Assembly (NCBI GenBank): GCA_965205655.1 | Contig: CBDBIJ010000114.1 | Span: 1-46,020, forward strand | From: Candidatus Latescibacterota bacterium | Lineage (GTDB): Bacteria; Latescibacterota; UBA2968; UBA8231 | DNA: 46,020 nt | Direction of reading: 5' to 3' | Shown here: one piece after another, positions 1 through 46,020 of the stretch | Numbering within the stretch: the stretch's first letter is position 1 | Layout: each line of letters begins with the position of its first letter | The notes under the pieces: generated by a model | Told to the model about the DNA's origin: nothing | What the model saw: the letters and a program-made list of their open reading frames with translations, nothing else | Databases searched by the model: none | Made by a program: the position numbers and the translations under genes

Positions 1-555
1 AAACAGCGCCACCAGGTCGTAGCCTTCCAGGGAGCGCTCCTGGAATTCGGCCAGCTTGCGAGCCGTGCCCTTCACGTAGCGACGGGAGACCGACGAGCGT
101 GACAGGCCGAACGTCTCCGGTACGGTCTCGGCGCAGTCCTCGTAGTTGCGAGTGGCGATACCCTTCAACACCTTCTGCAGCAGTCCTTCGTCCATTTTCC
201 GGGGCGTCTGCAGGGCCTGGTAGGCGTCCAGCGCGACCTCCGTGTCGCTGTCGACGTTGCGTACCCGGGGCACCTCTACGGGTACCTTCTGATCACCCGG
301 ATATACCGATCCCCGCTGAGAGCCCCAGCGACGGTACGGCTGATCTGACTCCTTGCGTTGATACCGGCGCCCGGCCAATTCCATGACCGCCCTCTGCAGC
401 TCTTCGGCCACCGCCTCCAGTCCGAGAGGGACCAGCAGCTGGATCGCCTCGATTCTAGCATCCAGATCCTCTGCCACAGCTCCTGCCGCTGGATCCACGG
501 TGCCGATTTCAACCGTGCGTTTGAGGCGCTTCTTCCGTGCTGATAGCTTGCCCAT
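1..555 (-). CDS. IS256-family (mutator-type) transposase, N-terminal part, 3'-truncated by the window
   Basis: Manual translation from ATG 555 (SD AAAGGAG upstream): MGKLSARKKRLKR...RWGSQRGSVYPGDQKVPVEVPRVR...GIATRNYEDCAETVPETFGLSRSSVSRRYVKGTARKLAEFQERSLEGYDLVALF. The frame is open to base 1. It is absent from the ORF track because no stop lies in the window. Confidence 0.88.
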   Translation of the reverse strand, partial: MGKLSARKKRLKRTVEIGTVDPAAGAVAEDLDARIEAIQLLVPLGLEAVAEELQRAVMELAGRRYQRKESDQPYRRWGSQRGSVYPGDQKVPVEVPRVRNVDSDTEVALDAYQALQTPRKMDEGLLQKVLKGIATRNYEDCAETVPETFGLSRSSVSRRYVKGTARKLAEFQERSLEGYDLVALF

Positions 556-660
556 TGCAGACTCCTTTCTTGTTACCCACACGAGATTCTTTCCAGGATT
601 TCTCGTAAGAAGGTAACGATGGGGAGCCTGTGCTGTTTCAACTAAGATCGGGACCATGCC
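1..660 (-). mobile_element. IS256-family insertion sequence, left part (runs off the window start)
   Basis: Carries the transposase below. The minus-strand sequence GGCATGGTCCCGATCTTAGTTGAAAC (660-635) resembles an IS256-type terminus. The exact end is inferred because the partner IR lies outside the window. Confidence 0.75.
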
Positions 661-702
661 TGTAGATGTATAGCGGGTATATAGCAAAGAAAGGAACGAA
701 CC

Positions 703-1821
703 ATGACATACCGAGCTACTTTCGCCGCTTCGACGAAGACAGTGTGGATCGCTGTGGCGCTGCTCACCGCCGGGGTAGGTTCCAGTCTTACCGCGGAGGA
801 GGCGGAGAAAAGGGATCTGTCCCCAAGCGGCGACTCCAGTATCGTGTCGGCGAAGGCGGAGCTGGAAGTCGTCTTCGACGGGGCGTTCTTCACCGAGGGG
901 CCGGCCGTGGCGCCGGACAACTCTGTCTATTTCAGCGACATTACCTTCACCGGACTCTCCGGCATGCAGGCGGGTCACATTTGGCGCTACGATCCCAAGA
1001 CCGGCAAGACGAAGATCTTTCGCTCGCCGAGCGGCATGTCGAATGGCCTGAAGTTCGATGCTATGGGTAGGCTTCTCGCCTGCGAGGGGGCCGATTTCGG
1101 TGGCCGGCGAGTGACGCGAACCGATTTGAGCACCGGCAAGACGGAGATCATCGCCGGGCTGCACAATGGGCGCAAGTTCAACGCCCCGAACGACGTCACC
1201 CTCGACGAGATGGGTCGCATTTACTTCAGCGACCCGCGTTACCTCGGTCACGAGTCGGTCGAGATTGGGGTTTTCGCCGTTTACCGCATCGACCCAGATG
1301 GCTCCATCCACCGAATCATCACCGATGCCGGTAAGCCGAACGGAGTGGCGGTGGCGCCGGACCAGAGGTCGCTCTACGTGGTCTCCAACGACAATGGCAG
1401 CATGGGGCTGCTGATAGCCTATGGAGATGCGGGGGCGCTCGTCGCGGGCGATCGGTCCCACAAGGGTCGCATGGCCCTGCTGGCCTACGATCTCGCCGGC
1501 GACGGCAGCGCCACCTTCCGCGAGGTGCTTCACGACTATTCCCCCGAGGATGGTCCGGATGGTCTGGTGTGTGACACGGACGGCAATTTGTGGGTGGCGG
1601 TACGTGACGTGACACGACCAGGGGTCATCGTCTATTCGCCGAAAGGAAAAGAGCTGGCCTACATTCCGACGGAATGGGTGCCAACGAATGTGGCCTTCGG
1701 TCGCGGCAAGCACAGTAAGACGCTTTACGTGACCTACGGCAATAGCGCCGCCGAGGGACAGAAGTCGGTCCTGGCGCGGATCAAAGTGAAGCGCGAGGGG
1801 TATCAGCTGCCGACGCCCTAG
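703..1821 (+). CDS. SMP-30/gluconolactonase/LRE family beta-propeller protein with N-terminal signal peptide
   Basis: Motifs FTEGP, YFSDI, SNGL, FNAPND, IYFSDP, PNGVA, PDGL; hydrophobic N-terminus; SD AAGGA. Confidence 0.9.
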   Translation: MTYRATFAASTKTVWIAVALLTAGVGSSLTAEEAEKRDLSPSGDSSIVSAKAELEVVFDGAFFTEGPAVAPDNSVYFSDITFTGLSGMQAGHIWRYDPKTGKTKIFRSPSGMSNGLKFDAMGRLLACEGADFGGRRVTRTDLSTGKTEIIAGLHNGRKFNAPNDVTLDEMGRIYFSDPRYLGHESVEIGVFAVYRIDPDGSIHRIITDAGKPNGVAVAPDQRSLYVVSNDNGSMGLLIAYGDAGALVAGDRSHKGRMALLAYDLAGDGSATFREVLHDYSPEDGPDGLVCDTDGNLWVAVRDVTRPGVIVYSPKGKELAYIPTEWVPTNVAFGRGKHSKTLYVTYGNSAAEGQKSVLARIKVKREGYQLPTP

Positions 1822-1840
1822 CAGACAAGGGAGACGTGAC

Positions 1841-2368
1841 ATGGTCAGCAAAGAGATACAGGACGCCCTGAACAAGCAGATCAACGTCGAGTTCAGTTCG
1901 GCCTATTCCTACCTGTCGGCCGCCGCCTACTTCGAAGCGATCAACTTGAAGGGCTTTGCTCACTGGATGCGCATACACTATCTCGAAGAGCGCATGCACG
2001 CGAACAAGATCTATGACTTCATCGTCGACAGGGACGGGCGCGTGGAACTTCTCGCCCTGCCGGCGCCGCGCAAGGAGTGGGGGTCGCCTCTCGAGGCGTT
2101 CGAATGGGCACTGGAAAGCGAGCGCGCCAACAGCGAGGCGATATACAGGCTCGTTGAACTGGCGACGGAGAAGCACGACCACGCGACTCACGCCTTTCTG
2201 CAATGGTTCATCAGCGAGCAGGTGGAGGAGGAGGCGATCGTCAACGACATGCTCCAAAAAATGCGACTCGTCGGCGACAGCAACGCGGCGCTGTTCCTGA
2301 TGGACCAGGAGCTGGCGCAGAGACGCTTGCCGACAGAAGCGGAGTCGGAAACCTCCGGGGGCGAATGA
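1841..2368 (+). CDS. ftnA: Non-heme ferritin
   Basis: LNKQINVEFSSAYSYL, EERMHA, FLQWFISEQVEEEA ferroxidase-centre motifs. Confidence 0.93.
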   Translation: MVSKEIQDALNKQINVEFSSAYSYLSAAAYFEAINLKGFAHWMRIHYLEERMHANKIYDFIVDRDGRVELLALPAPRKEWGSPLEAFEWALESERANSEAIYRLVELATEKHDHATHAFLQWFISEQVEEEAIVNDMLQKMRLVGDSNAALFLMDQELAQRRLPTEAESETSGGE

Positions 2369-2589
2369 GAATCAGTCTGAAGGAAGCCGAAAATCAGGTA
2401 TTCGCCGTATTGGGAGCCATGCCGCCTTTCGGCAAGCTGTACGGAATGGACACGTTCGTGGCCGAAGCACTCGCAGAGGATGCCGAAATTGCTTTCAACG
2501 CCGGGAATCACACGGAGTTGATCAGAATGGCATACGGCGACTACGAGCGACTCGTCGATCCGGAGGTGGCGGCGTTGACGATAACCTGA
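2365..2589 (+). pseudogene. C-terminal half of a YbaK/EbsC (ProX-type aminoacyl-tRNA deacylase) gene
   Basis: 74 aa containing GAMPPFGKLYG and IAFNAGNHTELIRMAYGDYERLVDP. The N-terminal half with the conserved Lys is missing. Confidence 0.75.
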
Positions 2590-2613
2590 CGCGCCCGTCA
2601 CCGGATCGTCATC

Positions 2614-2649
2614 GACCCTCTTGAGCACGTTGACTCGGGAGGGTCTTTT
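2614..2649 (+). terminator. Intrinsic terminator
   Basis: 12-bp stem GACCCTCTTGAG / CTCGGGAGGGTC (2 G-U pairs), 8-nt loop, followed by TTTT. Confidence 0.65.
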
Positions 2650-2752
2650 GCTGCCGCCAGACTCGCCGCCGGCCGGGCCGAAGACGGTAGAGATGAGGGC
2701 GCTATCTGAGTACATTCACGCACGGGAAGCCAATCCTCTTTCAGAAACTGTC

Positions 2753-2895
2753 ATGGCTGCACAACTGGCAAAGAAAACGAGCGTAACTCGGCTCGATGCG
2801 TTTCCTCGCGAGACGTCGGATGAGGTCTTCAGAATCCTGAACGAAGACGGCAGTTGTGAGCAGGAGTATGCGAGTCTCGTTCCGGATGAGGTCCC
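2753..2895 (+). pseudogene. Possible N-terminal fragment of a 2-oxoacid dehydrogenase E1 alpha gene
   Basis: MAAQLAKK...EVFRILNEDGSCEQEYASLVPDEV. RILNEDG resembles the E1 alpha N-terminus; the similarity ends abruptly. Confidence 0.4.
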
Positions 2896-3222
2896 GTGGC
2901 CTCGTGGTCGCGGCTGAACCGCCTCTCATCGATGCCCTCCGATGAACTGGGTGGACTTGTGGCGCGAGCGATACAAACGCCAGGTCGCCAGCGCGACGCG
3001 CTGACAGCGGGCATTTATCTGCCCTCCGATCCCGAGGAACCGTTGAGCCGCCTCGAGCGCGCCCTTTCGCTTACCCATCACAGCGCGGCGATCGACGCCA
3101 AAATCAGATCTGCCATTCGGGCCAGTACGCTCCCTCGGGACAGGCCGGCGCGACTGGTGCAGCAGGCGATTGCCGTTGACAGCTTCGGTCCGGAAGAGTA
3201 CCCCGGAAGGTCACAACACTGA
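2890..3222 (+). pseudogene. C-terminal fragment of a FadE-type acyl-CoA dehydrogenase (DUF1974 domain)
   Basis: PSDELGGLVARAIQTPGRQRDALTAGIYLP...LSRLERAL...IAVDSF matches the FadE C-terminus, with an apparent internal deletion before IAVDSF. Confidence 0.7.
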
Positions 3223-3229
3223 GAGGGTG

Positions 3230-3631
3230 ATGAAGGCGCTCGTATTCGAAGAGCACGGCGACGCCGATGTGCTGCGGTACACAAACATCGAGCAGCCGCA
3301 GCCACACAGTGGCGAGGTCGTCGTCGAGTTGAAGGCAATGGCGTTGAATCACCTCGACATCTGGGTGCGGCGCGGCTGGCCAAGCCTCGAACTACCCCTG
3401 CCCCACATCGGCGGCGCAGACGGAGTCGGCGTTGTCAGTGCCGTGGGAGAGGGTGTCGACGCGAGCGTGAAACTCGGCACGCGGGTGGCCATCTGCCCCG
3501 GATTCGCCACGGCGGAGGACGAGTTCACGCGCCGAGGTCAGGATCCGCTCAGTCCATCGTACAAAATTCGTCGCGCAGAATCTGGAGATTCGGCAGGTGA
3601 TGTACCTGTGAAATGGCGCCGCACCCGATGA
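3230..3631 (+). pseudogene. Truncated zinc-binding dehydrogenase / quinone oxidoreductase (MDR family), GroES-like N-domain only
   Basis: MKALVFEEHGDADVL, ALNHLDIWVRRG, LPHIGGADGVGVV. Similarity is lost after ~SYKI and the Rossmann domain is absent. Confidence 0.8.
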
Positions 3632-3758
3632 CGCCTATGCGAACAGTTGCCATGGTAAATACCGATCCTCCCCCTTCCGTCGTCGTCGAATCGACGGGCG
3701 AAGGTATGTCACGGCGAGTTGGACATCAAGATGAAAGCGACAGAGGTTTCGGATAGAC

Positions 3759-5426
3759 ATGGCGAAGGGGAGAGGAAAAAAGCGGCGGCGGGACGCCGCG
3801 CATCAAGGCGAGGGCGTCGAGGAGCGACAGGAGCGAGTCGTCGAAGGCCGGCTGCGGCTGATGGAGGCGACTCTGGGGAACCGAGCCTGGCGTCTCGTCG
3901 TTCCCGTGACGATCGTCGTCCTCTCTCTCATCGTCAGCGCCTGGACCTTCGACGAAAAGCTCTCACTCACCGGCGACAACACCGAGTTCATCATTCTGGC
4001 TCGCAGCCTCGCCCAGGGTGAGGGCATGAGCCTGATCAATCACCCCAGTCCGAGAGCTGCGACGAAGTACCCCTTCGGCTTTCCGCTGTTGCTGGCACCG
4101 CTCGCAGCTCTCTTCAGTGCCGAGGGGGAGCCCGATTCGCTCACCGACTGGGGGGCGATGAAGAGGCTGGTAGTGGGGCTGTTCGCCGCGGCCATGGTGG
4201 CGCTCTTCTTCCTGATGGCCGATCAGTGGGGCAGGCTACCGGCCGTCGCCGTGACGGCTGCGAGCCTCACCTGTCCACTGGTGGTCGAGTATGGTCACCA
4301 GGTGATGTCCGAAGTGCCCTACCTGCTGTTCTCCCTGCTCGCGCTCTTCTGTTTGGAGCGCGGCATCAAAGACGAGAAAATCCGCGGCAATTACTATTTC
4401 ATTTGCGGTGTCGGCTTCATGATGTGGTCGTACTACGTGCGCAGCATGGGCGTCGTTCTGGTGATGGCAACACTCCTCTATCTGGTGCAGCAGCGACAGC
4501 TCCGGAAAGCTGTCGTCACCGCGATCGCCGCCGCCGCCGTCGCCCTGCCGTGGACCCTGAGAAATCGGGCCGTCGGGTCGGGAACCGTCTACCTCAAGCA
4601 GCTCATCCTCGAAAACCCATACTACCCGGATCGCGGCATCGCCGACCTCGCCGACTACATAGCGCGACTGTCGTACAACACGCTGACCTATTTTCCCCGC
4701 GAGATCCCCGGGGCTCTGTGGCCCGCTTTCCGGCCGGAGGTCCCGTTGACTCAATGGTTCCCGGACTATTCCACGATTCTGCAGCCGCTCTCCCTGATCG
4801 TCATCGCTCTGTCGCTCTACGCCATCCTGCTGTGCGCCCGACGGGGTCAGGATCTGCTGCTGCTGAACTACCTCATTTTTTCGACGGGCATCCTGATCGT
4901 ATGGCCCTGGGCAAGCGACCGCTTTCTGGTGCCGCTCGTTCCTCTGATGATGTTTTTCACTCTGCGGGTGGTCGCCGATCTCGCGTCGCGTCTGGCGACG
5001 AGAGGTGCACGCCAGGCGGGCCGTGTGCTGGTCGTCGGCGCCATCGTCGCCCTGCTCTTCATGAATGTCCGCGGTCTGGATCGTCTCGCCGCCGCCGCTG
5101 AGAGAAACTACCCCAGTTCCTTTCGCTCCTACTACGCCGCGGGTCAGTGGATAAAGGAAAACTCGAGCAGCGATGCCGTCGTGTGCGGCCGCAAGCCATA
5201 CTGGATGTACGTGGTGTCTGGTCGACGCACGGTGCCCTACCCGTTCAAGGAGCCGCCGGAAGTGCTCGCCTCACTGGAGCAACACGGAGTCGACTACGTG
5301 GTGGTGGGCCAGCTCTCGGTGACGACCTACAAGCACCTCACTCCGACGATCGAGCGCTACTGGAACCGGTTCGAGCTGATGTGGCAGCTGGAGGGTGCGG
5401 GAACCTACGTCTTCAAGTTCGGCTGA
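3759..5426 (+). CDS. GT-C fold membrane glycosyltransferase (ArnT/PMT, GT39/GT83-like)
   Basis: Many TM segments; GDNTEF..LARSLAQGEG, YPFGFPLLLA, VMSEVPY, RFLVPLVP. Confidence 0.8.
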   Translation: MAKGRGKKRRRDAAHQGEGVEERQERVVEGRLRLMEATLGNRAWRLVVPVTIVVLSLIVSAWTFDEKLSLTGDNTEFIILARSLAQGEGMSLINHPSPRAATKYPFGFPLLLAPLAALFSAEGEPDSLTDWGAMKRLVVGLFAAAMVALFFLMADQWGRLPAVAVTAASLTCPLVVEYGHQVMSEVPYLLFSLLALFCLERGIKDEKIRGNYYFICGVGFMMWSYYVRSMGVVLVMATLLYLVQQRQLRKAVVTAIAAAAVALPWTLRNRAVGSGTVYLKQLILENPYYPDRGIADLADYIARLSYNTLTYFPREIPGALWPAFRPEVPLTQWFPDYSTILQPLSLIVIALSLYAILLCARRGQDLLLLNYLIFSTGILIVWPWASDRFLVPLVPLMMFFTLRVVADLASRLATRGARQAGRVLVVGAIVALLFMNVRGLDRLAAAAERNYPSSFRSYYAAGQWIKENSSSDAVVCGRKPYWMYVVSGRRTVPYPFKEPPEVLASLEQHGVDYVVVGQLSVTTYKHLTPTIERYWNRFELMWQLEGAGTYVFKFG

Positions 5427-5468
5427 GCGTCGCCAGCAGCGGTGCCCAAGTTGCTGGGGTTGCGCCCG

Positions 5469-6479
5469 CTAAGAATGCGGCGTCGGCGCGTCGCGGCGGA
5501 TGAGTTCCTTTTCCCTCAGCTCCTCCCAGAAAGCGTCGGGAATCTCCTCCGAGAGCACTTCGAAGTTCTCGGTGACACGATCTGGCTGCCGCGTCCCGGG
5601 GATGATGGATGTGACCGCCGGGTGCGCCAGAGCGAACTGCGACGAGGCCGCCTTGAGGTTGACGTCGTGGGTGGCCGCAACCTCTTCGAACCTGCGAGCC
5701 CGCTCGATGATCTCGGTCGGGGCGTCGGCGTAGTTGTACTTGGCGCCCGTTCGAGCGCCCTTCGCCAGAATGCCGGTGTTGTAGGTGCCGCCCGCCAGGA
5801 TGCCGATGTCGTTCTGCAGACACAGCGGAAAGAGCTCGTCGAGGGCGCCCTGCTCGAGGAGGCTGTAACGCCCGGCGAGCAGGAAGCAGTCGAACTCACC
5901 CTCACGGGCAAACTGCGCCAGCATCTGCGACTGATTCATACCGGCGCTGACGCCGCGGATGACGCCTTCTTCGCGCAGCTTGCGAAGCGCCGGATAGGTG
6001 CTTCTGATCGCTTCATTGTAGTGGTCGTCCGGGTCGTGGATGTGGAGGACATCGATTCGGTCCACCCCCAGCCGCTCGAGGCTTTCTTCGAAGGACCGCA
6101 TGACGCCGTCATGGCTGAAGTCGAAAACGGGCTCGAAGGGAGGCGGATTGTCGAAAATCTCCTGTCCTCTGTCTTCCCCTTCGGTGGGCACGAGGATGCG
6201 GCCCACCTTCGTGCATAGGATGTAGCTGTCTCGAGGAACACCCTGAAGCGCCCGCCCAAGACGACGTTCACTCTTGCCCGATCCGTAGAGTGGCGCGGTG
6301 TCGAGCAGGTTGAGCCCGAGAGAGAGGGCGCGGGCGACGACGGCGTCGGCCTGCTCCTCGGGAATGTCGCCGAAAAGCCCGCCGATGGCGGCGCAACCCA
6401 ACCCGAGTCGAGTTACCTCCAGACCAGAGCTTCCAAGTGTCTTTTTCTCCAACGGGTTCACTGCGGATGTCCTCCTCAT
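5469..6479 (-). CDS. Aldo/keto reductase (D-threo-aldose 1-dehydrogenase-like)
   Basis: LGLGCA, DTAPLYGSGKSE, TKVGR, SLERLGVDRIDVLHIHD, LLAGRYSLL. The true start may be a few codons downstream. Confidence 0.9.
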   Translation of the reverse strand: MRRTSAVNPLEKKTLGSSGLEVTRLGLGCAAIGGLFGDIPEEQADAVVARALSLGLNLLDTAPLYGSGKSERRLGRALQGVPRDSYILCTKVGRILVPTEGEDRGQEIFDNPPPFEPVFDFSHDGVMRSFEESLERLGVDRIDVLHIHDPDDHYNEAIRSTYPALRKLREEGVIRGVSAGMNQSQMLAQFAREGEFDCFLLAGRYSLLEQGALDELFPLCLQNDIGILAGGTYNTGILAKGARTGAKYNYADAPTEIIERARRFEEVAATHDVNLKAASSQFALAHPAVTSIIPGTRQPDRVTENFEVLSEEIPDAFWEELREKELIRRDAPTPHS

Positions 6480-6734
6480 CTACCCGGCGCGGGGTCCCGG
6501 GCCTGGTGTGCGGTCGCGTGGAAGAGTTGCGAGCCGGATGAATATAGGTGCGCGCAACCTCTGCGGCGACGGGCGCCACCCGGCCGAAGCTCATGTGTGC
6601 CGGGACCCACTCACCTGCGAGCGGCTGCGAATGCTCCTGCTTGACGCCTTCAAGCGACCGCGGTAGATTGAGTCGAGCTACCTGTTTATCAATAACATTC
6701 GACACTTCTTACAGCCGTTACGAGCCCTTCTTTC

Positions 6735-8315
6735 GTGCCCAGTGCCGTTCTGTGGCTCCTGTCATTATGGGGCTTGAGCTGCTCTCCGGAACCCCCACCC
6801 GGCGATGCCCGGACCGTCTCCAAGCCCCCAATCTCGGATACGCAGAATCAGCCGGTCTGGACGGACCAGGTCATCGACTGGCGTTCATGGAGCGATCTCC
6901 GGTCGCCAGAGAAGCGTCCCCATCGTCCCATTCTCATATACCTGGCGGCACCGGGGTGTGACGGTCTGTTCGCCGAGGAGGATGGCGCTTTGCGGTCCCT
7001 CGTGGAGGAACGTTACCTGGGAATCCGGGTCAATCCGTTTCATCGCCCCGACCTGGCGCGTCGTTATGGCCAGGCCGGGTGGCCGGCTCTCGCCATCCTG
7101 ACCCCGGAGGGCCGCCTCGTCACTTCGGCGACGGATATCCCTCCCAAAAACGTGCGGCTCCTCCTGTTGCGGATGCTCGATCATTTGAACGAGCGACCGG
7201 AGGTGATCGACGCAAAGATCCGCGTTGCCAAAATCCGCTCCGCAAAAACCCGCGCCGGCGGGAGCGCCGATGAGATCACGTCGGCGGCGTCGGCTGAGGA
7301 TCTGTTCGCGGCCATAGCCGCCGATTTCGACGATCAGTACGCGGGATTCGGTGACGGAGTGAAGTTTCCGGAGCCGCTCGTGTTGCGCTTCCTGCTCGAA
7401 TTTGCCGAGCGGCCGGGCGGCAGCGACCGTGGCCGCGGCGAGCAGGCATGGTCGATGGTCCGACGCACCCTGGACGTGCTCACGGGCAGTCCCACGTGGG
7501 ATGAAGGGGCCGGCGGCATCTTCGTCTACTCGCTGACCAGAGATTGGCTGACTCCCGAATTCGAGAAGGACGGCGCCGATCAAGCAGCGTTGCTCTCCCT
7601 GCTCGTGCGAGCCGCGCAGGGAAATCCAGGGCACGGGTACAGGGAGCGCGTGCGGCAACTCCTGGAGTATATCGGAGAGCAGCTCTTCGACGAACAGCGC
7701 GGGGTGTACCTGTCCCGGCAGGTGCGCCTGTCCGCGGATCGATGGTGGACGGATCCGGCCGTTTACGCAGATCGGAACGGACTGCTCATCACCGCGTCAC
7801 TGGAGGCGGCAGCGCTTCTCGACGACGAACAGGCGGCGCTCCAGGCGCTGTCGGCAGCGCGTTTCTTGATGAAGCACAGCATCTCAGAGGACGGCACGGT
7901 CTTTCACTGTCTTCACAAGGGTGTGAAGTTGGCGCCAGGCCTGCTGGCGGACCAGGCAATCGTCGCTCTGGCCCTCCTCGCGGCTCACGAGTGGGGCGGA
8001 GAGCCGGAATTCTCGCGTTCCGCCCACCGCGCGCGCAGGTGGATGGAAAAGCATCTGCTGGACCCGGCGACCGGCACCTTTTTCGACGGCCCCACGCCCG
8101 AGGTCGCGGCATGGCTGCAGTGGCCGCGATTGACACCCTATGAGGACGGGCTGGGAGCCGCGGGCAACACCCTGGCAGCCGAACTCTATTTGCGACTGGG
8201 CGAAGCGGGTCGAACAGCCGACCTCCTGGAAGGGGCCCCGCTCGGGCGCTTCCCGGCACGCTCATATGCGTCCTATGGGAGTATTGCCTTGCGATACGAA
8301 AGCCGACTCCAGTGA
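6735..8315 (+). CDS. DUF255 / YyaL (SPATA20-like) thioredoxin-domain plus (alpha/alpha)6 protein, putative lipoprotein
   Basis: IDWRSW, RPDLARRY..GWP..ILTPEG, FDDQYAGFG..KFP, EFEK...DQA, GLLADQA; N-terminal lipobox-like LWGLSC. Confidence 0.75.
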   Translation: MPSAVLWLLSLWGLSCSPEPPPGDARTVSKPPISDTQNQPVWTDQVIDWRSWSDLRSPEKRPHRPILIYLAAPGCDGLFAEEDGALRSLVEERYLGIRVNPFHRPDLARRYGQAGWPALAILTPEGRLVTSATDIPPKNVRLLLLRMLDHLNERPEVIDAKIRVAKIRSAKTRAGGSADEITSAASAEDLFAAIAADFDDQYAGFGDGVKFPEPLVLRFLLEFAERPGGSDRGRGEQAWSMVRRTLDVLTGSPTWDEGAGGIFVYSLTRDWLTPEFEKDGADQAALLSLLVRAAQGNPGHGYRERVRQLLEYIGEQLFDEQRGVYLSRQVRLSADRWWTDPAVYADRNGLLITASLEAAALLDDEQAALQALSAARFLMKHSISEDGTVFHCLHKGVKLAPGLLADQAIVALALLAAHEWGGEPEFSRSAHRARRWMEKHLLDPATGTFFDGPTPEVAAWLQWPRLTPYEDGLGAAGNTLAAELYLRLGEAGRTADLLEGAPLGRFPARSYASYGSIALRYESRLQ

Positions 8316-9223
8316 AGATCCTGGTCACGGGCGCGCACGGGCTTCTCGGCCGCAGTCTCCTGAGAGAGCGAGTCGCGGCCGAGCTGATCGGGTGCGGCCG
8401 GGGAGCGGACCCGGTGGGCTCGGGCGCCTACTATCAGATCGACCTGTTGGACGTCCCTGCCGTCGGGCAATTGCTGGGAGAGATTCGTCCAGACTGGGTG
8501 GTACATACGGCCGCTATGACGAACGTGGACCGCTGTGAGACGGACCGGACAGAGGCCCGCAGCGCCAACCTCGAGGTGGTGGAGAGCCTGGTGACCGCTT
8601 GTGCGGAGTCAGATTCGGGGTTGGTTCAGTTGTCCACCGACTACGTCTTCGACGGCGCCGACGGTCCCTATGGAGAAGAGGACGAGCCCTGCCCACTGTC
8701 GCACTATGGCGAGCTGAAGCTGATGAGCGAAAGCCTGGTACTGGGCTCCGGTATCAAAGGGTGCGTATTGAGAACGCTGTGGCTCTACGGCTACAGGCCG
8801 GAAGCCCGGCCCAATCTGGTCACCTGGCCCCTCGCCGCCCTGGCTCGGGGCGAGGATCTACGCATGGTGGACGATCAGTGGGGAAACCCGACCTTTGTCG
8901 GCGACGTCGTGAGAGCGCTACTGACGTTGTGCGAACGGAGGGTGACCGGCCTGTTCCATCTCGGCGGCGCAGATCTGATGACCCGCTACGAACTGGTGCG
9001 TCAGCTGGCGCGCTCGTTCGGTCTCAATGCCGGCGCGGTGAAATCAATGTCGACGGTTCAGGCAGACCAAAAGGCGCGCCGCCCGATGCGGTCCGGATTG
9101 CGCTCCGATCGAATCGCCGCTCTCGGCGTCGGGACCTCGAGTCTGGAAGAGGGCCTCGACCAACTCAAATTTGAGGAGGAGTTCTGTCGCGACTTCTCAA
9201 CTCAGCTCGAGCACAGGTCGTAG
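8312..9223 (+). CDS. rfbD: dTDP-4-dehydrorhamnose reductase family SDR
   Basis: TGAHGLLG, AAMTNVDRCE, STDYVFDG, YGELKL, DQWGNPT. Confidence 0.85.
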   Translation: MKILVTGAHGLLGRSLLRERVAAELIGCGRGADPVGSGAYYQIDLLDVPAVGQLLGEIRPDWVVHTAAMTNVDRCETDRTEARSANLEVVESLVTACAESDSGLVQLSTDYVFDGADGPYGEEDEPCPLSHYGELKLMSESLVLGSGIKGCVLRTLWLYGYRPEARPNLVTWPLAALARGEDLRMVDDQWGNPTFVGDVVRALLTLCERRVTGLFHLGGADLMTRYELVRQLARSFGLNAGAVKSMSTVQADQKARRPMRSGLRSDRIAALGVGTSSLEEGLDQLKFEEEFCRDFSTQLEHRS

Positions 9224-9225
9224 CC

Positions 9226-9933
9226 GTGTCCCCGAAATACGAGGTTTCCCTGATCACTCCCACTTTCAACGAGAAAGAGAATATCGCCCTGCTCGCCGCC
9301 GAGATTTTCGAGGTCATCGGACAGGAGCAGGACATCGACCTTGAGCTGATCGTCGTCGATGACAAGTCGCCAGACGGCACCGGGGAAGCGGCGGAGAAGC
9401 TGAAGGGAACCTACCCGATGCAGGTCATACACCGGGCCGGGAAGCTCGGGCTCGGATCGGCGGTCATGGAGGGGTTCGCGCTGTCACAGCGAGAGTACGT
9501 GGGCGTCATCGACGCCGATTTGAGCCACGACCCCATCGAGTTGCCCAAGCTCATTCACGGACTGTCTCAACACGACATCACGATCGGAAGTCGGTTCGGC
9601 GCCACGAGCAAGGTGGAGGAGTGGGCATGGCACCGACGCGCCATCTCCATGGCGGGCGTCAGTATGGCCCGCTGCCTCACCGGCGTCGAGGATCCGCTGT
9701 CCGGCTACTTTTTCGTCAAGCGGTCCGTGCTCGCCGATCTCGAGCTCACGTCGTCGGGGTATAAGATTCTCCTCGAGATCCTCGCGAAAGGGACCTATGA
9801 ATCGCACCTGTCGATTCCCATCTTTTTTCGCAACCGACAGTTCAGTTCCAGCAAGCTGAACTGGAAAGAACACCTTCTTTTTCTCAAGCAGATTCTGTAT
9901 TTCAGCCTGCACAGACCAGGTCGAAAGAGGTGA
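9226..9933 (+). CDS. Polyprenol-phosphate mannose synthase-like GT2 glycosyltransferase
   Basis: PTFNEKENI, VDDKSPDGT, GKLGLGSA, IDADLSHDP, DPLSGYF, GYKILLEIL. Confidence 0.88.
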   Translation: MSPKYEVSLITPTFNEKENIALLAAEIFEVIGQEQDIDLELIVVDDKSPDGTGEAAEKLKGTYPMQVIHRAGKLGLGSAVMEGFALSQREYVGVIDADLSHDPIELPKLIHGLSQHDITIGSRFGATSKVEEWAWHRRAISMAGVSMARCLTGVEDPLSGYFFVKRSVLADLELTSSGYKILLEILAKGTYESHLSIPIFFRNRQFSSSKLNWKEHLLFLKQILYFSLHRPGRKR

Positions 9934-9940
9934 TCGAACG

Positions 9941-11671
9941 GTGAGCGGATCGTTGCAGCGTGAGGGGGAAAGGGGGGCCGCCGAACAGCGGGTTCCGGCA
10001 GTGGACGTGAGTGTCGTCATCCCCAGCTACAATACCCGCGATCTCATGGAGCAGGCGCTGCGCACGGTGATGGAGGCAGCCGTCGATTTGGAGGTCGAGA
10101 TCGTCGTGGTGGACAATGCCTCGCGCGACGGCAGCGCAGAGATGGTGGAGGAGAAGTTTCCCCAGGTCGAGTTGGTCCGCAACGAGAAGAACGTGGGGTT
10201 CGCGGCGGCGAACAACGTCGCCTTCGGCCGGACGCGGGGGCGCTACGTGCTGTTGCTCAATTCGGATACAGTAGTGCGGCCGGACACGTTGAGGTGTCTG
10301 GTAAAATTCCTGGACGACCGTCCCGAGGCGGGCGCCGCCGGTTGCAAGATCCTCAACCCGGACGGCACGCTCCAACTCGAGTCTCGCCGCAGTTTCCCGA
10401 CGCCGGCGGCCGCCGTATGGAAGCTGACGGGTATGAGCCGCCTGTTCCCCAACAGTCCGCGCTTTGCCCACTACAATCTCACTTATCTCGATCCCGAAGA
10501 GGTGAACGAGGTCGACGCCCTGTCGGGCTCGTGCATGATGGTGCGCCGCGAGGTGATCGAGCAGGTAGGGCAACTGGACGAGGCCTACTTCATGTATGGA
10601 GAAGACCTGGACTGGTGTTACCGCATGCGCCAGGCGGGCTGGCAGATCTACTACGTTCCCCACACGGCGATCATTCATTTCAGAGGACAGAGCGGCCGTG
10701 CCGAAGAGATGCGGGTGCAGTACCGGAAGAACGAGTCAATGGCCATCTTCGCGCAGAAACACATGAGGAAGACGTACCGGTTCTTTCCGCTGTGGCTGCT
10801 CCACGCAGGTATCGTCATCTACGGTATCTACTCGTTCATCGCGCCGCTCTCGCGGCGGCTCGCCCTGCCAGCACTCGACGGGCTGCTCGTGCTGACGGGG
10901 CTCCAGCTCGGCGTGACGATCCGCTACCACCCGGATCTCATTCCGACGATGGAGAGCATCCAAGCAGTGGGCAGCCAGTTCGGTGTCGATGTTCACCCGA
11001 CACGCTGGTTGACGCCGCCACCCTACTCCGAGCCGCAGTGGTCTGTGTTCTACGGCTCATCGACGGTTCTCTGGCTGTTCGCCTTCTACCTCCTGGGCCT
11101 GTACGACCGACACAAGTACTCGACGCGCCGTGCCGCCATCGCCGTCGCCCTCGGGTTCGCCTTCATCGTCACGGCCGTCTTCTTCTTCAAGGAATACAAC
11201 TTTTCGCGCCTGGCGACCGCCGCCGCCTGGGCCTTCAACACGGCGCTCGTGAGCGGCTGGCGCTTGGTGGTAGCATGGTTCCTACGCACCTCCCGCGGCC
11301 GCAGGCTGGGGAGGCGGCGAACGCTCGTCGTCGGCACTGACGGGCCCGCCGTGCAGCTGCTCGCCTACCTGGAGCGCGTCGGGGGCCTCGACTGCGAGCT
11401 GGTCGGAGTCGTCGCCGAAGAGCGCGATGCCGTCGGTAGAGAGATCGCCGGCGTCGGGGTCGTCGGCTCGGTGGAGGAGCTGGCCCGCCTGGTAAGGGAG
11501 TACGAGGTGAATGAGGTCCTGTTCACACCCGAGACGATCTCCCACTCTCTCGGGCGCGTAGGGCGCAAGGGCCGCAAGCTGCGGCTGCGCATGGTGCCCG
11601 GGTCGCTCGGAGATGTCGACGACAAGTCCGTGGCCTCGATAGACGATCTACCGCTGATAGAGATCAGGTAG
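9941..11671 (+). CDS. GT2 glycosyltransferase fused to a multi-TM region and a C-terminal Rossmann-like (CoA_binding_3-type) domain
   Basis: VVDNASRDGS, NVGFAAANN, LLLNSDT, FMYGEDLDWC; then TM helices and RRTLVVGT...VVGSVEELARLV..YEVNEVLF. Confidence 0.85.
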   Translation: MSGSLQREGERGAAEQRVPAVDVSVVIPSYNTRDLMEQALRTVMEAAVDLEVEIVVVDNASRDGSAEMVEEKFPQVELVRNEKNVGFAAANNVAFGRTRGRYVLLLNSDTVVRPDTLRCLVKFLDDRPEAGAAGCKILNPDGTLQLESRRSFPTPAAAVWKLTGMSRLFPNSPRFAHYNLTYLDPEEVNEVDALSGSCMMVRREVIEQVGQLDEAYFMYGEDLDWCYRMRQAGWQIYYVPHTAIIHFRGQSGRAEEMRVQYRKNESMAIFAQKHMRKTYRFFPLWLLHAGIVIYGIYSFIAPLSRRLALPALDGLLVLTGLQLGVTIRYHPDLIPTMESIQAVGSQFGVDVHPTRWLTPPPYSEPQWSVFYGSSTVLWLFAFYLLGLYDRHKYSTRRAAIAVALGFAFIVTAVFFFKEYNFSRLATAAAWAFNTALVSGWRLVVAWFLRTSRGRRLGRRRTLVVGTDGPAVQLLAYLERVGGLDCELVGVVAEERDAVGREIAGVGVVGSVEELARLVREYEVNEVLFTPETISHSLGRVGRKGRKLRLRMVPGSLGDVDDKSVASIDDLPLIEIR

Positions 11672-11681
11672 AATCCGCAGC

Positions 11682-11711
11682 TTGATCTCCATCTCACCAT
11701 GGACGTATGTT
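11682..11711 (+). promoter_or_regulatory. Putative sigma70 promoter for the ABC permease
   Basis: TTGATC-18 nt-TATGTT in an AT-richer intergenic gap. Confidence 0.35.
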
Positions 11712-11749
11712 AAGAATTCTAGCTTGAGATCTGCTGCCAGGAGTTCAGC

Positions 11750-12445
11750 ATGACTGAAGGTTCGCTAAAGGTCGCAGGTGGTCGCGAAATCGTCCTGCCG
11801 TTCCGCAGGGCGGTCGAGATCAGTTTGAGAAGCCTGAGGATTCGATTCAGTCGATCCCTGATCACGACAAGTGGCGTCATCCTCGCGATCGCTTTTCTGA
11901 TGTCGGTGTGGAGCAACAACGACATCATCTCCAACCTCCGAGACGCGAACAAGAATGAAATCAACCTGCTGCTTCAGCAGAATGGAATCGAGACCCTGGC
12001 GGGCGCGTCCGCGGAGGCGCTGTCGAACCTCGAGGAAGAAAAGTCGAAGCAGCTATGGCTCGTGAGTCTGTCACTGCTCGTATGCGTCGTCGGTATCGCC
12101 AATGCCATGCTGATGTCGGTGACGGAGCGGTTTCGAGAGATCGGCACGATGAAATGCCTCGGCGCTCTCGATTCATTCATCATCAGACTCTTTTTGCTCG
12201 AATCGACATTTCAGGGGGTGGCCGGCACGCTCGTCGGAGTCGCGATCGGGCTCACACTAACCGTCGCACTCGCCCTCCTCGAGTACGGCGACTTCGTGTT
12301 TCAGTTTTTTCCGGCAGCGGGCGTTATGGAGTCGGCGCTAGCCGCCGTAGTGGCGGGGACGGTGCTATCCCTCATCGGGGCGATGCTGCCGGCCTATAAG
12401 GCGGCAAAGATGGAACCGGTCGAGGCGATGCGCTCGGATACCTAG
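11750..12445 (+). CDS. Small FtsX/MacB-family ABC transporter permease
   Basis: GIANAMLMSVTERFREIGTMKCLGA, PAYKAAKMEPVEAMR. Confidence 0.9.
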   Translation: MTEGSLKVAGGREIVLPFRRAVEISLRSLRIRFSRSLITTSGVILAIAFLMSVWSNNDIISNLRDANKNEINLLLQQNGIETLAGASAEALSNLEEEKSKQLWLVSLSLLVCVVGIANAMLMSVTERFREIGTMKCLGALDSFIIRLFLLESTFQGVAGTLVGVAIGLTLTVALALLEYGDFVFQFFPAAGVMESALAAVVAGTVLSLIGAMLPAYKAAKMEPVEAMRSDT

Positions 12446-13699
12446 TGGTTGATCCAGTTAGGATTGCGGGACATTGGAACTAGCGTTTTGAGGCCGGGGC
12501 TCGTATCCTTCTCCTGAGGCCCCTTTGTCAGGAGAGGAGGAGATCGACATTGCCTAAGAAGAAGTACATCGTCACGCTGACAGCAGAGGAGCGAGCTCAT
12601 CTGCGCGGTTTGATCTCGAGGGGGAAGGCGGCGGCCTACAAACAACGGCACGCGAGGATCCTGCTGAAGACGGACCAGGGTCCGCATGGTGAGCACTGGA
12701 CCGATGAGCAGATCGAGCACGCGCTCGACGTGCATCCGAGCACGGTGGAGCGTCTGCGCCAGCGGTTTGTGGAAGAGGGCTTCGAGGCGTCGCTGCTGCG
12801 CAACGAGCAGAAGAATCGGAAAGCGAACAAGATCGACGGCAGAGCCGAAGCCCATCTGGTGGCTCTGGCCTGCAGTGAGCCCCCCGATGGGAGGAAGCAC
12901 TGGACCCTGAAGCTGCTGGCAGACCGCCTCGTGGCCTTGGAGCTGGTTGACAGTGTCGGCCCGGAAACGGTCCGCAAGACGTTAAAAAAAACGAGCTGAA
13001 GCCTTGGCGGCGGGAGATGTGGTGCCTGCCGGGCAAACCCAGTGCCGAGTTCGTCTGCGCGATGGAGGACGTGTTGGATGTCTATCAACGGCCGTACGAC
13101 TCGAAGCACCCGTTGGTTTGTCTGGACGAAACGTGCAAGCAGTTGATCGGCGAAACGCAGCGGCCCCTGCCGGTGGCGCCTGGGTGTCCGGCACGGTATC
13201 ACCATGAATACGTCCGCAACGGGGTCGCCAACGTCTTCATGATGCTGGAGCCCTTCACGGGTCGCTCCCACATCCGAGTGAGCGAACGGCGCACGATGAG
13301 AGACTGGGCTCACACCGTCAGAGATCTCGTCGACGTCCACTACCCTGAGGCGGAGGAGATCACGCTGGTGATCGACAACTTGAGCACTCATAAGAAGGCG
13401 GCCCTCTACGAGGTCTTCGAACCGGAGGAAGCCAAGCGCATCGCTGACAAACTCGACATCCACTACACCCCGACACACGGCAGCTGGCTCAACATGGCCG
13501 AGATCGGACTGAACGTGCTCTTTCGGCAATGTCTCAATCGTCGCATCGCGACGATCCAGCAGTTGGGAAAACACGTGAAGGCCTGGCTCACGGAGCGCCT
13601 CGAAGACCCGCCCGTCATCAATTGGCGTTTCACGACGGCGGATGCACGAATCAAGCTCAAGCGTCTCTACCCCGCACTGCTACCTAGTTGAACCACTAG
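12442..13699 (+). mobile_element. IS630-family insertion sequence, complete (coordinates include the flanking CTAG copies)
   Basis: CTAG at 12442-12445 and 13696-13699. Imperfect terminal IRs 12445-12470 / 13671-13696 match at 20 of 26 positions. Two-ORF transposase inside. Confidence 0.93.
12550..13691 (+). CDS. IS630 transposase (orfA HTH 12550-12999 joined to orfB DDE domain by a -1 frameshift at A8 12984-12991)
   Basis: orfA ARILLK, LACSEPPDGRKHWTLKLLA. A -1 shift at TTAAAAAAAAC gives LKKNELKPWRREMWC. orfB has the DDE motifs CLDE, LVIDNL, SWLNMAEI. Confidence 0.9.
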
Positions 13700-13722
13700 G
13701 TCCAGGCAGAGGAGAGGCCAAC

Positions 13723-14508
13723 CTGTCAGAGGCAAAAAAAGCGGCTGCTGGCGAACAGAGCGCGGATCAAGTGCGGCAGGCGGTCGTGCGTACCCAGCAG
13801 GTCAAGAAAGTGTATCGCATGGGGGACACGGACGTGCACGCTCTGCGCGGCGTGGACCTGGAGATCTATACGGGCGAGTACATGTCCATCATGGGCCCGT
13901 CCGGTTCCGGGAAGAGTACGCTTTTCAACATGGTGGGCGGGCTCGACAAACCGACGGAGGGGAAGGTCTACATCGACGAGGTGGATGTGGCTCAGCTCGA
14001 CGCTTACGAACTGGCCTGGCTCAGGTGCCGTAAGATCGGCTACATCTTCCAGTCGTTCAATCTCATTCCAGTCATGACGGCGCTCGAGAACGTGACCCTG
14101 CCGATGGTGTTTGCCGGACTCACGAGCGACGAGGCGCGGGACAAAGGGATCGACCTTCTGAAGAAGGTCGGACTCGGCGACCGGCACTCCCACAAACCTT
14201 TCGAGCTGTCGGGCGGCCAGCAGCAGCGGGTGGCGGTGGCAAGGGCGCTGGCGAACGACCCGGCCATCGTTCTGGCCGACGAGCCCACCGGCAACCTGGA
14301 TCTGCGTACCGGCACGGAGATCATCGAGCTGCTCAAGTCGATGAACGAGAGCTCCGGCGTCACGGTGATTTCGGCGACACACGACCATAAGATGCTCAGC
14401 GTTTCGGACAGGGTGGTATGGATCATGGACGGGCAGGTCGACCGCATTGCGCTGCGGGAGGATCTCGACATCGAAACCGTCGCAGTCGGGGGGGAAGGGG
14501 AAGAATAG
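13723..14508 (+). CDS. ABC transporter ATP-binding protein (LolD/MacB-type); start uncertain (CTG 13723 or GTG 13771)
   Basis: GPSGSGKST, LSGGQQQRVA, LADEPTGNLD, THD; SD GGAGAGG at 13711-13717. Confidence 0.9.
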   Translation: MSEAKKAAAGEQSADQVRQAVVRTQQVKKVYRMGDTDVHALRGVDLEIYTGEYMSIMGPSGSGKSTLFNMVGGLDKPTEGKVYIDEVDVAQLDAYELAWLRCRKIGYIFQSFNLIPVMTALENVTLPMVFAGLTSDEARDKGIDLLKKVGLGDRHSHKPFELSGGQQQRVAVARALANDPAIVLADEPTGNLDLRTGTEIIELLKSMNESSGVTVISATHDHKMLSVSDRVVWIMDGQVDRIALREDLDIETVAVGGEGEE

Positions 14509-14521
14509 AGTCGGGCAAGGC

Positions 14522-14550
14522 TTGACATCCGACAGGCCGACAGTTAGTTT
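14522..14550 (+). promoter_or_regulatory. Sigma70 promoter of the trp/aro operon
   Basis: TTGACA (14522-14527)-17 nt-TAGTTT (14545-14550). Confidence 0.75.
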
Positions 14551-14584
14551 GCCATTCCGCAGAAAACACGGATTAACGATTAAA

Positions 14585-14680
14585 ATGAACCGCATCGGAA
14601 CTTTCACAGGCCGCGACTGGTGGCGCTTCTGGTATTATAGAGGAAGCAGAGTTGAGATGCGTCTATCCGTCGAGCCGTAA
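14585..14680 (+). CDS. trpL: Attenuator leader peptide (31 aa) with clustered Trp/Phe/Tyr codons
   Basis: MNRIGTFTGRDWWRFWYYRGSRVEMRLSVEP*, located between the promoter and the terminator upstream of trpE. Confidence 0.85.
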   Translation: MNRIGTFTGRDWWRFWYYRGSRVEMRLSVEP

Positions 14681-14707
14681 CGGCGACAAATTCGAAACGG
14701 TGGTTTG

Positions 14708-14742
14708 ACCGCGGACGCAGTCGAGGCGTTCGCGGTTTTTTT
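14708..14742 (+). terminator. Attenuator terminator hairpin upstream of trpE
   Basis: ACCGCGGACGC-AGTCGAG-GCGTTCGCGGT followed by a T run. Its 5' arm can pair instead with 14658-14676 (antiterminator). Confidence 0.85.
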
Positions 14743-14777
14743 ATTGGCAGAAGCATTCGCAAGAGCAGGACACGGTC

Positions 14778-16346
14778 ATGGAGATACGACCCACTTTGGA
14801 AGAATTCGCCGAGCTGGCGAGCCAGGGCACCATGGTCCCGGTATACAGGGAGATTCTGGCCGACACGGAGACCCCGGTATCGGCTTACCTCAAGCTACGG
14901 GGACAGAGCCCCTACAGCTTTCTCTTCGAAAGCGTCGAAGGCGGCGAGCACCAGGCGCGCTACTCCTTTCTGGGCGTCAGCCCCACAACTGTGTTCCGCA
15001 CCGTCGGAGACAGGATCACAGTCGAGGACTGTCGCAGCGGCCAGCGGCGGGAGTGGGAGGGGGATCCGGTGGCTGCGCTCAGAGAGCTGATGGAACCCTA
15101 CAGACCTGTCCACGTCGACGGGCTGCCGCGGTTCACCGGGGGAGCCGTAGGGTACCTGGGCTATGACGGGATCCGCCTGGTGGAGGAAATTCCCGATACC
15201 TGCGAAGACGACCTCGGCCTCGAGGATATGGTCTTCGCCGTGTTCGACACCATTCTCGCTTTCGACAATCTGAGGCACACGGCACTGCTCATCGCCAACG
15301 CCGACCTGCGCGCCGCGGAGGCGGCGTCGGCATATGCCGACGCGGTGAAGCGACTGGGAACACTCGAAGCCGCCCTGGCTCGTCCGGTTCCCAGCGCCCG
15401 CCTGACGAGCGGCCGCGGCATCGGAGCGGTGATGTCGAACATGAGTCGGGAAGAGTGGGTACAGAGCGTGGGTCGCTGTCTCGAGTACATCCGTGCCGGC
15501 GACATCTTCCAGATCGTCTTTTCGCAGCGCTTTCAGGTGGCCATCGAAGCGGACGCGCTCGACATCTACCGCGTGTTGCGCACGGTGAATCCGTCACCTT
15601 ACATGTTCAACATCGAGCTGGACGGACTCAACATTCTCGGGGCGTCGCCTGAGATTCTCGTGCGCGTCGAAGACGGCGTGATCGACGTGCGGCCGATCGC
15701 CGGAACGCGAGCGAGGGGGGCGACACCGGCAGAGGACGAGGCGCTCGCCGAAGAGTTGCTGGCCGACGACAAGGACTGCGCCGAGCACATCATGCTCCTC
15801 GATCTCGGGCGCAACGACGTGGGCCGGGTGTCGGCGTTCGACACCGTCAGGGTAACGGAAATCAAGGCGATCGAGCGCTACTCCCACGTCATGCATATCG
15901 TCTCCAACGTGCGGGGCCAACTCAGCGACGACATGGATTCGATCGATGCCCTCTTCGCCTGCTACCCCGCCGGCACCCTTTCCGGGGCGCCGAAGATCCG
16001 GGCGATGGAGATCATCGACGAGCTCGAGCCGACTCGGCGGGGCATCTACGGCGGCGCTGTGGGCTACCTCGACTTCTCAGGCAATCTGGATACGTGCATC
16101 GCCATCCGCACGATGGTCGCCAAAGACGGCGTCGCCTATATCCAGGCGGGTGGCGGGATCGTTGCCGATTCGCAGCCGGATGAGGAATTTCAGGAGACGG
16201 TCAACAAAGCGATGGCGCTGCTGCGGGCAGTGGAAATGGCTGAGCGAGGCAGCGTGACGCCCTCCGGGGACGACATCAGCGGACTGCTCGAGGGAACCGC
16301 GCCGACCTTCCTCGTCCGCCGGGCGGAGGAGGCTGCACGGCGATGA
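14778..16346 (+). CDS. trpE: Anthranilate synthase component I
   Basis: [67 protein letters not shown]. Confidence 0.95.
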
Positions 16347-16906
16347 TCTTCGTCCTTGATAACTACGATTCGTTTACATACAATCTCGTCCAGTACCTCG
16401 GCGAGCTGGGCGCCGAGCTCCAGGTGTACCGAAACGACGTGATCTCCACCGACGAGATCGCCGCTCTCGAACCCGATAAAATCGTCATCTCGCCGGGACC
16501 TTGCACCCCTGACGAAGCGGGTATTTCCGTTGAATTGGTGCGCCGTTTCTGCGATACCATACCGATAATGGGCGTCTGCCTTGGCCACCAGTCCGTGGGT
16601 CAGGCATTCGGCGCCGCGATCGGGCGCGCTCCCTATATCATGCACGGTAAGACCTCCGACATACATCACGACGCACAGGGAATCTACGCCGGCTTGCCAA
16701 ACCCGTTCACAGCGACGCGGTACCATTCCCTCGTCGTCGAGCGACACTCTGTGCCGGACTGTCTGGAGGTGGTGGCCAACACCGACGACGGCGTCATCAT
16801 GGGCCTGCGCCACCGCGAGTACCCGGTGGAGGGAGTGCAGTTCCACCCCGAGTCAATTTTGACAGGTGAGGGGAAGGCATTGTTACGGAACTTCCTATCC
16901 TCGTAG
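16343..16906 (+). CDS. trpG: Anthranilate synthase component II (glutamine amidotransferase)
   Basis: [38 protein letters not shown]. Confidence 0.95.
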
Positions 16907-16915
16907 GAGGATGAA

Positions 16916-17926
16916 ATGATACAGGACGTCATTCAAACGCTCATCGCGGGCACCGACCTGGACCGGAAGACGGCTGCCGGGGTAATGAATCAGATCATGA
17001 GTGGCGAGGCGACGGATGCGCAGATCGGTGCCTTTCTGATCGCCTTGCGCTGCAAGGGCGAGACCGTCGACGAGATCGCCGGATTCGCCGAGGTCATGCG
17101 CGAGAAGGCGACGCGTATTTCGGGCGGCAAAGGAACGTTGGTCGACACCTGCGGCACCGGAGGAGACGGCTCCGGTTCGTTCAACATCTCGACGACGGTG
17201 GCGTTCGTGGCAGCCGGGGCGGGGCTGTCGGTGGCCAAGCATGGCAACCGAGCGATGTCGAGCAGGTGCGGGTCGGCCGACGTGCTGCAGGCCCTCGGTG
17301 TCAACGTAGAGGCGGGCCCGGAAAAGGTGGGCGAGTGTCTCGACGAAGCCGGCATCGGGTTCCTCTTCGCGCCCATGCTCCACGGCGCGATGAAGCACGC
17401 CATCGGGCCACGAAAGGAGATCGGTACGCGAACGGTATTCAACATTCTAGGACCGCTGACGAATCCGGCCGGCGCCAGGCGGCAGCTCATCGGTGTGTTC
17501 GACGGTTCCCTGACGGAAAAGCTGGCAGGGGTGTTGAAGGCGCTCGGTTCGGAGCGAGCCTTCGTCGTTCACGGAAGCGACGGACTCGACGAGATCACCC
17601 TGACCGGATCGTCGACGGTGACGGAGCTCAACGGCGGCGAGATCGGGACAAGCGAAATCAGCCCGGCTGACTTTGGATTCGACACGGCGCCGGCCTCGGC
17701 GCTGGCTGGCGGCGACGCCGAGGAGAACGCGAAAATACTGTCCGCTGTGCTGGGCGGCGCCGAGGGCCCGCAAAAAGATGTGGTGGTGATGAACGCGGCG
17801 GCGGCCATCGCCGCAGGGGGCGCGGCGGATGGGATTCGCGACGGAGCCGCCATGGCGGAAGAGTCGATCGCCTCAGGCAAAGCCGCTCAAGCCCTGGAAA
17901 AGCTGCGACAGGTCAGCAATAGTTGA
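16916..17926 (+). CDS. trpD: Anthranilate phosphoribosyltransferase
   Basis: DTCGTGGDG, NISTT, KHGNR, GSADVL, RTVFNILGPL, GLDE. Confidence 0.96.
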   Translation: MIQDVIQTLIAGTDLDRKTAAGVMNQIMSGEATDAQIGAFLIALRCKGETVDEIAGFAEVMREKATRISGGKGTLVDTCGTGGDGSGSFNISTTVAFVAAGAGLSVAKHGNRAMSSRCGSADVLQALGVNVEAGPEKVGECLDEAGIGFLFAPMLHGAMKHAIGPRKEIGTRTVFNILGPLTNPAGARRQLIGVFDGSLTEKLAGVLKALGSERAFVVHGSDGLDEITLTGSSTVTELNGGEIGTSEISPADFGFDTAPASALAGGDAEENAKILSAVLGGAEGPQKDVVVMNAAAAIAAGGAADGIRDGAAMAEESIASGKAAQALEKLRQVSNS

Positions 17927-18759
17927 CGGCGCACAGCGACGAAGTCTCGCCGGCGCGATCCGCAGGCACGCGATCCACATCCGGTGTCGACGTACTCGAG
18001 GAGATCGCGGCGTACAAGCACGACTGGGTCGAGCGCTGTAAATACGAGCGCCCGCTCGCGGAAGTGCGCGCGCGGGCAGGCGACGCGCCACCGGCGCTCG
18101 ACTTCGCGGCAGCCCTGGGCGCAGAGGGGATGTCGCTCATCGCCGAGATCAAGAAAGCCAGCCCCTCGAAAGGGGTCATTCGCGCCGACTTCAACCCGGA
18201 GCGCATCGCCGAGATCTACGCCGACAACGGCGCCAGGGCGTTGTCTGTGCTCACCGACGAAGCCTACTTTCAGGGCAGTGACGGCTTTCTCACAGCGGCT
18301 CGCGGGGTCGCGGGTCTGCCGACTCTGCGCAAGGATTTCACGGTCGACGAGTATCAGATCTACGAGGCCAGGGTGATCGGCGCCGACGCCGTGTTGCTGA
18401 TCGTCGCTCTCATGGACGGCTCACAACTCGACGATCTTCTCGGGCTGGGCAGAGAGAGCGGACTGAGCGTTCTCGTCGAAGCGCACGACGAGGTAGAGAT
18501 GCGGCGCGCCGTCGAGATCGGTGCGGATCTCATCGGTATCAACAACCGCAATCTGCGCACCTTCGAGACGACGCTGGAGACGACATTTCATCTGCAGCCA
18601 CTCGTCCCGCTCGGCGCCATCACCGTCAGCGAGAGCGGTATCGACACGCGGCACGATGTGGACGAGCTCGGCGCCGCCGGAATCGACGCCATTCTCGTGG
18701 GCGAGGCGCTCATGCGCGAGGAGGATATTGGTGCCAAGGTGAGAGAGCTGATTGGATAG
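17923..18759 (+). CDS. trpC: Indole-3-glycerol phosphate synthase
   Basis: IAEIKKASPSKG, LSVLTD, LRKDF, GINNRNL, SESGI, LVGEALM. Confidence 0.96.
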   Translation: MTAHSDEVSPARSAGTRSTSGVDVLEEIAAYKHDWVERCKYERPLAEVRARAGDAPPALDFAAALGAEGMSLIAEIKKASPSKGVIRADFNPERIAEIYADNGARALSVLTDEAYFQGSDGFLTAARGVAGLPTLRKDFTVDEYQIYEARVIGADAVLLIVALMDGSQLDDLLGLGRESGLSVLVEAHDEVEMRRAVEIGADLIGINNRNLRTFETTLETTFHLQPLVPLGAITVSESGIDTRHDVDELGAAGIDAILVGEALMREEDIGAKVRELIG

Positions 18760-18771
18760 GACGGCGCGAAA

Positions 18772-19764
18772 ATGGCGGATCGAAAACGAGTTCTATCGGG
18801 AATCCAGCCAAGCGGCGATCCCCATATCGGTAACTACATCGGGGCGATTCGCAACTGGGTGGAAGATCAGGAGAAGTACGAAAACTTCTTTTGCGTCGTC
18901 GACCAGCACGCCATTACCGTGGAGTACGATCCGGCCGAGCTACGGTCCAACGTGCGACGGCTGGTGGCGGTCCTGCTGGCGGCCGGGCTCGACCCAGAGC
19001 GCTGCGTCCTCTTCGTGCAGTCGCACGTGCCCGAGCACACCGAGCTCGCCTGGTTGTTGACCTGCGCTACTCCGATGGGTTGGCTCCAGCGCATGACGCA
19101 ATTCAAGGAAAGATCTGAGGGGCAGCGCGAGCAGGTCAGCGCCGGATTGTTCACCTATCCGGTGCTCATGGCCAGCGACATTCTACTGTATCAGGCAGAC
19201 GGTGTTCCCGTCGGCGAGGACCAGAAGCAGCACGTCGAGCTGGCGAGGGATGTGGCGCAGCGCTTCAACAACCTCTACGGCGAAGCGTTCAACGTGCCGG
19301 AGCCGATCATTCGGCCCGTCGGCGCCAGAGTTATGGGTCTCGACGATCCGACGAAAAAGATGTCGAAATCGGTGGACGGGCAGTACCACAGCATCGGCCT
19401 GCTGGACGATCCGCAAGTCATCCGCAAGAAGCTGGCCCGGGCCGTTACCGACTCCGAGCGCGACATCGTCTTCGACCCGAAGCGGCCGGGCGTGACCAAC
19501 CTTCTGACGATCTTTCGCTCTCTGTCCGGCGACAAGGAGAGCGACATAGAGGGCCATTTCGCCGGCAAAGGGTACGGCGATCTCAAAAATGAGCTGGCCG
19601 ACCTCGTCGTGGCTTCAATCGAGCCGCTCCAGAAGCGATACCGCGAAGTGACAAAGGATGGGGGCGGCTACATAGACGAGGTGCTGGGGCAAAGCGCGGA
19701 GCGCATCAGGCCAGTCGTGGAAGCGACCATGAGCAGGGTGCGCGAGCTCATGGGACTGCGGTAG
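18772..19764 (+). CDS. trpS: Tryptophanyl-tRNA synthetase
   Basis: SGIQPSG, HIGN, YPVLMASDIL, VPVGEDQKQH, KMSKS. Confidence 0.97.
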   Translation: MADRKRVLSGIQPSGDPHIGNYIGAIRNWVEDQEKYENFFCVVDQHAITVEYDPAELRSNVRRLVAVLLAAGLDPERCVLFVQSHVPEHTELAWLLTCATPMGWLQRMTQFKERSEGQREQVSAGLFTYPVLMASDILLYQADGVPVGEDQKQHVELARDVAQRFNNLYGEAFNVPEPIIRPVGARVMGLDDPTKKMSKSVDGQYHSIGLLDDPQVIRKKLARAVTDSERDIVFDPKRPGVTNLLTIFRSLSGDKESDIEGHFAGKGYGDLKNELADLVVASIEPLQKRYREVTKDGGGYIDEVLGQSAERIRPVVEATMSRVRELMGLR

Positions 19765-19806
19765 CCACGCGGCCAATGTGACGGACCTGAGAGGAACAGA
19801 GCTGCT

Positions 19807-20061
19807 ATGGATCTCGAGGGCTGGCGAGCCCGAATCGACACAGTGGATCGAAGCCTGGTCGATCTGCTCAACGAACGGATGGAATACTGCCTGGAGATCG
19901 GCAAGATCAAACGAGGTGAGGGCCGGCAAGTCCAAGACGAAGAGCGAGAGAGAGAAGTGGTTGAGAGGCTTTCGGCGTACAACGCGGGCCCCATAGGCGA
20001 TGACGCGATCGCGGATATCTTCACGCGCATCATGGCTGAGGCCCGGGCGTTGGAGAGTTGA
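19807..20061 (+). CDS. Monofunctional chorismate mutase (AroQ class, CM_2)
   Basis: LEGWRARIDTVDRSLVDLLNER, IGKIK, D.ERE..V. Confidence 0.88.
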   Translation: MDLEGWRARIDTVDRSLVDLLNERMEYCLEIGKIKRGEGRQVQDEEREREVVERLSAYNAGPIGDDAIADIFTRIMAEARALES

Positions 20062-21176
20062 GGGAGGACAAGGCATTCTTTGAGCGCGTCGCCATAGTCG
20101 GCGTCGGCCTGATCGGCGGGTCTCTGGGCCTGGCACTCAAACGCACCGGCTTCAAGGGCCAGGTCGTAGGAGTGAGCCGGACAGAAACGATAGAGACCGC
20201 CCTCGCCATGGGGGTGGTGGACGACGGATATCCGTACGAGAAGTTGGGTGAGGGCGTGGGGCATGCCGACCTCATCGTCATCTGTACGCCCATTCAACGA
20301 ATAATCGAGCTCTTGCCCGGCGTCGTGCGGGATGCCCCGGCGGGCGCGCTCGTGACTGACGTGGGCAGCACGAAACGGACGATCATCGGTGCGGCCGAGG
20401 GCTGCGCCCGAGAGGACGTGCACTTTCTGGGCGGTCATCCGATGGCGGGGTCGGAAAAGTCTGGCGTCACTGCTGCCGACCCCTTCCTGTTCCAGAACGC
20501 CTATTACATCGTCGTCTCGGACCGACCAGTGCCGGCGCCACTGTACGGCAGGTTCACCGATCTGCTCACCCAGATCGGCGCCAAGGTCGTGGAGCTGTCC
20601 GCGGAGGCCCACGACCAAGTGGTTGCCGCCATCTCTCACTTGCCGCAGATGATGGCCACGTCACTGGTGGAAATGGTCGGCAGGAGCGATGAAAGAGGCA
20701 GCGCCGGGCACTTTCTGGCCCTGGCAGCTGGTGGTTTCAGAGATATGACGCGAATCGCCTCGAGCCCGTTCGCGCCGGTGTGGGCGGACATCTGCGCCAC
20801 GAATGCCGACCAGATTCGCGGCATGATTGACAGCTACGTAAAGGTGCTTCTCGAGGTCAAAGGGCGGATCGGTGACGAAAGTCTCAACGACGACTTCGCC
20901 TACGCCAACGAGGTACGCGGTCGTATTCCGCGCGACATGAAAGGGTTCATCAACCCGCTGTTCGAGCTGCTGGTGGTGGCCGAGGACAAACCGGGGGTGG
21001 TCGCCGAGATCGCCGTTACGCTCTCGAAGGAAGGCATCAACATCAACGATATCGAGATCGTGAAAGTGCGCGAGGGGGAAGGCGGTACGATGCGCCTCGG
21101 TTTCGACAGCAGCGAGGCTGCTGATCGCTCCCTCGCCCTCCTGAAAGAGCTCGGATACCAGGCTCGGAAGCCGTGA
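20058..21176 (+). CDS. tyrA: Prephenate dehydrogenase with C-terminal ACT domain
   Basis: GVGLIGGS, TDVGSTK, GGHPMAGSE, HD..VAAISHLP, GGFRDMTRIA; ACT domain EDKPGVVA...ININDIEI. Confidence 0.93.
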   Translation: MREDKAFFERVAIVGVGLIGGSLGLALKRTGFKGQVVGVSRTETIETALAMGVVDDGYPYEKLGEGVGHADLIVICTPIQRIIELLPGVVRDAPAGALVTDVGSTKRTIIGAAEGCAREDVHFLGGHPMAGSEKSGVTAADPFLFQNAYYIVVSDRPVPAPLYGRFTDLLTQIGAKVVELSAEAHDQVVAAISHLPQMMATSLVEMVGRSDERGSAGHFLALAAGGFRDMTRIASSPFAPVWADICATNADQIRGMIDSYVKVLLEVKGRIGDESLNDDFAYANEVRGRIPRDMKGFINPLFELLVVAEDKPGVVAEIAVTLSKEGININDIEIVKVREGEGGTMRLGFDSSEAADRSLALLKELGYQARKP

Positions 21177-21186
21177 CATTGAGGGC

Positions 21187-22485
21187 GTGATGCAGGAGAC
21201 GGTAACCGCGGCCACAGCATTTTCCGGCGAGGTGTGTCTACCGGGCGAGTTGGAAGCGGCGACATCGACTCTGGCGCTGGCGAGTCTGGCTGAAGGCGAG
21301 AGTCGGATCCGCAACGTTCCGCCAACCATCGACCCGCTCGTCGACACGCTGCGCCGGCTCGGAGGTCGGCTCGAACGCACGGACTCGGAAGTGATCGTGG
21401 AGGGGAGGGGGTTGAAGGGTTTCGAGCAGTCGGACGAGGTGGTGGAGCTTGCGGGTGCGCACGGGGCTGCATCCGTCGTCATCGCCGGATTGGCGGGACG
21501 GGGAGGCAGGTGGCGGGTACGGGCAGGAAGCAACGGCGAAGGATGCGCCGCAACGTTGAGGCTCCTCTCGTTGATGGGGGTGGAGAGCACAAAGAGCGGG
21601 GACGGTGTCTTTACCATCGAAGGACCCGCTGAGATGATGGCCGCGACGATCGAAGAGGACGCGCGCGAGCGCGGGCTCGACGCCGCGACGGAGCTCGCCC
21701 TGCTCGTGGCGGGCCTCTACGGAGTGGGGCGGACGACGGTTCCCTCGCCGACCCGGAAACTCGACCGCGCAGATCACCAACTCGGCGCTTGGGGCGTGGA
21801 GTTGACCGGCAGCAAAGACGAGCGAGGGAGGCGGGTAGTGACCGTCGAGGCGGGACAGCAGATGCGAGGGCGGGAGGTGGAGTTGAGCGGTGATCTAAGC
21901 CTCGCCTCCCCGCTGTTGACGGCCGCGGTCTCCATCAAGAGATCGAAGGTGCGGATTCGAAACGTCGTCGTGCGCCCCGAGAGCAGAGCCTTTCTCGACC
22001 TGGTGCGCCAGGTCGGCGGTCAGGTCGAAATCGATGCAGACGAGGCGGGCGCCACCGACCTGGCGATAGAGGGGTCGGCACAACTGAAGGCGACCCGGGT
22101 CGCCGACAAACGGGCGGAGCGCCTGCTGGGCGATGTGGCGCTCCTCGCAGTGCTGGGGACGCAGGCGCAAGGAGAGTTTCTCATACGGGACATCGAGCAA
22201 CTTCGACAGGGCGAGTACGACTACGTGGCCCACCTGGCGGAGACGTTGCGCCTGCTCGAGGCCAAGGTGGGCGAATTTCCCGAAGGGATCATCATCGACG
22301 GCGGCACTCTGCTGCAGGGCGCCAGCGTCGACGCGAGAGGGGATGCAGCCTTGGCACAGGCTCTCGCCGTAGCAGGCCTGCTGGCCCACGGCGAGACCCA
22401 TATCGAAGGTGCGGAAGCGGCAGAGGAGACCTTTCCCGGGTTCTTCGACGTGCTGACGTCCTTGAAGGAAAGGAAGAAGAAATGA
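21187..22485 (+). CDS. EPSP synthase (AroA)-fold protein with degenerate active site
   Basis: Collinear with class II AroA scaffold motifs (IVEGRGLKG, LLVAGL, GDLS, TQAQG, TFPGFF) over the full length, but the catalytic motifs are substituted. Confidence 0.8.
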   Translation: MMQETVTAATAFSGEVCLPGELEAATSTLALASLAEGESRIRNVPPTIDPLVDTLRRLGGRLERTDSEVIVEGRGLKGFEQSDEVVELAGAHGAASVVIAGLAGRGGRWRVRAGSNGEGCAATLRLLSLMGVESTKSGDGVFTIEGPAEMMAATIEEDARERGLDAATELALLVAGLYGVGRTTVPSPTRKLDRADHQLGAWGVELTGSKDERGRRVVTVEAGQQMRGREVELSGDLSLASPLLTAAVSIKRSKVRIRNVVVRPESRAFLDLVRQVGGQVEIDADEAGATDLAIEGSAQLKATRVADKRAERLLGDVALLAVLGTQAQGEFLIRDIEQLRQGEYDYVAHLAETLRLLEAKVGEFPEGIIIDGGTLLQGASVDARGDAALAQALAVAGLLAHGETHIEGAEAAEETFPGFFDVLTSLKERKKK

Positions 22486-22622
22486 AAGGGTTCCTGCGAT
22501 TGTTCGCGATGGTGTCGGTCGTGTTCGGCGGCGGCGTCGTGCTCATCAAGCTCGTCTACGGGGTATCGTGGAGCGAGAGCCTGGAGATCGCCGACCAATT
22601 CGTCGAGGACCTGCTCGGTTGA
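22482..22622 (+). CDS. Small 46-aa hypothetical single-pass membrane protein
   Basis: MKGFLRLFAMVSVVFGGGVVLIKLVYGVSWSESLEIADQFVEDLLG*. ATGA overlap with the aroA-like stop, TTGA overlap with the aroE start, purine-rich SD upstream. Confidence 0.65.
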   Translation: MKGFLRLFAMVSVVFGGGVVLIKLVYGVSWSESLEIADQFVEDLLG

Positions 22623-23461
22623 TATCGGCCGCGACCGGCGTGCTCGGCGTCATCGGACACCCGGTGCGTCACAGCGCCTCGCCGGCGATGCACAACGCCG
22701 CCCTGGAGTCGACCGGTCTCGACTACGCCTACGTCGCCTTCGACGTTCCTCCCGGGCGGATCGATGAGGTGGCACCGGCCGTGCGTGCCCTCGGCATCGC
22801 CGGACTGAATGTGACCGTGCCCCACAAACGCGCAATCATGAGCGGACTTGACAACATCTCCGACGAGGCGGCGGCCATCGGCGCGGTCAACACGATCGCC
22901 AATGAGAGCGACGCGCTCACCGGCTACAACACCGATGCGCACGGCGTGATGGCCAGCCTGAAGCGAGATGGCGGCCTCAACACCCTGCCGGCGCACGCCG
23001 TCCTGCTCGGCGCCGGCGGAGCAGCGCGCGCCATCGCCTACGCTCTCGTGAACCGTCCCGAAGTAGAGCGGATCTCGCTGCTCAACCGCACCATCGGCAA
23101 CGCCGAAGAGCTGGCCTCGGCCATGGACCCGGGCGGGACCAAAGTTGTTGTGGGCGAGCTGGGTGAATCGCCGGATCGGATCGGCGAAGCCGGCCTCCTC
23201 ATCAACGCCACGTCCATGGGGATGGAACCCGATCACGAACGCTCTCCAGTCGGAGACGCGACGTGTCTGCACGACGCGCTCGTCGTCCTCGACATCGTCT
23301 ACAAACCTCTGAAAACGAAGCTCCTGCAGCAGGCGGAGTCGGCCGGGGCGCGTTGCCTGGACGGTCTCGGCATGCTCGTCCATCAGGGGGCCAAGTCCTT
23401 CGAGATCTGGACAGGCGAAGTGGCGCCTGTGGATGTGATGCGACGGGCCCTGGTAACGTGA
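22619..23461 (+). CDS. aroE: Shikimate dehydrogenase
   Basis: GHPVRHSASPAMHN, NVTVPHK, GAVNT, NTD, GAGGAA, NATSMGM, GLGMLVHQG; TTG start at 22619. Confidence 0.95.
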   Translation: MISAATGVLGVIGHPVRHSASPAMHNAALESTGLDYAYVAFDVPPGRIDEVAPAVRALGIAGLNVTVPHKRAIMSGLDNISDEAAAIGAVNTIANESDALTGYNTDAHGVMASLKRDGGLNTLPAHAVLLGAGGAARAIAYALVNRPEVERISLLNRTIGNAEELASAMDPGGTKVVVGELGESPDRIGEAGLLINATSMGMEPDHERSPVGDATCLHDALVVLDIVYKPLKTKLLQQAESAGARCLDGLGMLVHQGAKSFEIWTGEVAPVDVMRRALVT

Positions 23462-23468
23462 CTGTCGT

Positions 23469-25181
23469 ATGAACCCTTTTGTCGAAGAGATCGTGGAGAA
23501 GACGGCCGCCGCCGCCGAGCTCGAGGCAGAGGCAGTGCGGGAGCTTCTCGCTGTACCGCCGAACGAAGGCATGGGGGACTACGCCATTCCCTGCTTCACG
23601 CTGGCGAAGCAACTGCGCAAAAGTCCCGTCGACATCGCCAGCGATCTTGCGCGCAGCATCAAACCGCGCGCCGACGAGAGCGAGCGCATCGCCAAGGTCG
23701 AGGCGGCCGGCCCGTACGTGAACTTCACCCTGAACAGGACCAGCTTCATCGAGCACACCCTGAGGCAGATCGTCGCCGAGCAGGATCGCTACGGTTCGCG
23801 AGATCAGGGGCTCGGCAAGACCATGGCCATCGACTTCTCGTCGCCGAACCTGGCCAGGCCTTTCAGCATCGCTCATTTGCGCTCCACGGCCATCGGCAAC
23901 GCCATCTACAAGATCCACGAATTCCTCGGATGGAACTGCGTCGGCATCAACCATCTGGGGGACTACGGCGCCAACTTCGGGCAGCTATTGGCGGCCTACG
24001 GCATGTGGGCTGATCCAGAAAAAGTGAAGGCGAACCCGGTAGAAGAGCTGCTCGCCCTCTATGTCCGCTTCAACAAAAAGGTCGAGTCGGAGCCGAAGCT
24101 CAAAGACGAGGCGCGGCAATGTCTGCAACGTCTTGTCGCCGGCGAAGAAGAGATGGTAACCCTGTGGCAATTTTTCGTGGACGAAGGCCGCAAGGAGGCC
24201 GAGCGGATCTACAAGATTATCGGCGTGTCCTTCGACGTCACCCGCGGCGAGAGCTTCTACGCCGACAAACTCGACGATGTGATAGCGGCATTCGACGAGG
24301 CGGGACTGGCGAAGGAGAGCGATGGCGCGCTCATCATCGCGCTGGATGAGTTCGACATGGCGCCGTGCATTCTGCGCACGAGCAACGGCACGAGCACCTA
24401 CCACAGCCGCGACTTCGCAGCGCTCTTTCACCGCTATGAGCAGTACGAGTTCGACAAGATGGTCTACGTTACCGACATGAGGCAGGCGCTTCACTTCCGC
24501 CAGCTGTTCAAGTCTATAGAGCTGATGGGCGCAGACTGGATCAGTCGTTGCGAGCACGCCCCCTTCGGCATGATGAGCTTCAAGGGGGCGGCCATGGCCT
24601 CGAGAAAGGGGAACATCATCTTCCTCGAAGAGGTGCTCGACCAGGCGATCGAGTTGACGACGCAGATCATCGCGGAGAAAAACCCGCAGCTCGCCGACAA
24701 GATAGACGTGGCAGAGCAGGTGGGCATCAGCGCCGTCGTCTTCGCCGACATCAGCAACAGACGGACGAGAGATATCGTCTTCAATCTGGAGGAAGTGCTC
24801 AACTTCGACGGAGAAACGGGCCCCTATGTACAGTACACCCACGCCCGGTTCTGCAGCATTCTGCGCAAGTTCGGCAAGCCGGTCGCGACCGACGCGGATT
24901 TGAGCAGGCTCGGCGAGGAAGCGGAGATGCGGGTAGCGAGGGTACTCTCCGAGTTCCCCGCCGTCGTCGACCAGGCCTGCCGGGAGAACGAGCCGTCGCA
25001 CGTGGCCAGCTTTTTACTCGACTTGGCCGCCGCGTCGAATAAGCTGTACAACGAGCTGCCGGTGATTGTCAGCGATCAGGGAAAGTTGACCGAGGCGAGG
25101 ATCTGTCTGGTGGACGGCGTCAGACGGATCTTGGGGACGGGTCTGAGGTTGCTCGGGATGGCGGCGCCCGAGGAGATGTGA
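23469..25181 (+). CDS. argS: Arginyl-tRNA synthetase
   Basis: GPYVNF, DFSSPN, HLRSTAIG, NHLGDYG, MASRKG, GETGPYVQYTHAR, APEEM C-terminus. Confidence 0.96.
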   Translation: MNPFVEEIVEKTAAAAELEAEAVRELLAVPPNEGMGDYAIPCFTLAKQLRKSPVDIASDLARSIKPRADESERIAKVEAAGPYVNFTLNRTSFIEHTLRQIVAEQDRYGSRDQGLGKTMAIDFSSPNLARPFSIAHLRSTAIGNAIYKIHEFLGWNCVGINHLGDYGANFGQLLAAYGMWADPEKVKANPVEELLALYVRFNKKVESEPKLKDEARQCLQRLVAGEEEMVTLWQFFVDEGRKEAERIYKIIGVSFDVTRGESFYADKLDDVIAAFDEAGLAKESDGALIIALDEFDMAPCILRTSNGTSTYHSRDFAALFHRYEQYEFDKMVYVTDMRQALHFRQLFKSIELMGADWISRCEHAPFGMMSFKGAAMASRKGNIIFLEEVLDQAIELTTQIIAEKNPQLADKIDVAEQVGISAVVFADISNRRTRDIVFNLEEVLNFDGETGPYVQYTHARFCSILRKFGKPVATDADLSRLGEEAEMRVARVLSEFPAVVDQACRENEPSHVASFLLDLAAASNKLYNELPVIVSDQGKLTEARICLVDGVRRILGTGLRLLGMAAPEEM

Positions 25182-25381
25182 TGGACGCCATGGCGACGTC
25201 GGCGAAGCTCGTCTGCGACACCTGCGGCAAGGAAGCGGCGACCCTGCGGCGTGACGTCGTGGACGAAGGCTACAATGCGATGACAAAACCGGCCCTGTGG
25301 AATTGCGAGGAGTGTTATCGCGAGAAGCGGGCGAGGCGCCTGGCCGACGAATCCTCGTCCGGGGAAGATACGCAGCCGTGA
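25178..25381 (+). CDS. Small hypothetical protein with two CxxC motifs (putative Zn-binding)
   Basis: CDTC...CEEC. It fills the gap between argS and aroK and overlaps both. Confidence 0.65.
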   Translation: MMDAMATSAKLVCDTCGKEAATLRRDVVDEGYNAMTKPALWNCEECYREKRARRLADESSSGEDTQP

Positions 25382-25926
25382 CCGGCAGGCCGATTTTTCT
25401 CACCGGCTTCATGGCCACAGGCAAGAGCAAGATCGGTAAACTCATGGCGCAACGGTTGAGGCGTCAATTCGTCGATACGGACGAACTGATTCAGGACCGC
25501 CAGGGAAGGACGATCGCGGAGATCTTCGACACGGAGGGCGAGGAGGTGTTCCGGCAGCTGGAATACGAATGCGTGGTCGAGGTGAGCCGGCGGGAGCGGA
25601 TCGTCATCGCCCTCGGGGGTGGCGCCATCACCCAAGAGCGAAACCGGGAGGCTGTTCGAGCGGCGGGAGGCGTGCTCGTGTGCCTGGAGGCGGACCTGGA
25701 CACCATCCTGGAACGGGTGAGCCGCAGGGAGACGCGACCACTGCTCAGTGGTTTGAACGAAGAGGAGAGAAGGGACAAGATTGGGCGAATGCTGGCCGAG
25801 CGGGCACCACACTACGCCACGGCCGACATCGCCATTCGCTCGACGGAAAACTCGACGCCGGAAAGCACCGCAACAGAGTTGCTCGAAGAGATAGAGAGGT
25901 GGGAGAAGTGCGAACCGTCGAGTTGA
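25378..25926 (+). CDS. aroK: Shikimate kinase
   Basis: GFMATGKSKIG, DTD, GEEVFR, LGGG, RPLL, ERAPHY; GTG start at 25378. Confidence 0.95.
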   Translation: MTGRPIFLTGFMATGKSKIGKLMAQRLRRQFVDTDELIQDRQGRTIAEIFDTEGEEVFRQLEYECVVEVSRRERIVIALGGGAITQERNREAVRAAGGVLVCLEADLDTILERVSRRETRPLLSGLNEEERRDKIGRMLAERAPHYATADIAIRSTENSTPESTATELLEEIERWEKCEPSS

Positions 25927-27011
25927 CTCTGGGTCGCGACAGGTGTTGCCCCATTCATATGGGTCACGGAATCCTGGATAAGCTCGGTGATCACTGTCGC
26001 CAGCTCGGGCTCGGACGCCGCGTCGCCGTGATCGGCGACGAGGCGATCGCCGACACCCACCTGGCAGTCGCCGTGAGCAGTTTGAGAGACGCCGACTTCG
26101 AGATCGCAGAGGAGGTATCCTTCGGCGGCGGAGATGCCGCCAAGAATCTGACCACGGCCGAAGGAATCTACGGCCGGCTCATCGGCGCCGAACTGGACCG
26201 CGGCAGCTGGATCGCCGCCGTCGGTGGCGGGGTGGTCGGGGATCTCGGAGGGTTCGTGGCGGCGACCTTCCTGCGGGGCGTGGACTGCGTTCAGGTGCCG
26301 ACGACGATCGCGGCTCAGGTGGACGCCAGCATCGGCGGCAAGACCGGCGTCAATCACTCTCTGGGGAAAAACACGATCGGCGCCTTTCACCAGCCGCGAA
26401 TGGTCTACGCCGATACCGACACCTTGCGCACACTGCCCCATCGCGAACGCGTCGCCGGCATGGCCGAAGTGGTAAAGCACGGAGTCATCCGGGACGCCGA
26501 GCTGTTCACATTCGTGGAAGAGAATCTGGACGCGATCATGGAGATGGAGATCGGCGCCGACGACCTCGATTGGCTGATCGGACGCAACGTGGAGATCAAG
26601 ACGTCTGTCGTGGCCTCCGACGAAACCGAAGGTGGACTGCGGGCGATCCTCAACTACGGCCACACGATCGGCCACGCCATCGAGGCGGCGACGGCATACG
26701 AGAGGTATCGCCACGGAGAAGCGGTCATTCTCGGGATGGTGGCGGCCGGCCAGATCGCCCTGACCACGGGTCGCTGGCCCGAAGCGGAACGGGCACGCCA
26801 GGATGGGCTGCTCAAACGCGTGGGAATTCCAGGCGGGATCGACAAGGTGAGCGAGGATCGTATCGTCGAGTGCACGAAGGCGGACAAGAAACGGATCGAC
26901 GGTAAGCCGCGATTCGTGTTAGCGAGGCGCATCGGCCAGGTAGAGATCGCCGATGACATCGACGAGAAGGCGGTGCGCGCCGCGATCAACTACATACAGG
27001 AACAGTACTGA
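25908..27011 (+). CDS. aroB: 3-dehydroquinate synthase
   Basis: GGGVVGDLGGF, PTT..AQVDASIGGKTG, KN.IGAFHQP, LNYGHTIGHAIE, HGEAV, DKK; GTG start at 25908. Confidence 0.96.
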   Translation: MRTVELTLGRDRCCPIHMGHGILDKLGDHCRQLGLGRRVAVIGDEAIADTHLAVAVSSLRDADFEIAEEVSFGGGDAAKNLTTAEGIYGRLIGAELDRGSWIAAVGGGVVGDLGGFVAATFLRGVDCVQVPTTIAAQVDASIGGKTGVNHSLGKNTIGAFHQPRMVYADTDTLRTLPHRERVAGMAEVVKHGVIRDAELFTFVEENLDAIMEMEIGADDLDWLIGRNVEIKTSVVASDETEGGLRAILNYGHTIGHAIEAATAYERYRHGEAVILGMVAAGQIALTTGRWPEAERARQDGLLKRVGIPGGIDKVSEDRIVECTKADKKRIDGKPRFVLARRIGQVEIADDIDEKAVRAAINYIQEQY

Positions 27012-27036
27012 CGATGATGGTCGCGGGGACCATACC

Positions 27037-28431
27037 ATGACGAGAAGGAGCAAGCACAGAATCCACCTGGTCAGCCTCGGCTGCCCGAAGAATCTGGTGG
27101 ACTCCGAGCGCATGCTCTCACTGGTCGGGGGCCACGATTACGAAGTTACCGCGGATCCCGAAGACGCCGACGTCGTCATCGTCAACACCTGCGGGTTCAT
27201 CGGTCCGGCCAAGGAGGAATCCATCGATGCCGTGATGGAGGCCGACCGGCTGCGCCGGGACGGGGGAAAATGTAAAGGCATCATCGTCACGGGCTGCCTG
27301 GCGCAACGCTACGAGAAAGAGCTGAAGAGCGAGCTGCCGGAGGCGGACCTGATTTTGAACCTGAGCCAGGAGCGGGAGATTGTCCGTCACATCGACGAGC
27401 TCCTCGGCCGCACCAGGGCTACCTACCTGGACAGCATCCCGCGGGTGACGATGACGCCGGACCACTGGGCTTATCTGCGCATCTCGGATGGCTGCGACCA
27501 CAAGTGCGCTTTTTGCGCCATCCCTCTCATCAAGGGAAGGAACAAGAGCGAGCCGATCGAGGTGCTCGTGGCTGAGGCCGAGCATCTGGCGACAGCGGGC
27601 GTGCGCGAATTCGTCCTCGTGGCGCAGGACTCGTTGCGCTACGGCAAGGATCTCTACGGCGAGATCAGGCTCGTGCCACTGCTCGAAAAGCTGGCGGCGG
27701 TGGAGGGCATTCAATGGGTGCGACTGATGTACACCTACCCCGCGTTTTGGAGCGACGAACTGCTTGAGTTTTACGCCGACTCCGATAAAATGTGTCGCTA
27801 TGTCGACATGCCACTACAGCATATTGCCGACCCGGTTCTAGTACGGATGAAGCGGGCGACGACGAAGAAGCGCACCCTCGACCTGCTGGATCGTCTCCGA
27901 AAGCTCATGCCGGGTGTCGGCCTGCGTTCATCGTTCATCGTGGGGTTTCCGGGCGAGACCGAGGCCTTGTTCGAGGAGCTCCTCCACTTCGTCGAGGACA
28001 CGCGCTTCGACACGGCGACCTGCTTCATGTACTCACCTGAGGACGGCACGGCAGCCTCTGAGCTTGACGCTCCCGTCAGCGCGTCGATTACGGCGGAGCG
28101 ATTCAGGCGGCTGACGGAATTACAAGATCGCATATCGACGGAGATCAACGACGGGCTCGTAGGCACGCTCCAGACCGTCCTCGTGGACGGGCCGGCAACA
28201 GCCGGCCGGCCGGCAGAAGCCGGCGAGGGCGGCCGCGGCGATACAACTCTTCCCGGCTACTGGGGTCGCATGGAGCGCGACGCCCCCGAGATCGACGGTC
28301 AGGTATTTCTCGAAGCGGCAGAAGCCGGCGAGGGCGGCAACGAGCTGGGTCCAGGCCGATTTACGGAAGCGGAGATAACCGGTGCCACGTCGTACGAACT
28401 GACTGCCAGGTCCACTGGAAAGATCTGGTGA
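27037..28431 (+). CDS. rimO: Ribosomal protein S12 methylthiotransferase (radical SAM)
   Basis: SLGCPKNLVDSE, NTCGFI, GCLAQRY, CDHKCAFC, IVGFPGET, DAPEIDG. Confidence 0.95.
   Translation: MTRRSKHRIHLVSLGCPKNLVDSERMLSLVGGHDYEVTADPEDADVVIVNTCGFIGPAKEESIDAVMEADRLRRDGGKCKGIIVTGCLAQRYEKELKSELPEADLILNLSQEREIVRHIDELLGRTRATYLDSIPRVTMTPDHWAYLRISDGCDHKCAFCAIPLIKGRNKSEPIEVLVAEAEHLATAGVREFVLVAQDSLRYGKDLYGEIRLVPLLEKLAAVEGIQWVRLMYTYPAFWSDELLEFYADSDKMCRYVDMPLQHIADPVLVRMKRATTKKRTLDLLDRLRKLMPGVGLRSSFIVGFPGETEALFEELLHFVEDTRFDTATCFMYSPEDGTAASELDAPVSASITAERFRRLTELQDRISTEINDGLVGTLQTVLVDGPATAGRPAEAGEGGRGDTTLPGYWGRMERDAPEIDGQVFLEAAEAGEGGNELGPGRFTEAEITGATSYELTARSTGKIW
28211..28338 (+). repeat. 23-bp exact direct repeat inside the rimO TRAM domain
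   Basis: CGGCAGAAGCCGGCGAGGGCGGC at 28211-28233 and 28316-28338, both encoding AEAGEGG. Confidence 0.85.
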
Positions 28432-28461
28432 GGCGGCACTAGCAACCGGGCGAGGAGTGAG

Positions 28462-28791
28462 TTGAGGAAAATCCGGCCGCAAAACATCGAGCTGGCGCCG
28501 ACGGAGCTGATTATCGAATGGCGCGACGGACAGTGTAGCCGGCATGAGCTGGAGACACTGCGTCGCAACTGTCCCTGCGCGACGTGCCGGCAAGCCCGCA
28601 ACGCAGGTGATGCACCCGCCCCGACAGGCGAGTTGCCGCTCCTGACGGGCGAGGCATCCACGGCAACCTCCAGCGCCGTCGGCTTCGAGCGCGTCGGTCG
28701 CTACGGCATCCGCATCAACTGGTCAGACGGCCACGATGCGGGAATCTATACGTTCGATGCTTTTCGAGACCTCGTCGAGGGGGGCGAGTAG
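28462..28791 (+). CDS. DUF971 / gamma-butyrobetaine hydroxylase N-terminal-like protein
   Basis: IEWRDG, LRRNCPCATC, VGRYGIRINWSDGHDAGIYTF. Confidence 0.88.
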   Translation: MRKIRPQNIELAPTELIIEWRDGQCSRHELETLRRNCPCATCRQARNAGDAPAPTGELPLLTGEASTATSSAVGFERVGRYGIRINWSDGHDAGIYTFDAFRDLVEGGE

Positions 28792-30980
28792 GAGGCCACG
28801 CCCCCACCCTCATCACCTTCGCTTTCGGCGCTTTGCGGCGCCCGGGCGATCCACAATTCCGTCAACAGCAGGATAACTGCGGCCAGCAGGCATTGACGCC
28901 ACAGCTCGCGTCCGAACCGACGCGCCAGGACCGCCTCTCGCAGGTCTTCGCCGGGCTGAACGAGGTGAAGCCGCTCTGGATCGAGGAGCCGTTCGATCAC
29001 CTCACTTTGCACAGGGGCGAGGTCGGATTCGCGCGTGTCCACATTCACTGGAAAACGGTCCACCACCTCTCCGTCTCTGACCAACCGCCAGATGCCGGCC
29101 TCGTCGAGTCGCGGGATTCGCCACTGCGGGCGGTGGCCGCCGCGATCGGCCTCGATGTAGAGCCGCCTGCCAGAGGGTGCCTCAGCCTGGAGCGCCTGAT
29201 CACCGCTGAGCTGGGCCAGATGTCGGCGTACGGTCTGGCCTACCGCGTAGGATTCCCGCTGTTGGGGGGGCTGCCCGAGGAACCGACAGAGTCGGTGAAG
29301 GAGAGGAGCGAAGAGGCCCTTCAAGGGCATGTCGCTCCAGGCCAAGTCGAGGGGGACGGTAGAAAGCACCGCCCGGCCGCTCCCGGCTCGGCCCAGCGCC
29401 AGCGCCATGCGGCCGTCGCCGTAGGAGACGAGGGCCTCCAGGCCCTCTGATTCGCCATCGGCAGCCACCTGAAATGAGGCCCAGAAGCGGGGGCGCTCCT
29501 CTTGAGAGGATGACCACAGTCCCTCGAAGATGGGGTGGTGATAGGGGCGTGTGGGGTCCAGCGATTCGAAGGACGCACTAGCCCCTGCCTGCGGACTGCC
29601 GGCCACTTTTTGCAGCGACAAGGGTAGCAGTCCGGGCAGCAGATGCCTGTTGTAGTAGCTCATGTCGGCCCGAGGCGAGGGAAAGATGAGGGCGCCGCCT
29701 CCGGAGGACACGAAGCGGTGAAGAGCGATATTGTTATCGCGACTCAGGCGTTCGACATTACACAGAACGACGACGTCAGTGTCGCGCAGCAGTGCCTCCA
29801 TATCGCCAAGCGAGCGGGAGCGAACACGAAGTACGGGATCGGTCTGGGCGGCAGCCTCCAGGGCCCTTCTGGCGTAGTAGGTGTCTTCGGATCGCGGCCC
29901 GACGAGAAGAAGGCGAATCGTTTCGGGGACATGAATGGCGAAGTATCGATGGTTGTCGAGAGGCAGAGCGTCGGTATCGACGTGCACGTAGCCGGTCAGC
30001 CGGCCCGGCCGCCGCGGAGCGACTGCGAACTCGACCTCGACGCGGGAGTGAGAGGGCAGGTCGAGGACGCGACGTTGAACTCGCTCGCCGTCGAGATACA
30101 GATCGACAGGCGCGTCCGACTGCTCGCGGGAGGAGGCGTTAACGACGAGGGCTCGAAAATCGAGCTTGCGGTCCGGAGATGCCATCCAGCGCTCGATGTG
30201 GATGGACTCGATGAAGATGTTGGGTCGCTCGGCGTCGACACCCACTTCACCGAGCACGAACACCCGCACCCCCGGCAATCGAGCGCCGCCGCCGACATCG
30301 CCCTGGAGATCGACGTCACCGGCGCGGTGGGAGCCGAGCGGCTCTGCCTCACTCCAGTTGTGACGAGCGCCGTCGGTGAACAGGAGCAGCTCCCGGTTCC
30401 AAGCAGCCTGGTCGGCAAACCGAGCGTCGGCGAAGTGGCGCTCGGCGAATCGGAGTGCCAGGTCGATTCTGGTCGGCTCCTGGCTCACCGTCAAGCGATT
30501 CACCATGTCCACCGCCTCGGTTTTGTCGTCGGGCCTTCGCAGCCCCACCGGCCGGCTGTCGAACTGGACGATGCGGACATCGTCTGCAGAAGAGAACAGC
30601 TCAAGAGAGGCGACGAGGTCGTCACGCAGGCGATCGAAGACGCGACCGGCCGGCGTGCGGTAGGCAGTACTGAAGGATCGATCGAGGAGCAGGAGGGCCG
30701 CCGTCGGTGTGGTGCTGCCGAGGAACCCTCCTCCTCCCCCGGATCGAAATGCCGGTCGGGCGAAGGCCGCCACGATGAGGATGATGGCCAGCGTCCTGAG
30801 CAGGAGGACGAGCCACTGCCGCAGCTGCAACCGACGCATGCGGCGCTGGTGTACGGCTCTCAGAAAGGCGACGTTGCTGAAAGGCAGCGGCTTCGTCCGG
30901 CCCCGGTGAAGCAGGTGGAGGGCCAGAGGGATGAGAGCTGCCGACAGCCCGAGGAGGGCTATGGGATTTAGAAACTGCAG
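28746..30980 (-). CDS. BatA N-terminal domain / vWA / Ig-like membrane protein; start extended to a probable CTG at 30980
   Basis: The in-frame upstream extension reads LQFLNPIALLGLSAALIPLALHLL...PFSNVAFL (BatA motif). Also LLDRSFS (MIDAS-like), LFTDG, DALPLDNHRY, VNVDTRESDL and a C-terminal TM. Confidence 0.85.
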   Translation of the reverse strand: MQFLNPIALLGLSAALIPLALHLLHRGRTKPLPFSNVAFLRAVHQRRMRRLQLRQWLVLLLRTLAIILIVAAFARPAFRSGGGGGFLGSTTPTAALLLLDRSFSTAYRTPAGRVFDRLRDDLVASLELFSSADDVRIVQFDSRPVGLRRPDDKTEAVDMVNRLTVSQEPTRIDLALRFAERHFADARFADQAAWNRELLLFTDGARHNWSEAEPLGSHRAGDVDLQGDVGGGARLPGVRVFVLGEVGVDAERPNIFIESIHIERWMASPDRKLDFRALVVNASSREQSDAPVDLYLDGERVQRRVLDLPSHSRVEVEFAVAPRRPGRLTGYVHVDTDALPLDNHRYFAIHVPETIRLLLVGPRSEDTYYARRALEAAAQTDPVLRVRSRSLGDMEALLRDTDVVVLCNVERLSRDNNIALHRFVSSGGGALIFPSPRADMSYYNRHLLPGLLPLSLQKVAGSPQAGASASFESLDPTRPYHHPIFEGLWSSSQEERPRFWASFQVAADGESEGLEALVSYGDGRMALALGRAGSGRAVLSTVPLDLAWSDMPLKGLFAPLLHRLCRFLGQPPQQRESYAVGQTVRRHLAQLSGDQALQAEAPSGRRLYIEADRGGHRPQWRIPRLDEAGIWRLVRDGEVVDRFPVNVDTRESDLAPVQSEVIERLLDPERLHLVQPGEDLREAVLARRFGRELWRQCLLAAVILLLTELWIARAPQSAESEGDEGGGVASYSPPSTRSRKASNV

Positions 30981-30989
30981 AAAAGAGAC

Positions 30990-31463
30990 TCAGACAGCAG
31001 AGGGGTGCTTTTCTTCCTCGGTCTCTATGGCGCTCATGATCTCCTCTGGCGAGGCGGCGTCGATGAGCGACTTCTTGAATTCGTCATTCTTCAATAGACG
31101 CGAGATTCGAGCGAGGGCTTTTATGTGTGGGCCGGAGAGATTCGCCGGAGAGACGAGCAGAAAAAACACGAAGGCGGGCTCGCCATCCAGCGCTTCGAAG
31201 TCGACGCCACGCTTGTGTGTGCCCAGAGCCGCGCCGAGCCGTATGACGGCGTCGGACTTGCCGTGGGGTATGGCGATGCCATCCCCGATCCCCGTGCTCA
31301 TGATATTCTCGCGTTCGAGCACAGCGTGCAGGACCTTCTCCCGATCGGTGATCACCTCGCCATCCTCCAATGAGTCGACGAGCTCGCGGATAATCCCGTC
31401 CTTCGAATTCGACTGGAGCCCGACGATGGTGGAACGAACGGGGAGGATGTCCAACAACGTCAT
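30990..31463 (-). CDS. PTS EIIA domain protein (PtsN / fructose-mannitol-type IIA)
   Basis: VLERENIMSTGIGDGIAIPHG, GVDFEALDGEP, HIKALARISRLL. Confidence 0.92.
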   Translation of the reverse strand: MTLLDILPVRSTIVGLQSNSKDGIIRELVDSLEDGEVITDREKVLHAVLERENIMSTGIGDGIAIPHGKSDAVIRLGAALGTHKRGVDFEALDGEPAFVFFLLVSPANLSGPHIKALARISRLLKNDEFKKSLIDAASPEEIMSAIETEEEKHPSAV

Positions 31464-31624
31464 ATTTCCGTCACTTCCGAGCTGTTAAGGTGCAAAACTA
31501 GCCGAGATTCACGGAATATAACCGAAGGATTGGCAATTAGCCACCAGAGGGCTTCGCAGCGTCGGCTCATCGGCGCCGCGGCCTGCACCCCAGTCTACTC
31601 TCGCCGGCGTTTTCAGGTTTGAAG

Positions 31625-33028
31625 ATGGCGTCTCGTACCGCATTGGTCATTGCCTACCACTACCCGCCGATCCGCTCGGCGGGGGTCGAGCGCACTGTCA
31701 AGTTCGAGCGCTATCTGCCCGAGTTCGGCTATCGCACCAGCGTTTTGACGACAGCGGCGTTCGGAGGCGTTTCAGACGGCCGCATCAGGCGCGCCTGGGA
31801 GCCCCTCGGGCTCTACCGCCAGCTGTTCAATCGCGCCGCTCGCAGAGACCGACAGGCAGCCTCGCGGGTGCGAACAGGTCGCCGGCGTGGTGGTGACGGC
31901 AGGCGGGGTAGCCGGGGATCCGGTCTGGCTCGCTGGCTCCTGATTCCAGACGGACAGATCCTGTGGCTGCCGGCGGCGCTTGCCAAGGGCCTTCGGTACC
32001 TGCGTCGAGAGCCAGTCGATCTCATCTACTCCACCTCGCCGCCGGCCTCCGCCCACTTGATCGCCCTCCTGCTGGCGGAGCTGACCGGCCTGCCCTGGGT
32101 TGCTGATTTTCGCGACTCCTGGGTCTACGATCCCCTCGATCCGGCTCTCCTCGAAATGACCTACCGTCACGAGTTGGAGCGCCGCTTCGAGGAAGCGGTG
32201 GTGAGTCGCGCGGACGCGACCCTGGCGGCGACCAGGATCAGCGCCAACCACTTGAGATGGTCCTACGCCGGGGCCGCAGATCGAATCCACGTCATCACCA
32301 ACGGCTTCGATCCCGAGGAGGTGGAGATAGCGGTAACCGGCTCGGTTCCGGAGAGTCTCTTGTTCAACTCCGAGGGACGCGACGAACAGGTGGCCACCGA
32401 TTTCTCGATTGAGCCATCGAACCCGGAAGAGGGCGGCGAGCGACCGCTGCGAGTCGTACACACAGGCTCGTTCTCTGCGAGTCATCCCGAGCGCACGCCG
32501 TCGGCATTGTTCGCGGCGCTTCGATCGCTCCTCGAAGACGATGCCAGGTGGGCCCGCCGTCTCGAAGTGTCGCTGGTCGGTCGACTCAACCGGGCGGAAG
32601 CGCGGCAGGCGGCGGATCTGGTGCAGACCGGGATCCTCAGTCACCGTGACGAGGTCGCCCGGGGGACGGCGCTCAGTCTTCAGAGCCGCGCCGACGTTCT
32701 CCTTCTCGTCGATCACGCAAGACCGTGGCCGGGCTCCAACGTGCCGGGGAAGTTCTTCGACTATCTCGGCATCGGGCGACCGATCCTGGCGTTGTGCGGC
32801 GCTGGAGCAGTGGCTGATTTGATGGCGGAACTGGATGCGGGCGTCAGGGCGGCGCCGGATGAGCCAGCCGCGATCCGCGGCGCCCTCGAAGAGATGCACC
32901 GACGCTTCCGCGCCGGATCTCTGGCGCGAGATCAAACGCGGGATCTGCGCAGGTTCCACCGTCGCGAGCTCAGCCGCCAGCTGGCGGCCTGCTTCGACTT
33001 CGTGCTTGGCAGGCGCACGGGTGTGTGA
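31625..33028 (+). CDS. GT4-like glycosyltransferase
   Basis: IAYHYPP..SAGVER, STSPPASAHL, PWVADFRDSW, ITNGFD, PGKFFDYL. Confidence 0.88.
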   Translation: MASRTALVIAYHYPPIRSAGVERTVKFERYLPEFGYRTSVLTTAAFGGVSDGRIRRAWEPLGLYRQLFNRAARRDRQAASRVRTGRRRGGDGRRGSRGSGLARWLLIPDGQILWLPAALAKGLRYLRREPVDLIYSTSPPASAHLIALLLAELTGLPWVADFRDSWVYDPLDPALLEMTYRHELERRFEEAVVSRADATLAATRISANHLRWSYAGAADRIHVITNGFDPEEVEIAVTGSVPESLLFNSEGRDEQVATDFSIEPSNPEEGGERPLRVVHTGSFSASHPERTPSALFAALRSLLEDDARWARRLEVSLVGRLNRAEARQAADLVQTGILSHRDEVARGTALSLQSRADVLLLVDHARPWPGSNVPGKFFDYLGIGRPILALCGAGAVADLMAELDAGVRAAPDEPAAIRGALEEMHRRFRAGSLARDQTRDLRRFHRRELSRQLAACFDFVLGRRTGV

Positions 33029-34380
33029 GGGTGAACATCCTCCACAAACTGGGTCTATCAGATTGGCAGCGGCCCCGGCGACTGGCATGGGCGGTGTTCA
33101 CCTTCGCTGTAGTTATTCGCCTTGGAAACATCCTTGTCACGGGGGAACGTCCGGCAGGAGACACATCCGACTACGACGAGATCGCGCTCAATCTCCTGGC
33201 GGGGGAGGGTTTCGTGGCCAGAGAAAACTGGCACGGCTTCGAACTGCGATCCTGGCGTCCGCCGCTGTATCCGTTTTTTCTGGCAGCCATCTACGGAGTG
33301 TTCGGATATCATCACCTGCCCGTGATGCTCGCCCAGGCCCTGCTCGGGGCCGCCGCCGTATTGTTGCTGTATCTGCTCTCCCGCAGGCTGCACCGGCCCT
33401 CGGCCTTGGCTACCGGTGTAATCGGCTCTCTCTACGGTCCGATCATCGACGGCGTCAACACCGTGATGTCGGAGACGGTGTTCACGTTTCTGGTGCTACT
33501 GTCCATCTATCTCTGCGTTGGCTGCGTCGATCGGCGCGCCGAGCCGCAGGGGCGGGTAGAGAGATCGGTGCATATCGGGAAACGCTGGAGGTGGTTCGCG
33601 TCCGGCGTCTCCATCGGCCTCGCCGCACTCACGCGGCCGGCGGGCCTGGCGCTGTGGGCGGTGGCGCTCCTGCTGCCGATGTGGGAGCGCACCTGCGGCA
33701 GAGCCGCAGGAGTTCAATGGCGTGGCTGGCTGTTGTTGAGCCTCGGCGCGCTCATGTGCCTGGCGCCCTGGACAGCTCGTAACTACCAGATCCACGGCTC
33801 CTTTGTGGCGATCTCGACGCAGGCCGGGTTCATCATCGCCCGCAGCAACACCGCAGAGCCGGCGTGGCGTCAAGAGCGGGGCTGGGGGATCGAGCGCAGC
33901 GTCTTCGAGCGTCTGCCCTCGGAAATCGAGCGCGACCGACACTGGTTCCGTGAAGGATTCTCTTTCGTTCAGTCGCATCCGGCGCGGTATCTGAGGCTGG
34001 CGATGGAGAAGTTCCTCCGCTTCTGGTACTTCATGCGACCGGATTACGATTTCTGGTACATGTCCGTCCTCCCTTTTTTCGCCCTCGGCCTATGGCGATA
34101 TGGTTTCGCCCAGCACTTCCGCTATCTGAGCGCTTTCGGGGCGGCATCCCTCACCCTGTTTTGTTTCGTGCTCTACGGCTCGGCCCGTTTCCGACTACCT
34201 CTCGAGCCACTGTTCATCGTTTTCGCGACTGCCTACCTGCGCGACAGCTGGCAGCGCGGCAGGGCCTACACCGCACTCGCTGTGGCGCTCGTCACCGTCC
34301 TCAACGCCGTATGCTGGTGGCACGAAGAAACCCTGCGCCAGCTCATCATCGGGTGCCTGCAGCAGCTGGATCTCAAGTGA
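33025..34380 (+). CDS. GT-C fold membrane glycosyltransferase (ArnT/GT39-like)
   Basis: DTSDYDEIA.NLLAGEG, RPPLYPFFLA, MSETVF, PWTARN, RFRLPLEP; multi-TM. Confidence 0.82.
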   Translation: MRVNILHKLGLSDWQRPRRLAWAVFTFAVVIRLGNILVTGERPAGDTSDYDEIALNLLAGEGFVARENWHGFELRSWRPPLYPFFLAAIYGVFGYHHLPVMLAQALLGAAAVLLLYLLSRRLHRPSALATGVIGSLYGPIIDGVNTVMSETVFTFLVLLSIYLCVGCVDRRAEPQGRVERSVHIGKRWRWFASGVSIGLAALTRPAGLALWAVALLLPMWERTCGRAAGVQWRGWLLLSLGALMCLAPWTARNYQIHGSFVAISTQAGFIIARSNTAEPAWRQERGWGIERSVFERLPSEIERDRHWFREGFSFVQSHPARYLRLAMEKFLRFWYFMRPDYDFWYMSVLPFFALGLWRYGFAQHFRYLSAFGAASLTLFCFVLYGSARFRLPLEPLFIVFATAYLRDSWQRGRAYTALAVALVTVLNAVCWWHEETLRQLIIGCLQQLDLK

Positions 34381-35345
34381 AGTCCTCGCGCCGCCCGCCG
34401 GTCCTGTCCATCTGCATCGTCAACTGGAACACGAGCGGTCTGCTGCGCGAATGCCTCGAGTCTCTCTATGTCGATGAAGCCGCAGCCACGTGGGAGGTGC
34501 TCGTCGTCGACAACGGATCGATCGACGACTCGGTGGACATGGTGAAATCGTCGTTCCCACAAACCGATCTCATCACCAGCGCCGAGAATCTCGGCTTCAG
34601 CGGGGGCAGCAATCTGGCCCTCGAGAAAGCGACCGGCGACTACCTGCTCCTGCTCAACACCGATACCCGGGTGGAGCCCGGGGCCCTGTCGAAAATGGTC
34701 GAGCACATGGCCGCCAACACGCAGATCGGGGCCCTCGGGCCGCGACTCGTAGACGGCGATGGACGGCTCGAGCTCTCCTGCGGCAGGCGCCCGAATCTCA
34801 CCTCCGAAATCGTGCATAAATTGTTATTGCACAAAGCCTTTCCGTTTTTTAGATTTGGCCGCTGGCACCACCGTAGCACGCGCTGCGTTGGGTGGGTTAC
34901 GGGGGCCTGCCTCATGGTGCGCCGGGAGGCGGCGGAACAGACTGGATTCCTCGACCAGCGCTTCTTTATGTGCTTCGAGGACCTCGACTGGTGCATGAGA
35001 ATTCAACGCCGGGGTTGGCAGATCGTCTACTATCCCCACTGCCAGGTCATCCACTACGGAGGCCAGAGCATCGGCCGCAACCTGGGGGAAATGCTCGTGG
35101 TCAGCCAAAAGAGTCTTTACTACTTGTTTTACAAGCACTTCGGCTCAGGCAGCGTGGCCCTGCTCCGGGTCTTGACCGTGGTGGAAATGGTGCTGAGATC
35201 GGCGCTATGGTCGGCGACATTCATCCTGATGCCGAAGTCACGCCCTGAAGGGCGTGTGAGACTTCGGGCCTATCGTCATATTCTCTCCAAGACGCTCTTC
35301 GAGTTCTCCTATTGGGGTCCCGCGACATCATCTGAGTCTTCCTGA
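34377..35345 (+). CDS. GT2 glycosyltransferase (rhamnosyltransferase-like)
   Basis: SICIVNWN, VVDNGSIDDS, LLLNTDT, GACLMVR, EDLDWC; GTG start at 34377. Confidence 0.88.
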   Translation: MKSSRRPPVLSICIVNWNTSGLLRECLESLYVDEAAATWEVLVVDNGSIDDSVDMVKSSFPQTDLITSAENLGFSGGSNLALEKATGDYLLLLNTDTRVEPGALSKMVEHMAANTQIGALGPRLVDGDGRLELSCGRRPNLTSEIVHKLLLHKAFPFFRFGRWHHRSTRCVGWVTGACLMVRREAAEQTGFLDQRFFMCFEDLDWCMRIQRRGWQIVYYPHCQVIHYGGQSIGRNLGEMLVVSQKSLYYLFYKHFGSGSVALLRVLTVVEMVLRSALWSATFILMPKSRPEGRVRLRAYRHILSKTLFEFSYWGPATSSESS

Positions 35346-35383
35346 CGCCTCCCGTCGCAGTCAGACAAGGAAATCGTAGCATC

Positions 35384-36538
35384 GTGAGCGATCGGATTCC
35401 CCTATTCAGGCCCTCCTTCGGCGAGCGGGAGTGCCGCGCCCTGCAGGAAACGGCGATGAGCGGCTGGCTCGGCAGCGGCCCGCGGGCGATCGAGTTCGAG
35501 GAGTCGTTCGCCAGCTTCACAGGTCGCACAGAGGCCGTGTCGCTGAATTCGGCCACGGCGGCCCTCCATCTGGCGTTCCTGACCGCCGACGTCGAGGGCC
35601 AGGAGGTACTCACGACCTCCATGACCTTCGTCTCCACGAATCAGGCGATCCTGCACGCCGGTGGCCGGCCGGTGTTCTGCGACATCGATCCGGGGACGAT
35701 GACGATCGACCCGGCAGACGTGGCCCGAAAGGTCACACCGACGACCCGCGCCATCGCCGTGGTGCATTACGGTGGCCACGCCTGCGAGATGGACCCTATC
35801 CTCGAACTGGCCGACGCTCACGGGCTGTGGATCATAGAGGACGTGGCTCAGGGATGCGGGGGGCGCTATCGCGATCGCATGCTCGGGTCGCTCGGCTACA
35901 TTGGCTGTTTTAGCTTTCAGGCGACGAAGAACATGACCACCGGCGACGGAGGCATGTTGGTAACCGACGATTCGGCGGTGGCGGAGCGGGCGCGCAAGCT
36001 CCGATGGCTGGGCATCACCCGTCCCACCTGGGACCGCTTCAAGCCGAGCGAAGAGCGCCGTAACTGGGTGTACGACGTGGAGGAGGTGGGATTCAAATAC
36101 CAGATGACGGATCTGGCAGCGGCGCTGGGCCTGGTGCAGCTGGACCGCCTCGAGGAACTCATCGCCAAGCGGCGATTCCTGCTGGACCGCTATCGCAGTG
36201 AGATCGACCAGATCGACGGCGTCACCCTGCTCGAAAGCAGAGACTACGCCACCAGCGCGTGCTACAATGCCGTCATCACGACAGACCGGCGCGACGAGCT
36301 CTACGCGTACCTGGACCAACACGGCATCGATTCGAATGTGCATTTTTACCCCAACCACCTGTTCAGCATCTTTCGCTCCTATACGACGCGCCTGCCGGTT
36401 GCGGAAAGGGAATGGCAGCGTATTCTGTCGATTCCCCTTTACCCTGACCTCCAGCTCGAGGAACAGGACCGCGTCATCGGCTGCCTCAAATCCTTCGCGA
36501 GCGGACAGTCGGCCCCCGCCCAGTCGCGCGCCGGATGA
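35384..36538 (+). CDS. DegT/DnrJ/EryC1/StrS sugar aminotransferase
   Basis: NSATAALHLA, VVHYGG, IEDVAQ, FSFQATKNMTTGDGG (PLP Lys), GFKYQMTD, LSIPLYP. Confidence 0.93.
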   Translation: MSDRIPLFRPSFGERECRALQETAMSGWLGSGPRAIEFEESFASFTGRTEAVSLNSATAALHLAFLTADVEGQEVLTTSMTFVSTNQAILHAGGRPVFCDIDPGTMTIDPADVARKVTPTTRAIAVVHYGGHACEMDPILELADAHGLWIIEDVAQGCGGRYRDRMLGSLGYIGCFSFQATKNMTTGDGGMLVTDDSAVAERARKLRWLGITRPTWDRFKPSEERRNWVYDVEEVGFKYQMTDLAAALGLVQLDRLEELIAKRRFLLDRYRSEIDQIDGVTLLESRDYATSACYNAVITTDRRDELYAYLDQHGIDSNVHFYPNHLFSIFRSYTTRLPVAEREWQRILSIPLYPDLQLEEQDRVIGCLKSFASGQSAPAQSRAG

Positions 36539-37635
36539 ACATTCTGTTCGTCACCCAGTACGGCAGCCTGGCTGCCAGCAGCCGGACGCGCGTCTTCCAG
36601 TACCTGCCCTATCTGCACGAGCAAGGAGTACAGACCCGGGTCATCACCGTTCTACCGGATGCCGCGATTGCCGGCTCTCAGGTCGAGGTGAAGCGCAACC
36701 CGTTGAGGAAGATCGCCTACTACATCTGGGCCTCCTGGCGAACGGGCGTCTGCGGTGTGAGAGCCTGGCAGGCGGCGAGAAAGGTCGACATCCTCTTCAT
36801 CCAGAAGGTCATCTTTCCCGCGCCGGTCAGATGGCTCCTGCGGGCCAAGCGCCCAGTCGTCGTCTACGACTTCGACGACGCCATCTTCACGACTGAGGTG
36901 CAGCAGCGGCATTGGTTGGCATCGTGGAAGGAGCGTCGCAACGCCCGCGGCCTGCCTGCCATGCTGCGGCTGGCAGACAGGGCCGTGGTCGAAAACGACT
37001 ACACGGAGGCCTTCGCGGCCAGCTACTGCTCCACCTTCAGGATCACAGGGCCGATCGACACCGAGGCCTACTCCTGTGCGCAGGAGAGCTACCGCAACGG
37101 GCGGCCAGTCGTGCTGGGGTGGATGGGAAGTGCCACGACGCTGCAGTATCTCGAGCTGATCAGGCGACCCCTTTCGCGGCTCGGAAAGCGGTTTCCCAAC
37201 CTTCGGCTGGAGATCGTGGGAGCCCGCGCCACCGGGTTGAACGGGCTGACCGTCGACTCGAGGGAGTGGGACCTGGAACGCGAGGGTGAGGACCTGAGAG
37301 GATTCGATATCGGCCTGATGCCGATTGCCGACGACGCCTGGACGTGGGGAAAGGGGGGCTACAAGCTGCTGCAATACATGGCGGCTGGCTTGCCGGTGGT
37401 GACCAGTCCGGTAGGGATCAACAAGGAGATCGTCACAAACGGTCAGAGTGGGTTCTGGGCCGAGGACGAGGCGGAGTGGGAAGACCGACTGGCCCAACTC
37501 GTCGAGGATTCGCAGCTGAGGCGGGACATGGGCGCAAAGGGACGGGCTGTGGCGGAAGCTCGATATGCCCTCGCCCTCCACCAGGAACGCCTGCACGAGA
37601 TGTTGAGCAGCTTGTGCGCGGAGCGCGGGGACTAG
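36535..37635 (+). CDS. GT4 glycosyltransferase
   Basis: ASSRTRVFQY, YDFDDAIF, GWMGS, GKGGYKLLQYMAAGLPVV.SPVG. Confidence 0.9.
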   Translation: MNILFVTQYGSLAASSRTRVFQYLPYLHEQGVQTRVITVLPDAAIAGSQVEVKRNPLRKIAYYIWASWRTGVCGVRAWQAARKVDILFIQKVIFPAPVRWLLRAKRPVVVYDFDDAIFTTEVQQRHWLASWKERRNARGLPAMLRLADRAVVENDYTEAFAASYCSTFRITGPIDTEAYSCAQESYRNGRPVVLGWMGSATTLQYLELIRRPLSRLGKRFPNLRLEIVGARATGLNGLTVDSREWDLEREGEDLRGFDIGLMPIADDAWTWGKGGYKLLQYMAAGLPVVTSPVGINKEIVTNGQSGFWAEDEAEWEDRLAQLVEDSQLRRDMGAKGRAVAEARYALALHQERLHEMLSSLCAERGD

Positions 37636-37645
37636 GGTTGCACGG

Positions 37646-38494
37646 GTGCTCAATGCCTTCACCGTCGATTTCGAGGACTGGTACCAGGGCCTGGAGATCG
37701 ACCAATTTCAGTGGGGTCAGTACCCGGATCGTCTCGAAATCGGCTGCCGGCGACTCCTGGAGCTCCTCGACGAGGCAGGAGTCCACGCGACATTTTTCGT
37801 GCTCGGGTACGCGGCGGAGCGATTTCCCGAACTGGTGCGTGAAATCCACGCCCGGGGACACGAGATCGGCACCCATGGCCATGGCCATCGATTCGTGTAT
37901 CACCTTGGGCGAGAAGAGTTTCGGGCGGATCTCACGCGTTCGATTGGGATTCTCGAGGAACTTCTCGGAGCACCGATTGTCGGACATCGGGCACCCTACT
38001 TCTCGATCACGGAAGGAGCGGAATGGGCCTTCGATGTGCTGTGTGAATGCGGCATCCGGTTTGACTCGAGTGTCTTTCCAGTGCACAACTACCGCTACGG
38101 GATGCCACAGGCGCCCAGATGGATTCACCAGGTGCGGGATGGATTGGTGGAATTCCCGCTGTCGACGTATGACCTGTGGGGCCGCAACATTCCCATCTCC
38201 GGGGGTGCTTATTTCCGCATACTTCCGTATACTGTTACACGCTTTTGCCTGCGCCGGATCAATGGGGTCGGCCAGCCGGCCGTGTTCTATATCCATCCCT
38301 GGGAACTCGACCCGGAGCAGCCCCGTTTGCGGCTCGCACGGCACATCGCTCTGCCGCACTACTGGAATCTCGACGTCGCCGAGAGCCGGTTGAGGCGTCT
38401 GCTGAGCGACTTCAGCTTCGCGACAATGTCATCGGTACTGGATCAATCTTGTGCGGTGACAGGTCGCAGGGAGGCGGCAAAGGTTGAGCGGTAG
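37646..38494 (+). CDS. Polysaccharide deacetylase (DUF3473-type)
   Basis: TVDFEDWY, ATFFVLG, GHEIGTHGHGH, RAPYFSI, FYIHPWELDP. Confidence 0.92.
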   Translation: MLNAFTVDFEDWYQGLEIDQFQWGQYPDRLEIGCRRLLELLDEAGVHATFFVLGYAAERFPELVREIHARGHEIGTHGHGHRFVYHLGREEFRADLTRSIGILEELLGAPIVGHRAPYFSITEGAEWAFDVLCECGIRFDSSVFPVHNYRYGMPQAPRWIHQVRDGLVEFPLSTYDLWGRNIPISGGAYFRILPYTVTRFCLRRINGVGQPAVFYIHPWELDPEQPRLRLARHIALPHYWNLDVAESRLRRLLSDFSFATMSSVLDQSCAVTGRREAAKVER

Positions 38495-39173
38495 CGTGGC
38501 CGCCGATGCGGTTCGCCGCCATTTCGAGGTGGAGGCGGAACGCTTCGACGCCATCTACTCGGAAGACAAGGTGCTACCGCGAAAAGTGGTGGACCGGCTC
38601 TTCCATCAGGTGGTTCGCCAGCGCTTCGAGCTGGCTGTTGGGTTGTGCGGCGACGTGCGCGGTAAGAGGGTGCTCGACGTAGGGTGTGGATCGGGTCGCT
38701 ACGCCGTGGAGTTCGCGCGTCGGGGAGCTCAGGTGGTAGGGATCGACTTTGCCTCCGCCATGCTCGAAGTCGCCGCGAAGGCGGCCGCCGCGGCCGGAGT
38801 GGCCGGGACCTGCCGGTTCGAGAGCGGGGATTTTTTCGAATGGTGTGAACCACATCACTTCGAAATCTGCCTCGGAATCGGATTTTTTGACTACACCGCC
38901 GAACCGGGCCGTTTCCTGGAGCGGATGCGGAGCCTGACGCTTGAGAGAGGGATTTTCAGCTTTCCGATCCGTTGGACGGCTCGATCCGTGACGAGATGGT
39001 TGCGGCTGCGAATGAGGGGATGTCCCGTGTTCTTTTATGACGACGCCCAGATTCGCCGGACGCTCGTCGCCAAATGGGAACCGGTGGTCATCCACCGACT
39101 GAGCAGGGACTACATCGTTGACGCCAGAGTAGGCTTGAGGACTGAAACTATGCGAAAGCTGGTAACGTCATGA
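38484..39173 (+). CDS. Class I SAM-dependent methyltransferase
   Basis: VLDVGCGSGRY, GIDFASAML, GFFDY. Confidence 0.88.
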   Translation: MSGSVAADAVRRHFEVEAERFDAIYSEDKVLPRKVVDRLFHQVVRQRFELAVGLCGDVRGKRVLDVGCGSGRYAVEFARRGAQVVGIDFASAMLEVAAKAAAAAGVAGTCRFESGDFFEWCEPHHFEICLGIGFFDYTAEPGRFLERMRSLTLERGIFSFPIRWTARSVTRWLRLRMRGCPVFFYDDAQIRRTLVAKWEPVVIHRLSRDYIVDARVGLRTETMRKLVTS

Positions 39174-40135
39174 GAGTGCTCATCACCGGTGGAGCGGGTT
39201 TTATTGGCTCGCACCTGGCCGAGCGACACCTGAACATGGGTGACGGGGTCTCCATTATCGACAATCTGTCAACAGGGGAGATCACGAACGTCCAGCACCT
39301 CGAGGCCAACGCGGATTTCGCGTGCAGGATCGACGACGTCCTCAACATCGAGGTCATGCGGCAACTGGTCGACGAATGCGATCTCATCTATCACCTGGCC
39401 GCGGCAGTCGGCGTCGAGTACATCCTCGAGCATCCGTTGCAATCACTGACGACGAACATTCGGGGTACCGAAATCGTCCTGGAACTGGCGAACCAGAAGA
39501 AGAAGAAGGTAGTGGTCGCGTCGACATCGGAGATCTACGGCAAAAAGAATGGGTATGTGCCGTTTCGGGAGGACAGCGACCGCATCCTGGGTCCGACGAC
39601 GGTCGTGCGGTGGAGCTATTCGACCTCGAAGGCCGTGGATGAGTTGTTCGCCCTGGCTTACTGGCGTGAAAAGCGACTACCGACCGTCATCGTGAGGCCT
39701 TTCAACGTCATCGGCCCGCGTCAGACCGGTCACTACGGCATGGTGCTGCCGCGGCTCGTCAAGCAGGCCATGCTGGGGGAGCCGATGACGGTTTACGACA
39801 ATGGTGAGCAACGGCGCTGCTGGACATACATCGACGACGCCATCGACGGACTGGTTGCGCTGGCGGGGGAAGACCGGGCAGTCGGCGAGATTTTCAATCT
39901 CGGCTCGAACTTCGAGAGCAGCATCAAGGACCTGGCCTACAAGATCAAAGAGCTGACCAACAGCGACTCCGAAGTTGCCTTCGTTCCGTACGAGCTGACG
40001 AGGCGAAACGGCCTCTACGAAGACCTCGTGTATCGCGCCCCGGATCTCGAGAAAATCCGCAACCTGGTGGGATACGACCCGAAGGTCGACCTCGAGGAGG
40101 CTCTCGGCCGAATCATCGAGGACTACAAGCGCTAG
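39170..40135 (+). CDS. NAD-dependent nucleotide-sugar epimerase/dehydratase
   Basis: TGGAGFIGSHL, HLAAAVGV, STSEIYG, YSTSK, FNVIGPRQ. Confidence 0.92.
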   Translation: MRVLITGGAGFIGSHLAERHLNMGDGVSIIDNLSTGEITNVQHLEANADFACRIDDVLNIEVMRQLVDECDLIYHLAAAVGVEYILEHPLQSLTTNIRGTEIVLELANQKKKKVVVASTSEIYGKKNGYVPFREDSDRILGPTTVVRWSYSTSKAVDELFALAYWREKRLPTVIVRPFNVIGPRQTGHYGMVLPRLVKQAMLGEPMTVYDNGEQRRCWTYIDDAIDGLVALAGEDRAVGEIFNLGSNFESSIKDLAYKIKELTNSDSEVAFVPYELTRRNGLYEDLVYRAPDLEKIRNLVGYDPKVDLEEALGRIIEDYKR

Positions 40136-40203
40136 GAATCTCCTATACTCTCAACCTCGACGAGTCCGGTGCCAGCGCTGCCAGGCCGCTCGCAGTCGGG
40201 CAG

Positions 40204-40698
40204 TCAGCCCGACTCCACGATCTTTTTTAGAAGACGCGGGATGATGAACCACTGCAGCTGACCGCTGCCACTGCACAGCTCGCCCCAACGCCTCAGATCG
40301 AGTTGAAGGCATGCAAGAGCGGCTGTGGGAAGTCGGAGGCGGCAGCCGCACAACTCGCCGATCCAGTCCTCGAGTCCCGGATTGTGGGCCACGACAAGCA
40401 CGGACTCGACTCCGCCATCCGTCTGCTGCACGACCGAAGTGAGAGTCTGCGGATCGGCCAGGTAGAGGCGGTCGTCGAAACGAATCGCCTCGGCATCGGC
40501 AACGATACGTTCAGCGGTATCGCGAGCCCGGGCAGCAGATGAGGAGAGGATGTGCTCAGGCTCTCCCCAGGCCCGCAACACGCAGGACATGCGAGGCAGG
40601 TCTCTCAGACCGCGATCGTTGAGGGTCCGTTCGAAATCGCTCTGGCCGGGAACGGTCCAGTCGGATTTGGCATGACGCATGACGAGTAGGGTTTTCAT
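40204..40698 (-). CDS. sixA: SixA-like phosphohistidine phosphatase
   Basis: MRHAKSDW, DFERTLNDRG, SSAARARDT, LY, VAHNPG, LPTA. Confidence 0.85.
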   Translation of the reverse strand: MKTLLVMRHAKSDWTVPGQSDFERTLNDRGLRDLPRMSCVLRAWGEPEHILSSSAARARDTAERIVADAEAIRFDDRLYLADPQTLTSVVQQTDGGVESVLVVAHNPGLEDWIGELCGCRLRLPTAALACLQLDLRRWGELCSGSGQLQWFIIPRLLKKIVESG

Positions 40699-40724
40699 TC
40701 TCGATCCATATGGTGTGAAGGCAG

Positions 40725-40753
40725 TTGCGCGGCCCAGATGGTCGTACTATCTT
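40725..40753 (+). promoter_or_regulatory. Putative sigma70 promoter
   Basis: TTGCGC-17 nt-TATCTT. The same -35 hexamer occurs in the promoter at 44623. Confidence 0.4.
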
Positions 40754-40811
40754 TGCGGCAACGCAAGATCACGTCCCCGCTTTGGCCAACCTGCTCCCCG
40801 CGACCTCAGCA

Positions 40812-41879
40812 ATGTCTGAACCTTTCGAAATCAACCTGTTCATCCGGCCCAGCGATCGATTCGAGCTCATCGACGTGTCGAATCGCGTACGGGAAGAAAC
40901 AGGAGACGCGCTGAACGAGTTTCGCAAGGCCCTCTACTGCTCGCTGCACACGACGGCGGGTTACCTCGAGCAGGGAGCCAGCGCCAGGCTCGGACACAAT
41001 CGCGGTCAACTGGATCCGTTCTTCAGATTCGTGCAACGTATTTTCCCACCGAACGCAGGCTACTTTCACGACCGCATGCAACTGCGGGACGAACTGACGC
41101 AAGTCCAAAAGGAAGTGGAGCCCATCAACGGAGACTCGCACCTCACGTTCATGGGCGCCGGTCTCAAGAACTGCGTCACCTATCACAACAAACCGGAGGA
41201 GCCGGTCTACTTCGTCGAGCTCGACGGGATAAACCGCGACCTCAGACGGCTGCGTCAGACGACGGTGTTGGGTTATGACCGCGAAGAGATCGTTCACCGA
41301 GGTCGAATCGAGCTGCCGGGTACTGACTCGCGCCATATCGACGCCTACAATCTGAGGGATCCGCGCTTCGGCCTGTTCGCGCAGCTCGAGGAACGGCTCG
41401 ACGGGTATGGAGTTGAGCGGGGACGCATCGACATCCGCCTGGCAGCCGAGGAGCGCGATGCGGGTCTAACGGTGAACGAATACGAAACACTGCTCATCCG
41501 AAACGACCTCCCAGAAGTGCTGCGCGACCCGCTGCGCTATATGGTAAAAAGGGGCCGCAAACTCCTGCGAGACCCAGCCTCCATTCCGGGCAAGACCCGC
41601 GATTATGCGCGCTACGATCTCATCCACCTCTACAACGAGTTCATGGACAACCTCCCCGTGGGCCGCTCCGTGGTGGACCGCCTTTTTTCAGTCCTCTCGA
41701 CTCCGGCCTACCGCATGCTGAAGCTGAAGCGCAGCATCAGCCTCCTCGTATCCACGAGCGCGGAAACAGGTCCCGAGCGGATCGTGCAGGGCACCTACCA
41801 GACGCCGATCCTGGTACAACACCATCGACCTGAGCGAGGCGTGAGATACCTCGACGTGGTGGTGCGCAGATTCAAATAG
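40812..41879 (+). CDS. Hypothetical protein with two tandem YjbQ/UPF0047-like domains
   Basis: Domain 1: IDVS, HTTAG, PPNAGYFHD, NGDSHL, FVELDG. Domain 2: AGLTVNE, NDL, QGTYQ. Confidence 0.7.
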   Translation: MSEPFEINLFIRPSDRFELIDVSNRVREETGDALNEFRKALYCSLHTTAGYLEQGASARLGHNRGQLDPFFRFVQRIFPPNAGYFHDRMQLRDELTQVQKEVEPINGDSHLTFMGAGLKNCVTYHNKPEEPVYFVELDGINRDLRRLRQTTVLGYDREEIVHRGRIELPGTDSRHIDAYNLRDPRFGLFAQLEERLDGYGVERGRIDIRLAAEERDAGLTVNEYETLLIRNDLPEVLRDPLRYMVKRGRKLLRDPASIPGKTRDYARYDLIHLYNEFMDNLPVGRSVVDRLFSVLSTPAYRMLKLKRSISLLVSTSAETGPERIVQGTYQTPILVQHHRPERGVRYLDVVVRRFK

Positions 41880-41940
41880 TGTCTCCGCTTTAGTGACCCC
41901 TCCTCGACGAGCGGTGTAAACCGCTCTCTCATAGCGGCGT

Positions 41941-43280
41941 ATGCAGGTCGATCCGACCATCTTCAAGGCCTATGACATCCGCGGTATCTACCCCGACCAG
42001 CTGAATGAGGACGTGGCCCGTGCCATCGGACGGGCCTTCGTCACCCATCTCCAACCCGCCGAAGTCGTCGTCGGTCGCGACATGCGACTATCGAGTCCGA
42101 CTTTGTTCGAGGCGGTAGTGAGCGGGCTGACTCAGCAGGGCGCCGACGTCGTCGACATCGGCATGGTGGGCACCGATCAGTACTACTTCGCCGCGGCGAC
42201 TCTCGAGAGACCGGGAGTGATGGTGACGGCGTCCACAATCCACCGCAGTACAACGGCTTCAAGATGGTGCGCCGCATGCCACACATGCTCAGCGGCAGTG
42301 AGGGCATACAGGACCTGCGCCTTCTCATAGAGTCGGAGGGTTATTCGGCGGTGGAAGCGGAGGGGGCGGTGCGGCAGAGGGACGTGAGCGACGGCTTCGT
42401 GAGAAAGGTTCTCTCCTTCGTAGACCCTTCCGGAATAGCGCCTCTCAAGGTCGTCGCCGATACCTGCAACGGCATGGCCGGTCCCGTCCTCGAGAGGGTG
42501 CTCGGCGAGCTACCGATAGACCTCACGGGTATGTTTCTCGAACCCGACGGAAACCTGCCAAACCACGGTCTCGACCCGATGCAGGAGGAGAACCGCGCCG
42601 CACTGCAGGCGTCCGTACGACAGCTGGGAGCGGACGTCGGGTTCGCCTTCGATGGGGACGGCGACCGCTTTTTCGTCATCGACGACCGCGGGCAGTTTGT
42701 ACCCGGAGATTTTCTCACAGCTTTGCTGGGCTCCTTTTTGCTCGAGTGCGAGCCCGGCGCCACGATCATCTACGACGTGCGCTGCTCCCGGGCGGTGCCG
42801 GACGTGATCGGAGCCGCCGAAGGCAGGCCCCTCATCGAGCGGGTCGGGCACGCCTTCATGAAGCCAAGAATGGCAAGCGAGGGTGCGTTGTTCGCGGGTG
42901 AGTTGAGCGGGCACTACTATTTTCGCGATTTTTTCGGAGCCGACTCGGGAATAGTTCCGGCGCTCGTCGTGCTCGACATGCTGTCCCGCAAGCGCCGGAA
43001 GCTGTCTGAACTCCTCAAGCCGCTCGAGGAGCGGTACTTCATTTCCGGGGAAATCAACTCCGAGGTGGCCGATCCGGAGGCGAAGATTGAGGAACTCGCC
43101 GAGCAATACCGTCACGGCCGCATCGAGCGCATCGACGGCATTTCCGTGAGTTTCGACGACTGGCACTTCAACGTGCGGCCCTCGAACACGGAGCCCCTCC
43201 TGCGGTTGAATCTGGAAGGAACGAGCAGGCAGCTGATGGAGGAGAAGGTCGACGAGGTGTTGAGTCTCATTCGCTGTTGA
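41941..43280 (+). pseudogene. Phosphomannomutase/phosphoglucomutase with a single-base frameshift at 42233-42234 (real lesion or sequencing error)
   Basis: FKAYDIRG, GRDMR, then VTAS followed by a frame switch to HNPPQYNGFK; FDGDGDR, GELSGH, NVRPSNTEP. Confidence 0.88.
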
Positions 43281-43323
43281 AACAGCACACTGACTCACGG
43301 CAGTTCACCGCACTACATGCGCG

Positions 43324-43350
43324 AGGGGAGGCGACTGCCTCCCCTTTTTT
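43324..43350 (+). terminator. Intrinsic terminator directly upstream of the flippase start
   Basis: AGGGGAGGC-GACT-GCCTCCCCT followed by TTTTT. Confidence 0.75.
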
Positions 43351-43353
43351 CGT

Positions 43354-44610
43354 ATGAATTTCTTCCGCGGGTTTTCGATCAACGTCATCTGCATGGGGCT
43401 GGCGTTCGCGCTGGGGTTTGCCAATCAAGTGCTTATCGCCCGCGGTCTGGGTGAGGAGGGGAGAGGTCATCTCGCTCTCGTCGCCACGACCGTCATGTTC
43501 GCGACATTGCTTCTGGGGGAGTGGCTCAATCGGGGAAACACATTCGTCACAAGCAAGGAGGGACAGAGCAGCCAGGCGCTGAGCAATACGTCCCTCTACG
43601 GGATGGGGCTCGCCGTCATTCTAGCAGCGGCAGCAGTTGCGGCCGGCCCCCAGCTGCGGCACCTCATGCCCTTTCTCGGCGCAGACTGGTCGCACTATGT
43701 TATTGTCGCCATCATTCTCGCCGTGGTCATGCAGCGAGCGACGCAGGCGATTATCCTGGGTCAGAACAGGATGGCTCTCTATGCGGTGCTGCCCTTGGTC
43801 ACGGCCGTCGTCTACCTGACCGGCACCGTCCTTGCCCTGCACGTCTGGCAGGCGAGCCTGCCTGGCATCCTGATCGCCTGGCTCAGCGGGGTCGCCGTCA
43901 CTTTCGCCGTGACTTTTGTCTACAGCTTGACCGGCAGATCGGACTCCAGGGGCCGAACCGGGAAAGGTCTTTCCTGGGACGGGTCTCTCTTTGGCAGAGC
44001 CGCCGCCGTAGGCGGGCGGGGCGCCGTATCCGCGGTGCTGATCTTTCTGCTGTTCCGCTCTGACATCTACCTCGTCAAATACTTTATGGGCGCCGAGGCG
44101 CTCGGCGTCTACATGATCGCCGTCGTCATTGCCGAGATGATGCAGCGGTTGCCGAATATCGCCGGCACGGTGCTGCTACCAAGGGTGATCGCAGGCCCAA
44201 ATGACAGCGACGTGCTGAGCGCGGCTGTGGCGCGAAACATCCTCCTGTTCTCGACGGCCGCGGCAGCCGTGCTCCTCCTGTTCGGCAGACAGATTGTCAG
44301 CATCTTCGGTCCGGAGTTTGCCGGCGCCTTCGCACCGCTGGTGTGGATGCTGCCGGGACTCATCGCCAGTGGCCTCGGGTCCGTTCTCAACACGAGGCTG
44401 GCGGGCAAAGGCTATCCGGCGATCACCATCTGGGCGCCGAGTATCGCCCTGGCGGTCAACGTGGTCCTCAACATCCTGCTCATCCCAACCCACGGCCTGG
44501 TGGGCGCCGCCGTGGCAACATCGGCGGCCTACATCATCTGGGCTGCGTTTGTGACAGTGCGGTACTGCCGTCTGGCGTCGACGAGCGTCTGGAGCGTCCT
44601 GAAGGGTTAG
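43354..44610 (+). CDS. Wzx-type polysaccharide flippase (MATE/PST superfamily)
   Basis: Numerous TM segments; IARGLGEEGRG, RSDIYLVKYF, GVY.IA, NVVLNILLIPTHGLVGAAVATS. Confidence 0.88.
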   Translation: MNFFRGFSINVICMGLAFALGFANQVLIARGLGEEGRGHLALVATTVMFATLLLGEWLNRGNTFVTSKEGQSSQALSNTSLYGMGLAVILAAAAVAAGPQLRHLMPFLGADWSHYVIVAIILAVVMQRATQAIILGQNRMALYAVLPLVTAVVYLTGTVLALHVWQASLPGILIAWLSGVAVTFAVTFVYSLTGRSDSRGRTGKGLSWDGSLFGRAAAVGGRGAVSAVLIFLLFRSDIYLVKYFMGAEALGVYMIAVVIAEMMQRLPNIAGTVLLPRVIAGPNDSDVLSAAVARNILLFSTAAAAVLLLFGRQIVSIFGPEFAGAFAPLVWMLPGLIASGLGSVLNTRLAGKGYPAITIWAPSIALAVNVVLNILLIPTHGLVGAAVATSAAYIIWAAFVTVRYCRLASTSVWSVLKG

Positions 44611-44622
44611 GCTCGCGAATTG

Positions 44623-44651
44623 TTGCGCTGCAGAAGGGCCGGCGGTACAAT
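44623..44651 (+). promoter_or_regulatory. Putative sigma70 promoter giving a near-leaderless transcript
   Basis: TTGCGC-17 nt-TACAAT, with the ATG only 9 nt after the -10 box. Confidence 0.55.
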
Positions 44652-44660
44652 GAGTAAGTA

Positions 44661-46020
44661 ATGACCACCTTCGCTCAATCGACATCCCGGCCGCAACTGG
44701 ATCGCCGCTGGTTCGCCATCTTCGCGTTTTTTCTGGCGTTGCTCGTCGCCGCCGCATTATTGGTGCCGTCGTCGGTGGTGTACGGAACCTGCATCGGCAT
44801 CGCCGCCGGCATCTTCCTCGTCTTCATCGGGCTCTATCCATGGATCGTCGTGCCGGGCATCATCATCACGACTGGGCTGGACATCACCGGCAGGCTCGTG
44901 AAGGACATCGGAATCGGCATTCCGCTGACTGGCTTCCACGCTGCCCTCGGCCTCATGCTGATCGGCATCGCCGTCAACACGTTCGGTCGCCGCCGCACCA
45001 CCTTCCCCGAGTTCGAACTCAAAGGTCCCCTCGCTCTGCTGCTGGGAGTCATGGCGATTTCACTGACCTACACGCCGGCTCTCGCCGATGGTACGATCGG
45101 CCTGATGCGAACGCTGTGTCTCGTCATCTTCCTGTACGGCGCCCAGGTCATGATCGATTCGCGCCGCGCCATCAACCTCGTGCTCATTTCGATGGCCGTC
45201 GCCCTCGTCCTCGGGTCCACCATGGCCATCGTCCAGATTACCACCGAGCAGTTCTTTCTGCCGGCTAGCTTCGTCATCGCGGTGGGGGCCAACGCGCCGC
45301 GAGCGGTGGGGACCTTCCACAACCCCAACACCTTCGGGACCTTCATGATGTGCGGCACCGTTCTGCTTTTCGGCGTGCTCATCAACTGTCCGCTATCCCG
45401 GTGGAAGAAGTTGCTCGTGTTTCTGCCACTTGCCATAGGTGCCACGGGTCTGGTCGTGACCTTCAGCCGCTCCAACTGGGTAGCTGCAATGGCCGGTGGG
45501 ATGGTGGCTCTGGCGATGGCTCGCAAACTGCGGTACGTGTTTTACGTGGGGATCGCCGCTTTCGGGGCCGTACTGGTAGTGAAGGAGTTCGTGCCCTTCG
45601 CCGACCACATCTTTGCGCGTTTCGTGTCAATCTTCACGATCGTCGAGAATTTCGGCGACCTGGGCAGGGAGTCGAGCTCGGTGCGAGTCTACTTCATCAT
45701 CGCCGGATTGATGATGTGGCTCGACCACCCGCTGCTCGGAGCGGGATGGCGCGCCTTCCCGGTGCTGTTCGACGACTACAAGCCGGTGGACTTCCCCTAC
45801 TGGGTTCCGACCAAGGAGTCGCACACCTTGTTCGCCGGCATACTGGCAGAGCTGGGCCTCATCGGTTTTCTGGCGTCGGTCTGGGTCGTGTGGCGCACTC
45901 TGCAGCGGGGATTCGCGGCGCTGCCAGGCATAGAGGACGAATACATCAAAGGCGTCCTCATCTCCCTGCTGTCCGTTTTCGTCGCCTTTCAGGTGAGCCT
46001 GACCTTCACCGCCGATTTCA
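44661..46020 (+). CDS. O-antigen ligase/polymerase (Wzy_C) family membrane protein, 3'-truncated by the window
   Basis: Manual translation from ATG 44661: multi-TM, RAVGTFHNPNTFG, TFSRSNW, DHPLLGAGW, SHTL..ILAELGLIG. Confidence 0.88.
   Translation, partial: MTTFAQSTSRPQLDRRWFAIFAFFLALLVAAALLVPSSVVYGTCIGIAAGIFLVFIGLYPWIVVPGIIITTGLDITGRLVKDIGIGIPLTGFHAALGLMLIGIAVNTFGRRRTTFPEFELKGPLALLLGVMAISLTYTPALADGTIGLMRTLCLVIFLYGAQVMIDSRRAINLVLISMAVALVLGSTMAIVQITTEQFFLPASFVIAVGANAPRAVGTFHNPNTFGTFMMCGTVLLFGVLINCPLSRWKKLLVFLPLAIGATGLVVTFSRSNWVAAMAGGMVALAMARKLRYVFYVGIAAFGAVLVVKEFVPFADHIFARFVSIFTIVENFGDLGRESSSVRVYFIIAGLMMWLDHPLLGAGWRAFPVLFDDYKPVDFPYWVPTKESHTLFAGILAELGLIGFLASVWVVWRTLQRGFAALPGIEDEYIKGVLISLLSVFVAFQVSLTFTADF

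Follow-up and report, generated by a model that had tools for sequence, protein, structure and literature searches.

EPSP synthase (AroA), the target of glyphosate, is regarded as a textbook single-function enzyme. Rcl1, an RtcA-like protein of the pre-ribosome, is not known to have cyclase activity and serves as a binding partner. For mycobacteria, PMC8694188 links the essentiality of aroA to its activity. In P. syringae, about 200 residues have been deleted from the AroA part of a TyrA fusion, for which Song et al. (2005, PMC1173090) suggest a possible regulatory domain; the paper places the deletion at the N-terminal side in two places and at the C-terminal side in one. The present analysis concerns an AroA homologue encoded on a contig of a Candidatus Latescibacterota bacterium, whose whole analysed stretch of 46,020 nucleotides is referred to here as the window. 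A first-pass annotation of the window had proposed that this homologue is a pseudoenzyme, maintained in an open frame while the real enzyme is encoded elsewhere. Its family was not described in the publications searched, a set lying mostly outside subscription journals. Homologues predicted to be inactive are called dead copies below.

The locus in the window

The gene order around the homologue is trpE-trpG-trpD-trpC-trpS-chorismate mutase-tyrA-dead aroA-46-aa ORF-aroE-argS-67-aa ORF-aroK-aroB, where the trp and argS names rest partly on translations (Table 1). As first described, the 432-codon frame is uninterrupted throughout and follows tyrA, from which it is separated by about 10 bases. 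It begins with a GTG codon at 21187, directly followed by the ATG from which the 431-aa protein of the database record would start. Contigs of two public runs (X1, possibly the source sample, and X3) cover the ORF completely, no indel is listed within it, and the eight strain differences within the frame divide evenly into four synonymous and four non-synonymous changes.

Table 1. Features of the dead aroA locus, in positions of the window.
Feature	Position	Strand	Remarks
tyrA, prephenate dehydrogenase with ACT domain	20058..21176	+	PDH plus ACT; upstream neighbour
Dead AroA (EPSP synthase) homologue, predicted inactive	21187..22485	+	432 aa, 431 from ATG 21190; PF00275 145 bits
N-terminal lobe, about residues 21-232	21247..21882	+	Less constrained; lost by clean deletion in two lineages among the relatives
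C-terminal lobe (with residues 1-20)	21883..22485	+	Always kept; natural 219-aa form L146 is predicted to fold
Clade-specific conserved patch, residues 300-372	22084..22302	+	Basic strand 300-305, Glu330, Arg334, Gly362 motif
46-aa hydrophobic peptide	22482..22622	+	Start overlaps dead-aroA stop; no Pfam family
aroE, shikimate dehydrogenase	22568..23461	+	Profile matches
argS, arginyl-tRNA synthetase	23469..25181	+	ArgS 42-44% identical to ArgS of G305, G301, G156

Several neighbouring features were recorded in their own right. The 46-aa peptide carries a conserved SWxES.xIADxF motif, shows 40-88% identity across Latescibacterota where it can be aligned and always lies between the aroA-clade gene and aroE; among the loci examined it occurs in Latescibacterota only, and its ESM Atlas match is a cluster without a name, at 0.90 and with low recognition. 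The 67-aa ORF between argS and aroK (25178-25381) has two CxxC pairs and no Pfam match, and recurs at this position in several relatives with 63-68% identity. At the argS position, two genera (L087:10216-11928 and L106:4332-6062) encode ArgS proteins that are only about 32% identical to that of the window, which suggests in-place replacement. Elsewhere in the window, a transposase-like pair (HTH_32 and DDE_3, 12550-13691) separates the FtsX gene of an ABC transporter from its ATPase gene, and phosphoglucomutase/phosphomannomutase domains at 41941-43280 are split over ORFs of 129 and 338 aa in different frames, through a frameshift or an assembly error. Blind clustering of the neighbouring ORFs was dominated by shadow frames.

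Loss of the active site within a conserved fold

Twenty active-site columns, labelled here by E. coli residue, were defined on the intact class II enzyme P0060. The window protein keeps two of them, E343 (the Glu341 equivalent) and D386 (the Asp before the His-Arg pair), whereas intact class II enzymes keep 18-20 and other intact types of aroA 15-17. The near-total erasure of catalytic motifs reported earlier is thus borne out by the tabulated alignment, and alignments to the AroA proteins of B. halodurans (3RMT) and Coxiella (3TR1, 3ROI) place all seven of the motif replacements read by the first-pass annotation where it had put them. Lys22, Ser23, Arg27, Arg100, Arg124 and Gln171, the substrate-binding residues, are replaced by L22, E23, S27, S96, E118 and A167, and Lys340, Arg344, His385 and Arg386 by G342, Y346, A387 and A388; the RxHTE motif is gone, with LDRAD in place of RDHTE. 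Two residues that had not been listed before add to this picture: the catalytic Asp313 equivalent is Gly315, and the Glu341 equivalent, kept in the window copy, is present in just 19 of 82 dead copies.

The protein scores below the EPSP synthase equivalog threshold (TIGR01356, 155.9 against a cut-off of 287.25) and below that of MurA (TIGR01072, 64.9 against 392.7). Its structure model (pLDDT 95.3, pTM 0.92) has the two-lobed enolpyruvyl-transferase fold, with Coxiella AroA 4EGR as the best Foldseek match (E 3.9e-35), and its best PDB sequence match has an E-value of 5.8e-41. The enzyme fold is therefore present without the catalytic motifs, as expected of a pseudoenzyme. Judged from its residues, the protein would lack EPSP synthase activity, and it is very probably not an EPSP synthase.

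An intact-type aroA in the same genome and the spread of dead copies

The genome of the window, which is 84% complete, contains two PF00275 loci besides the dead aroA. One, on contig C85, encodes MurA; the other, at the edge of contig C8, is the last (3') third of an intact-type aroA, with intact KECDR and DHR motifs and 66-72% identity to the intact aroA of family relatives, the 5' part of which was not found in the 84%-complete assembly. Together with the detection of an aroA above the TIGR01356 cut-off in 55 of the 61 genomes searched (the window's own and 60 relatives), this fragment supports the earlier proposal that the real EPSP synthase is encoded elsewhere. The genome also encodes AroC and a DAHP synthase; the aroC profile match (G000:C17:46779-47996) is split over two frames, possibly by a frameshift, an insertion or an assembly error.

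The named homologues of the window protein belong to Latescibacterota. With a 70-sequence profile, and with assignment by score, approximately 113 of 116 class relatives gave a match in the score range of the family, and no such match was obtained for the other three (G022, G038, G077). All 59 class loci examined residue by residue retain only 1-8 of the 20 sites, without any consistent replacement residue, and the three loci examined in family f10 are also dead (1-4 of 20). Five other Latescibacterota families have an intact orthologue (18-20 of 20 in 7/7 full-length loci), and three families gave no strong match. A motif scan of Fibrobacterota gave 27 loci, in which 0-4 of 20 sites remain; a search of the phylum matched 118 of 121 genomes, some of them only through their intact aroA, and all 19 lower-scoring loci fetched were likewise dead (0-4 of 20). 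An intact-type aroA was present elsewhere in each of the 13 Fibrobacterota genomes checked.

The AroA clade of the window descends from an intact AroA that is still present in other Latescibacterota classes and in Zixibacteria. Monophyly of all dead copies received a support of 0.99 in FastTree, while IQ-TREE, run with a larger number of long branches, gave 16. The trees thus support a single origin only unstably, and the active site may have been lost once or several times.

Selection and the loss of one lobe

Pairwise Nei-Gojobori estimates of dN/dS lay between 0.07 and 0.30 in all 22 pairs of dead copies; these are pairs of relatives and include none with the window's own gene, for which no close partner sequence was found. 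The frame thus appears to be maintained by selection among the relatives' dead copies rather than left to random decay, as had been argued from the open frame, and purifying selection on a protein that has lost its catalytic residues again conforms to a pseudoenzyme. Together with the intact-type aroA, these values, far below 1, support the first-pass reading of a maintained pseudoenzyme with the real enzyme elsewhere. Constraint is distributed unevenly along the protein. The N-lobe had the higher dN/dS in 16 of 16 computable pairs, with a maximum of 0.43, where 3 of the 19 full-length pairs were saturated, pairs share genomes and two active pairs show a slight bias in the same direction; the dN/dS of the C-lobe is near the values for tyrA and aroE. 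Likewise, fewer columns reach a conservation of at least 70% in the N-terminal lobe (9/197) than in the other lobe (32/215).

In some relatives the N-terminal lobe is missing altogether. One-lobe forms of about 215-240 aa, in which the first strands are joined to the C-terminal part, occur in all 21 genomes of genus g19 and in two f3 genomes, and since these two sets stand apart in both trees, the lobe must have been lost at least twice. A 219-aa representative (L146) was modelled as one lobe (pLDDT 95.3), and the model aligns with EPSPS 5BUF over 214 residues (Z 27.2, rmsd 2.5) and also matches MurA (Z 23.8), NikO (Z 20.9) and RtcA (Z 12.3); in the ESM Atlas, the one-lobe form returns EPSPS clusters only. 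Because an enzyme whose site lies in the cleft would be unworkable with one lobe, the retained function probably resides in the C lobe. The G056 orthologue (L081:6877-7398), at 174 codons, is shorter than the one-lobe forms and possibly eroding. Fused forms of 843-2405 aa were sought and none was found, which is weak evidence, as TyrA fusions of about 730-750 aa fall outside that range.

A conserved patch on the C-terminal lobe

A clade-specific patch on the C-lobe comprises the basic strand 300-305, Glu330, Arg334 and the motif (K/R)VGE.P(D/E)G.V..G, which includes Gly362 (codon 22270-22272). Of 83 distinct dead sequences collected independently of this motif, 82 contain Gly362 and 76 contain Arg334; at least two Lys/Arg at positions 301-304 are seen in 76, versus 3 of 25 other intact enzymes. 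No residue is common to the dead copies in the former active-site columns. Gly362 is also found in 39 of 48 active or partly decayed enzymes of Latescibacterota and Zixibacteria, versus 9 of 55 others (three of the nine having been found through the motif). In the structure model, the patch residues lie on four strands of one repeat.

The sheets of this fold face outward. By analogy with the fold, the patch would be surface-exposed and may represent a putative binding surface that predates the loss of catalysis; alternatively, Gly362 might be shared across the clade for structural reasons. Near the hinge, Fibrobacterota, Zixibacteria and f10 retain a basic helical insert that the class of the window lacks, so that a second job might not be the same in all phyla.

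Retention where pathway genes were not found

In Zixibacteria, aroA was above the cut-off in 55 of 61 genomes and intact in all 30 top-scoring loci, and argS lies a few genes upstream in 7/7 intact loci fetched more widely. A search for aroC found none in 8 of the 61 genomes, six of which keep an aroA-clade frame directly after argS. Three of these frames (G156, G301, G305) keep 14, 15 and 17 of the 20 sites, and three (G318, G325, G327) keep one. In all six carriers tyrA and aroK were not found either, and aroB and aroE were not found in the four tested, with G274 as a positive control. The aroA-clade gene was not found in the other two aroC-less genomes (G310, G323), nor after argS in G311; in G276 and G290, argS is followed by a dead copy, and an above-cut-off aroA lies elsewhere. 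Most of the genomes analysed are metagenome assemblies of uneven completeness, and missing genes are therefore reported as not found rather than absent, but chance gaps would need at least three genes to be missed in each of six genomes, and G318 has a 3.5-Mb contig. Because G156, G301 and G305 keep Asp313, Glu341 and Arg344, recent loss of the pathway or a changed substrate could explain those three.

The association with tyrA was assessed in the other two phyla. Often with overlap, tyrA is upstream in 62 of 62 dead loci of Latescibacterota and in 22 of 27 loci of Fibrobacterota, as well as in 14 of 19 further Fibrobacterota loci, yet it was undetected in four Fibrobacterota carriers (G159, G162, G171, G168) for which G152 served as positive control. 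These four genomes (loci L218-L220 and L229) have aroC and an intact-type aroA, and with prephenate dehydrogenase undetected they may be tyrosine auxotrophs or use another route. In five Chitinispirillia loci (L168, L169, L178, L181, L191), TyrA has lost its ACT domain and its DPFLFQNA motif is altered, and dead aroA is kept.

TyrA, AroK, AroE and the 46-aa peptide had each been proposed as partners in the first reading of the window. As a general reason for retention they fail, since TyrA and AroK were not found in six of six pathway-less Zixibacteria carriers, AroE was not found in the four of four tested and the peptide was found in Latescibacterota loci only.

Interpretation

Since dead copies appear to be kept by selection in three phyla, also where the pathway was not found, a second, non-enzymatic job for the dead AroA is the most likely explanation. 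We favour, with a probability of about 0.66, an ancestral AroA with two jobs, whose binding role outlived catalysis and is independent of aromatic synthesis. The ancestor would be the class II AroA resident in Latescibacterota, Fibrobacterota and Zixibacteria, which would have made EPSP in its interlobe cleft and would have bound a macromolecular partner on one C-lobe sheet (basic strand 300-305, Glu330/Arg334, Gly362, Val369). Once the reaction was catalysed by another aroA product, or the pathway had disappeared, the cleft would decay and the binding lobe would stay. Points against this account are that the gene is dispensable in some relatives, that Gly362 may be structural, that the basic insert is missing from the window's class, that the three partly decayed Zixibacteria copies may reflect recent pathway loss and that genes not found may be gaps in metagenome assemblies.

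As the partner must exist in cells lacking the shikimate pathway, it would most probably be an RNA or a protein of housekeeping function. The leading candidate, if a weak one, is the translation machinery (ArgRS or tRNA): it is the sole candidate with positional support in two phyla, argS being also the direct upstream neighbour of the aroA-clade gene in eight Zixibacteria loci with decayed copies (the L269 homologue matches PF00750), and it suits a basic sheet. Against it, argS is not a neighbour in the Fibrobacterota loci, where nadK-recN follows, and the type of ArgS does not track the gene, some carriers having an ArgS only 27-33% identical and similar ArgS proteins occurring also without the gene; the adjacency may be a remnant of an old operon. 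Ten ArgS columns that track the gene pass a loose filter, one of them Gly for Arg at 159, in a comparison with seven non-carrier loci, a set too small and too closely related to rely on. Co-folding of the window ArgS with the dead AroA scored 0.00 in two runs, which is evidence neither way, and no RNA holder was listed. The more specific conjecture that AroA of the three phyla moonlights as an RNA- or tRNA-handling translation cofactor, for instance an ArgRS helper, via its basic C-lobe sheet, much as Rcl1 employs this fold in assembling ribosomes, is unlikely. If true, an RNA/tRNA role would have survived the loss of catalysis, of an entire lobe and of the shikimate pathway.

That the protein regulates or scaffolds aromatic synthesis in the window organism, most likely bound to TyrA, while the other phyla keep the gene for different reasons, appears unlikely. 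The constant upstream position of tyrA in Latescibacterota, its frequency in Fibrobacterota and the TyrA-AroA fusions, including that of P. syringae with its shortened AroA part (PMC1173090), speak for it; tyrA was not found, however, in the four Fibrobacterota and six Zixibacteria carriers named above, and the five Chitinispirillia TyrAs without an ACT domain still have dead aroA. Moreover, tyrA-aroA adjacency is ancient and widespread according to PMC1173090, and so needs no binding.

A new enzyme or small-molecule sensor with a rebuilt site seems quite improbable. The fold is intact and some acidic residues remain close to the former site (a few Asp/Glu, with D386 in 49/83), but the former active-site columns are variable with no conserved replacement, and the one-lobe forms are unable to close a cleft. 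Even less probable is binding to MurA, the other enolpyruvyl transferase, or to itself, in a role touching cell-wall precursor supply: MurA is present in the genome, the PDB holds an integrative MurA2-MurA1 model (9A7B) and dapF is upstream in pathway-less Zixibacteria loci, yet dapF is not a neighbour in the Latescibacterota or Fibrobacterota loci. A relic in slow decay, preserved solely because it spaces the operon or couples translation, would be in keeping with the N-lobe dN/dS of up to 0.43, the gene overlaps on both sides and the 174-codon frame of G056; it is rendered highly improbable by the constraint on the C-lobe, near that of tyrA and aroE, by open frames in three phyla, by the precise deletion of one lobe twice and by the conserved patch. 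Finally, a divergent class of EPSP synthase, for which the retained Glu341 equivalent and two-lobe fold might be cited, can practically be dismissed, as the equivalents of Lys22, Arg27, Arg100, Arg124, Gln171, Asp313, Lys340, Arg344, His385 and Arg386 are all replaced and an intact-type aroA occurs in the same genome.

Retention of the EPSPS shell across a multi-phylum clade, despite loss of the active site, of one lobe and apparently of the pathway, implies a hidden second function, for which Gly362, Arg334 and strand 300-305 are the residues to mutate; because active enzymes of the clade have the same patch, a working EPSPS is open to study of this role. Database entries for some dead or decayed copies (P0020, P0097, P0169) carry the label '3-phosphoshikimate 1-carboxyvinyltransferase', and can thus mislead predictions of the pathway and of glyphosate sensitivity.

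Comparison with known systems

Class II EPSP synthase (AroA, EC 2.5.1.19; PF00275, TIGR01356; 3RMT, 3TR1/4EGR) resembles the window protein in fold, length and operon position after tyrA. It differs in that the window protein has 18 of 20 active-site positions replaced and scores below the family cut-off, and in that the window family can lose one lobe and is kept where the pathway was not found. The MurA and NikO enolpyruvyl transferases share their fold with the one-lobe form (Z 23.8 and 20.9), but the window protein is set apart from MurA by its TIGR01072 score (64.9 vs 392.7) and by the separate MurA on C85. The one-lobe form also matches Rcl1 (4CLQ, 5OQL, 7MQ8; Z 10.9-12.2, rmsd 3.3-3.6, 189-193 residues aligned), which is RtcA-derived rather than AroA-derived, eukaryotic and only 8-12% identical, so that the likeness is an analogy in which the shared fold alone is seen. 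The truncated AroA ('AroF') domain of P. syringae (PMC1173090) is, like the window protein, a catalytically disrupted EPSPS beside TyrA after a second aroA arrived; unlike that fused remnant of one species, the window family consists of a stand-alone gene in three phyla, which is kept also without tyrA.
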